Shown here one piece after another: positions 1 through 54,494 of a DNA stretch of 54,494 bases. Source of the stretch: Octopus sinensis (lineage: Eukaryota). The stretch spans positions 1 to 54,494 of the forward strand of contig NW_021835879.1 in assembly GCF_006345805.1 (NCBI RefSeq), written 5' to 3'. The stretch's first letter is position 1. Each line of letters begins with the position of its first letter. The position numbers were made by a program, and so were the translations under genes. Under the pieces are notes generated by a model. It was not told the origin of the DNA, did not search any database, and saw only the letters and a program-made list of their open reading frames with translations.

Positions 1-975
1 TTCAACTTCACTAGAATGTTCCTCGTGTCATTCAGTAACAACTTTAGCTGTGGGAATTGGTGCATTATCATCCTGAAAGATTGCGTCTCCCTTTGGAAAC
101 AGTTCCACAACCATAGGATGAATTTGATCAGATAAAATGTTTAAATATTCTTGACTATTAATTCTGCCATGAAGGAAAACCTTTGGGCCGATGGATTTCC
201 AAAATATAGCCCACCCCCCGCCCCAGATCATCACAGATCCTCCTCCATGTTTAACAGTTGGAAGAAGGCAGTCAGGATCAAATGCTTCTTTTGGCTGTAT
301 CCACACGTATACTTAGCCAGTGGTTGGAAATAGGGTAAAGGATGACTCGTCTGAGCATTCTTCCACTGTGCTAGGGATCAATTCGGTAAGTTTTTACTCC
401 ACTCTAAATGGTTTGTAACGTTTGTTTTTGAAAATACTGGTTTTCTGATTGCAGCCCTCCGTGAAATCTGTTTTTGTGCAGCTCCTAGCAAACAGTTTTT
501 GTGGAAACTGGGTTCTCGAGATGGTCATATTAAACCCTGCAGTAATTTTGGGAGCTATACTTTTGTGATCCTTTCTAACAATTCGCACAAGAGTCCGACG
601 GTCCTTATCTGAAAGTTTTGGAATTTTTCCGGAATTTTGGTTGGACGAAGAGGTTTTTCCCTCTTTCTCAACGGCTGTCCGTACTTTCGAGACTGTACTT
701 CTTGATACACCAAGCATTTCGGCTATTTTCGTTATACTAGCGCCAGCTATTCGAGCACCAACAATGTGATCTCTTTGAAAGTCCGATGGATCTGTCGTTT
801 AATGAATTTTTCTGATGACATCTGAAAAGAAACAGCAATTTTAACAAAATATATTAAGCAACACAAATAATAAATCAAAAAACATAAAAATTAACAAGCT
901 CTTGACAGTTTTATAGATATTCTGAAATTATGATGCTATGATGCTAGCTGTTTCCATTATTTTGTCCAACCCCTG
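1..975 (-). mobile_element. Decayed Tc1-family DNA transposon (5' TIR, HTH and DDE transposase fragments; 3' end lies beyond the window start)
   Basis: Minus-strand translation gives SDFQRDHIVGARIAGASITKIAEMLGVSRSTVSKV (paired-like HTH, ~790-690) and PTVKHGGGSVMIWG...IFQDDNAPIPTAK (DDE core, ORF 28-306), broken by frameshifts. A TIR-like CAGGGGTTGGACAAAATAATGGAAAC occupies ~950-975 next to TA-rich flank. Confidence 0.92.
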
Positions 976-980
976 CATAT

Positions 981-1013
<33 letters not shown>

Positions 1014-1016
1014 CAC

Positions 1017-1048
<32 letters not shown>

Positions 1049-1407
1049 AAAGAAGTTTAAAATAATGGTCATTATATATTTTTCCTTTATTGGAGGAAAA
1101 ACAGTTTGCCTGGAGCCCATCCACGGATTTACGATATGAAATTGTGATGAGTCATAACCTAAGACCCTGCCACAAGAATCCTGGAGTCCTCCACTAATCT
1201 AAATGATATTGTTTGCCTGGTGTGCCAACAGAGAGCTTATGAAGCAACGGTAAGCTGGAGCAACATCAATATTGCATGGCTGCATTTGCAACACTGACCG
1301 GTTGCTGCAATGGAAACACCTGTTATTATCTGCTGCATATAATAATAAAATAAGTCATGTGGTTGTACATGTCTTCATAATTTTTATTATTAATATTAAT
1401 ATATACA

Positions 1408-1541
1408 TCCGCCCAGATCGACTTTGCCTTTCATCCTTTCGAAGTCAATAAATTAAGTACCAGTTGTATACTGGGGTCGATCTAATCGACTGGCTCCCTC
1501 CCCAAAAATTTCGGGCCTCGTGCCTAGAGTAGAACAGGATA
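1408..1541 (+). mobile_element. tRNA-derived SINE family A, 5'-truncated copy
   Basis: Carries the family core gatcgactttgcctttcatcctttcg...aagtaccagttg...ggggtcgatctaatcgac, which recurs more than 20 times in this window. Confidence 0.85.
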
Positions 1542-1624
1542 TTAATATATATTCCACACAATTTTTAACTGGGACTTGACCGAGAATTAATACGCTCTCC
1601 GCCCGGATGATATATTCCTCTCGA

Positions 1625-1930
1625 CTCACTTTTATATACACACAGATACACGCACACTCGCACGCGCGCAGATACACGCACACACACACACACGCAGATA
1701 CGCGCAAACACATACACACACATACACACGTACGCAGATACACGCAAACACATACACACACACACACACTTAGATACACATACACACACACACACACTTA
1801 GATACACGTACACACACACACCCAAATACACGCACACACACGCACACACACACACACGCAGATACACGCAAACACATACACACACATACACACGCACGCA
1901 GATACACGCACGCACACACACACACACGTG
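1625..1930. repeat. Compound (CA)n/(CACG)/(AGATAC) microsatellite
   Basis: Direct reading; source of the CV- and HT-rich ORFs. Confidence 0.95.
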
Positions 1931-2433
1931 TTTGTTTTAGTTGTCTGGACGGTGACCATGATGAAATATCATTTTTAAATGTTTACGCTGTTAAATCGAT
2001 CGCAGTCCTTATATTGTAATTTCTCGGTTTCTTTTCACCGAACCGCTTTGTTAACGTGACGTAAACCAAAGAACACCGGTTGCTTAACGACGAGTGACGA
2101 GCGGCGCAAACACAAAACCTCGCTGAGTCTCCGTACAGTTTCTCTCTCTGTCACGTTAAGTCAAAAGCTTCGGTGAACACAAGGGGATAGCGATAGGAGA
2201 AAATGGACATAGACGACCACTTTGAGACGAATAAGAAACAATTCTAATCGCTCTTTCTAGTATTTAATAACACTTTACGTTGATAAATTCGCCAGTTAAT
2301 TCATCTATCAACATATAATTAATTTCCACATAATTTCATATGCTCATCATACAATATTTATACTATCGTTATATTATTAATCGACAGTATTTTATACTCG
2401 TTTTATCTGTACTTTCGTCATAGCAACGCGGTG

Positions 2434-2635
2434 ATCTGGCAGAAGCGGTGTCGCGTTGGACAAAATACTGGGCGGCTTTTCTTCTAGTTTGGGACCCTGT
2501 GTTCAAATTCCACCAAGGTCGACTGTCCTTTTCATCATTTCAGGGTCGATAAACTAAGGTGAGTACAGGGGACGATCCAATCAATTAGACTCCCCCTCCC
2601 CGCCACTAATTTCAGGCCTTGTGCCTATCGTAGAC
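2434..2635 (+). mobile_element. SINE family A, diverged copy
   Basis: tggcagaagcg head, B-box-like gttcaaattcc, and core aaggtcgac...tttcatcatttcagggtcgataaa. Confidence 0.75.
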
Positions 2636-2651
2636 AAAAAAAACAAAAAAA

Positions 2652-2687
<36 letters not shown>

Positions 2688-2974
2688 AATGTAAAAAAAT
2701 ACAAACTGGGACAAGAACGTGAAACATTTAGAAGACGATACAAAAAACACGGACGGGACATTCTTCGCAATTTCGGCTGATTAATCTTGAGATTGCTCCA
2801 ATCTGGCCAGCCCCAAAGGAAAATCTAAGCCAAGCGCATTAGATTCCTTGGAAGAAAGCCTCGAATGTATACAAAACAAGGACGGAAAACCGGACGATGT
2901 TACACGAATAAGAATACAAAAACACGTAAAAACAATAATGATAACACGAATAAGAATATATATGAGCAATGATG

Positions 2975-3030
<56 letters not shown>

Positions 3031-3194
3031 TCATTGCTCTAAATTATATGAAACATTAACACTATATATTACTTTTTCGAATTCATTATGTATCGTATAT
3101 ATCGTATATATCGTATATATCGTATATATATCGTATATATATATATCGTATATATCGTATATATATGTATCGTATATATATTTATGTTGAAGGG

Positions 3195-3780
3195 GAAGGC
3201 GGTTCTGTGGCAGAGTCGTTAGCAACGCCGGGACGAATACTTATCTGCATTTCGCACATCTTCACGTTCTGAGTTCAAATTCCACCGAGGTCGACTTCAT
3301 TCTTTCGGGGTCAATATAATAAGTACCAGTTGAAGACTTGGGTCGATGTAATCGACTTATACCCTCTCTCGAAAATACTGGCCCTATGCCAAAATTTGGA
3401 ATCTTTATCGATGCATGAGGAATGCAGATCCCTGTTGCTGTTCCCTGTTCAAATCGTTCTCATGTCTGGTTCCCTTTTTATTTCCTAACATTTCGGGGAT
3501 CGAAAATTAAAGAATCAGTCAAGTGCCGAAACCGAGCATTCTACCCTAATATTATCCATGTCAGTCGTTTAGCCGTCCTACGATTCCTATCAGCGATCTG
3601 GTAGAATCGCTTCCGCATCTCTTCCGACTTTACGTTCTGTGGTCAAATGCTGCCAGAATTGACTTTACCTTTCATCATTTCGGGATCGATAAAATAAATG
3701 CTAGTTGAGCACTGGGGTTGATGTAAAAGACTTTCCCCCTCCTCCGAAGTTGCTGGCCTTGTGCCGAAATTTGTAACCGA
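3195..3780 (+). mobile_element. Two SINE family A copies (~3195-3402 and ~3592-3780)
   Basis: A-box-like tggcagagtcg / tggtagaatcg, a B-box gagttcaaattcc in the first copy, and the conserved core and tail. Confidence 0.85.
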
Positions 3781-3894
3781 TATGATTTCACGGATTCGTT
3801 GAGAGGAAAACGGAAAAACTCTTCGTTACATTTTCATTTCATTTTATATTTTATTTTGCCGACGATCTTTTATTACACTTGTCCTTTAGCTTTT

Positions 3895-4050
3895 AATTCT
3901 TTCAGTTATTGGGTTGCGGCCATGCTGTAGCAACACCGCCGGGGATTTAGTCGAACAAATCGTTCACATTACTTATCTTTCTAAATCTGGAGACGTAAAC
4001 AAACAGACACTGATCGTCAAGTGATGTGGTGGGGACAAACATAAAACACA
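3895..4050 (-). mobile_element. SINE family B, partial 3' portion
   Basis: Reverse complement of the family tail (...cagcatggccgca...ctgaaa) and gacgtaaac segment also seen at 19895-20320. Confidence 0.65.
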
Positions 4051-4580
4051 CACACGCATGTACATGCGTATACATACATGCATGCATACATACATACATA
4101 CATACATACATACATACATACATACATACATACATGCACACAATACATGCATACATACATGCATACATACATACTACATACATACATCTCATGCATACAT
4201 ACATGCATACATACATACATACATACATACATACATACATACATACCACATACATACATACATACATGCATACATACATACATGCTACATACATACATAC
4301 ATACATACGTACACACACACATACAACACACTACATACATATGCATACATACCTACATACATACATACATACACACATACATACATACGTACACACACAC
4401 ATACATACACACATACATACATACATGCATACATACATACATACATACATACATACATACACACATACATACATACATACACACATACATACATACATAC
4501 ATGCATACATACATGCGTATACATACATATACACACACACACGCGCACTTACATATATTTATATATGTCACGAACACATA
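4045..4580. repeat. (CATA)n tetranucleotide microsatellite array
   Basis: Direct reading; produces the spurious YIHT/MYVC ORFs. Confidence 0.97.
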
Positions 4581-4584
4581 TATA

Positions 4585-4807
4585 CGAGGGGATCAGGCTG
4601 AAAAGTTCCTGGCTTTGGGTAAAAGAGAATTGATGAGGATCAGTTAATCATGATTTTAGTCAACATACTCCCTTCTCAGATTCACACACTTTTTGCAATG
4701 GTCCTTCAGTTTTTCTAAGCCCTTTAACAGAACTGGGAAGGCTGGGCCTTCAACCAGGTCTTTCCCGCTGCCCATAAAGCCAGGAGCTTTTCAGCACCCA
4801 ACACCCG
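4585..4807. mobile_element. Mariner-type MITE (~223 bp) with TIRs and TA flanks
   Basis: Left end TA|CGAGGGGATCAGGCTGAAAAGTTCCTGGCTTT; reverse complement of right end TA|CGGGTGTTGGGTGCTGAAAAGCTCCTGGCTTT. No ORF inside. Confidence 0.8.
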
Positions 4808-4989
4808 TATATAGAAAAATATATGTGTGTGTATGTATGTATGTATGCATGCATGTACATGTGAGTGTATGCGCGAGTCTATACATACATACATACATAC
4901 ATACATACATACATACATCACGCATACATATATACATGCATACATGCATACATACATACATACATACATACATACATACATACACACAC

Positions 4990-5546
4990 ATGGTGGCTGC
5001 CCCCTCGTTATCGAGTATGGCCATTGCACGAAGCTTAATCAATGTTGTTATCGTGCAACGCCTGTGCAAGAAGATTTCTTTTAAAGTGAGGAAAGGCTGT
5101 GCACTGAGTCAATCCCACTCACTAAGCAACAGCAGCCATAATCCGAAAAGAGAACAAGTCAACATCATCGGTAACCACTGAGCCGCAGGTTTTATGTCGG
5201 AGTTATCCCAGTTACCTGAGTCACCTTCTCCTAAAAGGATGCCCTAACAAAGGCTGGGAGTCCTTCACTCCCAATTGTTTAAGCGCGCGATCGGGTATTC
5301 AGTCCGATTATTTCTATGTCCCCGCGCATGATACAGCCTTAAGACATTTATTGGACGCTGTTGACTCTCAAGAGTTCCTCCGCCCTTTGACGGGTTTTGT
5401 TTTTCATCCCGCAGGGTGTCCAATAAACACCCTCCTCACCAAGCAAACTTGGTGGGGTTGCCGGTTTAGTCGCCGACGACCATGCAACAGGTTGTATTGG
5501 GTTACATGTTGCCAGTAGCACTCGAAAGTGACCTGACATACATACA
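4990..5546 (-). mobile_element. Probable RTE-type LINE 5' UTR remnant
   Basis: GC-richer block between (CATA)n tracts. Minus strand has GGAGAAGGTGACTC...AAACCTGCGG and GGCAAC...CCTGTTGC...GTCG-loop-CGACTAA, which resemble RTE 5' UTR motifs as I recall them. No ORF. Confidence 0.5.
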
Positions 5547-5590
5547 TACATACATACATACATACATACATACATACATGCATACATACA

Positions 5591-5708
5591 TACGGCCATA
5601 TCACGCTGAATGCACCGGTTCTCGTCCGATCACCGAAGTTAAGCAACGTCAACCATAAGTGAGTATTTCGATGGGTGACCGATTGGAAAACCTAGGTGTT
5701 GTAAACAT
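5591..5708 (+). pseudogene. 5S rRNA-derived sequence (pseudogene or SINE3-like head)
   Basis: TACGGCCATATCACGCTGAATGCACCGGTTCTCGTCCGATCACCGAAGTTAAGCAACGTC matches the invertebrate 5S 5' half including box A. GATGGGTGACCG is box C-like and the 3' end reads GGTGTTGTAAAC. The first 3 nt are replaced by (CATA)n, the 3' half is diverged, and there is no oligo-T terminator. Confidence 0.9.
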
Positions 5709-5718
5709 CTCACACAAC

Positions 5719-5862
5719 AGGTGTAGGCGTGGCTGTGTGGTAAGAAGCCTGCTTCCTCAACAGATGGTTCTGGGTTCAGTGCTACTGCGTGGTACTTTGG
5801 GCAAGTGTATTCTACTATAACCTCGGGCCGACCAAAGCATTGTGAATAGATTTTATGGACGG

Positions 5863-5908
<46 letters not shown>

Positions 5909-6130
5909 GTATGTATTTGTGCGTCTGTATTTGTCCCGCACGATCGCTTGACAACCGATGTTGGTCTGTTTACATACCCGTAACTTAGCGGTTCGGAAAA
6001 CAGATAGCAATAGAATAAGTACTAGGCCTACAAAGAATAAGTCCTGAGGTTGATTTGTTCGACTAAAAGAAGGCGGGTGCTCCAGCATGGCCGCAGTCAA
6101 ATGACTGAAACAAGTAAAGGAATAAAAGAA
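5719..6130 (+). mobile_element. tRNA-derived SINE family B, near full-length with internal (CA)n
   Basis: Head ggcgtggctgtgtggtaagaag...gggttcagt...gggcaagtg, body cttagcggttcgg...gaataagtac, tail ctccagcatggccgcagtcaaatgactgaaacaagtaaa. Confidence 0.9.
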
Positions 6131-6414
6131 TACATAGATACATACGACGGGCCCGGGCTTAGGGGATGCTATATTTGAAGACACTTGCCCAACGTGCCAC
6201 GCTTCAGGATTGAACTCAGAGTCATGTGGCTGGGAAGCATTGAAATATTTGCCAAAACCCTTGACCCTTCTCCTGTATTCCAGTCTTTTTTCAACCCTTT
6301 CTTTTTATATTTTCTTCAGTCATTTCACAGGGCCACGATAGGCTAGCCCTTTCAAAGTTCTTAGTTTAATCTATCGAACCCAAAACATTGATAATAATTT
6401 TATCGGTTAAGGCA

Positions 6415-6960
6415 TGGGGAGCTGGCAGAATCGTTAGCACGCCGGGTGCGTCTGTCGCTACGTTCTGAGTTCAAATTCCGCCGAGGTCGACTTTGCCTTT
6501 CATCCTTTCAGGGTCGATAAATTAAGTACCAGTTACGCATTGGGGTCGATGTAATCGACTTAATCCCTTTGTCTGTCCTTGTTTGTCCTCTCTTTGTTTA
6601 GCCCATTGTGAGTAGTAATGAAATAGGTATTCCGTCTGTCGCTACGTTCTGAGTTCAAATTCTGCCGAGGTCGACTTTGCCTTTCATCCTTTCGGGGTCG
6701 ATTAAATAAGTACCAGTTATGCACTGATGTCCATGTATGACTTAATCCCTTTGTCTGTCCTTGTTTGTTCACTCTATGTTTAGCCCCTTATGGGTAGTAA
6801 AGAAATAGGTATTTCATCTGCCGCTACCTTCTGAGTTCAAATTCCGCTGAGGTCAACTTTGCCTTTCAGCCTTTCGGGGTCGTTAAATTAAATACCAGTA
6901 ACGTACTGGGGTTGATCTGATCCAAAATTTCGGGCCTTGTGCCCAGAATAGAAAAGATTA
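6415..6960 (+). mobile_element. Tandem array of three SINE family A units (~183-bp period)
   Basis: The unit (g/a)tctg(t/c)cgctac(g/c)ttctgagttcaaatt recurs at 6450, 6634 and 6816. Confidence 0.92.
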
Positions 6961-7253
6961 ATTTTATCGGTTTCCATCTATCGAAACGACTGGCGTTACC
7001 TCTTGTGTCTTTCATATGTATTTTGCTTTCTTATTGTATTTTTTGTTTTTGTATGTAATCTACGTTGTTAAGTCAGTATTTATATCCAACTCGTGCGCAA
7101 TCCTCGAATTTAATAAACCACCCTCTGATAGCGAAATCTGATAAATTTCCTTCAGTGTGACACGAGAGGAATATGGGTAGGGATATACATAAATATAGAC
7201 CATCCAAAGTGAGAATGAGAGGGAAAGGGGGATAAAGTGAGAAAGAGATAGAT

Positions 7254-7286
<33 letters not shown>

Positions 7287-7957
7287 AGAGAGTGAGAGCG
7301 TCTGTCTGCGTTTAACACCAAAAGCGATAAAAGTTTCACAAGCCTTGTTACGTGAGAATGTTAAAGTGAAGAGAAAATGAAAAATCACAATGATGAGCTC
7401 TCGAAATATCATTTTGTTAATGAGCGAGTGTCTCACTGCGCATGTGCAGTGCATATATATTATACATACACAAATAAATATGTGTATGTATATACATTAT
7501 GTATATATGCAAGGAAACATTCATTAACACAATGCTGCCGTTGATATTTATAATTATCTCTTTCTTTTTCCCTTCGTTAGCATACAGGTAATTTAATTGC
7601 CGACATCAATGCAATTATCTAAAGGTGACAACAGTCGTAATTAATGGCTAATTAGGCAAAAAGAGAAAAAAAAGGTATGTGCTAGAAAGGCAAACAGATA
7701 TTTTCGAAAACCTAAACGAAATTGTATAAGCATCACTTTCATCCCCCAATCTGCAATTTTCGAAAGAGTTTTCGAGAATGCGCTCCATAAATATCTATAG
7801 ATTGATATACATCTACATCTGCACGTCTCTCTCCACGTCTCTCTCCACCTCTCTCTCCACCTCTCTCTCCCCCTTTTCTCTCATTCTCTCTCTCTCTCTC
7901 TCTCTCTCCTCCATATATATGTATGTGTGTATATATGAATGTTTGATATATATAGGA

Positions 7958-8075
7958 CGTACTTTCGGTTTCCGTCTATTAAATCTACTGACGCGGTTTT
8001 AGTCCACCCCAGTCTATAGAGGACTGGCACAAGGTGACACAAAACCATGTGGTTGGAAACAAATTGTTACAACAC
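7958..8075 (-). mobile_element. SINE family B, diverged head fragment
   Basis: tttcggtttccgtctattaaatc...aaccatgtggttgg is the reverse of the family B 5' region. Confidence 0.6.
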
Positions 8076-8121
8076 ACACATACACACGCATATATATACA
8101 TATATATACATATATATGGCT

Positions 8122-8225
8122 TCTTTACAGATGAGGTGTAGCCTTTGGTGGATTGACTTAGTTTAATTTAACTTAATTAAGCTGGTTTGTCATTAAAAAC
8201 ACCGAAACAATGCATTGTCTAAAGA
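8122..8225 (+). ncRNA. Type I hammerhead ribozyme-like motif (one core substitution)
   Basis: Stem I TCTTTA/TAAAGA; core CAGATGA (canonical CTGATGA); stem II GGTGT/ACACC with an insert; GAAA; stem III palindrome ACAATGCATTGT; GUC triplet with C at 8219. Confidence 0.72.
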
Positions 8226-8528
8226 TGAATTAGGGTAAATGTTTTTAAATATTCTTTTAATTTCTGAATTACTACTACTTGGCGGTTTGAGTCCTGGCTG
8301 CTCTTTCTAGTGGGTCGAATGGCCTATTAAGGCCATTCCTCAATTGTTGTTGAATTTATATATATATATAATATATATATATATATATAATATATATATA
8401 TATAATCTAATCAATATAGAGTAGCAAAAAAATTCAAGAAAAAAATTCAAGAAAAATTTTCTGCAACCAGCGGTCAAGTGAGAAAATAGAAATAGTCACA
8501 GACAAATAATATATTCAACAAAATTAAT

Positions 8529-8780
<252 letters not shown>

Positions 8781-9007
8781 GTATACATTTATATATATAC
8801 ATACATACATGTGTGTGTGTGTTGTGTGTGTGTGTGTGTGTGTAAGGGGGATATTCGCTTTGCTCATCCTCTTATCATCAGCATGATCAACGTTTATATT
8901 TTCGCATCCCTTATATTTTCGGTTCAGTTTATACAACAAGCTATTCACGACATTTTCTTACGTTTGTATGAATAATATTTGGGAAATCCTTTTTATGCAT
9001 CACTCAC

Positions 9008-9200
9008 AGTTTCGTTAGACCGCCGGACGAAATGCTTTGCTTTGCGTATTCTGCCTCCCTACATTGTTAATTCAGATTACACCGAGGTCAAATTTGCCCC
9101 TGCAGCTTTCGGGGCCGAGACGATGATACAAATATAATACTGAGGTTGCTTGTGAGGACGAAACCTTTCAAAATTTTTGGCCTTGTGTTCAAATCAGAAC
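9008..9200 (+). mobile_element. SINE family A, diverged copy
   Basis: tcgttagaccgccggacgaaatgc...accgaggtcaaatttgcc...ctttcggggccga...tttggccttgtg. Confidence 0.7.
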
Positions 9201-9474
9201 AAAAATATTTTTCTATACATAAATATATATACAGACCCATGCATGTAGGGGTGGGCTTATTTTCATTCTAAAACACAAACTCGCACACGTATGCATACTG
9301 ATAATGGGTGGGTGCGGGGGACGAATATTATTCTCGTGGGAAAGACGTACCTGTTACAATTTCATTCTAACAGATTTATATACCTAAATATTTTTCAGGC
9401 ATCCTAGAATGGCCTACATACACTCGCATATACGTATGTGTGTGTATATTGTGTTATTGCGTAGTTATGATGTG

Positions 9475-9517
<43 letters not shown>

Positions 9518-9804
9518 GTATGTATATATGGGGGTGGGATGTGCGTTTTTGGTGTACATACATGTATCTATACACTGTGGTGTCTGTGAATGTAGCTAGA
9601 GGGTGTGGCCGAATGTAAGTGTGACATGCATGCCTTTCCCACGAGGACTGGTGTCGGGCATGAGACGAATGCAACCGAAAAATGATGGGGGAAAAGAACT
9701 GCTAGGTCGTGGTTTCGGTTCACAGAAAAACTACAGTAGCTCTTTGTTATTCTGAACACTGCGACTACAACACAACACTCGAAGACGACAAAAACAAGCA
9801 TGAA

Positions 9805-9838
9805 CAAGGAAGACGACAGACCAACAACAACAACATAC

Positions 9839-9913
<75 letters not shown>

Positions 9914-10371
9914 AAGAAGAAGAATGAACTGAGCATGCGGAATGATACTTCAACCATTTTGAAGTTCTTTCATAATCATCAACGCAGCATTAGATCCCTT
10001 GAGGTTGTTGTCTTCCATTACGAAATCAAGAATATAGTGTTTGTTCTTTTAGTAAACAACAAAACAAGAAGAAAAATCATAAACAACAATAACAACAATA
10101 ACAACCGCAACAACATTTTATACAAACCAGGACGACGGCGACGACAACAAAAAACAGCACTACTACTACTACTACTACTACTACCACTACTACTACTACT
10201 ACAACTACTGCTGCTGCTACTATCGCTAACACAGCTAGTATTTGTACCACCATGACTACCACCATAATGACAATAACATTAACAAATATACAAAGACACA
10301 ATAAGGAGATAAGGAAACTACTACAGCAGATACATGTGTTTCTATCTTTCTAAGTATGGGTATCATATATA

Positions 10372-10412
<41 letters not shown>

Positions 10413-10487
10413 CATGCATATAATGTGTGTGTATATATATATATATATGTACGTATGTATATACATATATATATGTATATGTATATA

Positions 10488-10524
<37 letters not shown>

Positions 10525-10627
10525 GCATATATATGGTGTTGTATATATATATATGTACGTATGTATATACAAATATATATATGTATATGTATATATATTG
10601 TATATATATATATATATATATAATATA

Positions 10628-10673
<46 letters not shown>

Positions 10674-11070
10674 TATATATATATAATATATATATGTAAA
10701 GGACTATAGTAGGTTACCATTATATTGGGCTGATGTGTATTATCAACTTGTTTTCCTTCTTCTTCTTCCTCTTCTTCTTTTTATTCCTCCTTCTGCTCCC
10801 CTTCTTTTTCCTTTTCTTCATTTTCTTCTGAGAGATAAAAACCAAAAACCAAGGATAGATACCTTACTGAATTTTAATTTTAATAAAAATTCTCTAGAGT
10901 TCGTGCGTATTCCTAAAAAGGAAAAATAAAGTAGTAGTAGTAGCAGTAGTAGTAGTAGTAGTAGTAGTAAGAATAATCATAATTATTATTGTTATGATTA
11001 ATATATAAAAAATAGTAACAAAAAGTAACAAAATTAACATCATTGATAAGGAAATGACTACTACTACCGG

Positions 11071-11103
<33 letters not shown>

Positions 11104-11486
11104 AAGTAGTAATATAAATAGTAGCAATATGATAAGAATGGTAATAGAAATTTTAATGATCATCACAAATCTACCAGTACTATTTCCGGTTTTATTCTAT
11201 TACTATTAATTCTTGTGGTAATAGTAGTAGTAGTAATAGTAAAATGTAAACAGATAATGTGAAAGGCATGAACGCCACTACCAACCCTATCACCATTAAC
11301 ATCAACGTGCCTCCACCCACCCCCTTCAAGCAGCCCAACACAAACAACGTTAAAAGCCATAACAATTATATTGGAAAGACTTTGCCACGAAGACAGACTT
11401 ATGAAAAAAAGAAAAAAACAAGAAAAAATTGAAAGAAATGATAAACAAAAGCAAAAGCATAAAATTTAAAATATAAAATATAATAA

Positions 11487-11560
<74 letters not shown>
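9805..11560. repeat. Cluster of tri- and dinucleotide microsatellites: (AAC), (AAT)n(AAG)n, (ACT)n, (TA)n, (TAG)n, (AAT)n
   Basis: Direct reading; source of the poly-N/K/L/V ORFs. Confidence 0.95.
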
Positions 11561-11789
11561 GGACGACGAGAAATAAGGAATATTGTCTAATGCGAAGGCA
11601 AAGATATTATCTTTCGCAAGACTTTTGAAGATAAGAACAAGAAACGGTGGATTGGAGTTTGATATTCTTTTATTTGGTCGAACGAGAAAAAAAAGAAGGA
11701 ATGAAGAAAGAAATACCGAAGAACTACAAGAACAACGACATTAACAACGACGACGAATAATTATAAGCAGAGAAACTAGTAATTAAGGA

Positions 11790-13070
11790 ATCTGACTTCT
11801 TCTTCTCCTTCTCCTTCTCCTTCTTCTTCTTCTTCTTCTTCTTCTTCTTCTTCTTTCTTCTTCTTCTTCTTCTTCTTCTTCTTCTCCTCCTCCTTCTCCT
11901 CCTCCTCCTCCTTCTTCTTCTTCTTCTTCTTCTTCTTCTTTTTCTTCTTCTTCTTCTTTTTCTTCTTCTTCTCCTCCTCCTCCTCCTTCTTCTTCTTGTT
12001 CTTCTTGTTCTTGTTCTTGTTCTTCTTTTTCTTCTTCTTGTTCTTGTTCTTGTTCTTGTTCTTCTCTTCTTGTTCTTCTCCTTCTTCTTCTTCTCCTTCT
12101 TCTTCTTCTTCTCCTTCTCCTTCTCCTTCTCCTTCTTCTCCTTCTTCTTCTTCTTCTTCTTCTTCTTCTTTTCTTCTCCTTCTCCTTCTTCTTCTTCTTC
12201 TTCTTCTTCTTCTCCTTCTCCTTCTTCTTCTTCTTCTTGTTCTTGTTCTTGTTCTTCTTCTCTTCTTGTTCTTGTGCTTCTCCTTCTTCTCCTCTTCTCC
12301 TTCTTCCTCTTCTTCTTCTTCTTCTTCTCCTTCTCCTTCTCCTTCTTCTTCTCCTTCTTCTTCTTCTTCTTCTTCTTGTTCTTCTTCTCCTTCTTCTTCT
12401 TCTTCTTCTTGTTCTTCTTCTCTTCTTGTTCTTCTCCTCCTTCTTCTCCATCTTCTCCTTCTTTTTCTTCTTCTTCTTCTTCCCTCCTTCTTCTCCTCCT
12501 CCTCCTCCTCCTCTTTCTTCTCCTTCTTCTTCTTTTTCTTCTTCTCCTCCTCCTCCTCCTCCTTCTTCTTCTTGTTCTTCTTGTTCTTGTTCTTCTTTTT
12601 CTTGTTCTTCTTTTTCTTCTTGTTCTTGTTCTTCTTCTCCTTCTTCTCTTCTTCTTCTTCTCCTTCTTCTCCTTCTTCTCCTTCTTCTTCTTCTTCTTCT
12701 CCTTCTCCTTCTCCTTCTCCTTCTTCTCCTTCTTCTCCTTCTTCTTCTTCTCCTTCTTCTTCTTCTCCTTCTCTTCTTGTTCTTGTTCTTGTTATTGTTC
12801 TTCTTCTTCTCCTTCTTCTCCTTCTTCTTCTCCTTCTTCTTCTTCTTCTTCTGCTTCTCCTTCTCCTTCCTTCTTCTTCTTCTTCTTCTTCCTTCTTCTT
12901 CTTGTTCTTCTTCTTCTTCTTCTCTTCTTGTTGTTCTCCTCCTTCTTCTCCTCCTCCTCCTTCTTCTTGTTCTTCTTGTTCTTGTTCTTGTTCTTGTTCT
13001 TTTTCTTCTTGTTCTTTTTCTTCTTCTTCTCCTCCTCCTCCTTCTCCTCTTCTTCCTCTTCTTCTTCTTG
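11790..13070. repeat. ~1.28-kb degenerate (CTT)n/(GAA)n polypyrimidine-polypurine tract
   Basis: Plus strand is almost only C/T with interspersed TTG triplets. The 222-454 aa ORFs here are artefacts. Confidence 0.97.
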
Positions 13071-13438
13071 CTAGGCGCAATATAAAACTATAAAGGAAAA
13101 TTTCAATCGTCACGAAATGTGACTGAGGGTGCCAAAGCACCTACATTCTTAGAAACAAGTGTTAAGAACTCTTAATGTTGTAAGAAGAGCGCAATATATA
13201 TACACGGACAGGGGAGGTAAGCCTCCCGTGACAGTCCCTAGTATCACAAGAACAGACTAGTGTCGCCTGTTCTGTAGGCATCATCAGTAGTGACTCCCCA
13301 AATGGTCTACATCAGTGTTTCTAAACTTTTTCACCCTTGCGTAACACTTAAAATAAATTGCATGTCTCAAGGAACCCCTGCACGCAAAACTTATATACCA
13401 TATTTTCCTCATATTTTTCATTGTAATTCACGTGGTAA

Positions 13439-13473
<35 letters not shown>

Positions 13474-13929
13474 CTATACATATATATATATATTTATATA
13501 TATATGTATATATATATATATGTATATATATGTACATATATATATGTATATATATGTACATATATATGTATATATATGTATATAGATAAGAAAGTTTGTT
13601 TGGTAAAGCACGTGGGTGAATTATAAGAAAATAGTAAAGTGTGAAAAAACGACAGAAGGCTTAAATGTTAAAAAATATATATATTTGTGTCAAAATGTCT
13701 GGAGAATATTGGAAAAATTTTTTTCCTTTCCTAAAAGACATAATTTAAAATTTTTAAAGAAATTACCGGTTTCGCGTGTAGTTTCAAATTTCTTGTGACG
13801 CTATGTTTATATTGCATGGAATTATCGTTGTTTTTATTTCCAGGAGATTTCTAAATAAGGGGAGGTAGTGAGTGATTTTTTCCGGTGTAGGGAGATAATC
13901 GCTTAAAAAATTTTTTTCCCATTTCCTTG

Positions 13930-14880
13930 TTAATTTCTCTGTGTCAGTATGTTCGGATGGTTGAGTCTGGGTTTGTACTTTTCAATGAAGAATGTTTCCT
14001 TGTTCAGTCTCATTTGTGTTGATGATCCGAAAGCACATTGGTAAAATGGGAAGATTAAAAAATTGTGGCATTAGTTGCTTTGCGCATTCTCAATGTGCTC
14101 ACTAAAAGGTATCATTCTATATTCTGGGAATGCAATCTGTTGTCGATGCAGTGTGCATCTGCGCCTGAGTGATAGTCCCGTGGAACCCACGTAGTCTTGG
14201 TGGCAGCCGAGCATTTAATAACATAAATTTGTTTTCAGAGGCACAAGTAAAGTTAGATTTGATCTTAAATTTCTGTCCCTCTTTAAGAAGAATTCTGATC
14301 CTTCCAATAGGTGTAGGACATGTTGACAGTTCGATCTACCACATTTTTTTACTTTTGCATCCGTAATTTTAGAAGACATTTTGCCTTTGTGAGAATCTTT
14401 TTAAGTGATTAGGCTGTTTGTAGCTTTAATGATTTGGTGTATGTTTAGAATTTCCTTTAATTTTGGGTTTTTATGAAGTATTGTTGGTAAATTCTGGGTG
14501 ATGATGGTGAAGGCTTCTTTGTTTCTGGGGTTGTATGTAGATATGTAAGGTAGTATTTTCGGGGAAGGTGTGTTGTTGTGTTGAACTTTTCTTAAAGTTT
14601 CTATGTTGATTTCTGTTGCACGTCTGATCCCATCCTCTATGAGTTGAGCTGGGTAATGTCTGTCAATTAGGGGGTTTTGAGTTCTTGCAGTCTAAAGTTC
14701 CTGGTATTTGTTCTGACACTATTGTGCATATCCTTCTTGCAAGTTGAAGGGGATGTTTGTTTTAGTGTGTCTTGGGTGGCATGAATTAAAAAGAGGGTAT
14801 GTTTGGAGGTCGTGCTGTGGCTTTGTAAAAAATGTCTGTTCTATTTTAAGGTTAATTTTTAATTAGTATATCCATATTAG
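13930..14880 (-). mobile_element. Penelope-like retroelement remnant (RT C-terminus, linker and GIY-YIG endonuclease), 5'-truncated and frameshifted
   Basis: Minus-strand translation across frameshifts: NSCHPRHTKTNIPFNLARRICTIVSE, LPYISTYNPRNKEAFTII, FKIKSNFTCASEN/IYVIKC/CHQDYVGSTGLSLRRRCTLHRQQI, RLNKETFFIEKYKPRLN. Confidence 0.92.
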
Positions 14881-15004
14881 TATATATAAATATATATACG
14901 AAATATACATATATATATATATATGTATATATCTATATATATATATATATATATTATATATTTATTAGTGAATGGAAGAAATGGAGTTGAACGAAGATTG
15001 TACA

Positions 15005-15115
15005 GAATTCCTTTATTACATTCTACACATGTTTCAAAGGCCACAAATTTCCAAATTCAGATTAAATAAGGGTACCATATTGTGGCTTTCTCTTCAGGAA
15101 GAAACAGGAATTCCG
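15005..15115 (-). ncRNA. Type I hammerhead ribozyme motif with intact core, in a probable Penelope pLTR upstream of the ORF remnant
   Basis: Minus strand: TTC-CTGAAGA-GAAAGCCACAA...TTGTGGCCTTT-GAAA-CATGTGT-A-GAA. Stem II has 10 of 11 pairs, the triplet is GUA (cleavage after 15024), and there is distal GAATTCCT/AGGAATTC pairing. Confidence 0.78.
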
Positions 15116-15209
15116 TTGACAGAACGGTTAAACTTTTGAATAATCTGTAACAAGAAAATTCATCTTTCTATTTCAACAAATATATATATATGCATGTATG
15201 TATGTATGT

Positions 15210-15600
15210 ATATATGCATATATGGGTACAAGACGTCACCAAGAGTAAACAACATGAAATATGTAAACAATGAGAAAAATTGGAAAACAGGACAAGTAAA
15301 CTCAGAGAAAGGATCCTTCACCAGTTGTCGGCTGTCTATCTACTCTTCATTTCGAGCATTCAACGACAAAATGAGTCTTTAAAGACAGTTGCTCCCATAA
15401 ATTCTGAAACGAAATTTAGGATTTATGGAAGTTCAAAGATGGGAACAAAAACATGACAGGGGAGACATGCAAGGAAACCGAACGGAAACAAACATCGATG
15501 CTTGTTAAACCGGAACGGGAAGAAAATAGTGAACACCGTGAAGAACATTTTTGTTTTTTGAAAAGGAATGATAGAAGAGAGAAAAAAACGTTCTTTTTAA
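15210..15600 (-). repeat. Interspersed repeat relic, possibly Penelope pLTR-like
   Basis: Flanked by TA/GTAT repeats; contains a degenerate ...GCTCGAAAT motif resembling the hammerhead 3' half at 50593-50627. Confidence 0.4.
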
Positions 15601-15853
15601 CGTCCGTGTAGGAAAAGAAAGATGGTCACGTGAGGAAAAGAAAGATGTATGATGGTCACGTGTGAGCAAAAGAGAGAGAGAGAGAGAGAGGAGAGAGAGA
15701 TAGAAAACGGTGAAATAGGGGGGGGGAGAAAAAGGGAATTAGAGAAGGATGGAGGAAGAAAATAGTATAGAGAAGAGAATCGCATCAAAAAGGTGAAGAT
15801 AAACTGACTTGGAAATGGATGCATCGCGTTCAATTAAATAACAAATGGTAAAT

Positions 15854-15895
<42 letters not shown>

Positions 15896-16024
15896 TATAC
15901 ATACGGTGCCCATAAATCACAGACACCACTAAATATATCCTCAATGGTTGTTATATTTTGTTTTTGATGACATAATAGGTTAGGTGGGATGATGTCTATA
16001 TTACGATCACGAAATTTACATTAG

Positions 16025-16110
16025 CTAATCTTTTCCGCGCGGAACCCCTAGGAACCTTTTGCGGAACCCTAATGTTCCGGGGAACTCGGGAACTCCGGCT
16101 GAGAAACTCA
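16025..16110. mobile_element. Possible hAT-type subterminal repeat fragment
   Basis: Repeated GCGGAACCC/GGAACTC motifs (ccgcgcggaacccctaggaacc...gcggaaccc) ending gagaaactcag. Confidence 0.35.
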
Positions 16111-16254
16111 GGTCTCGAGTGTGCCCACGTGTGTGTGTGTGTGTCTGTGTGTGTATGTGTGTAAAGAGATCAAAGGTTTTTCGAGTCATAGGCTCCTAAA
16201 GTCGGTTTTCCGGATACTGTGACGTAGATATTCCCTGCACCGAGCGCCGGGTCC

Positions 16255-16600
16255 GTCGCAGAATCAATCATTTTTACTTGCTTAGTAGAATGGAGCAGCG
16301 TTAAGTGATTTGTTCTGCTCAAGAATAAAATACATCGCCTGTTCCATCCTGCAAATGTGTCCCTCTCAGCGCAGTTGTGTTGAGGTACTAAGGCTACCCC
16401 ACTAACTGTAGCAGCGCGGTGTAGGACCTCTATATCAGCAATGCGATCCCGTCATCTGATATGCATGACGGAGCGCATTTTATGAAGGTGGACTCGCGCC
16501 AGGGCCTTGATGTGCCTGCTGTAGACGGTCATGCATTGAGTGACGCAGAGGAGCCAGGGAGTATTGCGGCACTGTAAACCTTTATCTTCGTATTTATTTT
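16255..16600 (-). mobile_element. RTE (BovB-like) LINE fragment, post-RT C-terminal region
   Basis: Minus strand: KIKVYSAAILP...TVYSRHIKALARVHLHKMRSVMHIR*RDRIADIEVLHRAA...QLR*EGHICRM. This parallels the RTE motifs TVYxRH, IxWQDxIxxxEVL and QLRWxGHVxRM. Confidence 0.8.
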
Positions 16601-17289
16601 TATACAACTTACCAGAATATACGATGATACAATATGATATAATAAATATTGATAAAATCTTATCATAAAAAGATATAACGGGAAAGCATAACTGATTAAT
16701 TTCATATTTATTTTAGACGTTTTTATACAGATAATTTGTTTTGTTTTTATTATATATTTGTTAACTATCTTGTTGAATGTCATTTCAAACGCCTAGAAAC
16801 ATAATGACTGCCACCACTTCCTAGGAATCCCACGCTTTCTCAACTCTCAATCACATAGGGTAATTGTAGTTTAGCTCTCGAGCAACTTCGTTCGTGTAGA
16901 GCTGAGGTCGTGAGTGTTACGTTTGCGGGAAGTGTTATAATAGGCAACGGTGGGAAAGATGGCAGCTTTGAAAGTCTTAAATGCAGAGCCTTCCGAAAAA
17001 GAAATAGGAATGTTGGAAATATGCATTTTCGTTCACTATACATTATTATATACATACGTAGGTAAGTACATTTTATGATAAGATTTATTTATATTTATTA
17101 TATTGTATCATATTTTATTCTGATAGGTTGTATGATAGCAAACATGAGATATGATCTGAATATATTTATTTCACCAGTTGCTATCCATAAGATGTCGATC
17201 GTCTCGCAGCCAACGTCATAGGAAAATAATTCATTATAGAACTTATTGAGTTAATTTGGATGTCTACACTAGTGTATGTGCTCTACATA

Positions 17290-17680
17290 GTACTGGATGG
17301 AAGCACTCCGTCGGTTCCGACGACGAGGGTTCCGGTTGATCCGATGAACGGAACAGCCTGCTCGTGAAATTAACGTGTAGGTGGCTGAGCACTCCACAGA
17401 CACGTGTACCCTTAACGTAGTTCTCGGGGATATTCAACGTGACACAGAGAGTGACAAGGCCGGCCCCTTGAAATACAGGTACAACAGAAACAGGAAGTAA
17501 GAGAAAGTTGTGGTGAAAGAGTACAGCAGGGATCACCACCATCCCCTGCCGGAGCCTCGTGGAGCTTTTAGGTGTTTTCGCTCAATAAACACTCACAACG
17601 CCCGGTCTGGGAATCGAAACCGCGATCCTACGACTGCGAGTCCGCTGCCCTAACCACTGGGCCATTGCGCCTCCACACAT
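17290..17680 (-). mobile_element. tRNA-derived SINE family C, full-length
   Basis: Minus-strand tRNA-like head GGCGCAATGGCCCAGTGGTTAGGGCAGCGG...GGTTTCGATTCC (A and B boxes) followed by a ~300-bp body ending GGAACCCTCGTCGTCGGAACCGACGGAGTG. Homologous copy at 22850-23120. Confidence 0.88.
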
Positions 17681-17954
17681 AGTACTATTGTACTGTTGAC
17701 AAACTAATGCAGTTATATATGGGTTAGCTTTCTATACCTGCACTTGTTTATATGCAGTTTGTAACATGCACACAAAGGCAGACATGTCAACTCTGAACTG
17801 CACCGCACTGCTGAATTCCAGATCTGAAATGTTCAGGTGTGTGTTTGAGTGTTTTTATACGTCGGCGAATTTGTGTGTGTGTCTCCGTGTCAGTATTTGT
17901 CACCCCACACCCCATCACCGCTTGAAAATGAGTGTTGATGAGGTTACGATGTTA

Positions 17955-18130
17955 TAACTCATCGGTTCGACAAAAGAAAACGATTACAAGATTTTAAAAA
18001 AGAGTCACAAACAGAAGCATTGCGGTTCGATGTGTTCGACTGAAACCGCCAAGATGCTGCTCCAGTTTGGCCGAAGATTAATGACTGAAACAAGTAAAAG
18101 ATAAAAGATAAAGATTAAAGATTAAAGCTC
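17955..18130 (+). mobile_element. SINE family B, 3' portion with (GATAAA)n-type tail
   Basis: cggttcgacaaaag...ctccagtttggccg...atgactgaaacaagtaaaagataaaagataaag. Confidence 0.7.
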
Positions 18131-18254
18131 ATTACCGATAAGAAACAAATTCCTTTACTCACTTAATAGGCTACACCGAATTGAACATTTCCCTACACCG
18201 TTTCTGCATATGGAACATGGCGAAAGGATTAAGGGTCCTGAAAGGATTAAGGGT

Positions 18255-18500
18255 CCTGTCTGATTTATTGCTCTCTAAGAACCTTGGTCTTTGAGAAGTT
18301 TACTCTCGGACACTTTGATTCCACGTTCTGTTTCCGTACCCGGAATTTCTTTTTTGATTCTGGTACAGCTAACAAATCTGTAAAAGATCTGAACTAAAAG
18401 ACTAAGACGCTTTGACCAATCCTTTGTCCACTCGATGGAAACAACGCCATCAATTTCGTCCAGCAATCCTCCGTTTCTGCTGCACTCTCACCTTATGTTG
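18255..18500 (-). mobile_element. LINE (RTE-like) reverse transcriptase fragment
   Basis: Minus strand AVPESKKKFRVRKQNVESKCPRVNFSKTKVL resembles RT domain 6 (EKKFxxWKxxLESKGLRVNxxKTKVL). Confidence 0.65.
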
Positions 18501-19119
18501 CTTCAATATCCTGCTTCACTCTTTCATTGATGAAATATTAAAATCATGGCTGAAATCTTAAACGAAAACAAAAAAGAATGATTATTTTGCTGTATCGAGA
18601 GATCCTAAATATTGTTACTTATGTATCGCATATATATCCACACCGAGTATTTATTATAAATATTTATTTATTTATTCATTGGTTTCTTCATTTATTCAGA
18701 GTCTCGTGATATACATCTTTTATTAAAACAAGATTTTATCGCTATGGAAACAGCGAAGGAGTGTGGCTTATGAAAGTAATATAAGCCCCTATCACAATCA
18801 TCTCTCAACTACTGAAGTTATATAAACCATACAATTATATAAACATGGGAAGATTAAAAAGAAATAAAAAGAAAACGAAAAAGAGAAACGGAAGAATTCT
18901 ATAAAATATTGAAAATGATAAGAATAACTTTCTTTGTATCGTGTTATAATTGTACCCCCCACCCCCACATACGCACACATAAAGCGCAAACATACATAAA
19001 CACACTCATGTACGCGTACAGATACGCATATGTGTGTGTGAGTGTGTGTTCGCGTGTGCATATGTGTGTGTATGCGTGTGAGTGTATATATATATAAATA
19101 GTTAAACAGTGAGACAGAC

Positions 19120-19187
19120 AGACAGACATACATACATATAGATAGATAGACATATATATAGATAGATAGACACACATATATATAGAC

Positions 19188-19237
<50 letters not shown>

Positions 19238-19238
19238 T

Positions 19239-19303
<65 letters not shown>

Positions 19304-19330
19304 TGGTAGACAAACAAATATAGATATTGG
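19120..19330. repeat. (GATA)n microsatellite
   Basis: Direct reading. Confidence 0.97.
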
Positions 19331-19786
19331 TACACAGAAAGATTAATAGATAGATTGATATATATGTATGTATGCATGTGTGTGTGTGTGTGTGTGTGCG
19401 CGTGTGTGTGTGTGAAGAAAAACACACATAGGTATGCATTTACATATTTATCTATATACTAACGCACACATTTGTGTGAGTGTATATAAAGATAGAAAGC
19501 AACTTAACTATGTGTATAACCTGATGCACACACATGAATATGTCCTCAGCGCGTGCGTAGTGCGTGGCGTGGCCATAATACGTAGCGTGGTCGTATGTGT
19601 AGATATGATGAAGATATGAAAAGAAGAAAAACTCCGATGATATTTATGGTATAAATATTATCTAAACTGTAAAGTATATTATGTGATATCGTCTTATTGC
19701 TATCGTTTATTTTCTAAACCGATTAATTATCCATTGCGAGTATATGTTTTTGACGATATATATATATATATATATATTATATAATT

Positions 19787-19867
<81 letters not shown>

Positions 19868-19894
19868 ATATATATATAATTATACATATATTTT

Positions 19895-20320
19895 TTACTC
19901 TTTCACTCTTTTACTTGTTACAGTCATTTGACTGCGGCCACTGGAGCACCGCCTTTTAGTCGAGCAAATCGACCCCAGAACTTATTCTTTGTAAGCCCAG
20001 TACTTATTCTATCGGTCTCCTTTGCCGAACCACTAAATGACGGTGACGTAAACACACCAGCATCAGTTGTCAAGCAATGCTAGAAGGACAAAAACAGACA
20101 CACAAACATATCCACACACACACACACATATATATATATATACACACACATATACGACATGCTTCTTTCAGTTTCCGTCTACCAAATCCACTCATAAGGC
20201 ATTGGTCGGCCCGGAGCTATAGCAGAAGACATTTGCCCAAGATTCCACGCAGTGGGACTGAACCCGGAACCATGTGGTTGGTAAGCAAACTACTTACCAC
20301 ACAGCCACTCCTGCGCCTTA
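19895..20320 (-). mobile_element. SINE family B, full-length with internal (CA)/(TA) tract
   Basis: Reverse complement of head (aggcgcaggagtggctgtgtggtaagtag...gggttcagtcccactgcgtgg), body and (GAGTAAAA)-type tail. Confidence 0.92.
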
Positions 20321-20327
20321 TATATTA

Positions 20328-20364
<37 letters not shown>

Positions 20365-20443
20365 TCTATAATATATATGATATATATATATCTATATATA
20401 TTATTATATATATATATATTAGATATATATATATATATATAAT

Positions 20444-20477
<34 letters not shown>

Positions 20478-20957
20478 ATGATATATACATACTTGTTGAC
20501 GTCGTTGTCGTCATGCTACAGCTGTGTCGTTTACAGAAATCGTTTCATAAATGATGATACGCATCAGCAGAAAATTGTGTGCCTCAGTTTCTGTAGATGT
20601 GTTTGCTTGATTGCTTTTAGTTTTAGCTCCAAGTTAGCACTGATGAAGCAGGCATGGAATCGAAAGCATTTCGGTCATGAAATATTTATTTATTTATTTA
20701 TTCATTCATTTATTCATTTTATATGTAATGTATCTAGAGCTATATAATCCAATGTGCACGTTGTTTTGAAGAGGGACGTTTGACTTCTATTTCTAACAAG
20801 CTGAGTAACCCTGTAGAGGCTTCCTTCCTGGTTCTTTTCAGTAGGAAATATATATTTGTATTAACTTAATAGGATTGATTTGCTCGTTAAAATTGACGAA
20901 ATGTTGTTTAATTATGCAGCACCTTTTTTTTTCTTTTTGTTTCATTTACAAAACCTA

Positions 20958-21115
20958 TGTCTGATACAAGTGTCTGATACAGATCTGACTGATACAGCTT
21001 TGTCTGATACAGCTTTTTCTGATACAGCTCTGTCTGATACAGGTGTCTGATACAGGTCTGTCTGATACAGCTTTGTCTGATATAGCTTTGTCTGATACAG
21101 TTTTATCTGATACAA
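20958..21115. repeat. Minisatellite: 11 copies of a CTGATAC core with 13/15-bp spacing, organised as 2 x 73-bp higher-order units
   Basis: Cores at 20961, 20974, 20989, 21004, 21019, 21034, 21047, 21062, 21077, 21092 and 21107. Confidence 0.93.
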
Positions 21116-21704
21116 TGCTTAATCGGGAACCGAGGTTATCGTTTCCAACGACGAGTAATGGAAGGAGAAAACGAAGAAAAGAGAGAAGAAAGTGGACAAG
21201 AAGAAGTAGAAGGAGGAAGAAAAGAAAAGAAGGAAAGAAAAAAAAGAAAGAAGAAGAAGAAGAAGAAGAAGAAGAAGAAGAAGAAGAAGAAGAAGAAGAA
21301 GAAGAAGAAGAGAAGAAGAAGAACAACAACAACAACAACAACGACGACGACGACGATGACAACGATGTCAAAGACGACGGCAATAAGGACAACAATAGCA
21401 ACCACAACAGCTGCAAGAACAACGGTGAAAGGAAGAAGAAAAAGAATTGGAAGAAAAAAGGGAAGAAGAAAGAAGGAAGAGAAAGAAGAGAAATATGAAG
21501 GGCGACGACTACGACGAGGGGGAGTAGGAGGAGGAGGATGATCTCAGAGTAGGAGTTGATGGATGATCTTGTCTTTCTCTTTTAAAAGCCATCAATTTGA
21601 TGTGGTTAGTTCACAGTTTGAAAGTCTGTGGATTGTATTGTGATCAGTTGTAGATGCTGACATCAGATATTAATGTTATTCTGTGGTTATTAGCTTCAAC
21701 GCAA

Positions 21705-21798
21705 TGAAAGTGGCGACCTGGTAGAATCGTTAACCAGGAACTTGGACAAACAAAAGTCTTAACAGAATTTTGTCCCCCGCTTCTTTTTCTGTTTCTTC

Positions 21799-21853
<55 letters not shown>

Positions 21854-22500
21854 TGTACATTCGGCGTTCAAATTCAACCAAGTTCCACTTTGCTTTTCAT
21901 CTCTTTCGGGGTCGATAAAATAGTTACAAGCTGAACACTTTAGACAATGTCTGCGACTATCCCGTTCCTCCCTTAAAACTTCTGTCCTTAGGTAAATAGC
22001 AGAAAAAGTTATTTCAAGGTAATTGAAAGAGATAAGCAAGCTTAATCGATTGACGATCGATTAAGAAATATATGCGTTATGTCTTTTTTTCCGGCTCTTT
22101 GCGATCTGTGTTCGAATCCTGAGGAGGCCAACTTTGACATTTATCCCTTTCGGTAGGATCGATAAAAGAAACTATTAATCCTGTCAAGTACTGAAATCAA
22201 TGATATCAGCTGACATCGTCCCCTCATATTTACTGGCCTTGAGTCTAAATGCCGAAATCAAAAACCATTAAGCAAACTGACAGAATCGTTAGCAGAGAAG
22301 ATGCTTAGTGGAGAAAACGCCGGAGAAAATGCTTAGTGGCTCATCTTCCGGCTGTACATTCTGAGTTCAAAGCCCACCGAGGTTGAATTCGTTCTTTATC
22401 CTTTCGGGGTAGCTGAAGTAAGAACCAGCCGAATACTGGGTCGACGGATTCGACTGCTCCTCTTACCCCAGATTTCATATCTTGTGCCTAAAGTAAAAAG
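21705..22500 (+). mobile_element. Three diverged SINE family A copies (~21705-21965 interrupted by (TGTC)/(TC)n, ~22095-22260, ~22270-22500)
   Basis: Repeated tggtagaatcgtta / cagaatcgttagc heads, gttcaaattc / gagttcaaagccc B-boxes and ctttcggggtcgata cores. Confidence 0.75.
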
Positions 22501-22849
22501 ACTTGTTATAAGCAAACTTAAGCCGGCGGGAAGCTGGCATAAACGTAAAAGTGGATGTCGTGTTAGAACACAGAATACTCCGTTATTCACTCCGAGGGAA
22601 CCTCTCATATGCACCTGTGGTGCATAGAAGCACTCTAATTAATATCGCTAGCAGGAGATAATGGCAATTTTCACGCACGACGTTCTGGTCCACCAAAGGA
22701 TGTCGTAGATTATTCTTCCACATGGTGGTGCAAAACGGGTTCGAACCAGAGACGACATGAGCGAACCGATTAACCAAATCTGCTTGTATTCACATGAAAT
22801 ATTCATAAACATATTTGTTTGTCTCTCTTTCTGTCTTTAGTTATACATA

Positions 22850-23120
22850 TGCACGTTTGCCTTTTTCACGTTCGTGCAGGCGGTGCGCTGTGTCTTTGAG
22901 CAAGACACCTTATTTCATGCTGCTTGCAGTCCGCTCTGCTGGCAAAAATGAGTTGCACCCCTATTTCAAAGGGCAGGGCTTTGTCACTCTGAACCTCGCC
23001 GAGAACTACTTTACGGGTACGCGTGTATGAGGAGGGCTCTTGCACGTTGATTTCACGAATAGGGTGTTCTGTTCATCGGATCAAAAGGAACCCTCGTCGT
23101 AGTAACCGACGGAGTACCAG
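22850..23120 (+). mobile_element. SINE family C, diverged copy
   Basis: tttcaaagggcagggctttgtcactctg...gagaactac...cggatcaaaaggaaccctcgtcgtagtaaccgacggagt matches the reverse of 17290-17480. Confidence 0.8.
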
Positions 23121-23347
23121 TTTTATATATTAGCCTGTCAGAAGCCCGAGGAACTTTAAGAGGCATAGAGCCAAATCGAACTGTTTTAAGTAATAATTTA
23201 TGTAATCCCTACGAAATGTGTTGAGTGCCTTCACTAGCATATCATATATACATACACATGCATACATATATATATATATGTATGTATATAGACACACACA
23301 CACATATATATTATCTCTCTCTCTCTCTATATAATATATATATATAT

Positions 23348-23421
<74 letters not shown>

Positions 23422-23474
23422 GTTTAAATATTTGTTGTGCAAGATTTTTTATGTGAAGTCGTTGTTTGAAACAG

Positions 23475-23790
23475 ATATTGTTATATTTCGGAATGGTCAT
23501 ATTGCCAGTTTAGCCAAAAAAAACACACGCACTATATATTTGGTGTTATTTTTGCTTCAGTGATATTTATTTTTTACATTAATCTTAATCTTATTTAAGG
23601 AGAGACACAAGTAAGTGAGAAGAAAACAAAGGACCACTGATGCGGTCACAGGAGTGTGACGAAAGAACTTTGGCCGAAATAAGATTAAGATTAATGTAAA
23701 AAATAAATATCACTGAAGCAAAAATAACACCAAATATATAGTGCGTATGTTTTTATTGGCTAAACTGGCAATATGACCATTCCGAAATAT

Positions 23791-23798
<8 letters not shown>
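23475..23798. repeat. Inverted repeat, 122-bp arms (2 mismatches) around an 80-bp spacer, between (TA)n tracts
   Basis: 23475-23596 is the reverse complement of 23677-23798. The ORF track shows the same peptide IVIFRNGHIASLA..RTIYLVLFLLQ on both strands. Confidence 0.95.
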
Positions 23799-23836
<38 letters not shown>

Positions 23837-23837
23837 A

Positions 23838-23885
<48 letters not shown>

Positions 23886-23934
23886 TATATATACACATAT
23901 ACATGTATATGCATGGCCACAGTTCGTGAGCTGA

Positions 23935-24290
23935 AACTAGATAAAAAAATAGTGCCTTCTCCTATGGCCTCGGGCTGACCGAAGCCTTGTGAGTGGATAT
24001 TGGTAGACGGAAACTGAAAGAAGCCCATTGTATATATTATGTATATATTTATGTGTGTGTGCGTGTTTCTGCGTTTGTCACCCGGACATCGTTTGACAAC
24101 CGATGCTGGTGTGTTTATATCCCATAAACCTAGCGGCTCGACAAAAGACCTAATAGAATAAGTACTAGGCTAACAAAGAATAAGTCCTAGGGTCAATCTC
24201 TTCGACTAAAATACCCTTTAAAGTACACCTCCTGCTTGGCCGCAGCCAAATGACTGAAACAATTAAAAGAATAAAAGAATAATTGAATAC
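23935..24290 (+). mobile_element. SINE family B, 5'-truncated
   Basis: gtgccttctcctatggcctcgggctgaccgaagcc...gtagacggaaactgaaagaagccc...gaataagtactagg...ggccgcagccaaatgactgaaac. Confidence 0.88.
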
Positions 24291-24299
24291 ACGAATACG

Positions 24300-24349
<50 letters not shown>

Positions 24350-24714
24350 AATATAACCACAAACCCAAGCAAGTTTGATTATATATATTTTACTGAGCCC
24401 TGTGTAAACGTAACGGCGTGGATTTTACCGTGTGGGCCTGTGAACGGCATCTATTAGGGGCAGACATATTAGTCAGCCTGACGTCACAAGAAAACGCATC
24501 GTGTGTGCTCTATATTTATATTATTTCGGCAGAGGTTCAAAGCACACTGATTGCTCTAGCAGATGGATTCATCTCCTGATAATCAGATATACGAAAGCGA
24601 AGTTGCACGTAAACCCTGAAAACCTACCAGCCCGTCAATCTACCAGCCAGCCTGCGAGTCTGTCAGTGGGTCGACATTAACGGCCCACCTGTCTGTCTGT
24701 ATGTCAGCCTCTCC

Positions 24715-25800
24715 TTACTCTTCCGTTTGCAGCAGCAGCAGCAGCATCACCACCACCATAGTCAATCCTAATATAACCGCCACTCCCGTCACAATCATCC
24801 ACGCGTACCACCACCGCATCACTCTCTGCTGTCGCCATTACTGCTGTCACCGCCGTCGCCACCACCACCACCACCACCACCTAACACCACCACCACCATC
24901 CAAACATAACCAATGTCTCCTCCTTTACCAAGACCACCAGTGCCACCACTTGCATCGTTAGGATTACTGCCAACGCAAGCAAGACCACCACTGTTGAATC
25001 AATGAGGAAGTCACTATGCGGTCGCTGGAAATGGGTCGAAAAATAGCGAAACCCCGGTCAAATTACTCTGCAGTTTTAAAGGAAAGAAGTGGAATAATGC
25101 GGTTCTGAGTTCGCCGTGCACTGGGAAAACGTCTGGATGGTCAATCATGGAAAGCTTTTCCCTCATAGGTTTGCTTAATTAGGGTTGACCTGTGGCTAAA
25201 GGAAAACAATAACTGCAAGGAAAATGAATAACATCGCTCGGACCAACATTTCCAACACCGCCATCGGCACTACGAACACGACTACCACCACCACCCTCGC
25301 CGCTGCCGCCGCCACCACCACCACCTCCAACAGCAGGAACATTACCAACATCCCTACCACTGATACCATCAATACTAGCACTGCCACCACCAGCATGAGC
25401 ATTACTAAGGCTACCACAACCACAAACCACTACCACCAATACCATCACCACCACTACCACCAACAACAACCGGGACAACAACACGACTCCCATCATCTCT
25501 TCCATCAACACTACCATCAATGCCACCGCCACCACCATGTGTGCTACCACCACTGCTATCGTCACCACTAAGTAACACTACACCATGTACTCTACTACCA
25601 CCTTCACAATCAGCATCGGTACTACCGCTGCTAACACCACTCTACTACCACCAACCCACCACCACCGCTACTACCTTTATTTACCACCACCGCTACCACC
25701 GTCACGACCACCACCACTACCACCGTCACGACCACCACCACCGACGACGCCAACACACCAACACCAATAGCTCCACAACCACCACCGCCACCCCCGCCAC
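24715..25800. repeat. Degenerate (CAC/ACC/CAT)n low-complexity region, interrupted at ~25020-25200 by a non-microsatellite segment
   Basis: Direct reading; gives poly-T/H/P and poly-V/G ORFs. Confidence 0.85.
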
Positions 25801-26548
25801 GCCACCCGACCGCATGTGCTCCTTGCCAGTAAGCACCAGCGTTTTCTCCAGGTTTGTTTCTTGTAGAAATTCGCTGGAAGTCTTCGAGAAGGGAAGAACG
25901 AAGCAGAAAGATAAAGACGTGTCTGTGGAGTCACTTTAGGCGACAAACACGGACATGCATGCTGTTTCTTGTCTCTCACATTAGCTTCTTGTGAGGTAAA
26001 AAAACACACACGTATAACAACAAAAAACAATAACAACACCAACAAAAATAACAACAGCAAGAACAACAACATCATAACATGAGTAACAGCACAACACCAA
26101 CAATAACAACAACACGAACGACGAAGTAAATCTTGAAGCAACACAAAATTGAAAAAAAAAAAATTCCAAAACAGAAAACGAAGAATGAAAGTTAAAAAAA
26201 TGTTATTTCAAAAAAGAAAAAAAAATAGAAAAGAATAAAAGGGGTGCCCACACCATCCTTATTCCACCCGCAAAAAGAGGAACAAAAAGAAAAAGAAAGC
26301 CTGTATCATCTACAACGATGATAACTTAATAATAAGCTTTGAACGACACACACACACACAGACACACACACACACACACACACAGACACACACACACACA
26401 CACACTGCCTGTTTCACTCTCTACATAAATACACAAACATATATCTTTATGTGTGTGTGTATATATATACAATATATATATATATATATATACAGATATC
26501 TCCAGCATGGCCGCACTCAACTGACTGAAACAGCAAAAAAATAAAAGG

Positions 26549-26584
<36 letters not shown>

Positions 26585-27371
26585 CATACATGTGTGTGTG
26601 TGTGTGTATTTCTACATTGATTCACTTTCTTCCTCATACATATTTTTCTATTTCTCTCTCTCCCTCCCCCTCTCAGTTTCTAAGCTATATCTACCTACCT
26701 ATTTATTTCTCTCGGTACCCCTCTACCCCCCTTACGCTTTTCTGGTTTCACAGACACCCACATACATATATAGAAAAGAAAACATAGATAAATACCTAGA
26801 AATCAGAACTGGAAACAAAAAAGAAAACCCTTTACTACAAAACGTCCAGAAAATAATTCGTAACTTCTCTTTTTATCTCTCAACATAGCTCGAGTGTGAC
26901 TAATGCTACATACATATCAGTTTCGGACAAGCGACACATTTAGATAACATATTTCTTGATATTTCATAACGAACAATTCGTAGAAACACTTATTGCAAAT
27001 GTTTACGATGTCCAGTTCTTCCATAAACGGTCTCTTAACGATGCTTGCTGGTATTGATAGCGCATTCGTTGTTGAGATCAAAATCAGATTTAATCATCCC
27101 GCAGATACGGTCAAAAGCGTTCCAGTCAAGACTATCCAGTCATATTTTCTACTGCACAGTATATGTAGGACTACCTTGTTTATTGGGCAATCGGTACAGT
27201 ATTTCATTGGAGGTACATTTACCTGCTGCTTTCGGAGATCATTGGCTAGCTAAGAATCACATTTATTGGCTTGGACAGTGATTATAAAATTTAATTTGTG
27301 GAGCATGTAGCCCCACCCCCCGCCTAATCTCAGAAGCCGAAGGAAAAACTCAGTATCACTTTCATTTTGGT

Positions 27372-27585
27372 TTCAAATTTTAGCACAAGGCCAGCAGTTT
27401 TGTGGGGAGGTGCAAGTCGATTACAACGACCCCAGTGCTCAAGTGGTACTTAATTTATCGACCTCGGAAAGATAAAAAGCAAAGCCAAGCTCAGCGGATT
27501 TTGAACTCAGAACGTGGAGACAGGCGGAATGCAAGCTAACCATCTTGCTCGGCGCGCTAACAATTATGCCAACTCATTGCCTTAA
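27372..27585 (-). mobile_element. SINE family A, antisense copy
   Basis: Reverse complement core: gtcgattacaacgaccccagtgctcaagtggtacttaatttatcgacc...tttgaactcagaacgt. Confidence 0.82.
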
Positions 27586-28099
27586 TCAGCATTACCTTAA
27601 TTATAATGACATGAAACGAAAGACGAGGGAGCATTTACTTTATAAATTAGTTGAAATAAACAATTGAGATGTCTTGTTTCTCGTAGAAACTGCAAGAGTA
27701 GTGAAAGATGTTACAGGCTCTTCTTTTAGCAGCGTCTAAGACTATGGCGGTGTTGGAAACCCTTCCATTTCATCAGTAGCTCTCTTCGGGTCAAGAGCAT
27801 TTTGTTCCTTTATTTGTTCGCTTCTCCAGAGTATGGCAGCAAGGACTGAATTAGGGTTACATCGACAGTCTTTTCTCAACTATAAATACCCGATTTGGTT
27901 TCAGCTGCTGTGCCCATACCATTGATGGCATTAAGTTTTAACAAACACGTCATATCTCACGGAACACTACAAATTTCTTTCCCGCAGCAAAGGTTCTCCC
28001 TGCGACCACATTGAGATTCACTGTCTAAGCCTTAGACTCTAAGGAATGGAGCTTCGTTGCAATGTAAGGAACTGTTTGCGATGCTATTGTTGTTTAGTC

Positions 28100-28610
28100 A
28101 CAGCCAGCAAGCTGGCAGAATCTTTAACATGCCGAGCAAAATGCTTAGCGGGATATTGTCCGTGCTTACGTCCTGAGTTCAAATTCCGCCGAGGTCAACT
28201 TTGCCTTTCATCTTTTCAGGATAAGTACCAGCTGAATACTGGAGTCGCTGTAATCGACTTTACCCCCATCCTTAAATTGCTGACCTTGTGCCAAGATTTG
28301 AAATTATTATTGATGTATAGGCCATGGGTAATTGTAATGGAGAATAGCTATGATCCAAAAATTCCACTCAGGACCACCACCATCGATCTTTTTTGTTTGT
28401 TTGTTTTTAAGCACAATGTTTCTAAAATGGATGTGTGATGGAATACCAGAATCGCCAGAGTGTCGGGAAAATACGTTGCTCCACCCAGATACGGACTTTT
28501 ACTGAGAAAGATTGTTGCCTTTCATACTTCTGGGGTCGTAAGTAAAAAAAGGGTACCGTTCCAGTTTGGGGGTTCGATATAATAGTTTTCTTTCGCTACC
28601 CTTGAAATCA
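28100..28610 (+). mobile_element. Two SINE family A copies (~28100-28305 clear, ~28445-28610 degenerate)
   Basis: gcaagctggcagaatc...ctgagttcaaattccgccgaggtcaactttgcc. Confidence 0.8.
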
Positions 28611-29299
28611 ATAGAGTTGAGCCCTCAATGATGGATTCCACTTAATCCAAATAGGATTTACATTACTTAATGTAACCTTTCCTCTTTTAAAGTTGTGTAT
28701 CTTGCTATGTCTAGCAAGCCGCCTGACCACATAGTGTCTTGCTCTTTGGGTTGACTATGTGCCTCTCTTTCTCTCTCTCAATCTCTCACCCTTTCTCTCT
28801 TCCTGTATATGTGTGTGGGTGTGTGATTGCGTCTATAATGTTTAAAACTCAAATGTAACCCACTTGTCATGCATGCATGCATACAACTTTGTGAAGTGTG
28901 TGTATATGCATAAACACTCAAGCAGGCTTATGTGTGTGTATATAAATATATAAATACCTACATATATATACATATGTATATAAATATACATAACATACAG
29001 GAGCACATACACATACGTAAGTTTCCTGTCTACAAGTATCTATGTATATTACTTCACTGCTGTTGTTACTGTTGTTGTTGTAAATGTTTGTGTTATATGT
29101 TAACCGGGTGTCAGTTGCTATTTGCAACCTCACCTGCTTCCAGACATCATATCGTCCAAGACCTCACTAGAAGACAGCAACAACATCACCACTAACAACA
29201 ACACCAACAACAATAATATGAAGCACAGTAACGGCAAGAAAAGCAATAACTACAATATCACTGACAGGCACCATTGAAGGGGATTAGAAACAAGACGAG

Positions 29300-29760
29300 G
29301 TATCTTCGAATTGCTAAGTTGGTGCCAGCGATGTAGGAACAATATTTCGTCTTCTGAGATTTTCATCTGCTTTCATAAAGCTCGTCTCTTTCTTTGAGCT
29401 GCGGTCCTGGGTCGAGTAGAAACACAAGTTAGATTTATGGTATTTGTTAATATGGCCATGTTTAGAACAAGTAAAGCTAGAGAAAGCCGTCAGTGGTAAA
29501 GCGAATATGAAACGAGCGAATGCACGCAGTCTGAGCTTGTTCCTGTAGGCCTCGAAACAGCATCTGATAACGTGACCCTTACCCTTGGTGCTCAAGGTAA
29601 TTTAGGGTCTGTGAAGTTTCTTTGATTTGTCTCACCACCAATGTATTCTGTCCAGTCTTTTGTAAGGCCACAATTCTCTTCGACGTGATTAGAAGCAATA
29701 TATAACCTTTTAAGTTCTGCATGGATAAACAAATCCCAATGATTCTAAAAGGGCACAGGA
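29300..29760 (-). mobile_element. Highly degenerate LINE apurinic endonuclease fragment
   Basis: Minus-strand fragments IVALQKT, FALPL, TINLTCVS and LKERDELYE loosely follow APE domain order; many frameshifts. Confidence 0.35.
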
Positions 29761-29871
29761 TCATTCCGGAGAAATTTTTCAGAATTGGGAGCTGAAAAAA
29801 AGCTCAGATACAGACGGAGTAGCGCAGAATGTCCTCATGCTAAGGGTCATTTTAAGACTTCTTATGCAGGA

Positions 29872-30060
29872 CAAGGTGGCAGGCTGGCAGATCGTTGGCA
29901 CTCCAAATTGTTTGACAGAATGTCTTCTGGTTCTCTACGTTTAGATTTTATTTCCTACTGCGGTCAACATTGCCTTTCATCCCTTTAGGGTCGATAAAAT
30001 AAAGTACGGGGCAACCAGTCAGGTACTGGTGTCGAGTGACATGCTCCCTTCGATGAAAAT
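29872..30060 (+). mobile_element. SINE family A, diverged copy
   Basis: ggtggcaggctggcagatcgttggc...gcggtcaacattgcctttcatccctttagggtcgataaaataaagtac. Confidence 0.72.
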
Positions 30061-30553
30061 TCACTGCGATCGGCGTTTCGTTTCGGGAGAATGTGATCTC
30101 GGCAGCTCATATACCATGATATCCGGTTAACCAACTTTTCGAGTCCAAGATTTCCAGCATCCCTGACTCCTATGGAAAAGAAAAGAGAGAAGCAGGTAAT
30201 GCAACAGTGATAACTGTTCTCAAAGCAGGACGGGTTGATTCTTTTGAAATAATGAAAGCCGCCGACAATCAAAAACCTTCCTCGGCCATAACCTGCAACA
30301 GCAACGCTGTCGTCTTGCAATGACAAGGAAGAGTGGGACACTGAAATATGGTAACAGGTCCGGGGTTAGGGTGAATGTGTAGCAGAAAGGCTACGTGAAA
30401 CGAAAGAGTGTTTTACTGACCTCATCTCTTTCTCATTGCCATACTTAAACAATTACAACCCCACCAATATATAACAGAATTATATATGTGTATATATGTG
30501 TGTGTGTATGTATGTTTATATACATAAATATGCATACAATATATAAATATACT

Positions 30554-30590
<37 letters not shown>

Positions 30591-31057
30591 TTATGTATGT
30601 ATATATATATATGTGTGTGTGTATATGTGAGTGTGTATGTATGTTTATATGTATGTGTGTGCGTGTGTAAGCATATATATATACAAATGCACATCAGGGT
30701 ATTTGTAAAAACAATCATAATGAAAAGGGTGTAAAATAACGGTTGCATATTATATGATTTACAGATCTGAAAACCAACAAACCAAAACAATGCTGAAAGG
30801 AAGCAATTCCAAAATACGAAGAATTTAGTAAAAGGCGTCGGCTACGAAATATTTTTAGATTCTTTCAATTTATTTTTAAAATCAAAATAATGCATTCTTT
30901 CGTCTTAGAAGTTGGTTTGCAAGCTTCCTTGAAGTGAACTCGTGTGACCCTCTCGAGATACAGTATAATACAACCTGATACATTCATGCCGAATAGCAAC
31001 TCCATTTCAGACGATGACATATATTCATATATACATGCATACATATATATAAATGGG

Positions 31058-31092
<35 letters not shown>

Positions 31093-31105
31093 CATATATA
31101 TATAC

Positions 31106-31166
<61 letters not shown>

Positions 31167-31544
31167 TACATATATATATATGTGCATGTATATATATATA
31201 TATACATATATGTATATATATGTATATATAAATAAAATATCTATACATATATCTATCTACATATGTACATACACACACACGTATGCATGTACATATGCAC
31301 ACACGCGGACACACACACACACACACACACACGCGCGCGGACACACACACACACACACTCACATACGCATATTTTCATGATGTGGGAATATTCAAGATTC
31401 AATATTCCCGTTCATTTATTCTTTGTAGACATTGGTAAAAGTCGCAAAGAATTCCTGTAGCACTCTCAATGCCTCGATGAGACGAACTGAAAGGCGTTGT
31501 GTCGTTGGTTACCTGGCCTTGATGAATCGTCTGATCCGAGCACC

Positions 31545-31685
31545 AAAGAAGAAAACTAATTGGCCGCCCGGAACATCCGAAATATGTACCAGTATGGAAG
31601 ATTGGTGCAGCTACTTCAAGAATTTGACCACTACTGACTGAGTATTCTGGGACTTAGTGAAATGTGCTGGAAGGGTTAAAGGTGC
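31545..31685 (+). mobile_element. RTE-type LINE endonuclease N-terminal fragment
   Basis: RNIRNMYQYGRLVQLLQEFDHY*LSILGLSEMCWKG resembles the WNVRTMY...ILGLSExRW motif of RTE APE domains. Confidence 0.72.
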
Positions 31686-32738
31686 CTTGTCGTGTCTGCG
31701 CTTGTACTCTTTCTGCGCTTGTACTTTTCTACGCCTGTACTGTTTCTGCGTAAGGCTACCACGAGCGCTAATGATATGAGTCATGGTTTTGACTTTTCTC
31801 CCACACATTCCACGGATGTTCATTGCACTTGTGTGCTATATATTTGTTTTCTCTGGGATGATATTCAATGCCTGGCCCTGGGCAACGATGATGAAACTTT
31901 CAGCCCCCTTTTAAAGGTCACCTTTTCTAAGCTATATCCATGAAACTTCATAATCTTTTAAGTTGTTAGTTTCGCGTCGGACTGACATGTAATTCCAAAT
32001 GGAGCAGTGTTTGTTCTCTCGTCGGCTATTCGTGATTGGAATTCATCAGAACACTCAAGTCGAATTTTGGTAAATCCTTCTGCGTTGGCAGGCCTTGTTC
32101 GCTGTTTACCAGATATTTCTTCTCTCACCGCCGATGCACTCCTCTACGCTTATCCAACTTCGTCTACCTTTACTCCTCTTCAAGTACATCCAAGGGGAGA
32201 GAGTACCATGTGTTGTCCTCAGCTCTCGGGTTGTGCGTTTCAGTTGGTCAATCTCCGCTCGCGTCCATTTCAGAATGGGTCTATTAAAACGAACAGCAGC
32301 AACAACCCCTATATTGATAGCAACCACAAGAAGATTGCGGGGCTTGAAACATGCAGCAATGACCTTGTCTTTCACTTCTCTGTGCAAGATATTGTCCAGC
32401 TCCAGGCTCTCACATTATGATACTTGTAGCCATCATCATCTCGGTCTCCCATGTGCTTTGCATTTGGCAATTCTCTGCCCTTGCAATCTGTTCTTTTCCC
32501 CCGTTTCAAAGTGAGCACAGCACACTTTGAGATTCCGAATTCCTCTTCTGTGTCCTTGTTGCACATCTGTACATTCTCACTCAGTCTTTCCACTTCAGTT
32601 TCTGTTTTGCTAACAATTTTAATAATCCATGATAAGATAGGTGAGACGAGGTTCATTCTGCCACGACTCGAGAGCGCGTAAACTTTGCATACAGCTACAG
32701 AAAGTAGGCTATAACAAATAGCAAAGGTGAACAACAAT
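31686..32738 (-). mobile_element. R4/Dong-clade non-LTR retrotransposon fragment B (RT domain 4 to zinc knuckle), decayed
   Basis: Minus strand: SPLLFVIA; SKTETEVERL..EFGISKCAVLTLKRGK..LP..GYKY; AINIGVVAAVRF..ILKWTRAEIDQL; YLKRSKGRRSWISVEEC; AESFIIVAQGQAL; MCGRKVKTMTHIIS; YKRRHDK. An internal ~18-bp tandem triplication lies at ~31695-31750. Confidence 0.88.
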
Positions 32739-32752
32739 CTATTATTATTGTA

Positions 32753-33829
32753 ATTGAGTGAGAGAGCAAAGAAGCTCATTCTATGCATTCCCAGATTACA
32801 CACGCAAATTCACAGGTAAAATATGTATTTAAAAATTAATAAATAAATAAATTCATGAATGGATGTTGTTTTCACAGCGATAATGCTCTTCTCAGTACAT
32901 GAGTCGTTCCAGTTAACACCCTGTTAACACCCCTGTAGGGATGGTAAACCTGGTATCCTTTGCAAATAGGTTTTAGTACCTTTTTTTAAATCATTCCTAG
33001 AGATCCTACAATCACTGATACTGTAGTCGCCTTGAGATGCCACATTTTTTCAATTTCTATTAGCAAGTCTTTATATTTACTGATCTTGTCAAATTCTTTC
33101 GTCGTTATATTCGCAAGAATACTCATGTCAATTAGTAAACACATATTTTTTTGTCTGATCTTTTATAATAATATCCGGCTTATTAGCTTTTATAATTTTG
33201 TCGCTATGTAAGGGGGAGTCCCATAGAATCGACACATTTTCTCCCTCAGTCACAGCTTAAGGATGGTGTTTATACCATTTGTCAGCGGTTTTGATTTTAT
33301 AATGTCGACATATTGTCCAATGTAAATACTGACCGACTCTGTCATGTCTTGCTTTATATTCTGCAGGTGCTAAGACTCTACATCCTGAGATTAGGAGGTC
33401 TATAGTTTCAATTTCATCATTACAGAATCGGCATTTTGGGTCAGCTCCATTTTTTTTATCACATTGGCTTAGTAGTTCCGGGTTAATAAGCTTTGGTCTT
33501 GAGCAGCTAATATGAAACCTTCACTCTCTGCTTTTAACCCTGAGCTTCGTAACCATTGGTGCAGGTGTTTCTGGTCGACATCAGCTTGTTTGCTACGGGC
33601 CACATACTTGCCATGCAGAGGTTACTGTTCCCATCTGTTAGCTAATTTTTCATGTGCTTTAGTCTTTGCAATTAATTTCATTTTCTTGGCAGCATCAGTT
33701 GGCGCATTTCCTTCAGCCTCATTAATCTGGAAGGTATCTAAGAGATCAGTAGCGAATTTTTTGCTCTCTTTCAGAATAGATTGAAATTTTTTCGGTCTTT
33801 TATGTTTTTTAGCAAGTTTTAGCATCTTT
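32753..33829 (-). mobile_element. R4/Dong-clade non-LTR retrotransposon fragment A: 5'-truncated 3' end with zinc knuckle, restriction-like endonuclease, 3' UTR and (AAT) tail
   Basis: Minus strand: PLHGKY..HQWLRSSGLKAESEGFILAAQDQSL; CRFCNDEIETIDLLISGC (H to L); EYKARHDRVGQYLHWTIC; ANKPDIIIKD..LIDMS..KEFDKISKYKDL..EKMWHLK. Stop at 32872-32874 and a ~120-nt 3' UTR; (AAT)n on both sides. Confidence 0.93.
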
Positions 33830-33848
33830 ATTATTATTATTATTATTA

Positions 33849-33910
<62 letters not shown>
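33830..33910. repeat. (ATT)n/(TAA)n microsatellite between stacked insertions
   Basis: Direct reading. Confidence 0.97.
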
Positions 33911-33913
<3 letters not shown>

Positions 33914-34425
33914 GAGTGAGAGAGCAGTTCATGCCATCAAAGTGACACTGGGATAAAATATACGAAGCCCACTATACCCATCATGACTACCCGTCTGATA
34001 AGGGTACACCAGGCACATGCACCTCAACCATTTGTGCGCGACATAGTGATCTCATATCAAGATAAACAGCGCATGACCTTGCAGGTGGGGCCCAGTTACA
34101 ATTTTCTTCTGGTCGAGTAACCCACCCTGCTCAAAAGGTCCTTGAATAAGGATTGTTTAAAGATGTTGAACGAACCAGCCATGTTTCCAAAGGTGAATTA
34201 TCCAAACCTCTAAGAATTCCTCTCAACACACGGCTATGATGCTCCCCCACTACTTCTGCTCGTGATCAGAGATGCACATATCGTCAGCCACTAAGGGACA
34301 TGCTCAACTGGTTACGGTCAAACAACTGACAAGCAAATCTGTGGTATTGAGCAGAATATTTGCTGTAGCCCATCTTTTATACCAAGACAAAACAATGTAC
34401 ATGATAACACTTCCAATCACTTAAG
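33911..34425 (-). mobile_element. ~510-bp apparently non-coding element embedded in (TAA)n, sharing its 3' terminus with fragment A
   Basis: Flanked on both sides by (ATT)n. Plus-strand start ATTGAGTGAGAGAGCA is identical to 32753-32768. No ORF in the track. Confidence 0.75.
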
Positions 34426-34523
34426 ATTATATATTATTATTATTATTATATATTATTATTATTATTACTATTATTATTATTTTTATCATATTATTATTAT
34501 CATTATTATTATTATTATCATCA

Positions 34524-34554
<31 letters not shown>

Positions 34555-34707
34555 CTACTATTATTATTATTATTATTATTATTATATTATTATTATTTTA
34601 TTATTATTCTTATTATTAGTAGTATTAGTATTATTATTATCATTATTATTATTATTATTATTATTATATTATTATTATTACTATTATTTTATTATTATTA
34701 TTATTAT

Positions 34708-34744
<37 letters not shown>

Positions 34745-34745
34745 C

Positions 34746-34785
<40 letters not shown>

Positions 34786-34852
34786 CTATTATTATTATTA
34801 TTATTATTATATTATTATTATTATATCATATTATTATTATTATTTTATATTA

Positions 34853-34886
<34 letters not shown>

Positions 34887-34888
34887 CA

Positions 34889-34920
<32 letters not shown>

Positions 34921-35232
34921 CATTATTATTATTTATTATTAATTATATCATATATTATTATTTTATTATTATTATTATCATTATATTATTATTATTATTA
35001 TGTATTATTATTAGTATACTATTATTATTATTATTATTATTATCATATTATTATGATTATTATTATTATTATTATCATTATTATTATTATTATTAATTAT
35101 TATTATTATCATTATTATTATTATTATTATTCTTATTATTATTATTATTATTATATATTATCATCATTATTATTATATTATTATTATTATTATTATTATT
35201 ATTATCATTATATATTATTATTATTATTATCA

Positions 35233-35271
<39 letters not shown>

Positions 35272-35430
35272 TATTACTATTATTGATTATTATATATCAT
35301 TATTTTATTATTATTATTATTATTATTATTACTTATTATTTATTATTATTAAATCATTATTATATTATTATTATTATTATGAAATCATCATCATTATATT
35401 ATTATTATTATTATTTTATTATTATTATTA
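34426..35430. repeat. ~1-kb degenerate (ATT)n array
   Basis: Direct reading; poly-I/Y/L ORFs are artefacts. Confidence 0.97.
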
Positions 35431-35834
35431 TTCTCTCGCCAGAGTTACCCTTTCTTTTAATTCTTTTTCTCATAGTCGTAGTACTGGTCGTCATCACCAT
35501 CCTCTTCGGTGCCATTGTCTGTCTGTCTCTTCCACCACCTCCTCATCTCCTCCTCCTCCTCCTCCACCCACCTCATCATCATCATCTCTGTCTTCGGTTT
35601 TTCCATTATTCCCACCGTCGTCATTGTTGTTGTTTACGACGTCGTATTTTGCATCACCATCATCACCATGCCTTATGGCATATTGTGTTTGCATAACGAA
35701 GAACCTCGTCCCTACAAATCTAAATCATGTTTGCAGACCAGCCCCGGGAGTGCGTCTAATATGCAAATCGGTATATCCAACAACTTGACACCACTGTATG
35801 TGGTGGCTGTATAAGCAATGTGTTCGGAGGTAAT

Positions 35835-35904
35835 AGTGAGTTAGATGAGTGCTGATGAAAGGGCAATAACCCCCGAAATATGGCGTATGCACTCATTACT
35901 CACT
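35835..35904 (+). ncRNA. Degenerate type I hammerhead motif (probably inactive)
   Basis: AGTGAGT..TGAGTG-CTGATGA-AAGGG-CAATAA-CCCCC-GAAA-TATGGCGTAT-G-CACTCA..ACTCACT. Stem I is extended, but H17 is G and there are A-C mismatches at the base of stem II. Confidence 0.65.
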
Positions 35905-36681
35905 TTCGTCTTCGATCACATGGTCTGTTTACATCTGACGTCTCGATATGAAATGTTGCAGCGAAAATCGGCGCTGACTGTAAATTCTATGGAACTTCTG
36001 TAGAAATAACCATAACAAAATAATGTAAGAACACCCAATAGAATGTGATAGTGTGTTATGAAAACATTGAATATACTTTACAGAATATTGTGTTTGCCTA
36101 ACGAAGTAGCATGTACCTACACAATCGTTGTCCCCTTCGTCGCCATCATTATCATATCTCGGTCGTCTGCTTAGCCGTCATGGCCACTGTCATCATGGCC
36201 GTCGTTTTCGTTTCCGTACTCGCAGTCGATATCATCATCATCATCGTCGTCGTCGTCGTCGTCGTCGTCCTCATTATAATCTTCGCCCCCATTTTAATGA
36301 TTATAATCACCATCGTCTTCTATTCAATCCGTTGTAAAAATAAACAGAACACTATTTCAAAGACCGTCGACTTTGTTCAAATTTCTCTTCAACTAAAATC
36401 TATTTCCGTTTAAGTAACCACCCATTCATTGTGTTACGAGAATATATAATATCCAATCATAAATATATATGCATATATAATTTCACACACGCACACATAC
36501 GCACTCACATCACATGCACTCACAAATACACATAGGTATATGTGTATACATGTATTTGTATAGATATACATATAAATACACACACACACACATACACATA
36601 TATATATTGTGCAAGGATGCAAGCGCACGTATATATGCATAAATACACACACACATATATACATATATATGCGTATATATA

Positions 36682-36684
<3 letters not shown>

Positions 36685-36757
<73 letters not shown>
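36685..36757. repeat. Pure (GT)n dinucleotide tract
   Basis: Direct reading. Confidence 0.97.
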
Positions 36758-36759
<2 letters not shown>

Positions 36760-37261
36760 TGGTGTGTTTAAGATAACAACAACGACAACGTCAACAGCAC
36801 CAGAACACAAAGCGTCTCATAATTTCACTTTCTGCAAATAAGCGTTCCCATTAGGAATTACAAACTTCTTAAAATAACCCCTCGCCTCTGCCCTTCCTCA
36901 CACCTATGCTTGTTGGTCAACATTTATTCATATACTCAAAGCTTTAGACCAACATAATTTTATCTTCCTCTCCACATATGCAACCTACAACGTTTATCCA
37001 ATAATATGCCTGTCTTTTCCGTAATGACATTTCAACTCAGCAGAATTCTTGATTCTTGACACTGTCTCACCGTTTCCAGGTCAACTGCTCTTAATTGCCA
37101 TTTCATAATAATGATTCACTTTCCAGACGCGGGGATTATTTTAATAATTCAACAATTTATGTTGTGTGTTATTTGAAATAACTCTCCTTCTCTGTGCTCT
37201 ACATGTCACTAGCCACCATGACTTATTTCTCTCCGCTCATTTTTGTTTAAATTACCTAGAT

Positions 37262-37425
37262 TACCGTCACTTAGCGGTTCGGCAAAAGAGACCGATAGAA
37301 TAAGTACTGGGCTTACAAAGAATAAGTCCCGGGGTTGATTTGCTCGACTAAAGGCGGTGCTCCAGCATGGCCGCAGTCAAATGACTGAAACAAGTAAAAG
37401 AGTAAAAGAGTAAAAGAGTAAAGAG
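37262..37425 (+). mobile_element. SINE family B, young 3' portion with (GAGTAAAA)n tail
   Basis: cttagcggttcggcaaaagagaccgatagaataagtactgggc...ctccagcatggccgcagtcaaatgactgaaacaagtaaaagagtaaaagagtaaaagag. Confidence 0.92.
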
Positions 37426-38501
37426 TATTATAAATATTTTGTGCTATTTATGTATGAGTTCAAGACCTCCGGCTATTGGCAATAGGTTGGTCAAATTGTC
37501 TTGCTGATGAGGCCCACATGATCAGAAACACATGTCCACTACTCTGCCCTTATTTTTAGACAACACTCCGTCCTTTTCCTTAATATATCAGTCGTAGAGA
37601 ATTCCTCCGATTACCTCTCCTTCTCAAATTGAGTTGGTCGTAATTGCCGTTTGGTAACTAAGACACATCTTCTGGGGCCGGGCGTAATTCTAATAAATCA
37701 AGAACCTAAGTTGTATGGTATTTGATATACCTGTATTTGTCTATGTCTACCCATTAACGGTGTATAACTGCAGCTCAACCTGTTCAATCAACGTAGGTTT
37801 CTCTGTGTTACGGCGTCTCAACCACTTTTTATCTATGGACCGTTTTATAGAAATTCTTTGAAAACTCCTGTTTCGTTTCTCAGACATTAACTTGTGCAGG
37901 TTGAACTATGTGAACTGTCAGAGATAGAAACGTAGCCGTTTCTTGTAATACGTACATGTAAAACCAGGGCTCTTTAAATTCTATTGTGGATACTCAATTT
38001 CCTCTTTTGTAATGCGGAACCTCAAAACTTTTATAGACCCTCAGGGGTTATATTGAATCCGGCTTAGAACCTCTGTTTATATAATAAACAACGAAACCTA
38101 CATCACATATAACCTCCAGCTGACCACTAGTGAATTATCCGTTCCCTTATTCTACCCCGACTAAATCATAACCACACCCTAAACTACCCGCACAACCAAC
38201 AGCTCGAAACGTTTGCGAAGAATCGCTAACGTTGTGGTTGGCCACAGTTTGGATTGCAACGGGAAGGCTATAATTACGAAGACACCGCAACATGACACAC
38301 ATGACAGAAAGTCCGTTAACTCGTATGATTAAATGGGATTAACCTGCGAGCGCAAGGCATGGGGGTTCTTAGACGCTGTGCAAGTGTGTGTATGTGTATG
38401 TGTGTCTGTTGGAGGGCCGTAGTCAATGATATATGTGCATACAAATATATATATACACATAGATATACATATGTACACACACACACATATATATACATGT
38501 A

Positions 38502-38533
<32 letters not shown>

Positions 38534-38604
38534 GTACATGTGTAAATAAATTTATATATATATATATATATATAACATGCTCTAGTCGACGAAATCGAAC
38601 TCTG

Positions 38605-38810
38605 GATTCGTTTTTTGTAAGCCTGGTACTTATTCTATCGTTATTCAGTTGTCAAGCGATGTTGGGAAGTGGGGGACGAACACAGACACAAAGACACACA
38701 ACTGCACACGCACATATACATTATATACGACGGGCTTCTTTCAGTTTCCGTCTACCCGGAAACATATGCTTGGGATGCAAGCTTCTTACCACACAGCCAC
38801 GCCTGCTCCT
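38605..38810 (-). mobile_element. SINE family B, internally deleted antisense copy
   Basis: gtacttattctatcg...gggcttctttcagtttccgtcta...cttaccacacagccacgcc. Confidence 0.8.
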
Positions 38811-38989
38811 TTACAAATATGTGTGTGCGCGCGCAAGTATGTGTGTCCGCGCGCGTATGTGTGTGTGTGTGGTGTGTGTGTGTGTGTGTTGTGTGTGTGT
38901 GTGTGTGGCATTGTATTGATATAGAAATATATAATATGCTGTCTATATCTATCTACTTATCTATCTATACACATACATATATTTCCACA

Positions 38990-39042
38990 ACTTACACTGC
39001 ATATATGTATATATATGTATAGATATATATATATATATATAT

Positions 39043-39130
<88 letters not shown>

Positions 39131-39141
39131 TATATAGGTAT

Positions 39142-39181
<40 letters not shown>

Positions 39182-39193
39182 ATATACTATATA

Positions 39194-39232
<39 letters not shown>

Positions 39233-39700
39233 TATAGATATATATATGTATTACCTATATATATATATATATCTATATATAATATATATATATATATATA
39301 TAATATATATGTATAGATTATATATGTATATACTATGTATGTTAAAAGACATACGGGCCATGAGATGGGCCCGGTTCGTTTGTCATTTAAAACACAACCG
39401 CAGACGAGCGTTAGATAAATAATGATTTAAAATATATAAAAATCGTGTCTTTTTTTGTTGATTTTGCTACTTTTTATTTACATATTTTATTATTGTGTCT
39501 GTCAGTCAGTCTGCCTGCTTCATTTTGCCGACAAAAGTAAAACGCCGAATACGTAATGATAGAGGGCGCAGGTGGATAATTAAAGAGGAGGATACGCGCA
39601 ATAGACATACGAGTTTTAGAACACAGACATCCACCCATCCACATCTCTATACATACACAAACCTATACCCACATTAAGAGAGCGATAGATAGATAGACAC

Positions 39701-39757
<57 letters not shown>

Positions 39758-39779
39758 TTAGATAGATAGATAGATAGAT

Positions 39780-39820
<41 letters not shown>
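38990..39820. repeat. (TA)n array (~39000-39330) and (GATA)n/(GA)n array (~39685-39820)
   Basis: Direct reading. Confidence 0.93.
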
Positions 39821-39824
<4 letters not shown>

Positions 39825-39884
39825 TAGAGGGAACGGAGGTGGGAGAGAGTAAAAAGGAAGTGATATAGAGGGAAACAAACTGTT

Positions 39885-40005
39885 CAGGGTCAGTCCTGAT
39901 GATTCTGTGAGTTCTGAGTAAAAATTCGATTATGCTTTTCATCTGTTCGAGATCGATAAAATAAGTACCAATTCAGCTTCTGGGTCGATTCTCCACTCTT
40001 GCCCC
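39885..40005 (+). mobile_element. SINE family A, degenerate copy
   Basis: gagttctgagtaaaaattcg...gcttttcatc...gatcgataaaataagtacca...gggtcgatt. Confidence 0.6.
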
Positions 40006-40191
40006 GTAAACGATTGCTTTGTGTGTATATATATCCACAGAAAAGTGAGTACACATAAGCATATGACTTTACGCCCAAATGTTAATACCCACATATAACT
40101 CGGGCGTGTATCTACGACTCTAGCCACAGCCAACCAAACCTTTCTCAGAAGAGTCTGTAGATGAAAGTCAGTCGTATATATATATATAATA

Positions 40192-41382
40192 TTGGGTTGG
40201 GAACTAAGTTCTATCCGTTTTGTAAATTTAAATTTTTTAAAAGGTTTAATAAAAAATAACAACTAATTAATCAATAATGTTTTCCCCTTGTTGTTTAAAA
40301 CTTCTCAACGTTCAACAAGATTTTCAGTACCTCATTGGTAGAAATGACCCGAGTTTGACTCGAAACATTGATGCTACCAAGCTCTCAATTCTGCATCAGT
40401 ATTGAACGAAACTCCGCGCATAGCATTTGAAAGAGATCAAAGAAGTGGAAATCCGTTGGTGCCAAATCAGGAGAGTACGGCGGGTGTGGCAGCACTTCCC
40501 AGCCATGCGTTTGAATGGGTTCCTTGGCCATATTGGCGTTGTCGCGCAGCAGAAGAGCTCCATGCTGCATTATAGGCGTTTTCTCTTGAATAGTCGTGTT
40601 GAGTCGTTCCATCTGTTGAATAGAGTTCCGCGTTGATCGATTGGTTCCGTTCAAGCAATTCGTAATGGAAAATCCCTTCGCAGTCCCACCATACGCACAA
40701 CATCGCTTTACGCGGATGAAGATCTTGTTTCACGCGCCGTGTCGCTTGTTTACCGGGGCTAAGCCATTGCTTACGCTGCTTCATGTTGATGTACAGGCAC
40801 CATTTTCCGTCGCCACTAACGATTTGGTAAGGAAATCGTTGCTTGTGTCCATGAGTTGAGCGGTGACGAGCAAGCAAACCAGCGGAGATTGTGGCTCATT
40901 GATTTTTGTTGTTGTTGTCACTTAAAGCATGCGGAACCTATGCTCAATACATCTGAACTGTTCCCATCTAGGGAAGATGCTTCGCTATAGCAGTTCCCTT
41001 TTTGCTTGACGAGAATTTTCGTGCAAAAGATGGTTTAATCGCTCTTCATTAAACTGAACTGGACGGTCAGAACGAGGTGCGTTTTTGAGGTCAAAATTGA
41101 GGTCCATTTTTGAACTTGGCATACCCATCACGAGCGGTTCTTTCAGCTATGGCACCCTCTTCATACACAGCACAAATATCGCAAGCAGCTTTTGCGGCGT
41201 TACAATCTTGATTAAAAGCAAAAAGAAGGAGGTGTCGAAAATGGTCGTTTTTCTTAACTTGACATTCCATTTTAATGATCTGAAAATAAAAAATAACTAA
41301 AATTAATTAGAAAAAACACCCAAAGAAACAAAAACAAAGTAGATTCCAGAATTAAAAAAAACGGGGGGATCTAGTTGCCAAC

Positions 41383-41386
<4 letters not shown>
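40192..41386 (-). mobile_element. Near full-length decayed mariner (DD34D-type) transposon, 1195 bp, with TIRs and TA flanks
   Basis: TIRs TTGGGTTGGGAACTAAGTT..CCGTTTT and TTGGGTTGGCAACTAGAT..CCGTTTT, each flanked by TA. ATG at 41270: MECQVKKNDHFRHLL..; VPHALS; IVSGDGKWCLY; MLCVWWDCEGIFHYELL; DNA; HPPYSPDLAPTDFHFF. Contains stops, frameshifts and an apparent deletion in the second HTH. Confidence 0.95.
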
Positions 41387-41419
<33 letters not shown>

Positions 41420-41919
41420 ATATAATATATACTTCTATATATACGTATCTTTTATGGATGAATGTGAGTTTGTCCTTTAATGAGTGCAATTTCCGATGGT
41501 TTCTAGCGTTGTTTCTTCATAATTTATTATTGAATTTACTTCTGTAAATTTGTTTAGGTATAAAAACTTACAGAAATAATCCGTATATGATTTAATATAT
41601 TAAATACAGCTCAACAGATTCATTCATATTTATGTAACGGAGGAGTTTAGATGTTAAAATGGATTATAGTCTTTATTATTGATGTTGCTATACAATTTGT
41701 TTTGTACAAAGAGAAAATCAGAATAGTCAAATTTGTACTCTTTGGTAGCTGGAATAAAAGCTAAAAAAAGACGTTAGAAGTTCATAGATTTTCGCTTAGT
41801 AATCATATTTTAATGATGTGTTCGTTCTTGTAGTCATTTTTATTTTAAATATGAATATACAGAATACATACATACATACAAACGTACACACATAAATACA
41901 TACATACATACACGCACAC

Positions 41920-41952
<33 letters not shown>

Positions 41953-41957
41953 CATAA

Positions 41958-42001
<44 letters not shown>

Positions 42002-42023
42002 ACACAAGAATAAAGCCACAAAA

Positions 42024-42271
42024 ATGGATCAATATTTCGGTACAATTGTTTCGTACGAAGACCAGCTTTATTAAGGCTGCAAATATTGCAGCAAATACAA
42101 GTTACCCGTACTCATCAGCCGAAAAAACATCTGAGTTCTCCAAACATCTAAGGGGGTTAGGCTACACTCCTGAAACATTAGGGATAGTTCTATAAAAATC
42201 AGATTTAGATAATAAACGGACTTCCAAAGCTGGTCTTCGTACGAAACAATTGTACCGAAATATTGATCCAT
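42024..42271. repeat. Perfect 46-bp inverted repeat around a 156-bp spacer
   Basis: ATGGATCAATATTTCGGTACAATTGTTTCGTACGAAGACCAGCTTT (42024-42069) has its exact reverse complement at 42226-42271. Confidence 0.95.
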
Positions 42272-42984
42272 CTTTGTTGCTTTTTTCTTGTTTATAATCA
42301 CCCCGCATTATCTTATGGTTAACACCATATAGATTTCTGGTGCATCTAAGCTAAGTACCGCATTCATGTGAATTCAACAGAACTCACTTGAATCTTAATT
42401 GCTTTTACTGTATATATATATATAATAGATATATATATATATATATATATATATCATACACATATACATGCTTATACACTCATACATGCGTACATACATA
42501 CATTCATACATATATATGTGTATGCGCACGCACACTGAACCACACATACGCGCACAACCAAACAAAAAGAACGTAGTTCTTATAATGGACAGAGTCAACG
42601 ATTATTGAAAAAGTTGCAAGACGCAACGAAAATCTTAGGAAAAATATAAAAGAAAATGAGTGGAAACTGAACTGGTGAGTGTGTTGAACTGTAAGGCATT
42701 AAAAGAGAATGACTCTCCCCAGCCACAACAAAATATATTTCAACACAGGTATTCACATAAAGAATCTTGCAAACCTAATCCAAAAATGAAATATATCTAT
42801 ATGTATGTATGTACGCATGTATGTATGTATGTATGTATGTATGTATGTATGTATGTATTATGTATGTATGTATGTGTGTGTGTATGTAAATATATCTTGG
42901 TATATCTGATGTTGAGAAGCTCGTAAGTGCGTGGGCGCGTTTGTACTTCATAATTATCCTTTCTACAGGAGGCTCAAGGCCTCA

Positions 42985-43135
42985 TATTTGTGGGAATAGT
43001 ACTGGTCGATTACATCGACCCCGAAAGAATGACAGACAACGTCGACCTCGGCGGAATTTGAACTCAGAACGTAGCGACGGATGAAATACAGCTAAGCATT
43101 TCGTCCGGCGTGCTAATGATTCTGCCCGCTCGCCG
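42985..43135 (-). mobile_element. SINE family A, antisense copy with internal deletion
   Basis: gtcgacctcggcggaatttgaactcagaacgtagcgacgg...gctaagcatttcgtccggcgtgctaatgattctgcc. Confidence 0.88.
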
Positions 43136-43184
43136 CCTTTTTTGTACTACACAATTATGGGCTTACGAGTGCATACATAAGTGT

Positions 43185-43241
43185 ATATCTATCTATCTAT
43201 CTATCTATCTATCTCTATCTATCTATCTATCTATCTATCTG

Positions 43242-43297
<56 letters not shown>

Positions 43298-44359
43298 CTT
43301 AGCTAGCTAGCTAGTCGCCCATCTATCTACACATACGTACACACACACATATGTATACATCCATATATGTATATATACGTACATACGTACATATGCAGAT
43401 ATGTATGTATGTATGCATGCATGTATGTATGTATGTATGTATGTATGTATGTATGTATGTATGTATATGTACATGAATGTATCGCTTAGCTAGCCGAAAC
43501 TTCGAAATTACAGTCAATAGTGTTCTTGTAAAATAATAATAGAACTGTGCTCTACAAATGCATGGAGCAACCCTTCCGATTGGTTTAAAATTGATTTGAT
43601 TTTAACTAAACATAAACATAAAGCAAACGAGATTGGGTGGGGGTATGTGTATGTGGAGGGATGGGGTTGTATGTGTGTGTACATGTGTTTGTGTGGGGGG
43701 TTGTATGTGTATATGTATGGCTAATTATGTATATGTATATGTATGGTTAATTAACCACCAGTGTGTAGATTAATTAATCATTGTGACCTGTACCTCAACG
43801 ACACTATCACCGCCACCACGCTTTTACAGTTATATCAACTACTGCCCATACATGTCCGTTTCTACTGTGGTAGCTACGAACTGGCATTACCTTACGACCA
43901 CACCACACCACACCAGAGCGCACAAGACCACCACCACCACTACCACCACTACCACAACCACCGACAAACGCCCCTATTGTGGCCACCACTACATTTTTAG
44001 CCAACCACCATCACACGCCCACTTCATTATCAACCAGCATCGTAGGTTCTTTGTAGTAACCTCCACAACCACCGCCGCCATCACCACCGCCACCACCACC
44101 ATAACCACCACCGCGACTACTACTACTGCTACTACTACTACTACTACCACCAGCATTCACACAGAGGGAGCAGCTGTTTATGAAGTGGTCCATCGAAGGT
44201 AATTAACGATGTCGGCGGTAGGTCGATGGCGTGTAGGGGGTGTGCAGTGGTTGGCGGAGGTGCTAGGCAGGTATATATGTGTGTGTGTGTATTTATTTAT
44301 GCATGTATGTATGGACGAATGGATATCTGTGTATGTATGTATGTATATATTTATGTAAG

Positions 44360-44403
<44 letters not shown>

Positions 44404-44800
44404 TATACACATACATACATGCTTGCATTTATGCATATACATGCATACATGCATATGAATATATATATATATATGCATTTTATATATATATGTGTGTGTG
44501 TGTATATATGTATATATATATAAATACATATATATATACACACACATACATATACATTATATATTTATATATACACACATCGCTTATCTTTTCCTCCTTC
44601 TTCCTCCTTCTCTTCTTCTTCCTCTTTATCTTCTGTCTCCTTTTCTTCCTTCTTCCTCTCAACGTTACCGTATTTCTAACGGTTGTCCTTGTCGTTGTAA
44701 TTATTCTGCTGCGTCGTCGTCATCGCCGTCATCTTCATCATCATCATCACCACCGCCACCACCACCACCATCGTCATCCTCATCATCGTACACACTGCTT
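43185..44800. repeat. Microsatellite cluster: (CTAT)n, (GTAT)n, (CAC/TAC)n, (TA)n, (CAT/CAC)n
   Basis: Direct reading. Confidence 0.9.
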
Positions 44801-45299
44801 TCCAGAATTATGCTCCGCCTCTTTACGCCCTGATTTTAAATCCGGCCGGTCAGACTTGCTTTTCCATCATCCCTCTAGCGGCAAAATAATGTACCAGTCA
44901 TGTAATGATGGCTGTGGTGATTTACTCGTTTGATACCGCTCACCCTCCAGTACATACCAGGCCTGCTGTCTGCCCAGAAACCACTGCATGTCCTGTGGCT
45001 GGCAAATTTCTTAGTGCGACCTACAACACAAGCTTCACTTTATATTTCATTTCACCTGACTTTATAACGTAATTGCTTTTTCTTGTATTGTTTCTCTCCC
45101 TACTTAACCCTGAGTTCAATCCCTACGATAGTTAGTTTTACCGTCGTGCTTCTAAGATTAATAAAATACATACGTAAACGCAATTTTGTGCACCACTCAA
45201 GACCCGCCAACTTGAGATCTTTGGCCTCATGTGGGGTTCATCATAATATTATAATTCATTTCAATATTATACACCTAAATGCTGATAACTATTAATATA

Positions 45300-45650
45300 T
45301 ATGTGGCAGAATCGTTAGCCTGGCGGGCAAAATGCTTCGTGACATTTTGCCTGTCTTTACGTCCTAAGATCCAATTTCACCGAAGATAACTTGCATCTTA
45401 TCCTACCGGAGTCGATAGAATAAGTACCAGTTGCGAACTGGGGTCCATGTAATTAATTTATTCCCTCCCTCAAGATTACTGGCCCTGTAGCAACATTTAA
45501 AATAATTTTCTCGCTCAATAAGGGCGGCAAGCTGGCAGAATCGTTAGCACGCCTGACAAAATGTTTAGCGGCATTATTTCGTCCGTCTTCAATTTCTGAG
45601 TTCATATTCCGCCAAGGTCGACTTTGCAATTCATCCTTTCGGCGTCAATG
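45300..45650 (+). mobile_element. Two head-to-tail SINE family A copies
   Basis: tggcagaatcgttagc at ~45304 and again at ~45533 (ggcggcaagctggcagaatcgttagcacgcc). Confidence 0.85.
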
Positions 45651-46021
45651 TCAACCACTTACACCGCCACAGAAAGTACCAAACTTTGAAAACGATACTT
45701 CATCGCTAAATATATTAGATTTATCATCGTTATTTGGACCCTAAATTATTTACTTTCGTTTTATTTAATTGGGGGCGGGAAAAACAGGTACATGACCTTT
45801 GAAAGAGCCGGCAAACCTGGTCTAAAAACTTTCAATGGAGTGGATTCTGCTAATGACACCTGTGTTATCATTTAGTGTTATGAAGCAACTGACACAAATG
45901 TTCCATGGCAGGATGTGAACTCAGAACTTCCAGCTTTTATGAACACTGAAAAAGTGAAAGTTTACATTTAATCACATCGAACTCAGAGCGCACATATTCG
46001 AAACAGGCCCCACGAGGTAAT

Positions 46022-46290
46022 TTTTTCTCTTGAATAGCCGTGTTGAGTCGTTCCATCTGTTGAACATAGAGTTCCGCGTTGACCGTTTGGTTCCGTTCAA
46101 GCAATTCGTAATGGATAATCCCTTCCCAGTCCCGCAATACGCACTACATCGTTTTACGCGGATGAAGATCTTGTTTCACGCGCGTTGTCGCTTGTTTACC
46201 GGTGCTAAGCCATTCCTTACGCTGCTTCATATTAATGTACAGGCACCATTTTTCGTCGCCAGTAACGATTCGGTAAAGAAATCGAAACCG
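46022..46290 (-). mobile_element. Internal fragment of the same mariner family as 40192-41386
   Basis: Closely similar to ~40580-40830; encodes RIVTGDEKWCLYINMKQRKEWLS and DWEGIIHYELLERNQTVNAELY. Confidence 0.92.
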
Positions 46291-46374
46291 CGTCTTCATA
46301 TTTGGAAGCGAAATTCTAAACCAAAAAGCGAAGCAAAGCACATATTTTATCAAATGTGTATATGCATGTATATA

Positions 46375-46469
<95 letters not shown>

Positions 46470-46664
46470 CCTCCTGAAATCTTGAGGTATAGAATTATCC
46501 CATATTTTTTGCATTTTCGTGCGCATTCCCTCTCGTTCGTACCTGTGGTTGAATATAGAGAACAAATTGTAGAGTGGATTTCGCTTAGATGTTTATGAGG
46601 TGAGATACTGCAAAGTTCCTAGCTTACAGACTTTCGCGAAAGCCTGGTTGACGGCGCTCAACTG

Positions 46665-47790
46665 ACTCCGCCAGTTCCCTTGAGTCGCCAGAGTGCCGGT
46701 CTAAAATGCTTGGCAGTATTTCTTCCGACTCTTTTTACATTTTGAGTTCAAATTTCGCCGAATTCTCCATTGACATTCATCGTTCCGAAATCAGTAAAAC
46801 TGGGTACCAGTCAAATACTGTGGTCGATGGTATTGAATCAGCCAACTTCTCAGAAAACCCTGCACTTGTGTGTTAATTAAAAGCCATTATGACAATCACA
46901 AAATATCTGATCGCTGCATTCCATATTGTGCAGTGTTGTAAAATATAAAACTTATGAACATTTGGAAGTTGAATGTTTGTGGGGGGGGGGCAAAAAAAGT
47001 ACTTCATGAGAAATCTTCTTACTAAGGCGGCAAACTAACAGAATCGTAAGCACGGTGGCAAGCTGGCAGAAGCGTTAGCACGCCGGGCGAAATGCGTAGC
47101 CGTATTTCGTCTGTCGTTACGTTCTGTGTTCAAATGCCGCTGAGGTCGACTTTGCCTTTCATCCTTTCGGGGTCGATAAATTAAGTACCAGTTACGCACT
47201 GGGGTCGATATAATCGACTTAATCCGTTTGTCCGTCCTTGTTTGTCCCTTCTGTGTTTAGCCCATTGTGGGTAGTAAAGAAATAGGTATTTCGTACGTTT
47301 CTAATTCCTGAGTTGGTTTTTCATGCTTTCATGTGGATATATTAAGTACCAGTTGAATACTGGGGTTGATCTAGTCGACTTAGTTCCTCCTTCGAAATTG
47401 TTGGCCTTGTGTCAAAATTTGAAACCGTTCTATCTTTTTATTCATTGCGTTCCGCGTTCAAATCCACCCGGTTCAACTTTGCTTTCGCCCACCCTTCCAC
47501 ACGGGTTCGGTAAATTAAAGTACCAGTGAAGGACAGAGGTTGATATTGCTCCTTCCCTCGTCCTGTATCAAGCTTTGAAATAAAGGCAGTGAGCAGGCAG
47601 AGCCATTAGCATGTGAGATAGCAATACTCCCGGCTCTTTACATTCTGAGTTCTAATCCTACCAGGTGTACTTCGCCGTTCATTGTATTGCGATCGATAAA
47701 ATAAAGAATCAGTTCTGTACTGAGGTTGAAGTAATGAACTTGTTCTCCCCCCTCAAAATTGCTGGCTTTGTGTCAAAATTAGGAAACGTA
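46665..47790 (+). mobile_element. Cluster of about five same-orientation SINE family A copies or fragments
   Basis: Repeated B-box/core/tail motifs at ~46740, 47120, 47340, 47455 and 47645; duplicated head at 47030-47085. Confidence 0.82.
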
Positions 47791-48408
47791 TTTAGTTACT
47801 GTGGTGCTTTATGGTATTAAGTTTCACTCCCATACGGATCAAATTTAAGTCCCAACAGTGTTGATTTTGTGTTTAATAGCTCCATTGCTGATAACACAAA
47901 TATTGGAGTTGATAATACGGCTGATGAGAGATATCAAGCAACATGACTGCAGGGCTAAGTGTTTCCCAGAACTGTTCTGTATAGAAAATACACATTTTGT
48001 AATAAATCCTAATATATGTTAGGGTCTGACATAAATGCGACGGTGAATGAGAAAACCTTCTATACTTCGGGGAAGCGTTTTGTGAATGCACATAAGTTGA
48101 ATGAATACTAAATGCGCAGAAGGTAGAGTCTGGCGTATTTAATAAGGTTCTGATAAGTGAGAATCTTTATGCGATTAGAAGATATAATGTTTTGTGATTG
48201 AACTTTAAAACGAAACACAAAATAACAACCAATCATGTTTGGGAGAAGAAAATTAAGAAGATAGAAACAGGAATGGATGTGGTGTTTAAAAGCAAGTGGT
48301 GACAATAAGAGACACGTTTCGTCTTATCAGGCCTCTTCAGCGAAATATTTTGCACTTTGTTGACAAGCAAGACTATGCGTAGTCAGGGGAGATATATACA
48401 CATGCATG

Positions 48409-48440
<32 letters not shown>

Positions 48441-49366
48441 TACACGCACAATATCTGGGAGGGTCAAATTTTAATGCATGTATTAATTTAACGAATATGT
48501 GAGTGTGTGTGTGTGTGTGTGTGTGTAAGCGTATGTGTATCCTCATCATTGTTATCTTCTGAAGTTCATCTCCCCTGCATGGATTGGTTGAATGTTTTAC
48601 CAGGTTCTGCGGGATCTGCTTTATGCGTGGTATCTACTGCAGGGTGACCTTCCCCAATGCCATCCGCTTTACAGAAAGGACTGGACGTTCTTTTTCGTGG
48701 TACCAGCACTACTGAGATTACCATGCAGCCTGCATTATGATTCTCCGTTCACGGGGGTGAGACAACACTACAGCATCTGTGTGTGTGTGTGTGTGTGTGT
48801 TTCATTTACCACACGACTGTGTTGAAGTCTTTATCGTTGTTTTTTTTTCTAGAGTTGCCATATTTTCCTGTTCTGTTTGACGTAAAATTCTACGTGGATT
48901 CAATTTATGTATTAAAAGAAACATAGACACAAAGTCTAGTTTATCTCTTGAAAAAGAGTATGAAGATCTGGAAGTACGAAATAATGAATCTAGGAAGAAG
49001 AATTTAGGACATTTATTTATCCAAAGTAGCTGCAAAACACTAACAAGAAATTAGGAAAACATTGAAATAGAGAAGATAAACCTTGAACACAGTCGTGTAT
49101 TTAATGAAACATGAATGAAAGAAAATCTGTTCCCTATGTATACCATATATGTATGTGTGTGCGCGCATTTATGTGCATGTATGTGAGTGTGTGTATGTGT
49201 GTGTGTGTGAGTGTGTGTGTGTGTGCATATATATTAATATATATCTTCATATGTACGACAAAGAGTGAGAGGGGTATGTTAAGATGCTAATTGTGAATCT
49301 CGACAAATTGGCCCTAGGACGAGACCTCAGGGGAGACTGCTACATTAAGACTGCACATAGAGTAGC

Positions 49367-49401
<35 letters not shown>

Positions 49402-50539
49402 GAGTGAGTTGAGAACCCTCTCTTAACTGAGGTTATCCATGCAACTAATAGGCTAAAAAACTCCCTCTAGAGATGTGTCAATCTAAAAACAACAAACAAG
49501 GGAGATAAAACTTATAATTAACCTTACAACAACTGCCTCCATTATCAGCCTTGATCAAGTAGAACTATGATAAAAGGCGTTCGATGTATGACCATCTCGT
49601 CGGTTATTTTTTTAAAAAAACATAGTTTATCTAAAACAACATTATCCAACGCACCCATCCTGTAATAGGCTGTGAAATTTGAGGAAGATTTTGCTGTTAT
49701 TTCTCTCATATAGAGCGACCACCAATACGATCTCTCGCCAGCTCGGCGGTGGTGGTCCCCAGTGGATTGATGTAGAAGTTTGTCTAAATACAACAAAAGA
49801 TTTTTGTATATTTATCTCTTAAAAAAAACAAGAACGTCGTAAAACATTACGAAATAAAATAGAAACCAAAAACTGATGAATAAAGAAAATAAATAGAAGA
49901 CTCAGAAGACGAAGTCTTGGAGGTTGTTCCAGGAGCAAAAGGAGTAAGTTTGTTCGCCGCACCAATTAATATAAGGCGGAACAACGATACTTTCTAGTAG
50001 ATGCACAGAGCCTCATTCTTTTTCTTCTTTTCTTTTTCTTTTTGCGGTGACGATCATTCTCAATCAAATCTACCTCAATGTATCACTGGTACTTACTGAA
50101 ATTATTTCATGCACCTTTAACTTTTACGCATCATTGGAGGAATTTTTGGTGCAGTAATTGTTTGGAAGATCTCAGTAAATTGAAGACTGCCGACTCATAA
50201 AGAACCGGCGAATTGGAGGAATCGTTAGAACTGAGTATGGCAGACTCGTTTTGGTTTTGCGGGACGGACTGAAGCCTAAACTAAGTATTGTGTACTGTAG
50301 AAGGATATTTATCCCTTAAAAGCTTTATTCATAATGTAGGCCGTAGAGAAAACAGTATGAGGCTGCATTATAGCAACTTTATAAGGAATGAAGGGAAGAG
50401 TGTTAGTAAATCTATGTGAGCAGAGAAATCTAGGGAAAACCCATCCACATGCTGTACCTTCATACATGCATATATACATGTATGTGTGTGTGTGTGTGTT
50501 ATGCGTGTGTTGTGTGTGTGTATATATATATATATACCG

Positions 50540-50740
50540 TTGGTGATTTTTTTTCCTCCGTCTTCCCTTCTCCGGATCTTTCCTTTTCCTATGTTTCTGA
50601 CGAAGAGCTCCGCTCGAAACGTTAAACTCTCCTTCTTCCCTTCTTTCCTGAGCGTTCAATAATACTATATTTGCTCCACGTCCTCGCGTTGTTGTGTTTT
50701 CTCTTTGTGTTTTCATGTTTGGATTAACTATATTTATACA
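50540..50740 (+). mobile_element. Short hammerhead-bearing interspersed repeat (Penelope pLTR-like); hammerhead at 50593-50627
   Basis: GTTT-CTGACGA-A-GAGC-TCC-GCTC-GAAA-CGT-T-AAAC, with a palindromic ACGT stem III typical of minimal dimerising hammerheads. Flanked by (TA)n and (CATA)n. Confidence 0.78.
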
Positions 50741-51032
50741 TACATACATACATACAAATATTTTATAATTATATAGGTAATATTTTTTACTTTAAGCTGG
50801 AAACAGGATCTTGTACGCGGTTAACCCAAAGTTTTAATTAATTTCTTTCTTTTGCCAGCCTATTATGTGGTGTGATATTCTCGGAGATTTTATGGCGGTC
50901 ATAGAGTCTTTAGACGTCTATTTTTTCAGTGCTTGGCGAGGTGCAAGCCAAGCCCTTGTTATAATTATGTATGTAATCATAAAATATTTGAAAAATTTAC
51001 TTTTGAAGATTTTATTTCCGCACTGACCATCA

Positions 51033-51058
51033 GGTAAAAATCATTAATGATTTTTACC
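51033..51058. repeat. Perfect 26-bp palindrome abutting an (ATT)n tract
   Basis: GGTAAAAATCATT|AATGATTTTTACC. Confidence 0.95.
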
Positions 51059-51099
<41 letters not shown>

Positions 51100-51282
51100 T
51101 ACATTTTAAAGTTATCTCTGCAGACTTTCGATAGAAATTAGATCCTCATCAGTATCCTGCAATAAATACACTAAATACTGGATCCGTGTGTGGAACTCAC
51201 GACTGAATCCGATATTTGTTGGGGCGTCGCACTTTACTGTGCTATTTTTCTGATACACACACACACACCATAAACTATATAC

Positions 51283-51615
51283 ATAAAGGCGTGGCTGTGT
51301 GGTAAGACGCTTGTTTCCCAACTACGTGGTTCTGGGTTCAGTCCCACTGCGTGGCACCTTGGGCAATTGTCTTCTGCTATAGTCTCGGGACAACCAAAGC
51401 CTTGTGAGTGTCATATATACATGTATGTGTTTGTATGTCGCTTCACAATCAATGTTGGCGTTGGTTTACGTCCCCGAGACCTAGCGCTTCGGCAAGAGAA
51501 ACCAATAGAATAATTAACAGGCTTATAAAGAATGAGTCCTGGGATCGATTTCTTCGACTAAAGGCGGTGCTCCAGTACGGCCGCAATGAAATGTCTGAAA
51601 AATTAAAAGAATAAA
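51283..51615 (+). mobile_element. SINE family B, near full-length
   Basis: aggcgtggctgtgtggtaagac...gggttcagtcccactgcgtggcaccttgggcaa...aaggcggtgctccagtacggccgcaatgaaatgtctgaaa. Confidence 0.9.
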
Positions 51616-51872
51616 TGAATATGTGTGTGTGTAGATGATTTATATTTGAATGTGCTTGTGTGTCTATTTATATCACTAACTCTATCTTTTCTGATGCAAA
51701 ACAAACTTTAGTTTATAAATTTTTATTGCTCGAGAATAATGAAAGAATTGCTCAAGAACATGGAAATTGCTGATAAAGCACTTCTTTCCCTCTGGGATTT
51801 AAAGATTCCAGAAGATTCTCGTCGCTAAATGTATGTATAACTGTATGTATACTATTCTAAAATGTAGTACGT

Positions 51873-51905
<33 letters not shown>

Positions 51906-53000
51906 GTGTGTTTATATATATATATGTCTTTATATATATATTTATATATACACACAGACACACATATATACCGACACACACACATACATACATACATACA
52001 TACATTCATACATACATACATACATACATACATACATACATACATACATACGTACGTATATAGAAATACACAGACGGATAAGCAAGTAGTAGATAGCTAA
52101 AGATACACACATGCTCACAAGATTTTTGTGTGTTTAGTATTGGCGAACTCTCCGCTATGTTGTCAGAATAATTTGAAGCCGAAGTTAATCTTTTATTATA
52201 TATAAGCATAAAATTTGACCTCACTGTCATATGTAAATAAAGATATCATATCACAGATTCATCTGTCTATGGTGAGAAAAAAAAATGTATCGATCTACCT
52301 GCATTTTGATTCTATTAAAATTTCATCATTGAAAGATCAACACTGTTTTCCTCTTTATCACAGAAATAAGTTATTTATAGCTATTTGTAGCACATCTATA
52401 ACTGGAGTGGTCCCAGCGCTGATTTAATTATGAAGCAAAATAAAGAGGTTCTCAGGACACCAGAGGAAGGATGGGCAGCATGGAAAAGGTAAATCGAACT
52501 CTACGGTGAGCTAATTTGGGTATTCCAGGCGACAATGTAACATCCATGTAATTAGTGGTATTCTCAGCCTGATGGTTAGCCAAGTTGAAGAACCATCGTG
52601 GAGTAATTATTGCAGCAGAGGATCGACTCGTTAAGAAACATATACAGCCTGGATTTTACCCGTTCCACTCCTTCAATTTGGTTTCTGCTTGTGTTCACAG
52701 CAATTCTAGTTGCTGACCATGAGGTATAAAGAAACTTTCAGCTTTCGAATGTCCTCCTGACTTCGATATGGGGGAAATGTGTAACCTTCGACGCCAATAA
52801 ATTGTAATAGTTCTTGACTGTGCATTGTCCATTTTTTGCTTTCTATACCTGCCACGGACTGATTGAAGCCTACAGACACCCTACACTTGGATCCTAGATC
52901 TTACCCTTATGCATCGATATAATATATATGTACGTAATATAATATAATACAATATAATGTAATATAATATAATTTATACACCCACCCACACACACACATA

Positions 53001-53510
53001 TGTATATATAAGAAATAGTGGCACAACAAGGTACCAGATTTTGCTGGAAATATCAGTCGATTACCGTTCGATGCTATGTAACGCTTGACTGAATGTATAG
53101 AAGCAAAGATGTGCGCGGACGGCCAACATGAAACATTTTCGTTTTACCTCTAGGAAGAACACCAGAGAAACGGACATCTTGCTTGTATTTAGGGCTGTGG
53201 CTTTTGGCTGAGTATACAGACGTTGATGTAGCGGATATTTTAAATTCAACTTCCGGTAGGCGCAGCCGACGAACACCAATCAGAATTACGATAACAAAAG
53301 TATTCTGAAAATTCCGTAACTCGAATACTAGGTGGTCAATTTCTCAGGCGTTCTTCCAAGTGGTAAGACGAACATTCTCTATGTTCGCCGCCCGCACATA
53401 TCTTTGCCTCTATACATTCAGTGAAGCTTTACCTAGCGTCGAACGGTTATCAACTGCTATTTCCAGCAAAAACTGGTACCTCGTTGTGCCACTATTTCCT
53501 ATACATACAT
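53001..53510. mobile_element. Fold-back/MITE-like element with ~176-bp diverged terminal inverted repeats
   Basis: 53001-53176 (agaaatagtggcacaacaaggtaccagattttgctggaaata...) aligns by eye with the reverse complement of 53334-53510 (ggaaatagtggcacaacgaggtaccagtttttgctggaaata...) at roughly 80% identity; TA-rich flanks. Confidence 0.85.
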
Positions 53511-53517
53511 AATATAA

Positions 53518-54130
53518 TAGGGTGAATAAACTTTCGTCTAAATTACGCAGAAATGAAAATAACACTGACATCTCATTTTAACAAAAATATTTACCAAAAT
53601 TACATGAAATTATCTTGAAATTCTAAAGAGTGAATTTAATCAATAAAATCGCCGTTGGTTTCAACCACAACCTCCAGAGGACTTCGGAATCTCCTGCAAT
53701 TCTTCTGGACAGTCTTCTTGTTTAAGTTGGTGAATCCTTGCCTTCAGTTCATCTTTGGTGTTACATAGAGCTTTGTTGGTCTCCCGCACAACTGCGCCCC
53801 ACACATAATAATCAAAGGGGTTGCAGTCTGGAGCATTAGGTGGTCAGATGTTAGGGATGATGTAATCGCAGAAATTTTCTGAGTGCTACGACTGGGTTTT
53901 CTTGCTTGTGTGACATGGCGCAGATATAGGACTTTCTAGCAGCCACCCTCTTGACCCAGGTCAGCACTACCTCCTCCAACCACTTGATATAGGCCTTCGT
54001 GTTGAATGTGAGGCCGTGTGGGAAGGTGAATGGGGGCATAATGTTGCCATTACTTGTGATCACCCTAAACACCATGATGTTGACTGGATACATGATTTTA
54101 ATCACTCTCGGTACATGTTTTCGGGAAAAT
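53518..54130 (-). mobile_element. maT (DD37D-type, Bmmar1-like) transposase C-terminal remnant
   Basis: Minus strand: IMVFRVITSNGNIMPPFTFPHG..YIKWLEEVV..SAPCHT; I*PPNAPDCNPFDYYVWGAV..CNTKDELKARI. A possible TIR TAGGGTG lies at ~53518. The second catalytic D is deleted, so the spacing cannot be counted. Confidence 0.8.
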
Positions 54131-54446
54131 CTGTCCTAAGATTAACACCTTAAGATTATGAAATGTTCGTATTGGAGTTTCCGGCGTGAATGCAAAGCAG
54201 TACAAAATTTCGTTTCCCGATTGCTAGCAGAGTGAATTGCGTCATGGTGCTGTTTTTCTTACAGGCGGTGCCCAACTAACCCTACTATATTGTGAAGTCG
54301 ACAAATTAAAAAACGAGCAATGCGCATGCGCGAAATTGAAAGTACAAAATGCCAACAATTTACCAATCGCATACTATATAAATGATATATATATATATAT
54401 CTATATATATATGTATATATAATATAGATAGATAGATATATGTATG

Positions 54447-54487
<41 letters not shown>

Positions 54488-54494
54488 TATATAT

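What the first reader, a model, noticed from the sequence alone, without database searches (positions are those of the whole stretch)
31686..35430. Stack of three same-orientation insertions in (TAA)n: a Dong-like microsatellite-targeting retrotransposon nest
Seen: on the minus strand the order is ~1 kb (AAT)n, a 510-bp element, (AAT)n, R4-clade fragment A (zinc knuckle, RLE, 3' UTR), a short AAT tail, then R4-clade fragment B starting abruptly at RT domain 4. A and B both cover the zinc-knuckle region but differ in sequence, so they are separate insertions of different subfamilies. Established: Dong elements of the R4 clade target (TAA)n repeats. Inference: each insertion leaves TAA at its 5' flank and so recreates the target for the next, building a polarised tandem nest and possibly feeding the large TAA array.
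Basis: partly seen in the sequence, partly recalled or inferred. Interest (0 to 1): 0.78.

Follow-up and report, generated by a model that had tools for sequence, protein, structure and literature searches.

The report
Dong-like retrotransposon pile-up in TAA repeat
Three dead pieces of TAA-repeat-seeking "Dong-like" jumping genes lie head to tail in one long TAA microsatellite; this family does the same in many animals, so the finding is real but ordinary.

Summary
On the minus strand the order is: about 1 kb of (AAT)n, a 513-bp non-coding element, (AAT)29, fragment A, a 16-nt AAT-rich tail, then fragment B.

- **Fragment A:** a 5'-truncated ORF end carrying the CCHC knuckle, a PD-D-K restriction-like endonuclease and a 117-nt 3'UTR.
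- **Fragment B:** starts at RT motif SPLLF and runs to the CCHC/RHD region.
- **Separate lineages:** A and B belong to two different lineages of one family of RLE-bearing LINEs. Full-length relatives are about 1,200 aa with no AP endonuclease and no N-terminal zinc finger, and R2 proteins are their only solved relatives.
- **TAA targeting across the family:** 45 of 58 element 3' ends and 28 of 52 5'-truncated starts abut sense-strand (TAA)n.
- **Stacks elsewhere:** same-strand stacks recur in at least seven unrelated loci, including a Penaeus locus with about 5 kb of TAA.

This matches published Dong/R4 behaviour. Strand-specific targeting is enough to explain the shared orientation.

Not shown: a formal RT phylogeny against R4, Dong, NeSL and HERO references, and any "feeding" of the 1-kb array.

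The one mildly new item is the 513-bp element. It shares an exact 16-nt 3' terminus with A, so it may be a non-autonomous partner. Interest is low.

The parts
34426..35432 (-). Long degenerate (AAT)n = (TAA)n microsatellite; the target array lying 5' of the stack
   Evidence: TRF: period 3, 339 copies, 85% matches, 7% indels. By eye, the sequence holds no non-TAA islands.
33913..34425 (-). 513-bp non-coding element ('el510') ending in TGCTCTCTCACTCA followed by (AAT)n. Candidate Dong-dependent non-autonomous element, or the long-3'UTR end of a third subfamily.
   Evidence: It has no ORF similarity to the family profile; all hmmsearch scores were negative. It has no tRNA, 5S or 7SL head. It shares an exact 16-mer with the 3' end of A. 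No other copy exists in the window.
33828..33912 (-). (AAT)28.7, 97% pure; the tail of el510 and/or leftover target between el510 and A
   Evidence: TRF.
32755..33827 (-). Fragment A: a 5'-truncated, decayed A-type Dong-like copy. It contains the linker, the CCHC knuckle (33433..33380), the restriction-like endonuclease motifs KPD/D/K..KY (33181..33060), the stop codon (32874..32872) and a 117-nt 3'UTR.
   Evidence: It aligns by tblastn to residues 891-1207 of the L001 full-length ORF. Best database hit E=1.7e-99, 68% identity. The family profile aligns to the CCHC and PD-D-K motifs of solved R2 proteins 9nl3 and 9dou.
32753..32768 (-). 3'-terminal box TGCTCTCTCACTCAAT of fragment A (the identical box in el510 is at 33911..33926)
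   Evidence: There are only two exact matches in the window, both at an element/TAA junction. The box corresponds to the 'TTGCTCACC' box that precedes the conserved 3'UTR hairpin in relatives.
32739..32754 (-). Short tail ATTACAATAATAATAG between the 3' end of A and the 5' end of B
   Evidence: Read directly from the sequence.
31671..32738 (-). Fragment B: an older e4-type Dong-like copy truncated at both ends. It runs from RT motif B (SPLLF, 32730..32713) through the decayed YMDD (32630..32622) to the CCHC/RHD remnant (about 31810..31690). It has no endonuclease domain, 3'UTR or tail.
   Evidence: By phmmer it scores 120-153 bits against e4-type proteins and at most 31 bits against A-type proteins. 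By tblastn, P0221 residues 109-436 match 32623..31671 with 7 stops. It has no PDB hit.
31695..31750 (-). 17-bp x 3.4 tandem duplication inside the YKRRHD region of B
   Evidence: TRF and translation.

Best explanation
The region is a graveyard of at least three independent target-primed reverse-transcription insertions into one (TAA)n microsatellite. The elements belong to a Dong-like family of non-LTR retrotransposons that carry a restriction-like endonuclease.

**How the family works**
- The protein has an N-terminal region without zinc fingers, then RT, a CCHC knuckle and a PD-D-K endonuclease.
- It recognises and nicks (TAA)n in one strand orientation. It then primes cDNA synthesis on an RNA whose 3' end carries or adjoins (UAA)n.
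- Reverse transcription often aborts, which gives 5'-truncated copies.
- Each insertion splits the array and leaves TAA on both sides, so the site stays a target. Every later copy must land in the same orientation.

**Likely order of events (inferred from decay)**
1. B, the e4-type copy and the most decayed, inserted first.
2. A, the A-type copy, inserted three TAA units upstream of B.
3. The 513-bp non-coding element inserted upstream of A.

B later lost its 3' part by deletion.

**Shown and inferred**
- Shown: the homology, the motifs, the family-wide TAA flanks, and the recurrent same-strand stacks.
- Inferred: the order of events, the enzymology (by analogy with R2 and Dong), and the dependence of the 513-bp element on Dong.
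For: - **Anatomy and homology:**
- **Full-length relative (L001 e1, 1211 aa):** RVT_1 spans residues 507-769 and zf-RVT is present, with no AP endonuclease. Its only PDB relatives are R2 proteins; 9nl2 matches at E=2e-37 over residues 444-1113. The C-terminal profile aligns to the CCHC and KPD..D..K.KY motifs of R2.
- **3' flanks:** 45 of 58 evaluable 3' ends have sense-strand (TAA)>=3 within 400 bp, against 5 of 58 with the antisense repeat. The background in the same loci is 14% sense and 2.6% antisense. The TAA run typically starts 77-170 bp after the ORF end.
- **5' flanks:** 28 of 52 5'-truncated copies have sense TAA within 250 bp upstream. It often ends within 1-30 bp of the first aligned residue. 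TAA is therefore the target, not only a tail.
- **B's lineage also sits in TAA:** seen in L084, L085 and L086.
- **Same-strand head-to-tail stacks elsewhere:** L001 holds five elements separated by (TAA)4-11. Others are L015, L035/44, L052 and L081/82, L084 and L086, and the Penaeus indicus locus L087, which has about 5 kb of TAA and a nested fragment.
- **Literature:** Dong/R4 elements have RT plus an REL-endonuclease, no N-terminal zinc finger, and a (TAA)n target in insects, molluscs and cnidarians (PMC7998251). Dong, DongAg and DongBg target TAA (PMC3812793).
Against: - No tree with R4, Dong, NeSL or HERO references could be built, so the clade name is inferred.
- A few loci hold opposite-strand Dong-like fragments (L040, L043, L047). 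In L040 the opposite-strand copy carries its own sense-strand TAA run.
- About a fifth of 3' ends lack TAA. Some have other repeats such as (TGA)n or (CAA)n, or have no repeat.
- B has no 3' junction, so its own insertion into TAA is inferred from its 5' flank and from its relatives.
- The copy number and mobility of the 513-bp element are unknown.
- A and the 513-bp element both lack the covarying 3'UTR hairpin that relatives carry. Their 3' ends are therefore atypical for the family.
Confidence: 0.85

Rival explanations
1. One-event chimera. The segment el510-(AAT)29-A was made in a single TPRT event. The reverse transcriptase copied the 3' part of an A-type RNA, then jumped end-to-end onto the (UAA)n tail of an el510 RNA. 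On this reading the stack holds two events, not three.
For: The (AAT)29 junction is much purer (97%) than the flanking 1-kb array (85%), as expected for newly synthesised sequence. End-to-end template jumping is documented for the related R2 enzyme in vitro (my own knowledge, not checked here). Full-length elements in L001 are separated by only (TAA)4-11.
Against: A short, pure tract is also what a fresh 3' tail or a short leftover of target would look like. A and B clearly differ in age, so independent serial hits do occur at this site. No second copy of the el510-TAA-A junction is available for comparison.
Confidence: 0.1
2. Tails, not targets. The elements merely end in (TAA)n, as the Drosophila I factor does. 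The arrays grew by slippage from those tails after essentially random insertion, so the nest is a secondary product of microsatellite expansion and recombination.
For: Every complete 3' end carries its own TAA run. Long arrays flank elements in the window and in L087. LINE tails are a known source of microsatellites (PMC3812793).
Against: Sense-strand TAA directly abuts the random 5' break-points of truncated copies in 28 of 52 cases. It does so even for isolated copies such as L085. A tail cannot explain this. Published Dong data show TAA at both junctions, and the Bombyx Dong 5' ribozyme releases a 21-nt fragment of 7 TAA repeats upstream of the element (PMC3774820).
Confidence: 0.05
3. The 513-bp element is not a retrotransposon insertion. 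It is ordinary spacer DNA, or a fragment of an unrelated repeat, caught between two TAA arrays. The nest would then contain only A and B.
For: It has no coding similarity to the family, no pol III head, no other copy in the window and no significant fold (z=-1.4).
Against: An exact 16-nt identity with the 3' terminus of A sits in the same position and strand, immediately before (AAT)n. About 2.5e-5 such copies are expected by chance. The box is homologous to a conserved 3'UTR box in relatives.
Confidence: 0.1
4. The mechanism is the same but the clade differs. The family is a TAA-specific lineage of HERO or NeSL, or a new RLE clade, rather than R4/Dong.
For: No reference-based tree was possible. 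HERO contains some microsatellite-specific families, and a NeSL-related group (Togen) targets (TG)n (PMC4640811). Single-sequence Pfam scans did not detect the N-terminal Myb/SANT domain. Rfam found no HDV-like ribozyme in the full-length relatives.
Against: Target, orientation, architecture (no N-terminal zinc finger, a conserved W-[TS]-x-E-E N-terminal motif) and taxon range (cnidarians, crustaceans, echinoderms) all match the published description of R4/Dong (PMC7998251). That paper needed HHpred to see the Myb domain, so one search is a weak negative.
Confidence: 0.12

Closest known systems
Dong (Bombyx mori), DongAg (Anopheles gambiae) and DongBg (Biomphalaria glabrata): (TAA)n-specific members of the R4 clade
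   Same: Single ORF with RT followed by a CCHC knuckle and a restriction-like endonuclease. No AP endonuclease and no N-terminal zinc finger. Orientation-specific insertion into (TAA)n with TAA on both flanks. Frequent 5' truncation (PMC7998251, PMC3812793).
   Different: No sequence-level comparison with the named elements was possible. The window copies lack the 3'UTR hairpin that their own relatives share. The 5' HDV-like ribozyme shown for Bombyx Dong (PMC3774820) cannot be present in these 5'-truncated copies, and Rfam did not detect one in the full-length relatives.
R2 elements (R2Bm, R2Tg; solved structures 8gh6, 9dou, 9nl2, 9nl3)
   Same: They are the only solved relatives. RT, linker, CCHC and PD-D-K endonuclease are collinear with the family (E=2e-37; motif alignment). 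The same TPRT logic applies.
   Different: R2 targets one site in 28S rDNA and has N-terminal zinc finger and Myb domains. This family targets a microsatellite and shows no zinc finger in its N-terminus.
Cephalopod and other invertebrate 'LINE/Dong-R4' families annotated by RepeatMasker (e.g. Octopus vulgaris: 5 recently active families, 1129 insertions; PMC13282606, PMC8967140)
   Same: The same class label would very probably be given to A and B. These families are abundant in marine invertebrates.
   Different: The host of the window is unidentified. No repeat library was available to match the copies to named families.
SIDEs (internally deleted non-autonomous R2 derivatives) and SINEs that share a 3' end with their partner LINE
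   Same: el510 is short and non-coding. It shares only the 3'-terminal box plus the repeat tail with a coding element beside it. Internally deleted derivatives of this family do exist (P0040, L076).
   Different: el510 has no pol III head and no detectable remnant of the ORF. Its copy number is unknown.
Tandem insertions of other site-specific LINEs (e.g. Utopia in U2 genes, PMC4640811)
   Same: Repeated hits on a repeated target give head-to-tail arrays.
   Different: Here the target is a microsatellite that regenerates on both flanks, so stacks can mix subfamilies and grow without limit.

Membership tests
RLE-bearing non-LTR retrotransposons (R2 group sensu lato) | Reverse transcriptase domain of the non-LTR type | tested here: met
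   Fragment B carries decayed RT motifs B (SPLLF) and C (YMDD, now SWII) and aligns to RT-containing relatives. The full-length relative e1 has RVT_1 at E=2e-29.
RLE-bearing non-LTR retrotransposons (R2 group sensu lato) | CCHC knuckle followed by a PD-(D/E)xK restriction-like endonuclease, C-terminal to the RT | tested here: met
   Fragment A has C-x2-C-x7-(H>L)-x4-C, RHD, KPD, D and K..KY. The family profile aligns to the same motifs in R2 structures 9nl3 and 9dou. e1 aligns to 9nl2 through residue 1113.
RLE-bearing non-LTR retrotransposons (R2 group sensu lato) | No N-terminal AP (EEP) endonuclease | tested here: met
   Pfam finds only RVT_1 and zf-RVT in the 1211-aa relative. This cannot be tested on the window copies themselves because they are 5'-truncated.
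R4 clade / Dong | Orientation-specific insertion into (TAA)n, with TAA on both flanks | tested here: met
   In the window, all three elements have sense-strand AAT runs 5' of them, and two also 3'. Across the family, 45 of 58 3' ends and 28 of 52 truncated 5' ends have sense TAA, against 5 and 3 with the antisense repeat. The e4-type lineage shows the same.
R4 clade / Dong | N-terminus without zinc fingers but with a diverged Myb/SANT-like domain (PMC7998251) | tested here: inconclusive
   No C-x2-4-C / H-x3-5-H pattern is visible in the N-termini of e1, e2 or e4. A conserved W-[TS]-x-E-E ... W-R-E motif is visible by eye. Single-sequence Pfam scans give no Myb/SANT hit. The published detection needed HHpred.
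R4 clade / Dong | RT phylogeny groups with R4 (U29445) and Dong (L08889) rather than R2, NeSL, HERO or CRE | not testable with these tools
The only related result is that the sole solved relatives are R2 proteins.
R4 clade / Dong | HDV-like self-cleaving ribozyme at the 5' end (shown for Bombyx Dong and Ascaris R4, PMC3774820) | tested here: inconclusive
   The Rfam scan of L001, L084 and L086 found nothing at E<=0.1. Such ribozymes are pseudoknotted and often missed. The feature does not apply to the 5'-truncated window copies.
Non-autonomous partner of a LINE (SINE / SIDE), for the 513-bp element | 3' end shared with the autonomous partner | tested here: met
   An exact 16-mer, TGCTCTCTCACTCAAT, lies at both 3' termini.
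Non-autonomous partner of a LINE (SINE / SIDE), for the 513-bp element | Pol III-type head (tRNA, 5S or 7SL), for a SINE | tested here: not met
   ARAGORN and Rfam found nothing in 33913..34425.
Non-autonomous partner of a LINE (SINE / SIDE), for the 513-bp element | Many dispersed copies with the same termini and TAA flanks | not testable with these tools
   No eukaryotic genome collection can be searched by DNA. Exact ORF look-ups were not on record. There are no other copies in the window or in 87 loci.

The most novel reading that the evidence does not exclude
The 513-bp element may be a non-coding, non-autonomous retrotransposon that borrows the Dong machinery through a 14-16-nt 3'-terminal box plus a (UAA)n tail. 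This would be a parasite of an R4/Dong-clade LINE in a lineage that has dispensed with the family's conserved 3'UTR hairpin. More broadly, head-to-tail Dong arrays might act as read-through transcription units that are cut into unit-length RNAs by 5' ribozymes.
Probability: 0.22. Interest if true: 0.4.

Novelty: new member of a known kind. Interest (0 to 1): 0.2.

Why it matters
The main value is for annotation. The region is a textbook example of how a microsatellite-specific LINE builds same-strand stacks. It also shows that kb-scale (TAA)n tracts in this and other invertebrate genomes are likely to hide Dong-like fragments. That matters for repeat masking, assembly of TAA-rich regions and microsatellite marker design.

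It adds nothing to mechanism beyond what is published for Dong/R4. Three small leads could be followed up:
- a possible non-autonomous partner (the 513-bp element);
- a covarying 3'UTR hairpin shared by the family but missing from the window copies;
- 60-68% amino-acid identity between copies in very distant phyla.

Tried and rejected
1. **Pfam on the stitched A and B translations.** Nothing useful came back because the copies are too decayed.
2. **Word-index protein search with B.** No hits. B was classified instead by local phmmer against relatives of the L001 e4 element.
3. **PDB search with A or B alone.** No hits. The full-length relative and the family profile did hit R2.
4. **Idea that el510 is a decayed ORF end.** By eye it showed 'LGIKDG..IP' and 'VLRGIL'. 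The idea was rejected because all profile scores were negative.
5. **Idea that el510 is a tRNA-, 5S- or 7SL-derived SINE.** Rejected.
6. **Other copies of el510, or the host record.** Three exact ORF look-ups found nothing on record, so the host organism remains unidentified. My first guess of a cephalopod is unsupported. The Penaeus indicus copy is only 67% identical at the DNA level.
7. **HDV-like ribozymes in full-length relatives via Rfam.** None found.
8. **N-terminal Myb/SANT domain via Pfam.** Not detected.
9. **Reference sequences or alignments from papers.** PMC309301 and PMC4400214 are not held. The only supplement listed for PMC13282606 is a 6.4-kb docx, which I did not open.
10. 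**Single-sequence folds of the 3' ends.** Not significant.
11. **My earlier impression that no opposite-strand copies exist.** Corrected: L040, L043 and L047 have them.
Full report
**Observation**

I read 30800-36500 on the minus strand and ran Tandem Repeats Finder on the whole window.
- a degenerate (AAT)n array at 35432..34426 (339 copies, 85% matches);
- a 513-bp unique segment at 34425..33913;
- a 97%-pure (AAT)28.7 tract at 33913..33828;
- fragment A at 33827..32755;
- a 16-nt tail, ATTACAATAATAATAG;
- fragment B from about 32738 to about 31671.

Three-frame translation shows the content of each fragment.
- **Fragment A:** the C-terminal third of a LINE ORF. It holds ...PLHGKY...ESEGFILAAQDQ..., a CCHC knuckle (CRFC-x7-L-x4-C, the His now mutated), RHD, KPDIIIKD, LLIDMS and K..KYKDL. 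The ORF ends ...VLTGTTHVLRRALSL*, followed by a 117-nt 3'UTR.
- **Fragment B:** begins inside RT motif B (..SPLLF..). It passes a decayed YMDD (ATGGATTAT, now SWII) and ends in a decayed knuckle plus AQKEYKRRHD.

B then simply stops, inside a 17-bp x 3.4 tandem duplication. It has no endonuclease domain, UTR or tail.

None of the three pieces has another copy in the window.

**Homology**

- Fragment A found 285 proteins. The best had E=1.7e-99 and 68% identity, with 60-65% identity to annotated proteins of Penaeus indicus and Clytia hemisphaerica and 53-54% to those of Asterias amurensis and Oculina patagonica.
- The best cluster is from the jellyfish Rhopilema esculentum and includes a 1221-aa member.
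- One hit led to locus L001, a 698-kb ENA contig that carries an intact 1211-aa ORF.
- That ORF has RVT_1 at residues 507-769, a weak zf-RVT match and no AP endonuclease.
- Its only solved relatives are R2 retrotransposon proteins. 9nl2 matches at E=2e-37, aligned from the RT through residue 1113.
- A profile of the C-terminal domain aligns to the CCHC motif and the KPD...D...K.KY endonuclease motifs of R2.
- A corresponds to residues 891-1207 of this ORF and B to about 697-1043.
- In the overlap they are only 28% identical.
- B was too decayed for the word-indexed search. Locally it matches the fourth element of L001 ('e4', 36% identical to e1). Against 120 database relatives of e4 it scores 120-153 bits, compared with at most 31 bits against the A-type set.

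A and B are therefore independent insertions from two lineages of one family. B carries 7 stops in its best HSP and has only 30-45% identity to its nearest relatives. A has 4 stops and up to 68% identity. That B is the older copy is an inference from these numbers.

**Is TAA really the target?**

I fetched 80 metagenome loci encoding relatives of the A-type C-terminus. I also fetched long loci for e4-type relatives and for a Penaeus indicus copy.
- **3' ends:** 45 of 58 evaluable ends have (TAA)>=3 on the sense strand within 400 bp, typically starting 77-170 bp after the ORF end. Only 5 have the antisense repeat. Background in the same loci is 14% sense and 2.6% antisense.
- **5' ends:** a repeat tail alone would not prove targeting, since the Drosophila I factor also ends in TAA. 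However, 28 of 52 5'-truncated copies also have sense TAA just upstream, often ending within a few bases of the first aligned codon. This holds for isolated copies such as L085 as well.
- **B's lineage:** the e4-type lineage behaves the same way (L084, L085, L086).

**Stacks elsewhere**

- L001 is a head-to-tail array of five elements. Three are essentially full length, and they are separated only by (TAA)4, (TAA)6 and (TAA)11.
- Same-strand pairs occur in L015, L035/44, L052 and L081/82 and in L084 and L086.
- In Penaeus indicus (L087) a full-length element sits between about 3.7 kb and about 1.3 kb of degenerate TAA. A 270-bp same-strand fragment is nested in the upstream array.
- Opposite-strand neighbours are rare (L040, L043, L047). 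In L040 the arrangement is a tail-to-tail (TAA)n(TTA)n junction, so each copy still follows its own TAA strand.

The window's nest is the normal signature of this family. Its polarity follows directly from strand-specific target recognition.

**Comparison with the literature**

- R4/Dong elements are described as RT plus REL-endonuclease elements without N-terminal zinc fingers and with a diverged Myb/SANT-like N-terminal domain. [quoted passage not shown]
- Dong, DongAg and the snail element DongBg are listed as TAA-specific (PMC3812793).
- Bombyx Dong has a 5' HDV-like ribozyme whose upstream cleavage product is a 21-nt run of 7 TAA repeats (PMC3774820).
- Dong-R4 families are abundant and recently active in Octopus (PMC13282606).

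The family studied here matches on architecture, target, orientation and taxon range. Three things could not be done:
- **Tree:** no R4, Dong, NeSL or HERO reference sequence was obtainable, so no tree was built. This matters because HERO also includes some microsatellite-specific families (PMC4640811).
- **Myb domain:** single-sequence Pfam scans did not detect the Myb-like domain. A conserved W-[TS]-x-E-E motif is visible by eye.
- **Ribozyme:** Rfam found no ribozyme in the full-length relatives.

I therefore call the elements 'Dong-like' and give R4-clade membership high but not complete confidence.

**The 513-bp element**

- It is non-coding, with negative scores against the family profile in all six frames.
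- It has no tRNA, 5S or 7SL head.
- It does not fold better than shuffled sequence.
- It ends with TGCTCTCTCACTCAAT, exactly the last 16 nt of fragment A, in the same strand and immediately before (AAT)n. These are the only two occurrences in the window.
- The box corresponds to the 'TTGCTCACC' box that, in relatives, precedes a conserved 3'UTR hairpin.
- That hairpin covaries: 6 of 9 pairs show compensatory changes across 14 elements.
- Both A and the 513-bp element stop just where the hairpin would begin and go straight into TAA. Their lineage therefore seems to use a different, shorter 3' end.

Two readings remain open. The 513-bp piece could be a non-autonomous element that borrows this 3' end. 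It could instead be the 5'-truncated end of a third subfamily with an unusually long 3'UTR. Deciding between them needs a census of the host genome, which these tools cannot do.

**'Feeding' the array**

There is no evidence for this inference. Tails in relatives range from 9 to more than 60 bp. The window carries other kb-scale microsatellites with no Dong nearby, for example (CTT)427 at 11796-13069. A long array is simply a larger target. The purity contrast between the 86-bp tract (97%) and the 1-kb array (85%) is compatible with three things:
- a freshly made tail;
- a one-event template-jump chimera of el510 and A;
- ordinary length-dependent microsatellite dynamics.

**Verdict**

The caveats are the untested phylogeny, the unsupported 'feeding' idea, the 3' truncation of B and the unknown nature of the 513-bp element. 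These are dead copies of a known kind of element behaving as published, so interest is low. The host organism was not identified.

Noticed in passing
window 5588-5707 (+): Full-length 5S rRNA match (76 bits against a gathering score of 38), immediately after an (ACAT)n run. It could be a gene, a pseudogene or a 5S-derived SINE head.
   Followed up: no
window 6451-6912: A 182-bp unit repeated 2.5 times in tandem (87% matches). It contains a B-box-like GAGTTCAAATTCC and looks like a tRNA-related SINE in tandem. ARAGORN finds no tRNA.
   Followed up: no
window 11796-13069 and throughout: The window is extremely rich in microsatellites, with 128 TRF rows in 54 kb. These include a 1.27-kb (CTT)n and several 300-460-bp AT and ATAC arrays. 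None is associated with Dong fragments.
   Followed up: partly
window 40467-40877 (-): A 136-aa ORF that looks by eye like a mariner/Tc1 transposase fragment (...WCLYINMKQRKQWL...VWWDCEGI.HYELL...).
   Followed up: no
window 31365-31670: About 300 bp of unique sequence lies 3' of fragment B, where its endonuclease domain should be. It has no similarity to the family or to anything else fetched. A deletion or replacement took place here.
   Followed up: partly
L001 1-16858 (ENA ERZ25067903, 698-kb contig): Head-to-tail array of five Dong-like elements of two lineages separated by (TAA)4-11. The 5'UTRs of e3 and e4 are 82% identical although their ORFs are far more diverged: e4 is only 36% identical to e1, against 54% for e3.
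   Followed up: partly
P0040; L076 367-1485: Internally deleted derivatives that join the N-terminal region directly to the CCHC-endonuclease end and lack the RT. P0040 is an open 403-aa ORF. These resemble R2 'SIDE' elements.
   Followed up: no
L003, L007, L008, L013, L016, L023, L032, L033, L045, L053, L075, L087, L001 e2/e3 (3'UTRs): A conserved 3'UTR stem-loop (..CCYWAGG-stem-loop-stem-CCGG..) lies 45-60 nt before the (TAA)n. Six of 9 pairs show compensatory changes. It is probably the RNA element recognised by the protein, and it is absent from the window copies.
   Followed up: partly
L087 (Penaeus indicus GCA_018983055.3, JAGYIC010000007.1): A full-length Dong-like element at 7300-10882 is embedded in about 5 kb of degenerate (TAA)n. 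A 270-bp same-strand fragment is nested at 5505-5774.
   Followed up: yes
L085 7962-9926: An e4-type copy flanked by TAA on both sides sits among ORFs with dsRNA-binding and adenosine-deaminase domains. It appears to lie within an ADAR-like gene.
   Followed up: no
Fragment A is 60-68% identical at protein level to copies in a jellyfish (Rhopilema), a shrimp (Penaeus) and a hydrozoan (Clytia). That is high for such distant hosts, so horizontal transfer or strong conservation is possible.
   Followed up: no
L040 around 1050-1090: A (TAA)n run directly abuts a (TTA)n run, with an opposite-strand Dong-like fragment beyond it. Two copies sit tail to tail, each with its own sense-strand TAA.
   Followed up: partly

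What the first reader, a model, noticed from the sequence alone, without database searches (positions are those of the whole stretch)
33911..34425. Non-coding 510-bp element sharing an exact 16-nt 3' terminus with the Dong-like LINE: candidate non-autonomous partner
Seen: the LINE 3' end (32753-32768) and this element (33911-33926) are identical over ATTGAGTGAGAGAGCA (sense ...TGCTCTCTCACTCAAT plus (AAT)n) and then diverge. Both sense ends can form a small hairpin just upstream (GAGC-TTCTTT-GCTC and GGCA-TGAAC-TGCT). I see no Pol III A/B boxes and no ORF. Established: SINEs borrow LINE machinery through shared 3' ends. Inference: a TAA-targeted, SINE-like partner of an RLE-type LINE. Such pairs are uncommon compared with APE-LINE/SINE pairs.
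Basis: partly seen in the sequence, partly recalled or inferred. Interest (0 to 1): 0.8.

Follow-up and report, generated by a model that had tools for sequence, protein, structure and literature searches.

The report
Octopus retroposon borrowing a Dong-LINE tail
The 515-bp non-coding stretch is one copy of a repeated, roughly 0.56-kb octopus retroposon that sits in TAA microsatellites and ends in the same 16 bases as a neighbouring Dong-like LINE, so it most likely spreads using that LINE's enzymes, a pairing I did not find described for this LINE clade.

Summary
ATTGAGTGAGAGAGCA occurs only at 32753 and 33911, each time at a junction with a TAA array, and nothing else is shared between the two elements. 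Both lie on the minus strand.

The LINE (33830→32753) is a 5'-truncated, frameshifted R2-superfamily LINE with a CCHC finger and a PD-(D/E)xK nuclease. Its relatives in a coral and in two metagenome contigs also end in (TAA)n, so it is Dong-like.

Element X (34425→33911) is not unique sequence. In about 100 kb of Octopus bimaculoides and O. sinensis DNA I found four more insertions (about 557, 206, 151 and 44 nt). All keep the same 3' end plus (AAT)n, are cut back from the 5' side, and are 87-93% identical (the 44-nt remnant is lower). Three sites are shared by both species.

No copy has an ORF or any similarity to LINE protein. The two longest copies abut TAA at their 5' ends. X has no tRNA, 5S or 7SL head and carries internal T4 runs, so it is not a classical Pol III SINE.

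Weak points: only one LINE copy shows the tail, only two copies define the 5' end, the proposed hairpins are no better than chance, and mobilisation in trans is inferred.

The parts
33911..34425 (-). Element X, window copy: non-coding retroposon, sense strand is the minus strand, 3' end at 33911. Probably lacks about 40 nt of the family's 5' end.
   Evidence: The nhmmer profile of the family aligns profile positions 36-557 to 34431-33913.
33911..33926 (-). 3'-terminal motif of X, sense ...TGCTCTCTCACTCAAT, identical to the LINE terminus.
   Evidence: Conserved in copies B and E, one substitution in C, 4-nt deletion in A.
33828..33910 (.). (TAA)n spacer of about 28 units between the 3' end of X and the 5'-truncated end of the LINE fragment.
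34426..35432 (.). About 1-kb impure (TAA)n array abutting the 5' end of X: the microsatellite in which X and the LINE sit.
32753..33830 (-). 5'-truncated, frameshifted Dong-like RLE LINE copy. It has the linker, CCHC finger and PD-(D/E)xK nuclease region (about 33825-32875), then a 3' UTR of about 120 nt.
   Evidence: Relatives match R2 proteins by sequence and by fold.
32753..32768 (-). 3'-terminal motif of the LINE, identical to that of X, followed on the sense strand by TACAATAATAATAG.
32740..32752 (.). Short TAA remnant between the LINE 3' end and the next, older LINE fragment.
31641..32739 (-). Older, strongly decayed RT-to-CCHC fragment of a distantly related LINE. It starts at the TAA remnant and is context, not the partner.
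   Evidence: 24-33% aa identity to P0115 residues 125-501.

Best explanation
X is a member of a dispersed, non-coding, non-autonomous retroposon family of Octopus. The unit is about 557 nt. It is copied into TAA microsatellites by target-primed reverse transcription, using the protein of a Dong-like (R2-superfamily, restriction-like-endonuclease) LINE.

Proposed cycle. An X master copy is transcribed, probably by Pol II or by read-through, since X has no Pol III head and carries internal T4 runs. The RNA ends in ...UGCUCUCUCACUCAAU(AAU)n, the same terminus as the LINE's own RNA. The LINE protein takes this RNA in trans. Its nuclease nicks a (TAA)n/(TTA)n duplex, and the (UAA)n tail pairs with the nicked strand and primes reverse transcription. 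Reverse transcription often stops early, which gives 5'-truncated copies. Each insertion leaves or extends a TAA array.

Shown here: the shared terminus; the multicopy state; the nested 5'-truncation series with a constant 3' end; the TAA association of X, of the LINE and of the LINE's relatives; the RLE-type architecture of the LINE; and the lack of coding capacity or LINE-protein similarity in X.

Inferred: that this LINE subfamily, and not another, supplies the protein; that the 13-16-nt terminus plus the repeat is the recognition signal; and how X is transcribed.
For: The identical 16-nt terminus sits at TAA junctions and only there.

A six-frame protein search with X hit one gene model, O. 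bimaculoides A0A0L8FVA6, whose first 43 aa are an antisense ORF of an X copy. The locus fetched through its cluster member and the neighbouring locus hold these copies:
- A, about 557 nt, L001:17343-17895.
- B, 206 nt, L001:9745-9951.
- C, 44 nt, L001:19357-19399.
- E, 151 nt, L003:5016-5166.
- D, an older internal fragment.

All copies end in TGCTCTCTC(AC)TCAAT(AAT)n. About 5 of 13 (AAT)n>=5 arrays in the octopus DNA held are directly preceded by this end. Copies are 87-93% identical, apart from the 44-nt remnant C at 74-86%. A, C and D are at orthologous sites in O. sinensis, so the family was active before that split.

The 5' flank of A is GATAATAATAAA, and the 5' flank of the window copy is a 1-kb TAA array. 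LINE proteins show no similarity in X or its flanks.

The LINE is RLE-type. phmmer matches R2 proteins at E 7e-32. CCHC, PD, D and K columns are invariant in 19 relatives. An AF2 model (pLDDT 78) matches R2 structures with probability 1.0, then PD-(D/E)xK endonucleases.

Relatives end in (TAA)n after 3' UTRs of 87-170 nt: L002, and L005 and the full-length Oculina copy L006 flanked by TAA on both sides.

Literature: Dong elements target TAA repeats, including in a snail (PMC3812793). Dong-R4 LINEs are abundant and recently active in Octopus (PMC8967140, PMC13282606, PMC9115989).
Against: Only one LINE copy with this terminus was seen. A closely related LINE (L002, 75% nt) ends differently, so the tail of the partner subfamily is not established from a consensus.

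Only two X copies reach the 5' region and they differ by about 42 nt, so the 5' boundary rests on n=2.

The shared tail is very short (13 unique nt) compared with the tens of nt usual for LINE/SINE pairs. No conserved or unusually stable structure was found near it.

Three truncated copies have unique sequence, not TAA, at their 5' side.

No promoter, no transcript evidence and no clean empty site were obtained. The copy-number estimate comes from only about 125 kb, part of which was chosen because it holds X.
Confidence: 0.7

Rival explanations
1. X is not an element of its own. It is the long 3' UTR of a second Dong subfamily, and every copy seen is a 5'-truncated LINE copy cut inside that UTR.
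For: 5' truncation is frequent in this LINE clade, as in the L005 array of truncated copies. Only two X copies reach the 5' region and their ends differ by 42 nt. X has no recognisable head.
Against: 3' UTRs in this clade are about 87-170 nt in four elements from four sources, against about 557 nt for X. Truncated LINE copies of 250-430 nt in L005 all still show coding similarity, whereas X shows none. The longest X copy is preceded by a TAA remnant and the next longest by a TAA array. Two of five copies end within 42 nt of each other.
Confidence: 0.1
2. X is an internally deleted (bipartite, SIDE-like) derivative of the octopus Dong LINE. Its body would come from the LINE's 5' UTR or 5' ORF region and only its last 16 nt from the 3' end. 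This is a variant of the main explanation that differs on origin and on how X is transcribed (LINE promoter or 5' processing signal).
For: R2, the best-studied RLE LINE, produces such SIDEs (PMC3414825). Molluscan short retroposons with LINE-derived 5' ends (LP-SINEs) are described (PMC4758252). The window LINE copy is 5'-truncated, so its 5' part could not be compared with X.
Against: The full-length coral relative has a 5' UTR of only about 145 nt, and its N-terminal 544-codon region shows no similarity to X. No HDV-like ribozyme or other Rfam family is found in X. No octopus LINE 5' end was within reach, so this remains untested.
Confidence: 0.15
3. The match is chance, or X is ordinary unique sequence next to an extremely truncated (16-nt) LINE insertion, or it is a one-off chimeric retrocopy of a host RNA made by template switching.
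For: The unanchored BLAST E-value of a 16-mer in 54 kb is only about 0.02-0.05. R2-type reverse transcriptases are known to switch templates (general knowledge).
Against: The same body-plus-terminus junction recurs in four other insertions with different truncation points and different flanks, in two species. A repeatedly copied master element is therefore required.
Confidence: 0.02

Closest known systems
[quoted passage not shown]
   Same: A short non-coding element shares the 3' terminus and the terminal simple repeat with an autonomous LINE in the same genome. It is multicopy and shows LINE-type 5' truncation.
   Different: The partner here is an RLE (R2-superfamily, Dong-like) LINE that targets a microsatellite, not an APE LINE. 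The shared tail is only 13-16 nt. There is no Pol III-derived head and no supported stem-loop.
R2 SIDEs: short internally deleted, non-autonomous derivatives of R2 (Eickbush and Eickbush 2012, PMC3414825)
   Same: They are non-autonomous parasites of an RLE LINE that keep the LINE's target specificity and its 3' end.
   Different: SIDEs keep the R2 5' ribozyme and a long 3' UTR and live in 28S rDNA at low copy number. X shares only 16 nt, has no detectable ribozyme, lives in TAA microsatellites, and appears abundant.
Dong of Bombyx mori and DongAg/DongBg (Xiong and Eickbush 1993; Kojima and Fujiwara 2004, as summarised in PMC3812793); 'Dong-R4' LINEs of cephalopods (PMC8967140, PMC13282606, PMC9115989)
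   Same: The LINE beside X has the RLE architecture and the (TAA)n association that define Dong. Such LINEs are already known to be abundant in Octopus.
   Different: These reports concern the autonomous LINE. I found no description of a non-autonomous partner. Kojima 2018 (PMC5786205) lists only RTE, Ingi, Vingi and R2 as clades with bipartite non-autonomous derivatives.
LP-SINEs of gastropods and bivalves (Matetovici et al. 2016, PMC4758252) and other 'headless' SINE-like families
   Same: They are short molluscan retroposons without a tRNA head that still amplify with a LINE-type tail.
   Different: The LP-SINE head is demonstrably LINE 5' UTR-derived and the partner LINE is unidentified. 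For X the partner is visible and the origin of the head is unknown.
Octopus tRNA-derived SINEs (OK, OR1, OR2; Ohshima and Okada 1994, cited in PMC4758252)
   Same: Same host genome and high copy number. Their (ATT)n tails form the same TAA/TTA duplex that X uses.
   Different: They are unrelated in sequence to X and have a tRNA head. Their sense-strand tail is (ATT)n, not (AAT)n. In two cases X lies tail-to-tail against such a SINE.

Membership tests
Dong / R4-clade RLE LINE (applies to the neighbouring LINE, 32753-33830) | Reverse transcriptase followed by a C-terminal CCHC finger and a PD-(D/E)xK restriction-like endonuclease | tested here: met
   The window fragment encodes C-x2-C-x7-(H)-x4-C, RHD, KPD...D...K (the position aligned to the finger's H reads L in this decayed copy), with frameshifts. 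In 19 relatives the C190, C193, H202, C207, P275, D276, D291 and K307/K310 columns are invariant. Relatives hit R2 proteins by phmmer at E 7e-32. The AF2 model matches R2 structures, then PD-(D/E)xK endonucleases.
Dong / R4-clade RLE LINE (applies to the neighbouring LINE, 32753-33830) | Insertion in (TAA)n microsatellites with the 3' end joined to TAA repeats | tested here: met
   The window copy is flanked by TAA on both sides. L002, L005 and L006 all end in (TAA)n, and L006 is full-length between two TAA arrays.
Dong / R4-clade RLE LINE (applies to the neighbouring LINE, 32753-33830) | Phylogenetic placement of the RT with Dong/R4 reference elements rather than with R2, NeSL, CRE or Hero | not testable with these tools
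   No Dong/R4 reference sequences are in the libraries to hand. The PDB holds only R2. 'Dong-like' therefore rests on architecture plus target.
Canonical SINE (Pol III-transcribed, small-RNA-derived head) | 5' head derived from tRNA, 5S rRNA, 7SL or snRNA, with internal A/B-box promoter | tested here: not met
   ARAGORN finds none. Rfam in E-value mode finds nothing in the window copy or in the longest copy. There are no convincing A/B boxes in the consensus.
Canonical SINE (Pol III-transcribed, small-RNA-derived head) | No Pol III terminator (T>=4) inside the unit | tested here: not met
   The consensus sense strand has four T4 runs, at positions 41, 75, 80 and 332.
Canonical SINE (Pol III-transcribed, small-RNA-derived head) | Short (under about 700 nt), non-coding, dispersed and multicopy | tested here: met
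   The unit is about 557 nt. There are five insertions plus one fragment in about 125 kb. There is no ORF above 50 aa.
Non-autonomous partner of a stringent-type LINE (common-tail rule) | 3' terminus and terminal repeat identical to those of a LINE in the same genome | tested here: met
   16/16 nt plus (AAT)n. This rests on a single LINE copy.
Non-autonomous partner of a stringent-type LINE (common-tail rule) | Same insertion preference and the TPRT hallmarks (constant 3' end, variable 5' truncation) | tested here: met
   Lengths are about 557, 515, 206, 151 and 44 nt, all with the same 3' end followed by (AAT)n.
Non-autonomous partner of a stringent-type LINE (common-tail rule) | Mobilised in trans by the LINE protein, dependent on the tail | not testable with these tools
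   This needs a retrotransposition or in vitro TPRT assay.
SIDE / bipartite internally deleted LINE | 5' part homologous to the 5' end of the parent LINE | not testable with these tools
   No full-length octopus Dong copy could be fetched. The coral relative's 5' UTR (about 145 nt) and N-terminal region show no similarity to X, but the species are too distant for that to decide.
SIDE / bipartite internally deleted LINE | 3' part is a substantial piece of the parent 3' UTR | tested here: not met
   Only the last 16 nt are shared. The rest of X is no more similar to the LINE 3' UTR than shuffled sequence.

The most novel reading that the evidence does not exclude
X is the first documented non-autonomous partner family of a Dong/R4-clade (RLE, microsatellite-targeting) LINE. 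It would be present at some 10^4-10^5 copies in Octopus genomes and recognised through a terminal signal as short as about 13 nt plus (UAA)n. It would account for a large share of the genome's TAA microsatellites, including arrays seeded on the (ATT)n tails of the abundant octopus SINEs.
Probability: 0.35. Interest if true: 0.6.

Novelty: new variant of a known kind. Interest (0 to 1): 0.5.

Why it matters
LINE/SINE partnerships by a common tail are textbook for APE-type LINEs. For RLE-type LINEs, the only described parasites I found are the low-copy R2 SIDEs.

A high-copy, headless partner of a Dong-like LINE would show three things. Microsatellite-targeting RLE LINEs can also support trans-mobilisation on a genomic scale. 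The RNA signal they need may be defined by a very short terminal motif, which is of interest because R2-type proteins are being developed as insertion tools. And such elements would contribute to the extreme microsatellite load and the large 'unclassified SINE' fraction reported for octopus genomes (PMC13282606).

On the practical side, copies of X contaminate gene models. A0A0L8FVA6 begins with 43 residues read from the antisense strand of an X copy.

Tried and rejected
1. Chance match or unique sequence: rejected by the multicopy truncation series.
2. Hidden coding remnant in X: tblastn with ten LINE proteins and with the coral N-terminal region found nothing.
3. Small-RNA head or 5' ribozyme: Rfam and ARAGORN were negative on the window copy and on the longest copy. 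Rfam on the coral LINE 5' UTR gave only a spurious AAU-repeat hit.
4. Conserved 3' hairpin: RNAfold z-scores were -0.8 to +0.2.
5. Whole-element structure: z was -2.9 for copy A but -1.2 for the window copy, which is inconclusive.
6. Clean empty site for copy B in O. sinensis: the region is rearranged by SINE and MITE-like insertions, so it cannot be used.
7. Octopus full-length LINE: two protein searches returned relatives from shrimp, corals, hydrozoans and metagenomes but no named octopus protein. The supplements of Petrosino et al. hold no sequence.
8. More octopus DNA: exact-pattern scans of JGI metagenomes (twice), GTDB genomes and IMG/VR found nothing. The representative-library search with P0001 gave only one further cephalopod locus.
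9. Literature searches for a Dong/R4 SINE or non-autonomous partner returned nothing relevant. This is absence in an open-access library only. Repbase and Dfam could not be consulted.

Full report
**What is at the coordinates.**
- The window is octopus-type DNA. It is extremely rich in microsatellites, carries the abundant octopus SINE, and holds elements that are about 90% identical to Octopus bimaculoides sequence.
- ATTGAGTGAGAGAGCA occurs only at 32753-32768 and 33911-33926.
- On the + strand each copy is preceded by an ATT run. The elements therefore lie on the minus strand, and their sense 3' ends read ...TGCTCTCTCACTCAAT followed by (AAT)n.
- Read 5' to 3' on the minus strand, the region is:
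  - a 1-kb (TAA)n array, 35432-34426;
  - element X, 34425-33911;
  - (TAA)28;
  - a LINE fragment, 33830-32753;
  - a short TAA remnant;
  - an older, decayed LINE fragment, 32739 to about 31641.
- Three of the 16 bases belong to the repeat. The remaining 13 are identical in the same register at two microsatellite junctions, which chance does not explain.
- Beyond those bases X and the LINE share nothing above shuffled controls.

**The LINE.**
- The fragment 33830-32753 translates, with two frameshifts and several stops, into the linker, a CCHC finger (its histidine position reads L in this copy), an RHD motif, KPD...D...K, and the C-terminal helices of a LINE protein. A 3' UTR of about 120 nt follows.
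- Relatives are widespread in invertebrates: shrimp, hydrozoan, corals and many metagenome contigs.
- A 711-aa relative matches solved R2 proteins from the RT through the CCHC finger at E 7e-32.
- In 19 relatives the CCHC, PD, D and K columns are invariant.
- An AlphaFold model of the C-terminal 377 residues (pLDDT 78) finds R2 structures first, with probability 1.0. PD-(D/E)xK cap-snatching endonucleases come next.
- The LINE is therefore an R2-superfamily, restriction-like-endonuclease LINE.
- Its relatives share the target:
  - a 75%-identical element on a sewage-metagenome contig ends in (AAT)n;
  - a full-length copy in the coral Oculina patagonica lies between two TAA arrays;
  - one metagenome locus is a tandem series of 5'-truncated copies separated by TAA arrays.
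- This is the behaviour published for Dong (PMC3812793). 'Dong-R4' LINEs are reported as abundant and recently active in Octopus (PMC8967140, PMC13282606, PMC9115989).
- I could not place the RT in a tree with Dong/R4 references, so 'Dong-like' rests on architecture and target.

**Element X is a repeat family.**
- X has no ORF longer than 50 aa.
- A search with its six reading frames joined into one query hit a single protein, O. bimaculoides A0A0L8FVA6. Its first 43 residues are an antisense ORF of X.
- Through a RefSeq member of that cluster I fetched the locus (L001) and then the adjoining one (L003). Together they cover about 70 kb of chromosome CM046623.1.
- These loci hold four more insertions:
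  - copy A, about 557 nt;
  - copy B, 206 nt;
  - copy E, 151 nt;
  - copy C, 44 nt;
  - plus an older internal fragment, D.
- A profile search found no further copies.
- All four insertions keep the same 3' end followed by (AAT)n and differ only in how far they extend 5'. That is the signature of target-primed reverse transcription.
- About five of the thirteen (AAT)n>=5 arrays in the octopus DNA I hold are directly preceded by this end.
- Pairwise identity is 87-93%, apart from the 44-nt remnant C at 74-86%.
- The orthologous O. sinensis locus (L004) carries A, C and D at the same sites. A is broken there by a SINE and has lost its tail. The family was therefore active before these species split.
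- Copy B was not found in O. sinensis, but that site is rearranged and gives no clean empty site.
- Leaving out the two copies through which the regions were chosen, the density is about one per 30-40 kb. That extrapolates to roughly 10^4-10^5 copies per genome. This figure is my own extrapolation from very little sequence.

**Is X just a LINE 3' UTR?**
- Ten LINE proteins give tblastn hits only at 31641-33825 in the window and at one unrelated LINE fragment in L003. None falls in X or its flanks.
- 3' UTRs in this clade measure about 87, 88, 120 and 170 nt.
- Truncated LINE copies of 250-430 nt in L005 still show coding similarity. X has about 557 non-coding nt.
- The longest copy, A, starts with TGCCCTGATGCAG... 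directly after GATAATAATAAA. The window copy starts about 40 nt further in, directly after the 1-kb TAA array.
- The window copy is thus probably slightly 5'-truncated. A discrete unit of about 557 nt is likely, but that rests on two copies.

**What X is not.**
- It has no tRNA, 5S, 7SL or snRNA head and no ribozyme detectable by Rfam or ARAGORN.
- It has no convincing A/B boxes, and four T4 runs in the sense strand.
- It is therefore not a classical Pol III SINE.
The 3' regions fold no better than shuffles.
- Whole-element folding is inconclusive.
- Whether the X body derives from the 5' part of the octopus LINE (a SIDE-like or LP-SINE-like origin) could not be tested. No full-length octopus copy was within reach, and the coral relative gives no similarity.

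**Mechanism.**
- The best reading is a headless, non-autonomous partner of the Dong-like LINE.
- Its RNA carries the LINE's terminal 13-16 nt plus (UAA)n.
- The LINE protein takes this RNA and copies it into nicked TAA/TTA duplexes, with frequent 5' truncation.
- Copies B and E lie tail-to-tail against the (ATT)n tails of octopus SINE copies of different subfamilies. This suggests that SINE tails are among the TAA targets used.
- Shown: the shared terminus, copy number, truncation series, TAA association, LINE type and absence of coding capacity.
- Inferred: the identity of the protein donor, the recognition signal and the mode of transcription.
- The weakest link is that only one LINE copy shows this terminus, while a close relative ends differently.

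**Comparison and novelty.**
- Functionally this is the common-tail rule of LINE/SINE pairs, and among RLE LINEs it resembles R2 SIDEs (PMC3414825).
- It differs from these in partner clade, in target (a microsatellite), in the very short shared tail, in the lack of a head and in apparent abundance.
- Kojima (2018, PMC5786205) lists only RTE, Ingi, Vingi and R2 as clades with non-autonomous bipartite derivatives.
- My searches of the open-access library found no Dong/R4 partner.
- Repbase, Dfam and the octopus repeat libraries could not be consulted. There the family may already sit among 'unknown' or 'unclassified SINE' entries (893 such families in O. vulgaris, PMC13282606).
- I therefore rate it a new variant of a known kind, of moderate interest.

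Noticed in passing
window 5588-5707 (+), continuing to about 5865: A full-length 5S rRNA match (76 bits) is fused directly to sequence that looks by eye like the body of the octopus SINE. It is flanked by (ACAT)n and (AC)n. It looks like a 5S-headed SINE copy rather than a 5S gene.
   Followed up: partly
L001:9600-9745 and L003:5164-5340: X copies B and E lie tail-to-tail against octopus SINE copies of different subfamilies. The SINE's own (ATT)n tail and X's (AAT)n tail form one array. A SINE at L001:19000-19140 has the same (ATT)7 tail without X. SINE tails may be a major target reservoir for the TAA-specific elements.
   Followed up: partly
L001:9745-9951 (X copy B) and protein P0001: The 2015 gene model A0A0L8FVA6 starts with 43 residues read from the antisense strand of X copy B. 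The current RefSeq model XP_014786617.2 has a different first exon. This is a repeat-derived annotation artefact or an exonisation.
   Followed up: partly
window 31641-32739 (-): A second, much older RT-to-CCHC LINE fragment (24-33% aa identity to the Dong-like relatives) begins exactly at the TAA remnant. It loses similarity about 280 bp before a (CA)n/(TA)n block (31019-31358). It is possibly another microsatellite-associated RLE LINE.
   Followed up: no
L005 (ENA ERZ25066843, ctg3152), whole 8.1-kb locus: This is a tandem series of at least six 5'-truncated Dong-like LINE copies of several subfamilies. Each has a different 3' terminus and each is separated from the next by a TAA array. It illustrates stacking of target-specific insertions in one microsatellite.
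   Followed up: partly
window 11796-13069 and 34426-35432: Very long trinucleotide arrays: (CTT)n of about 427 units and (ATT)n of about 339 units.
   Followed up: no
window 6451-6912: There are 2.5 tandem copies of a 182-bp unit made of octopus SINE sequence. A SINE-derived tandem repeat.
   Followed up: no
window 40467-40877 (-) and 28-717 (-): A mariner transposase remnant (Pfam Transposase_1, E 6e-21). A Tc1-like remnant is also seen by eye only; Pfam gives no hit for it.
   Followed up: partly
L004 about 6900-7230 (O. sinensis): An insertion of about 330 bp with long terminal inverted repeats (MITE-like) is absent from the orthologous O. bimaculoides site (alignment A2).
   Followed up: no
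L001:28404-28559 and L004:24788-24943: Fragment D is an older piece corresponding to X profile positions about 98-270, without a tail. It lies in an intron at orthologous sites in both species. It could be a decayed X copy or a relic of the sequence from which the X body arose.
   Followed up: no
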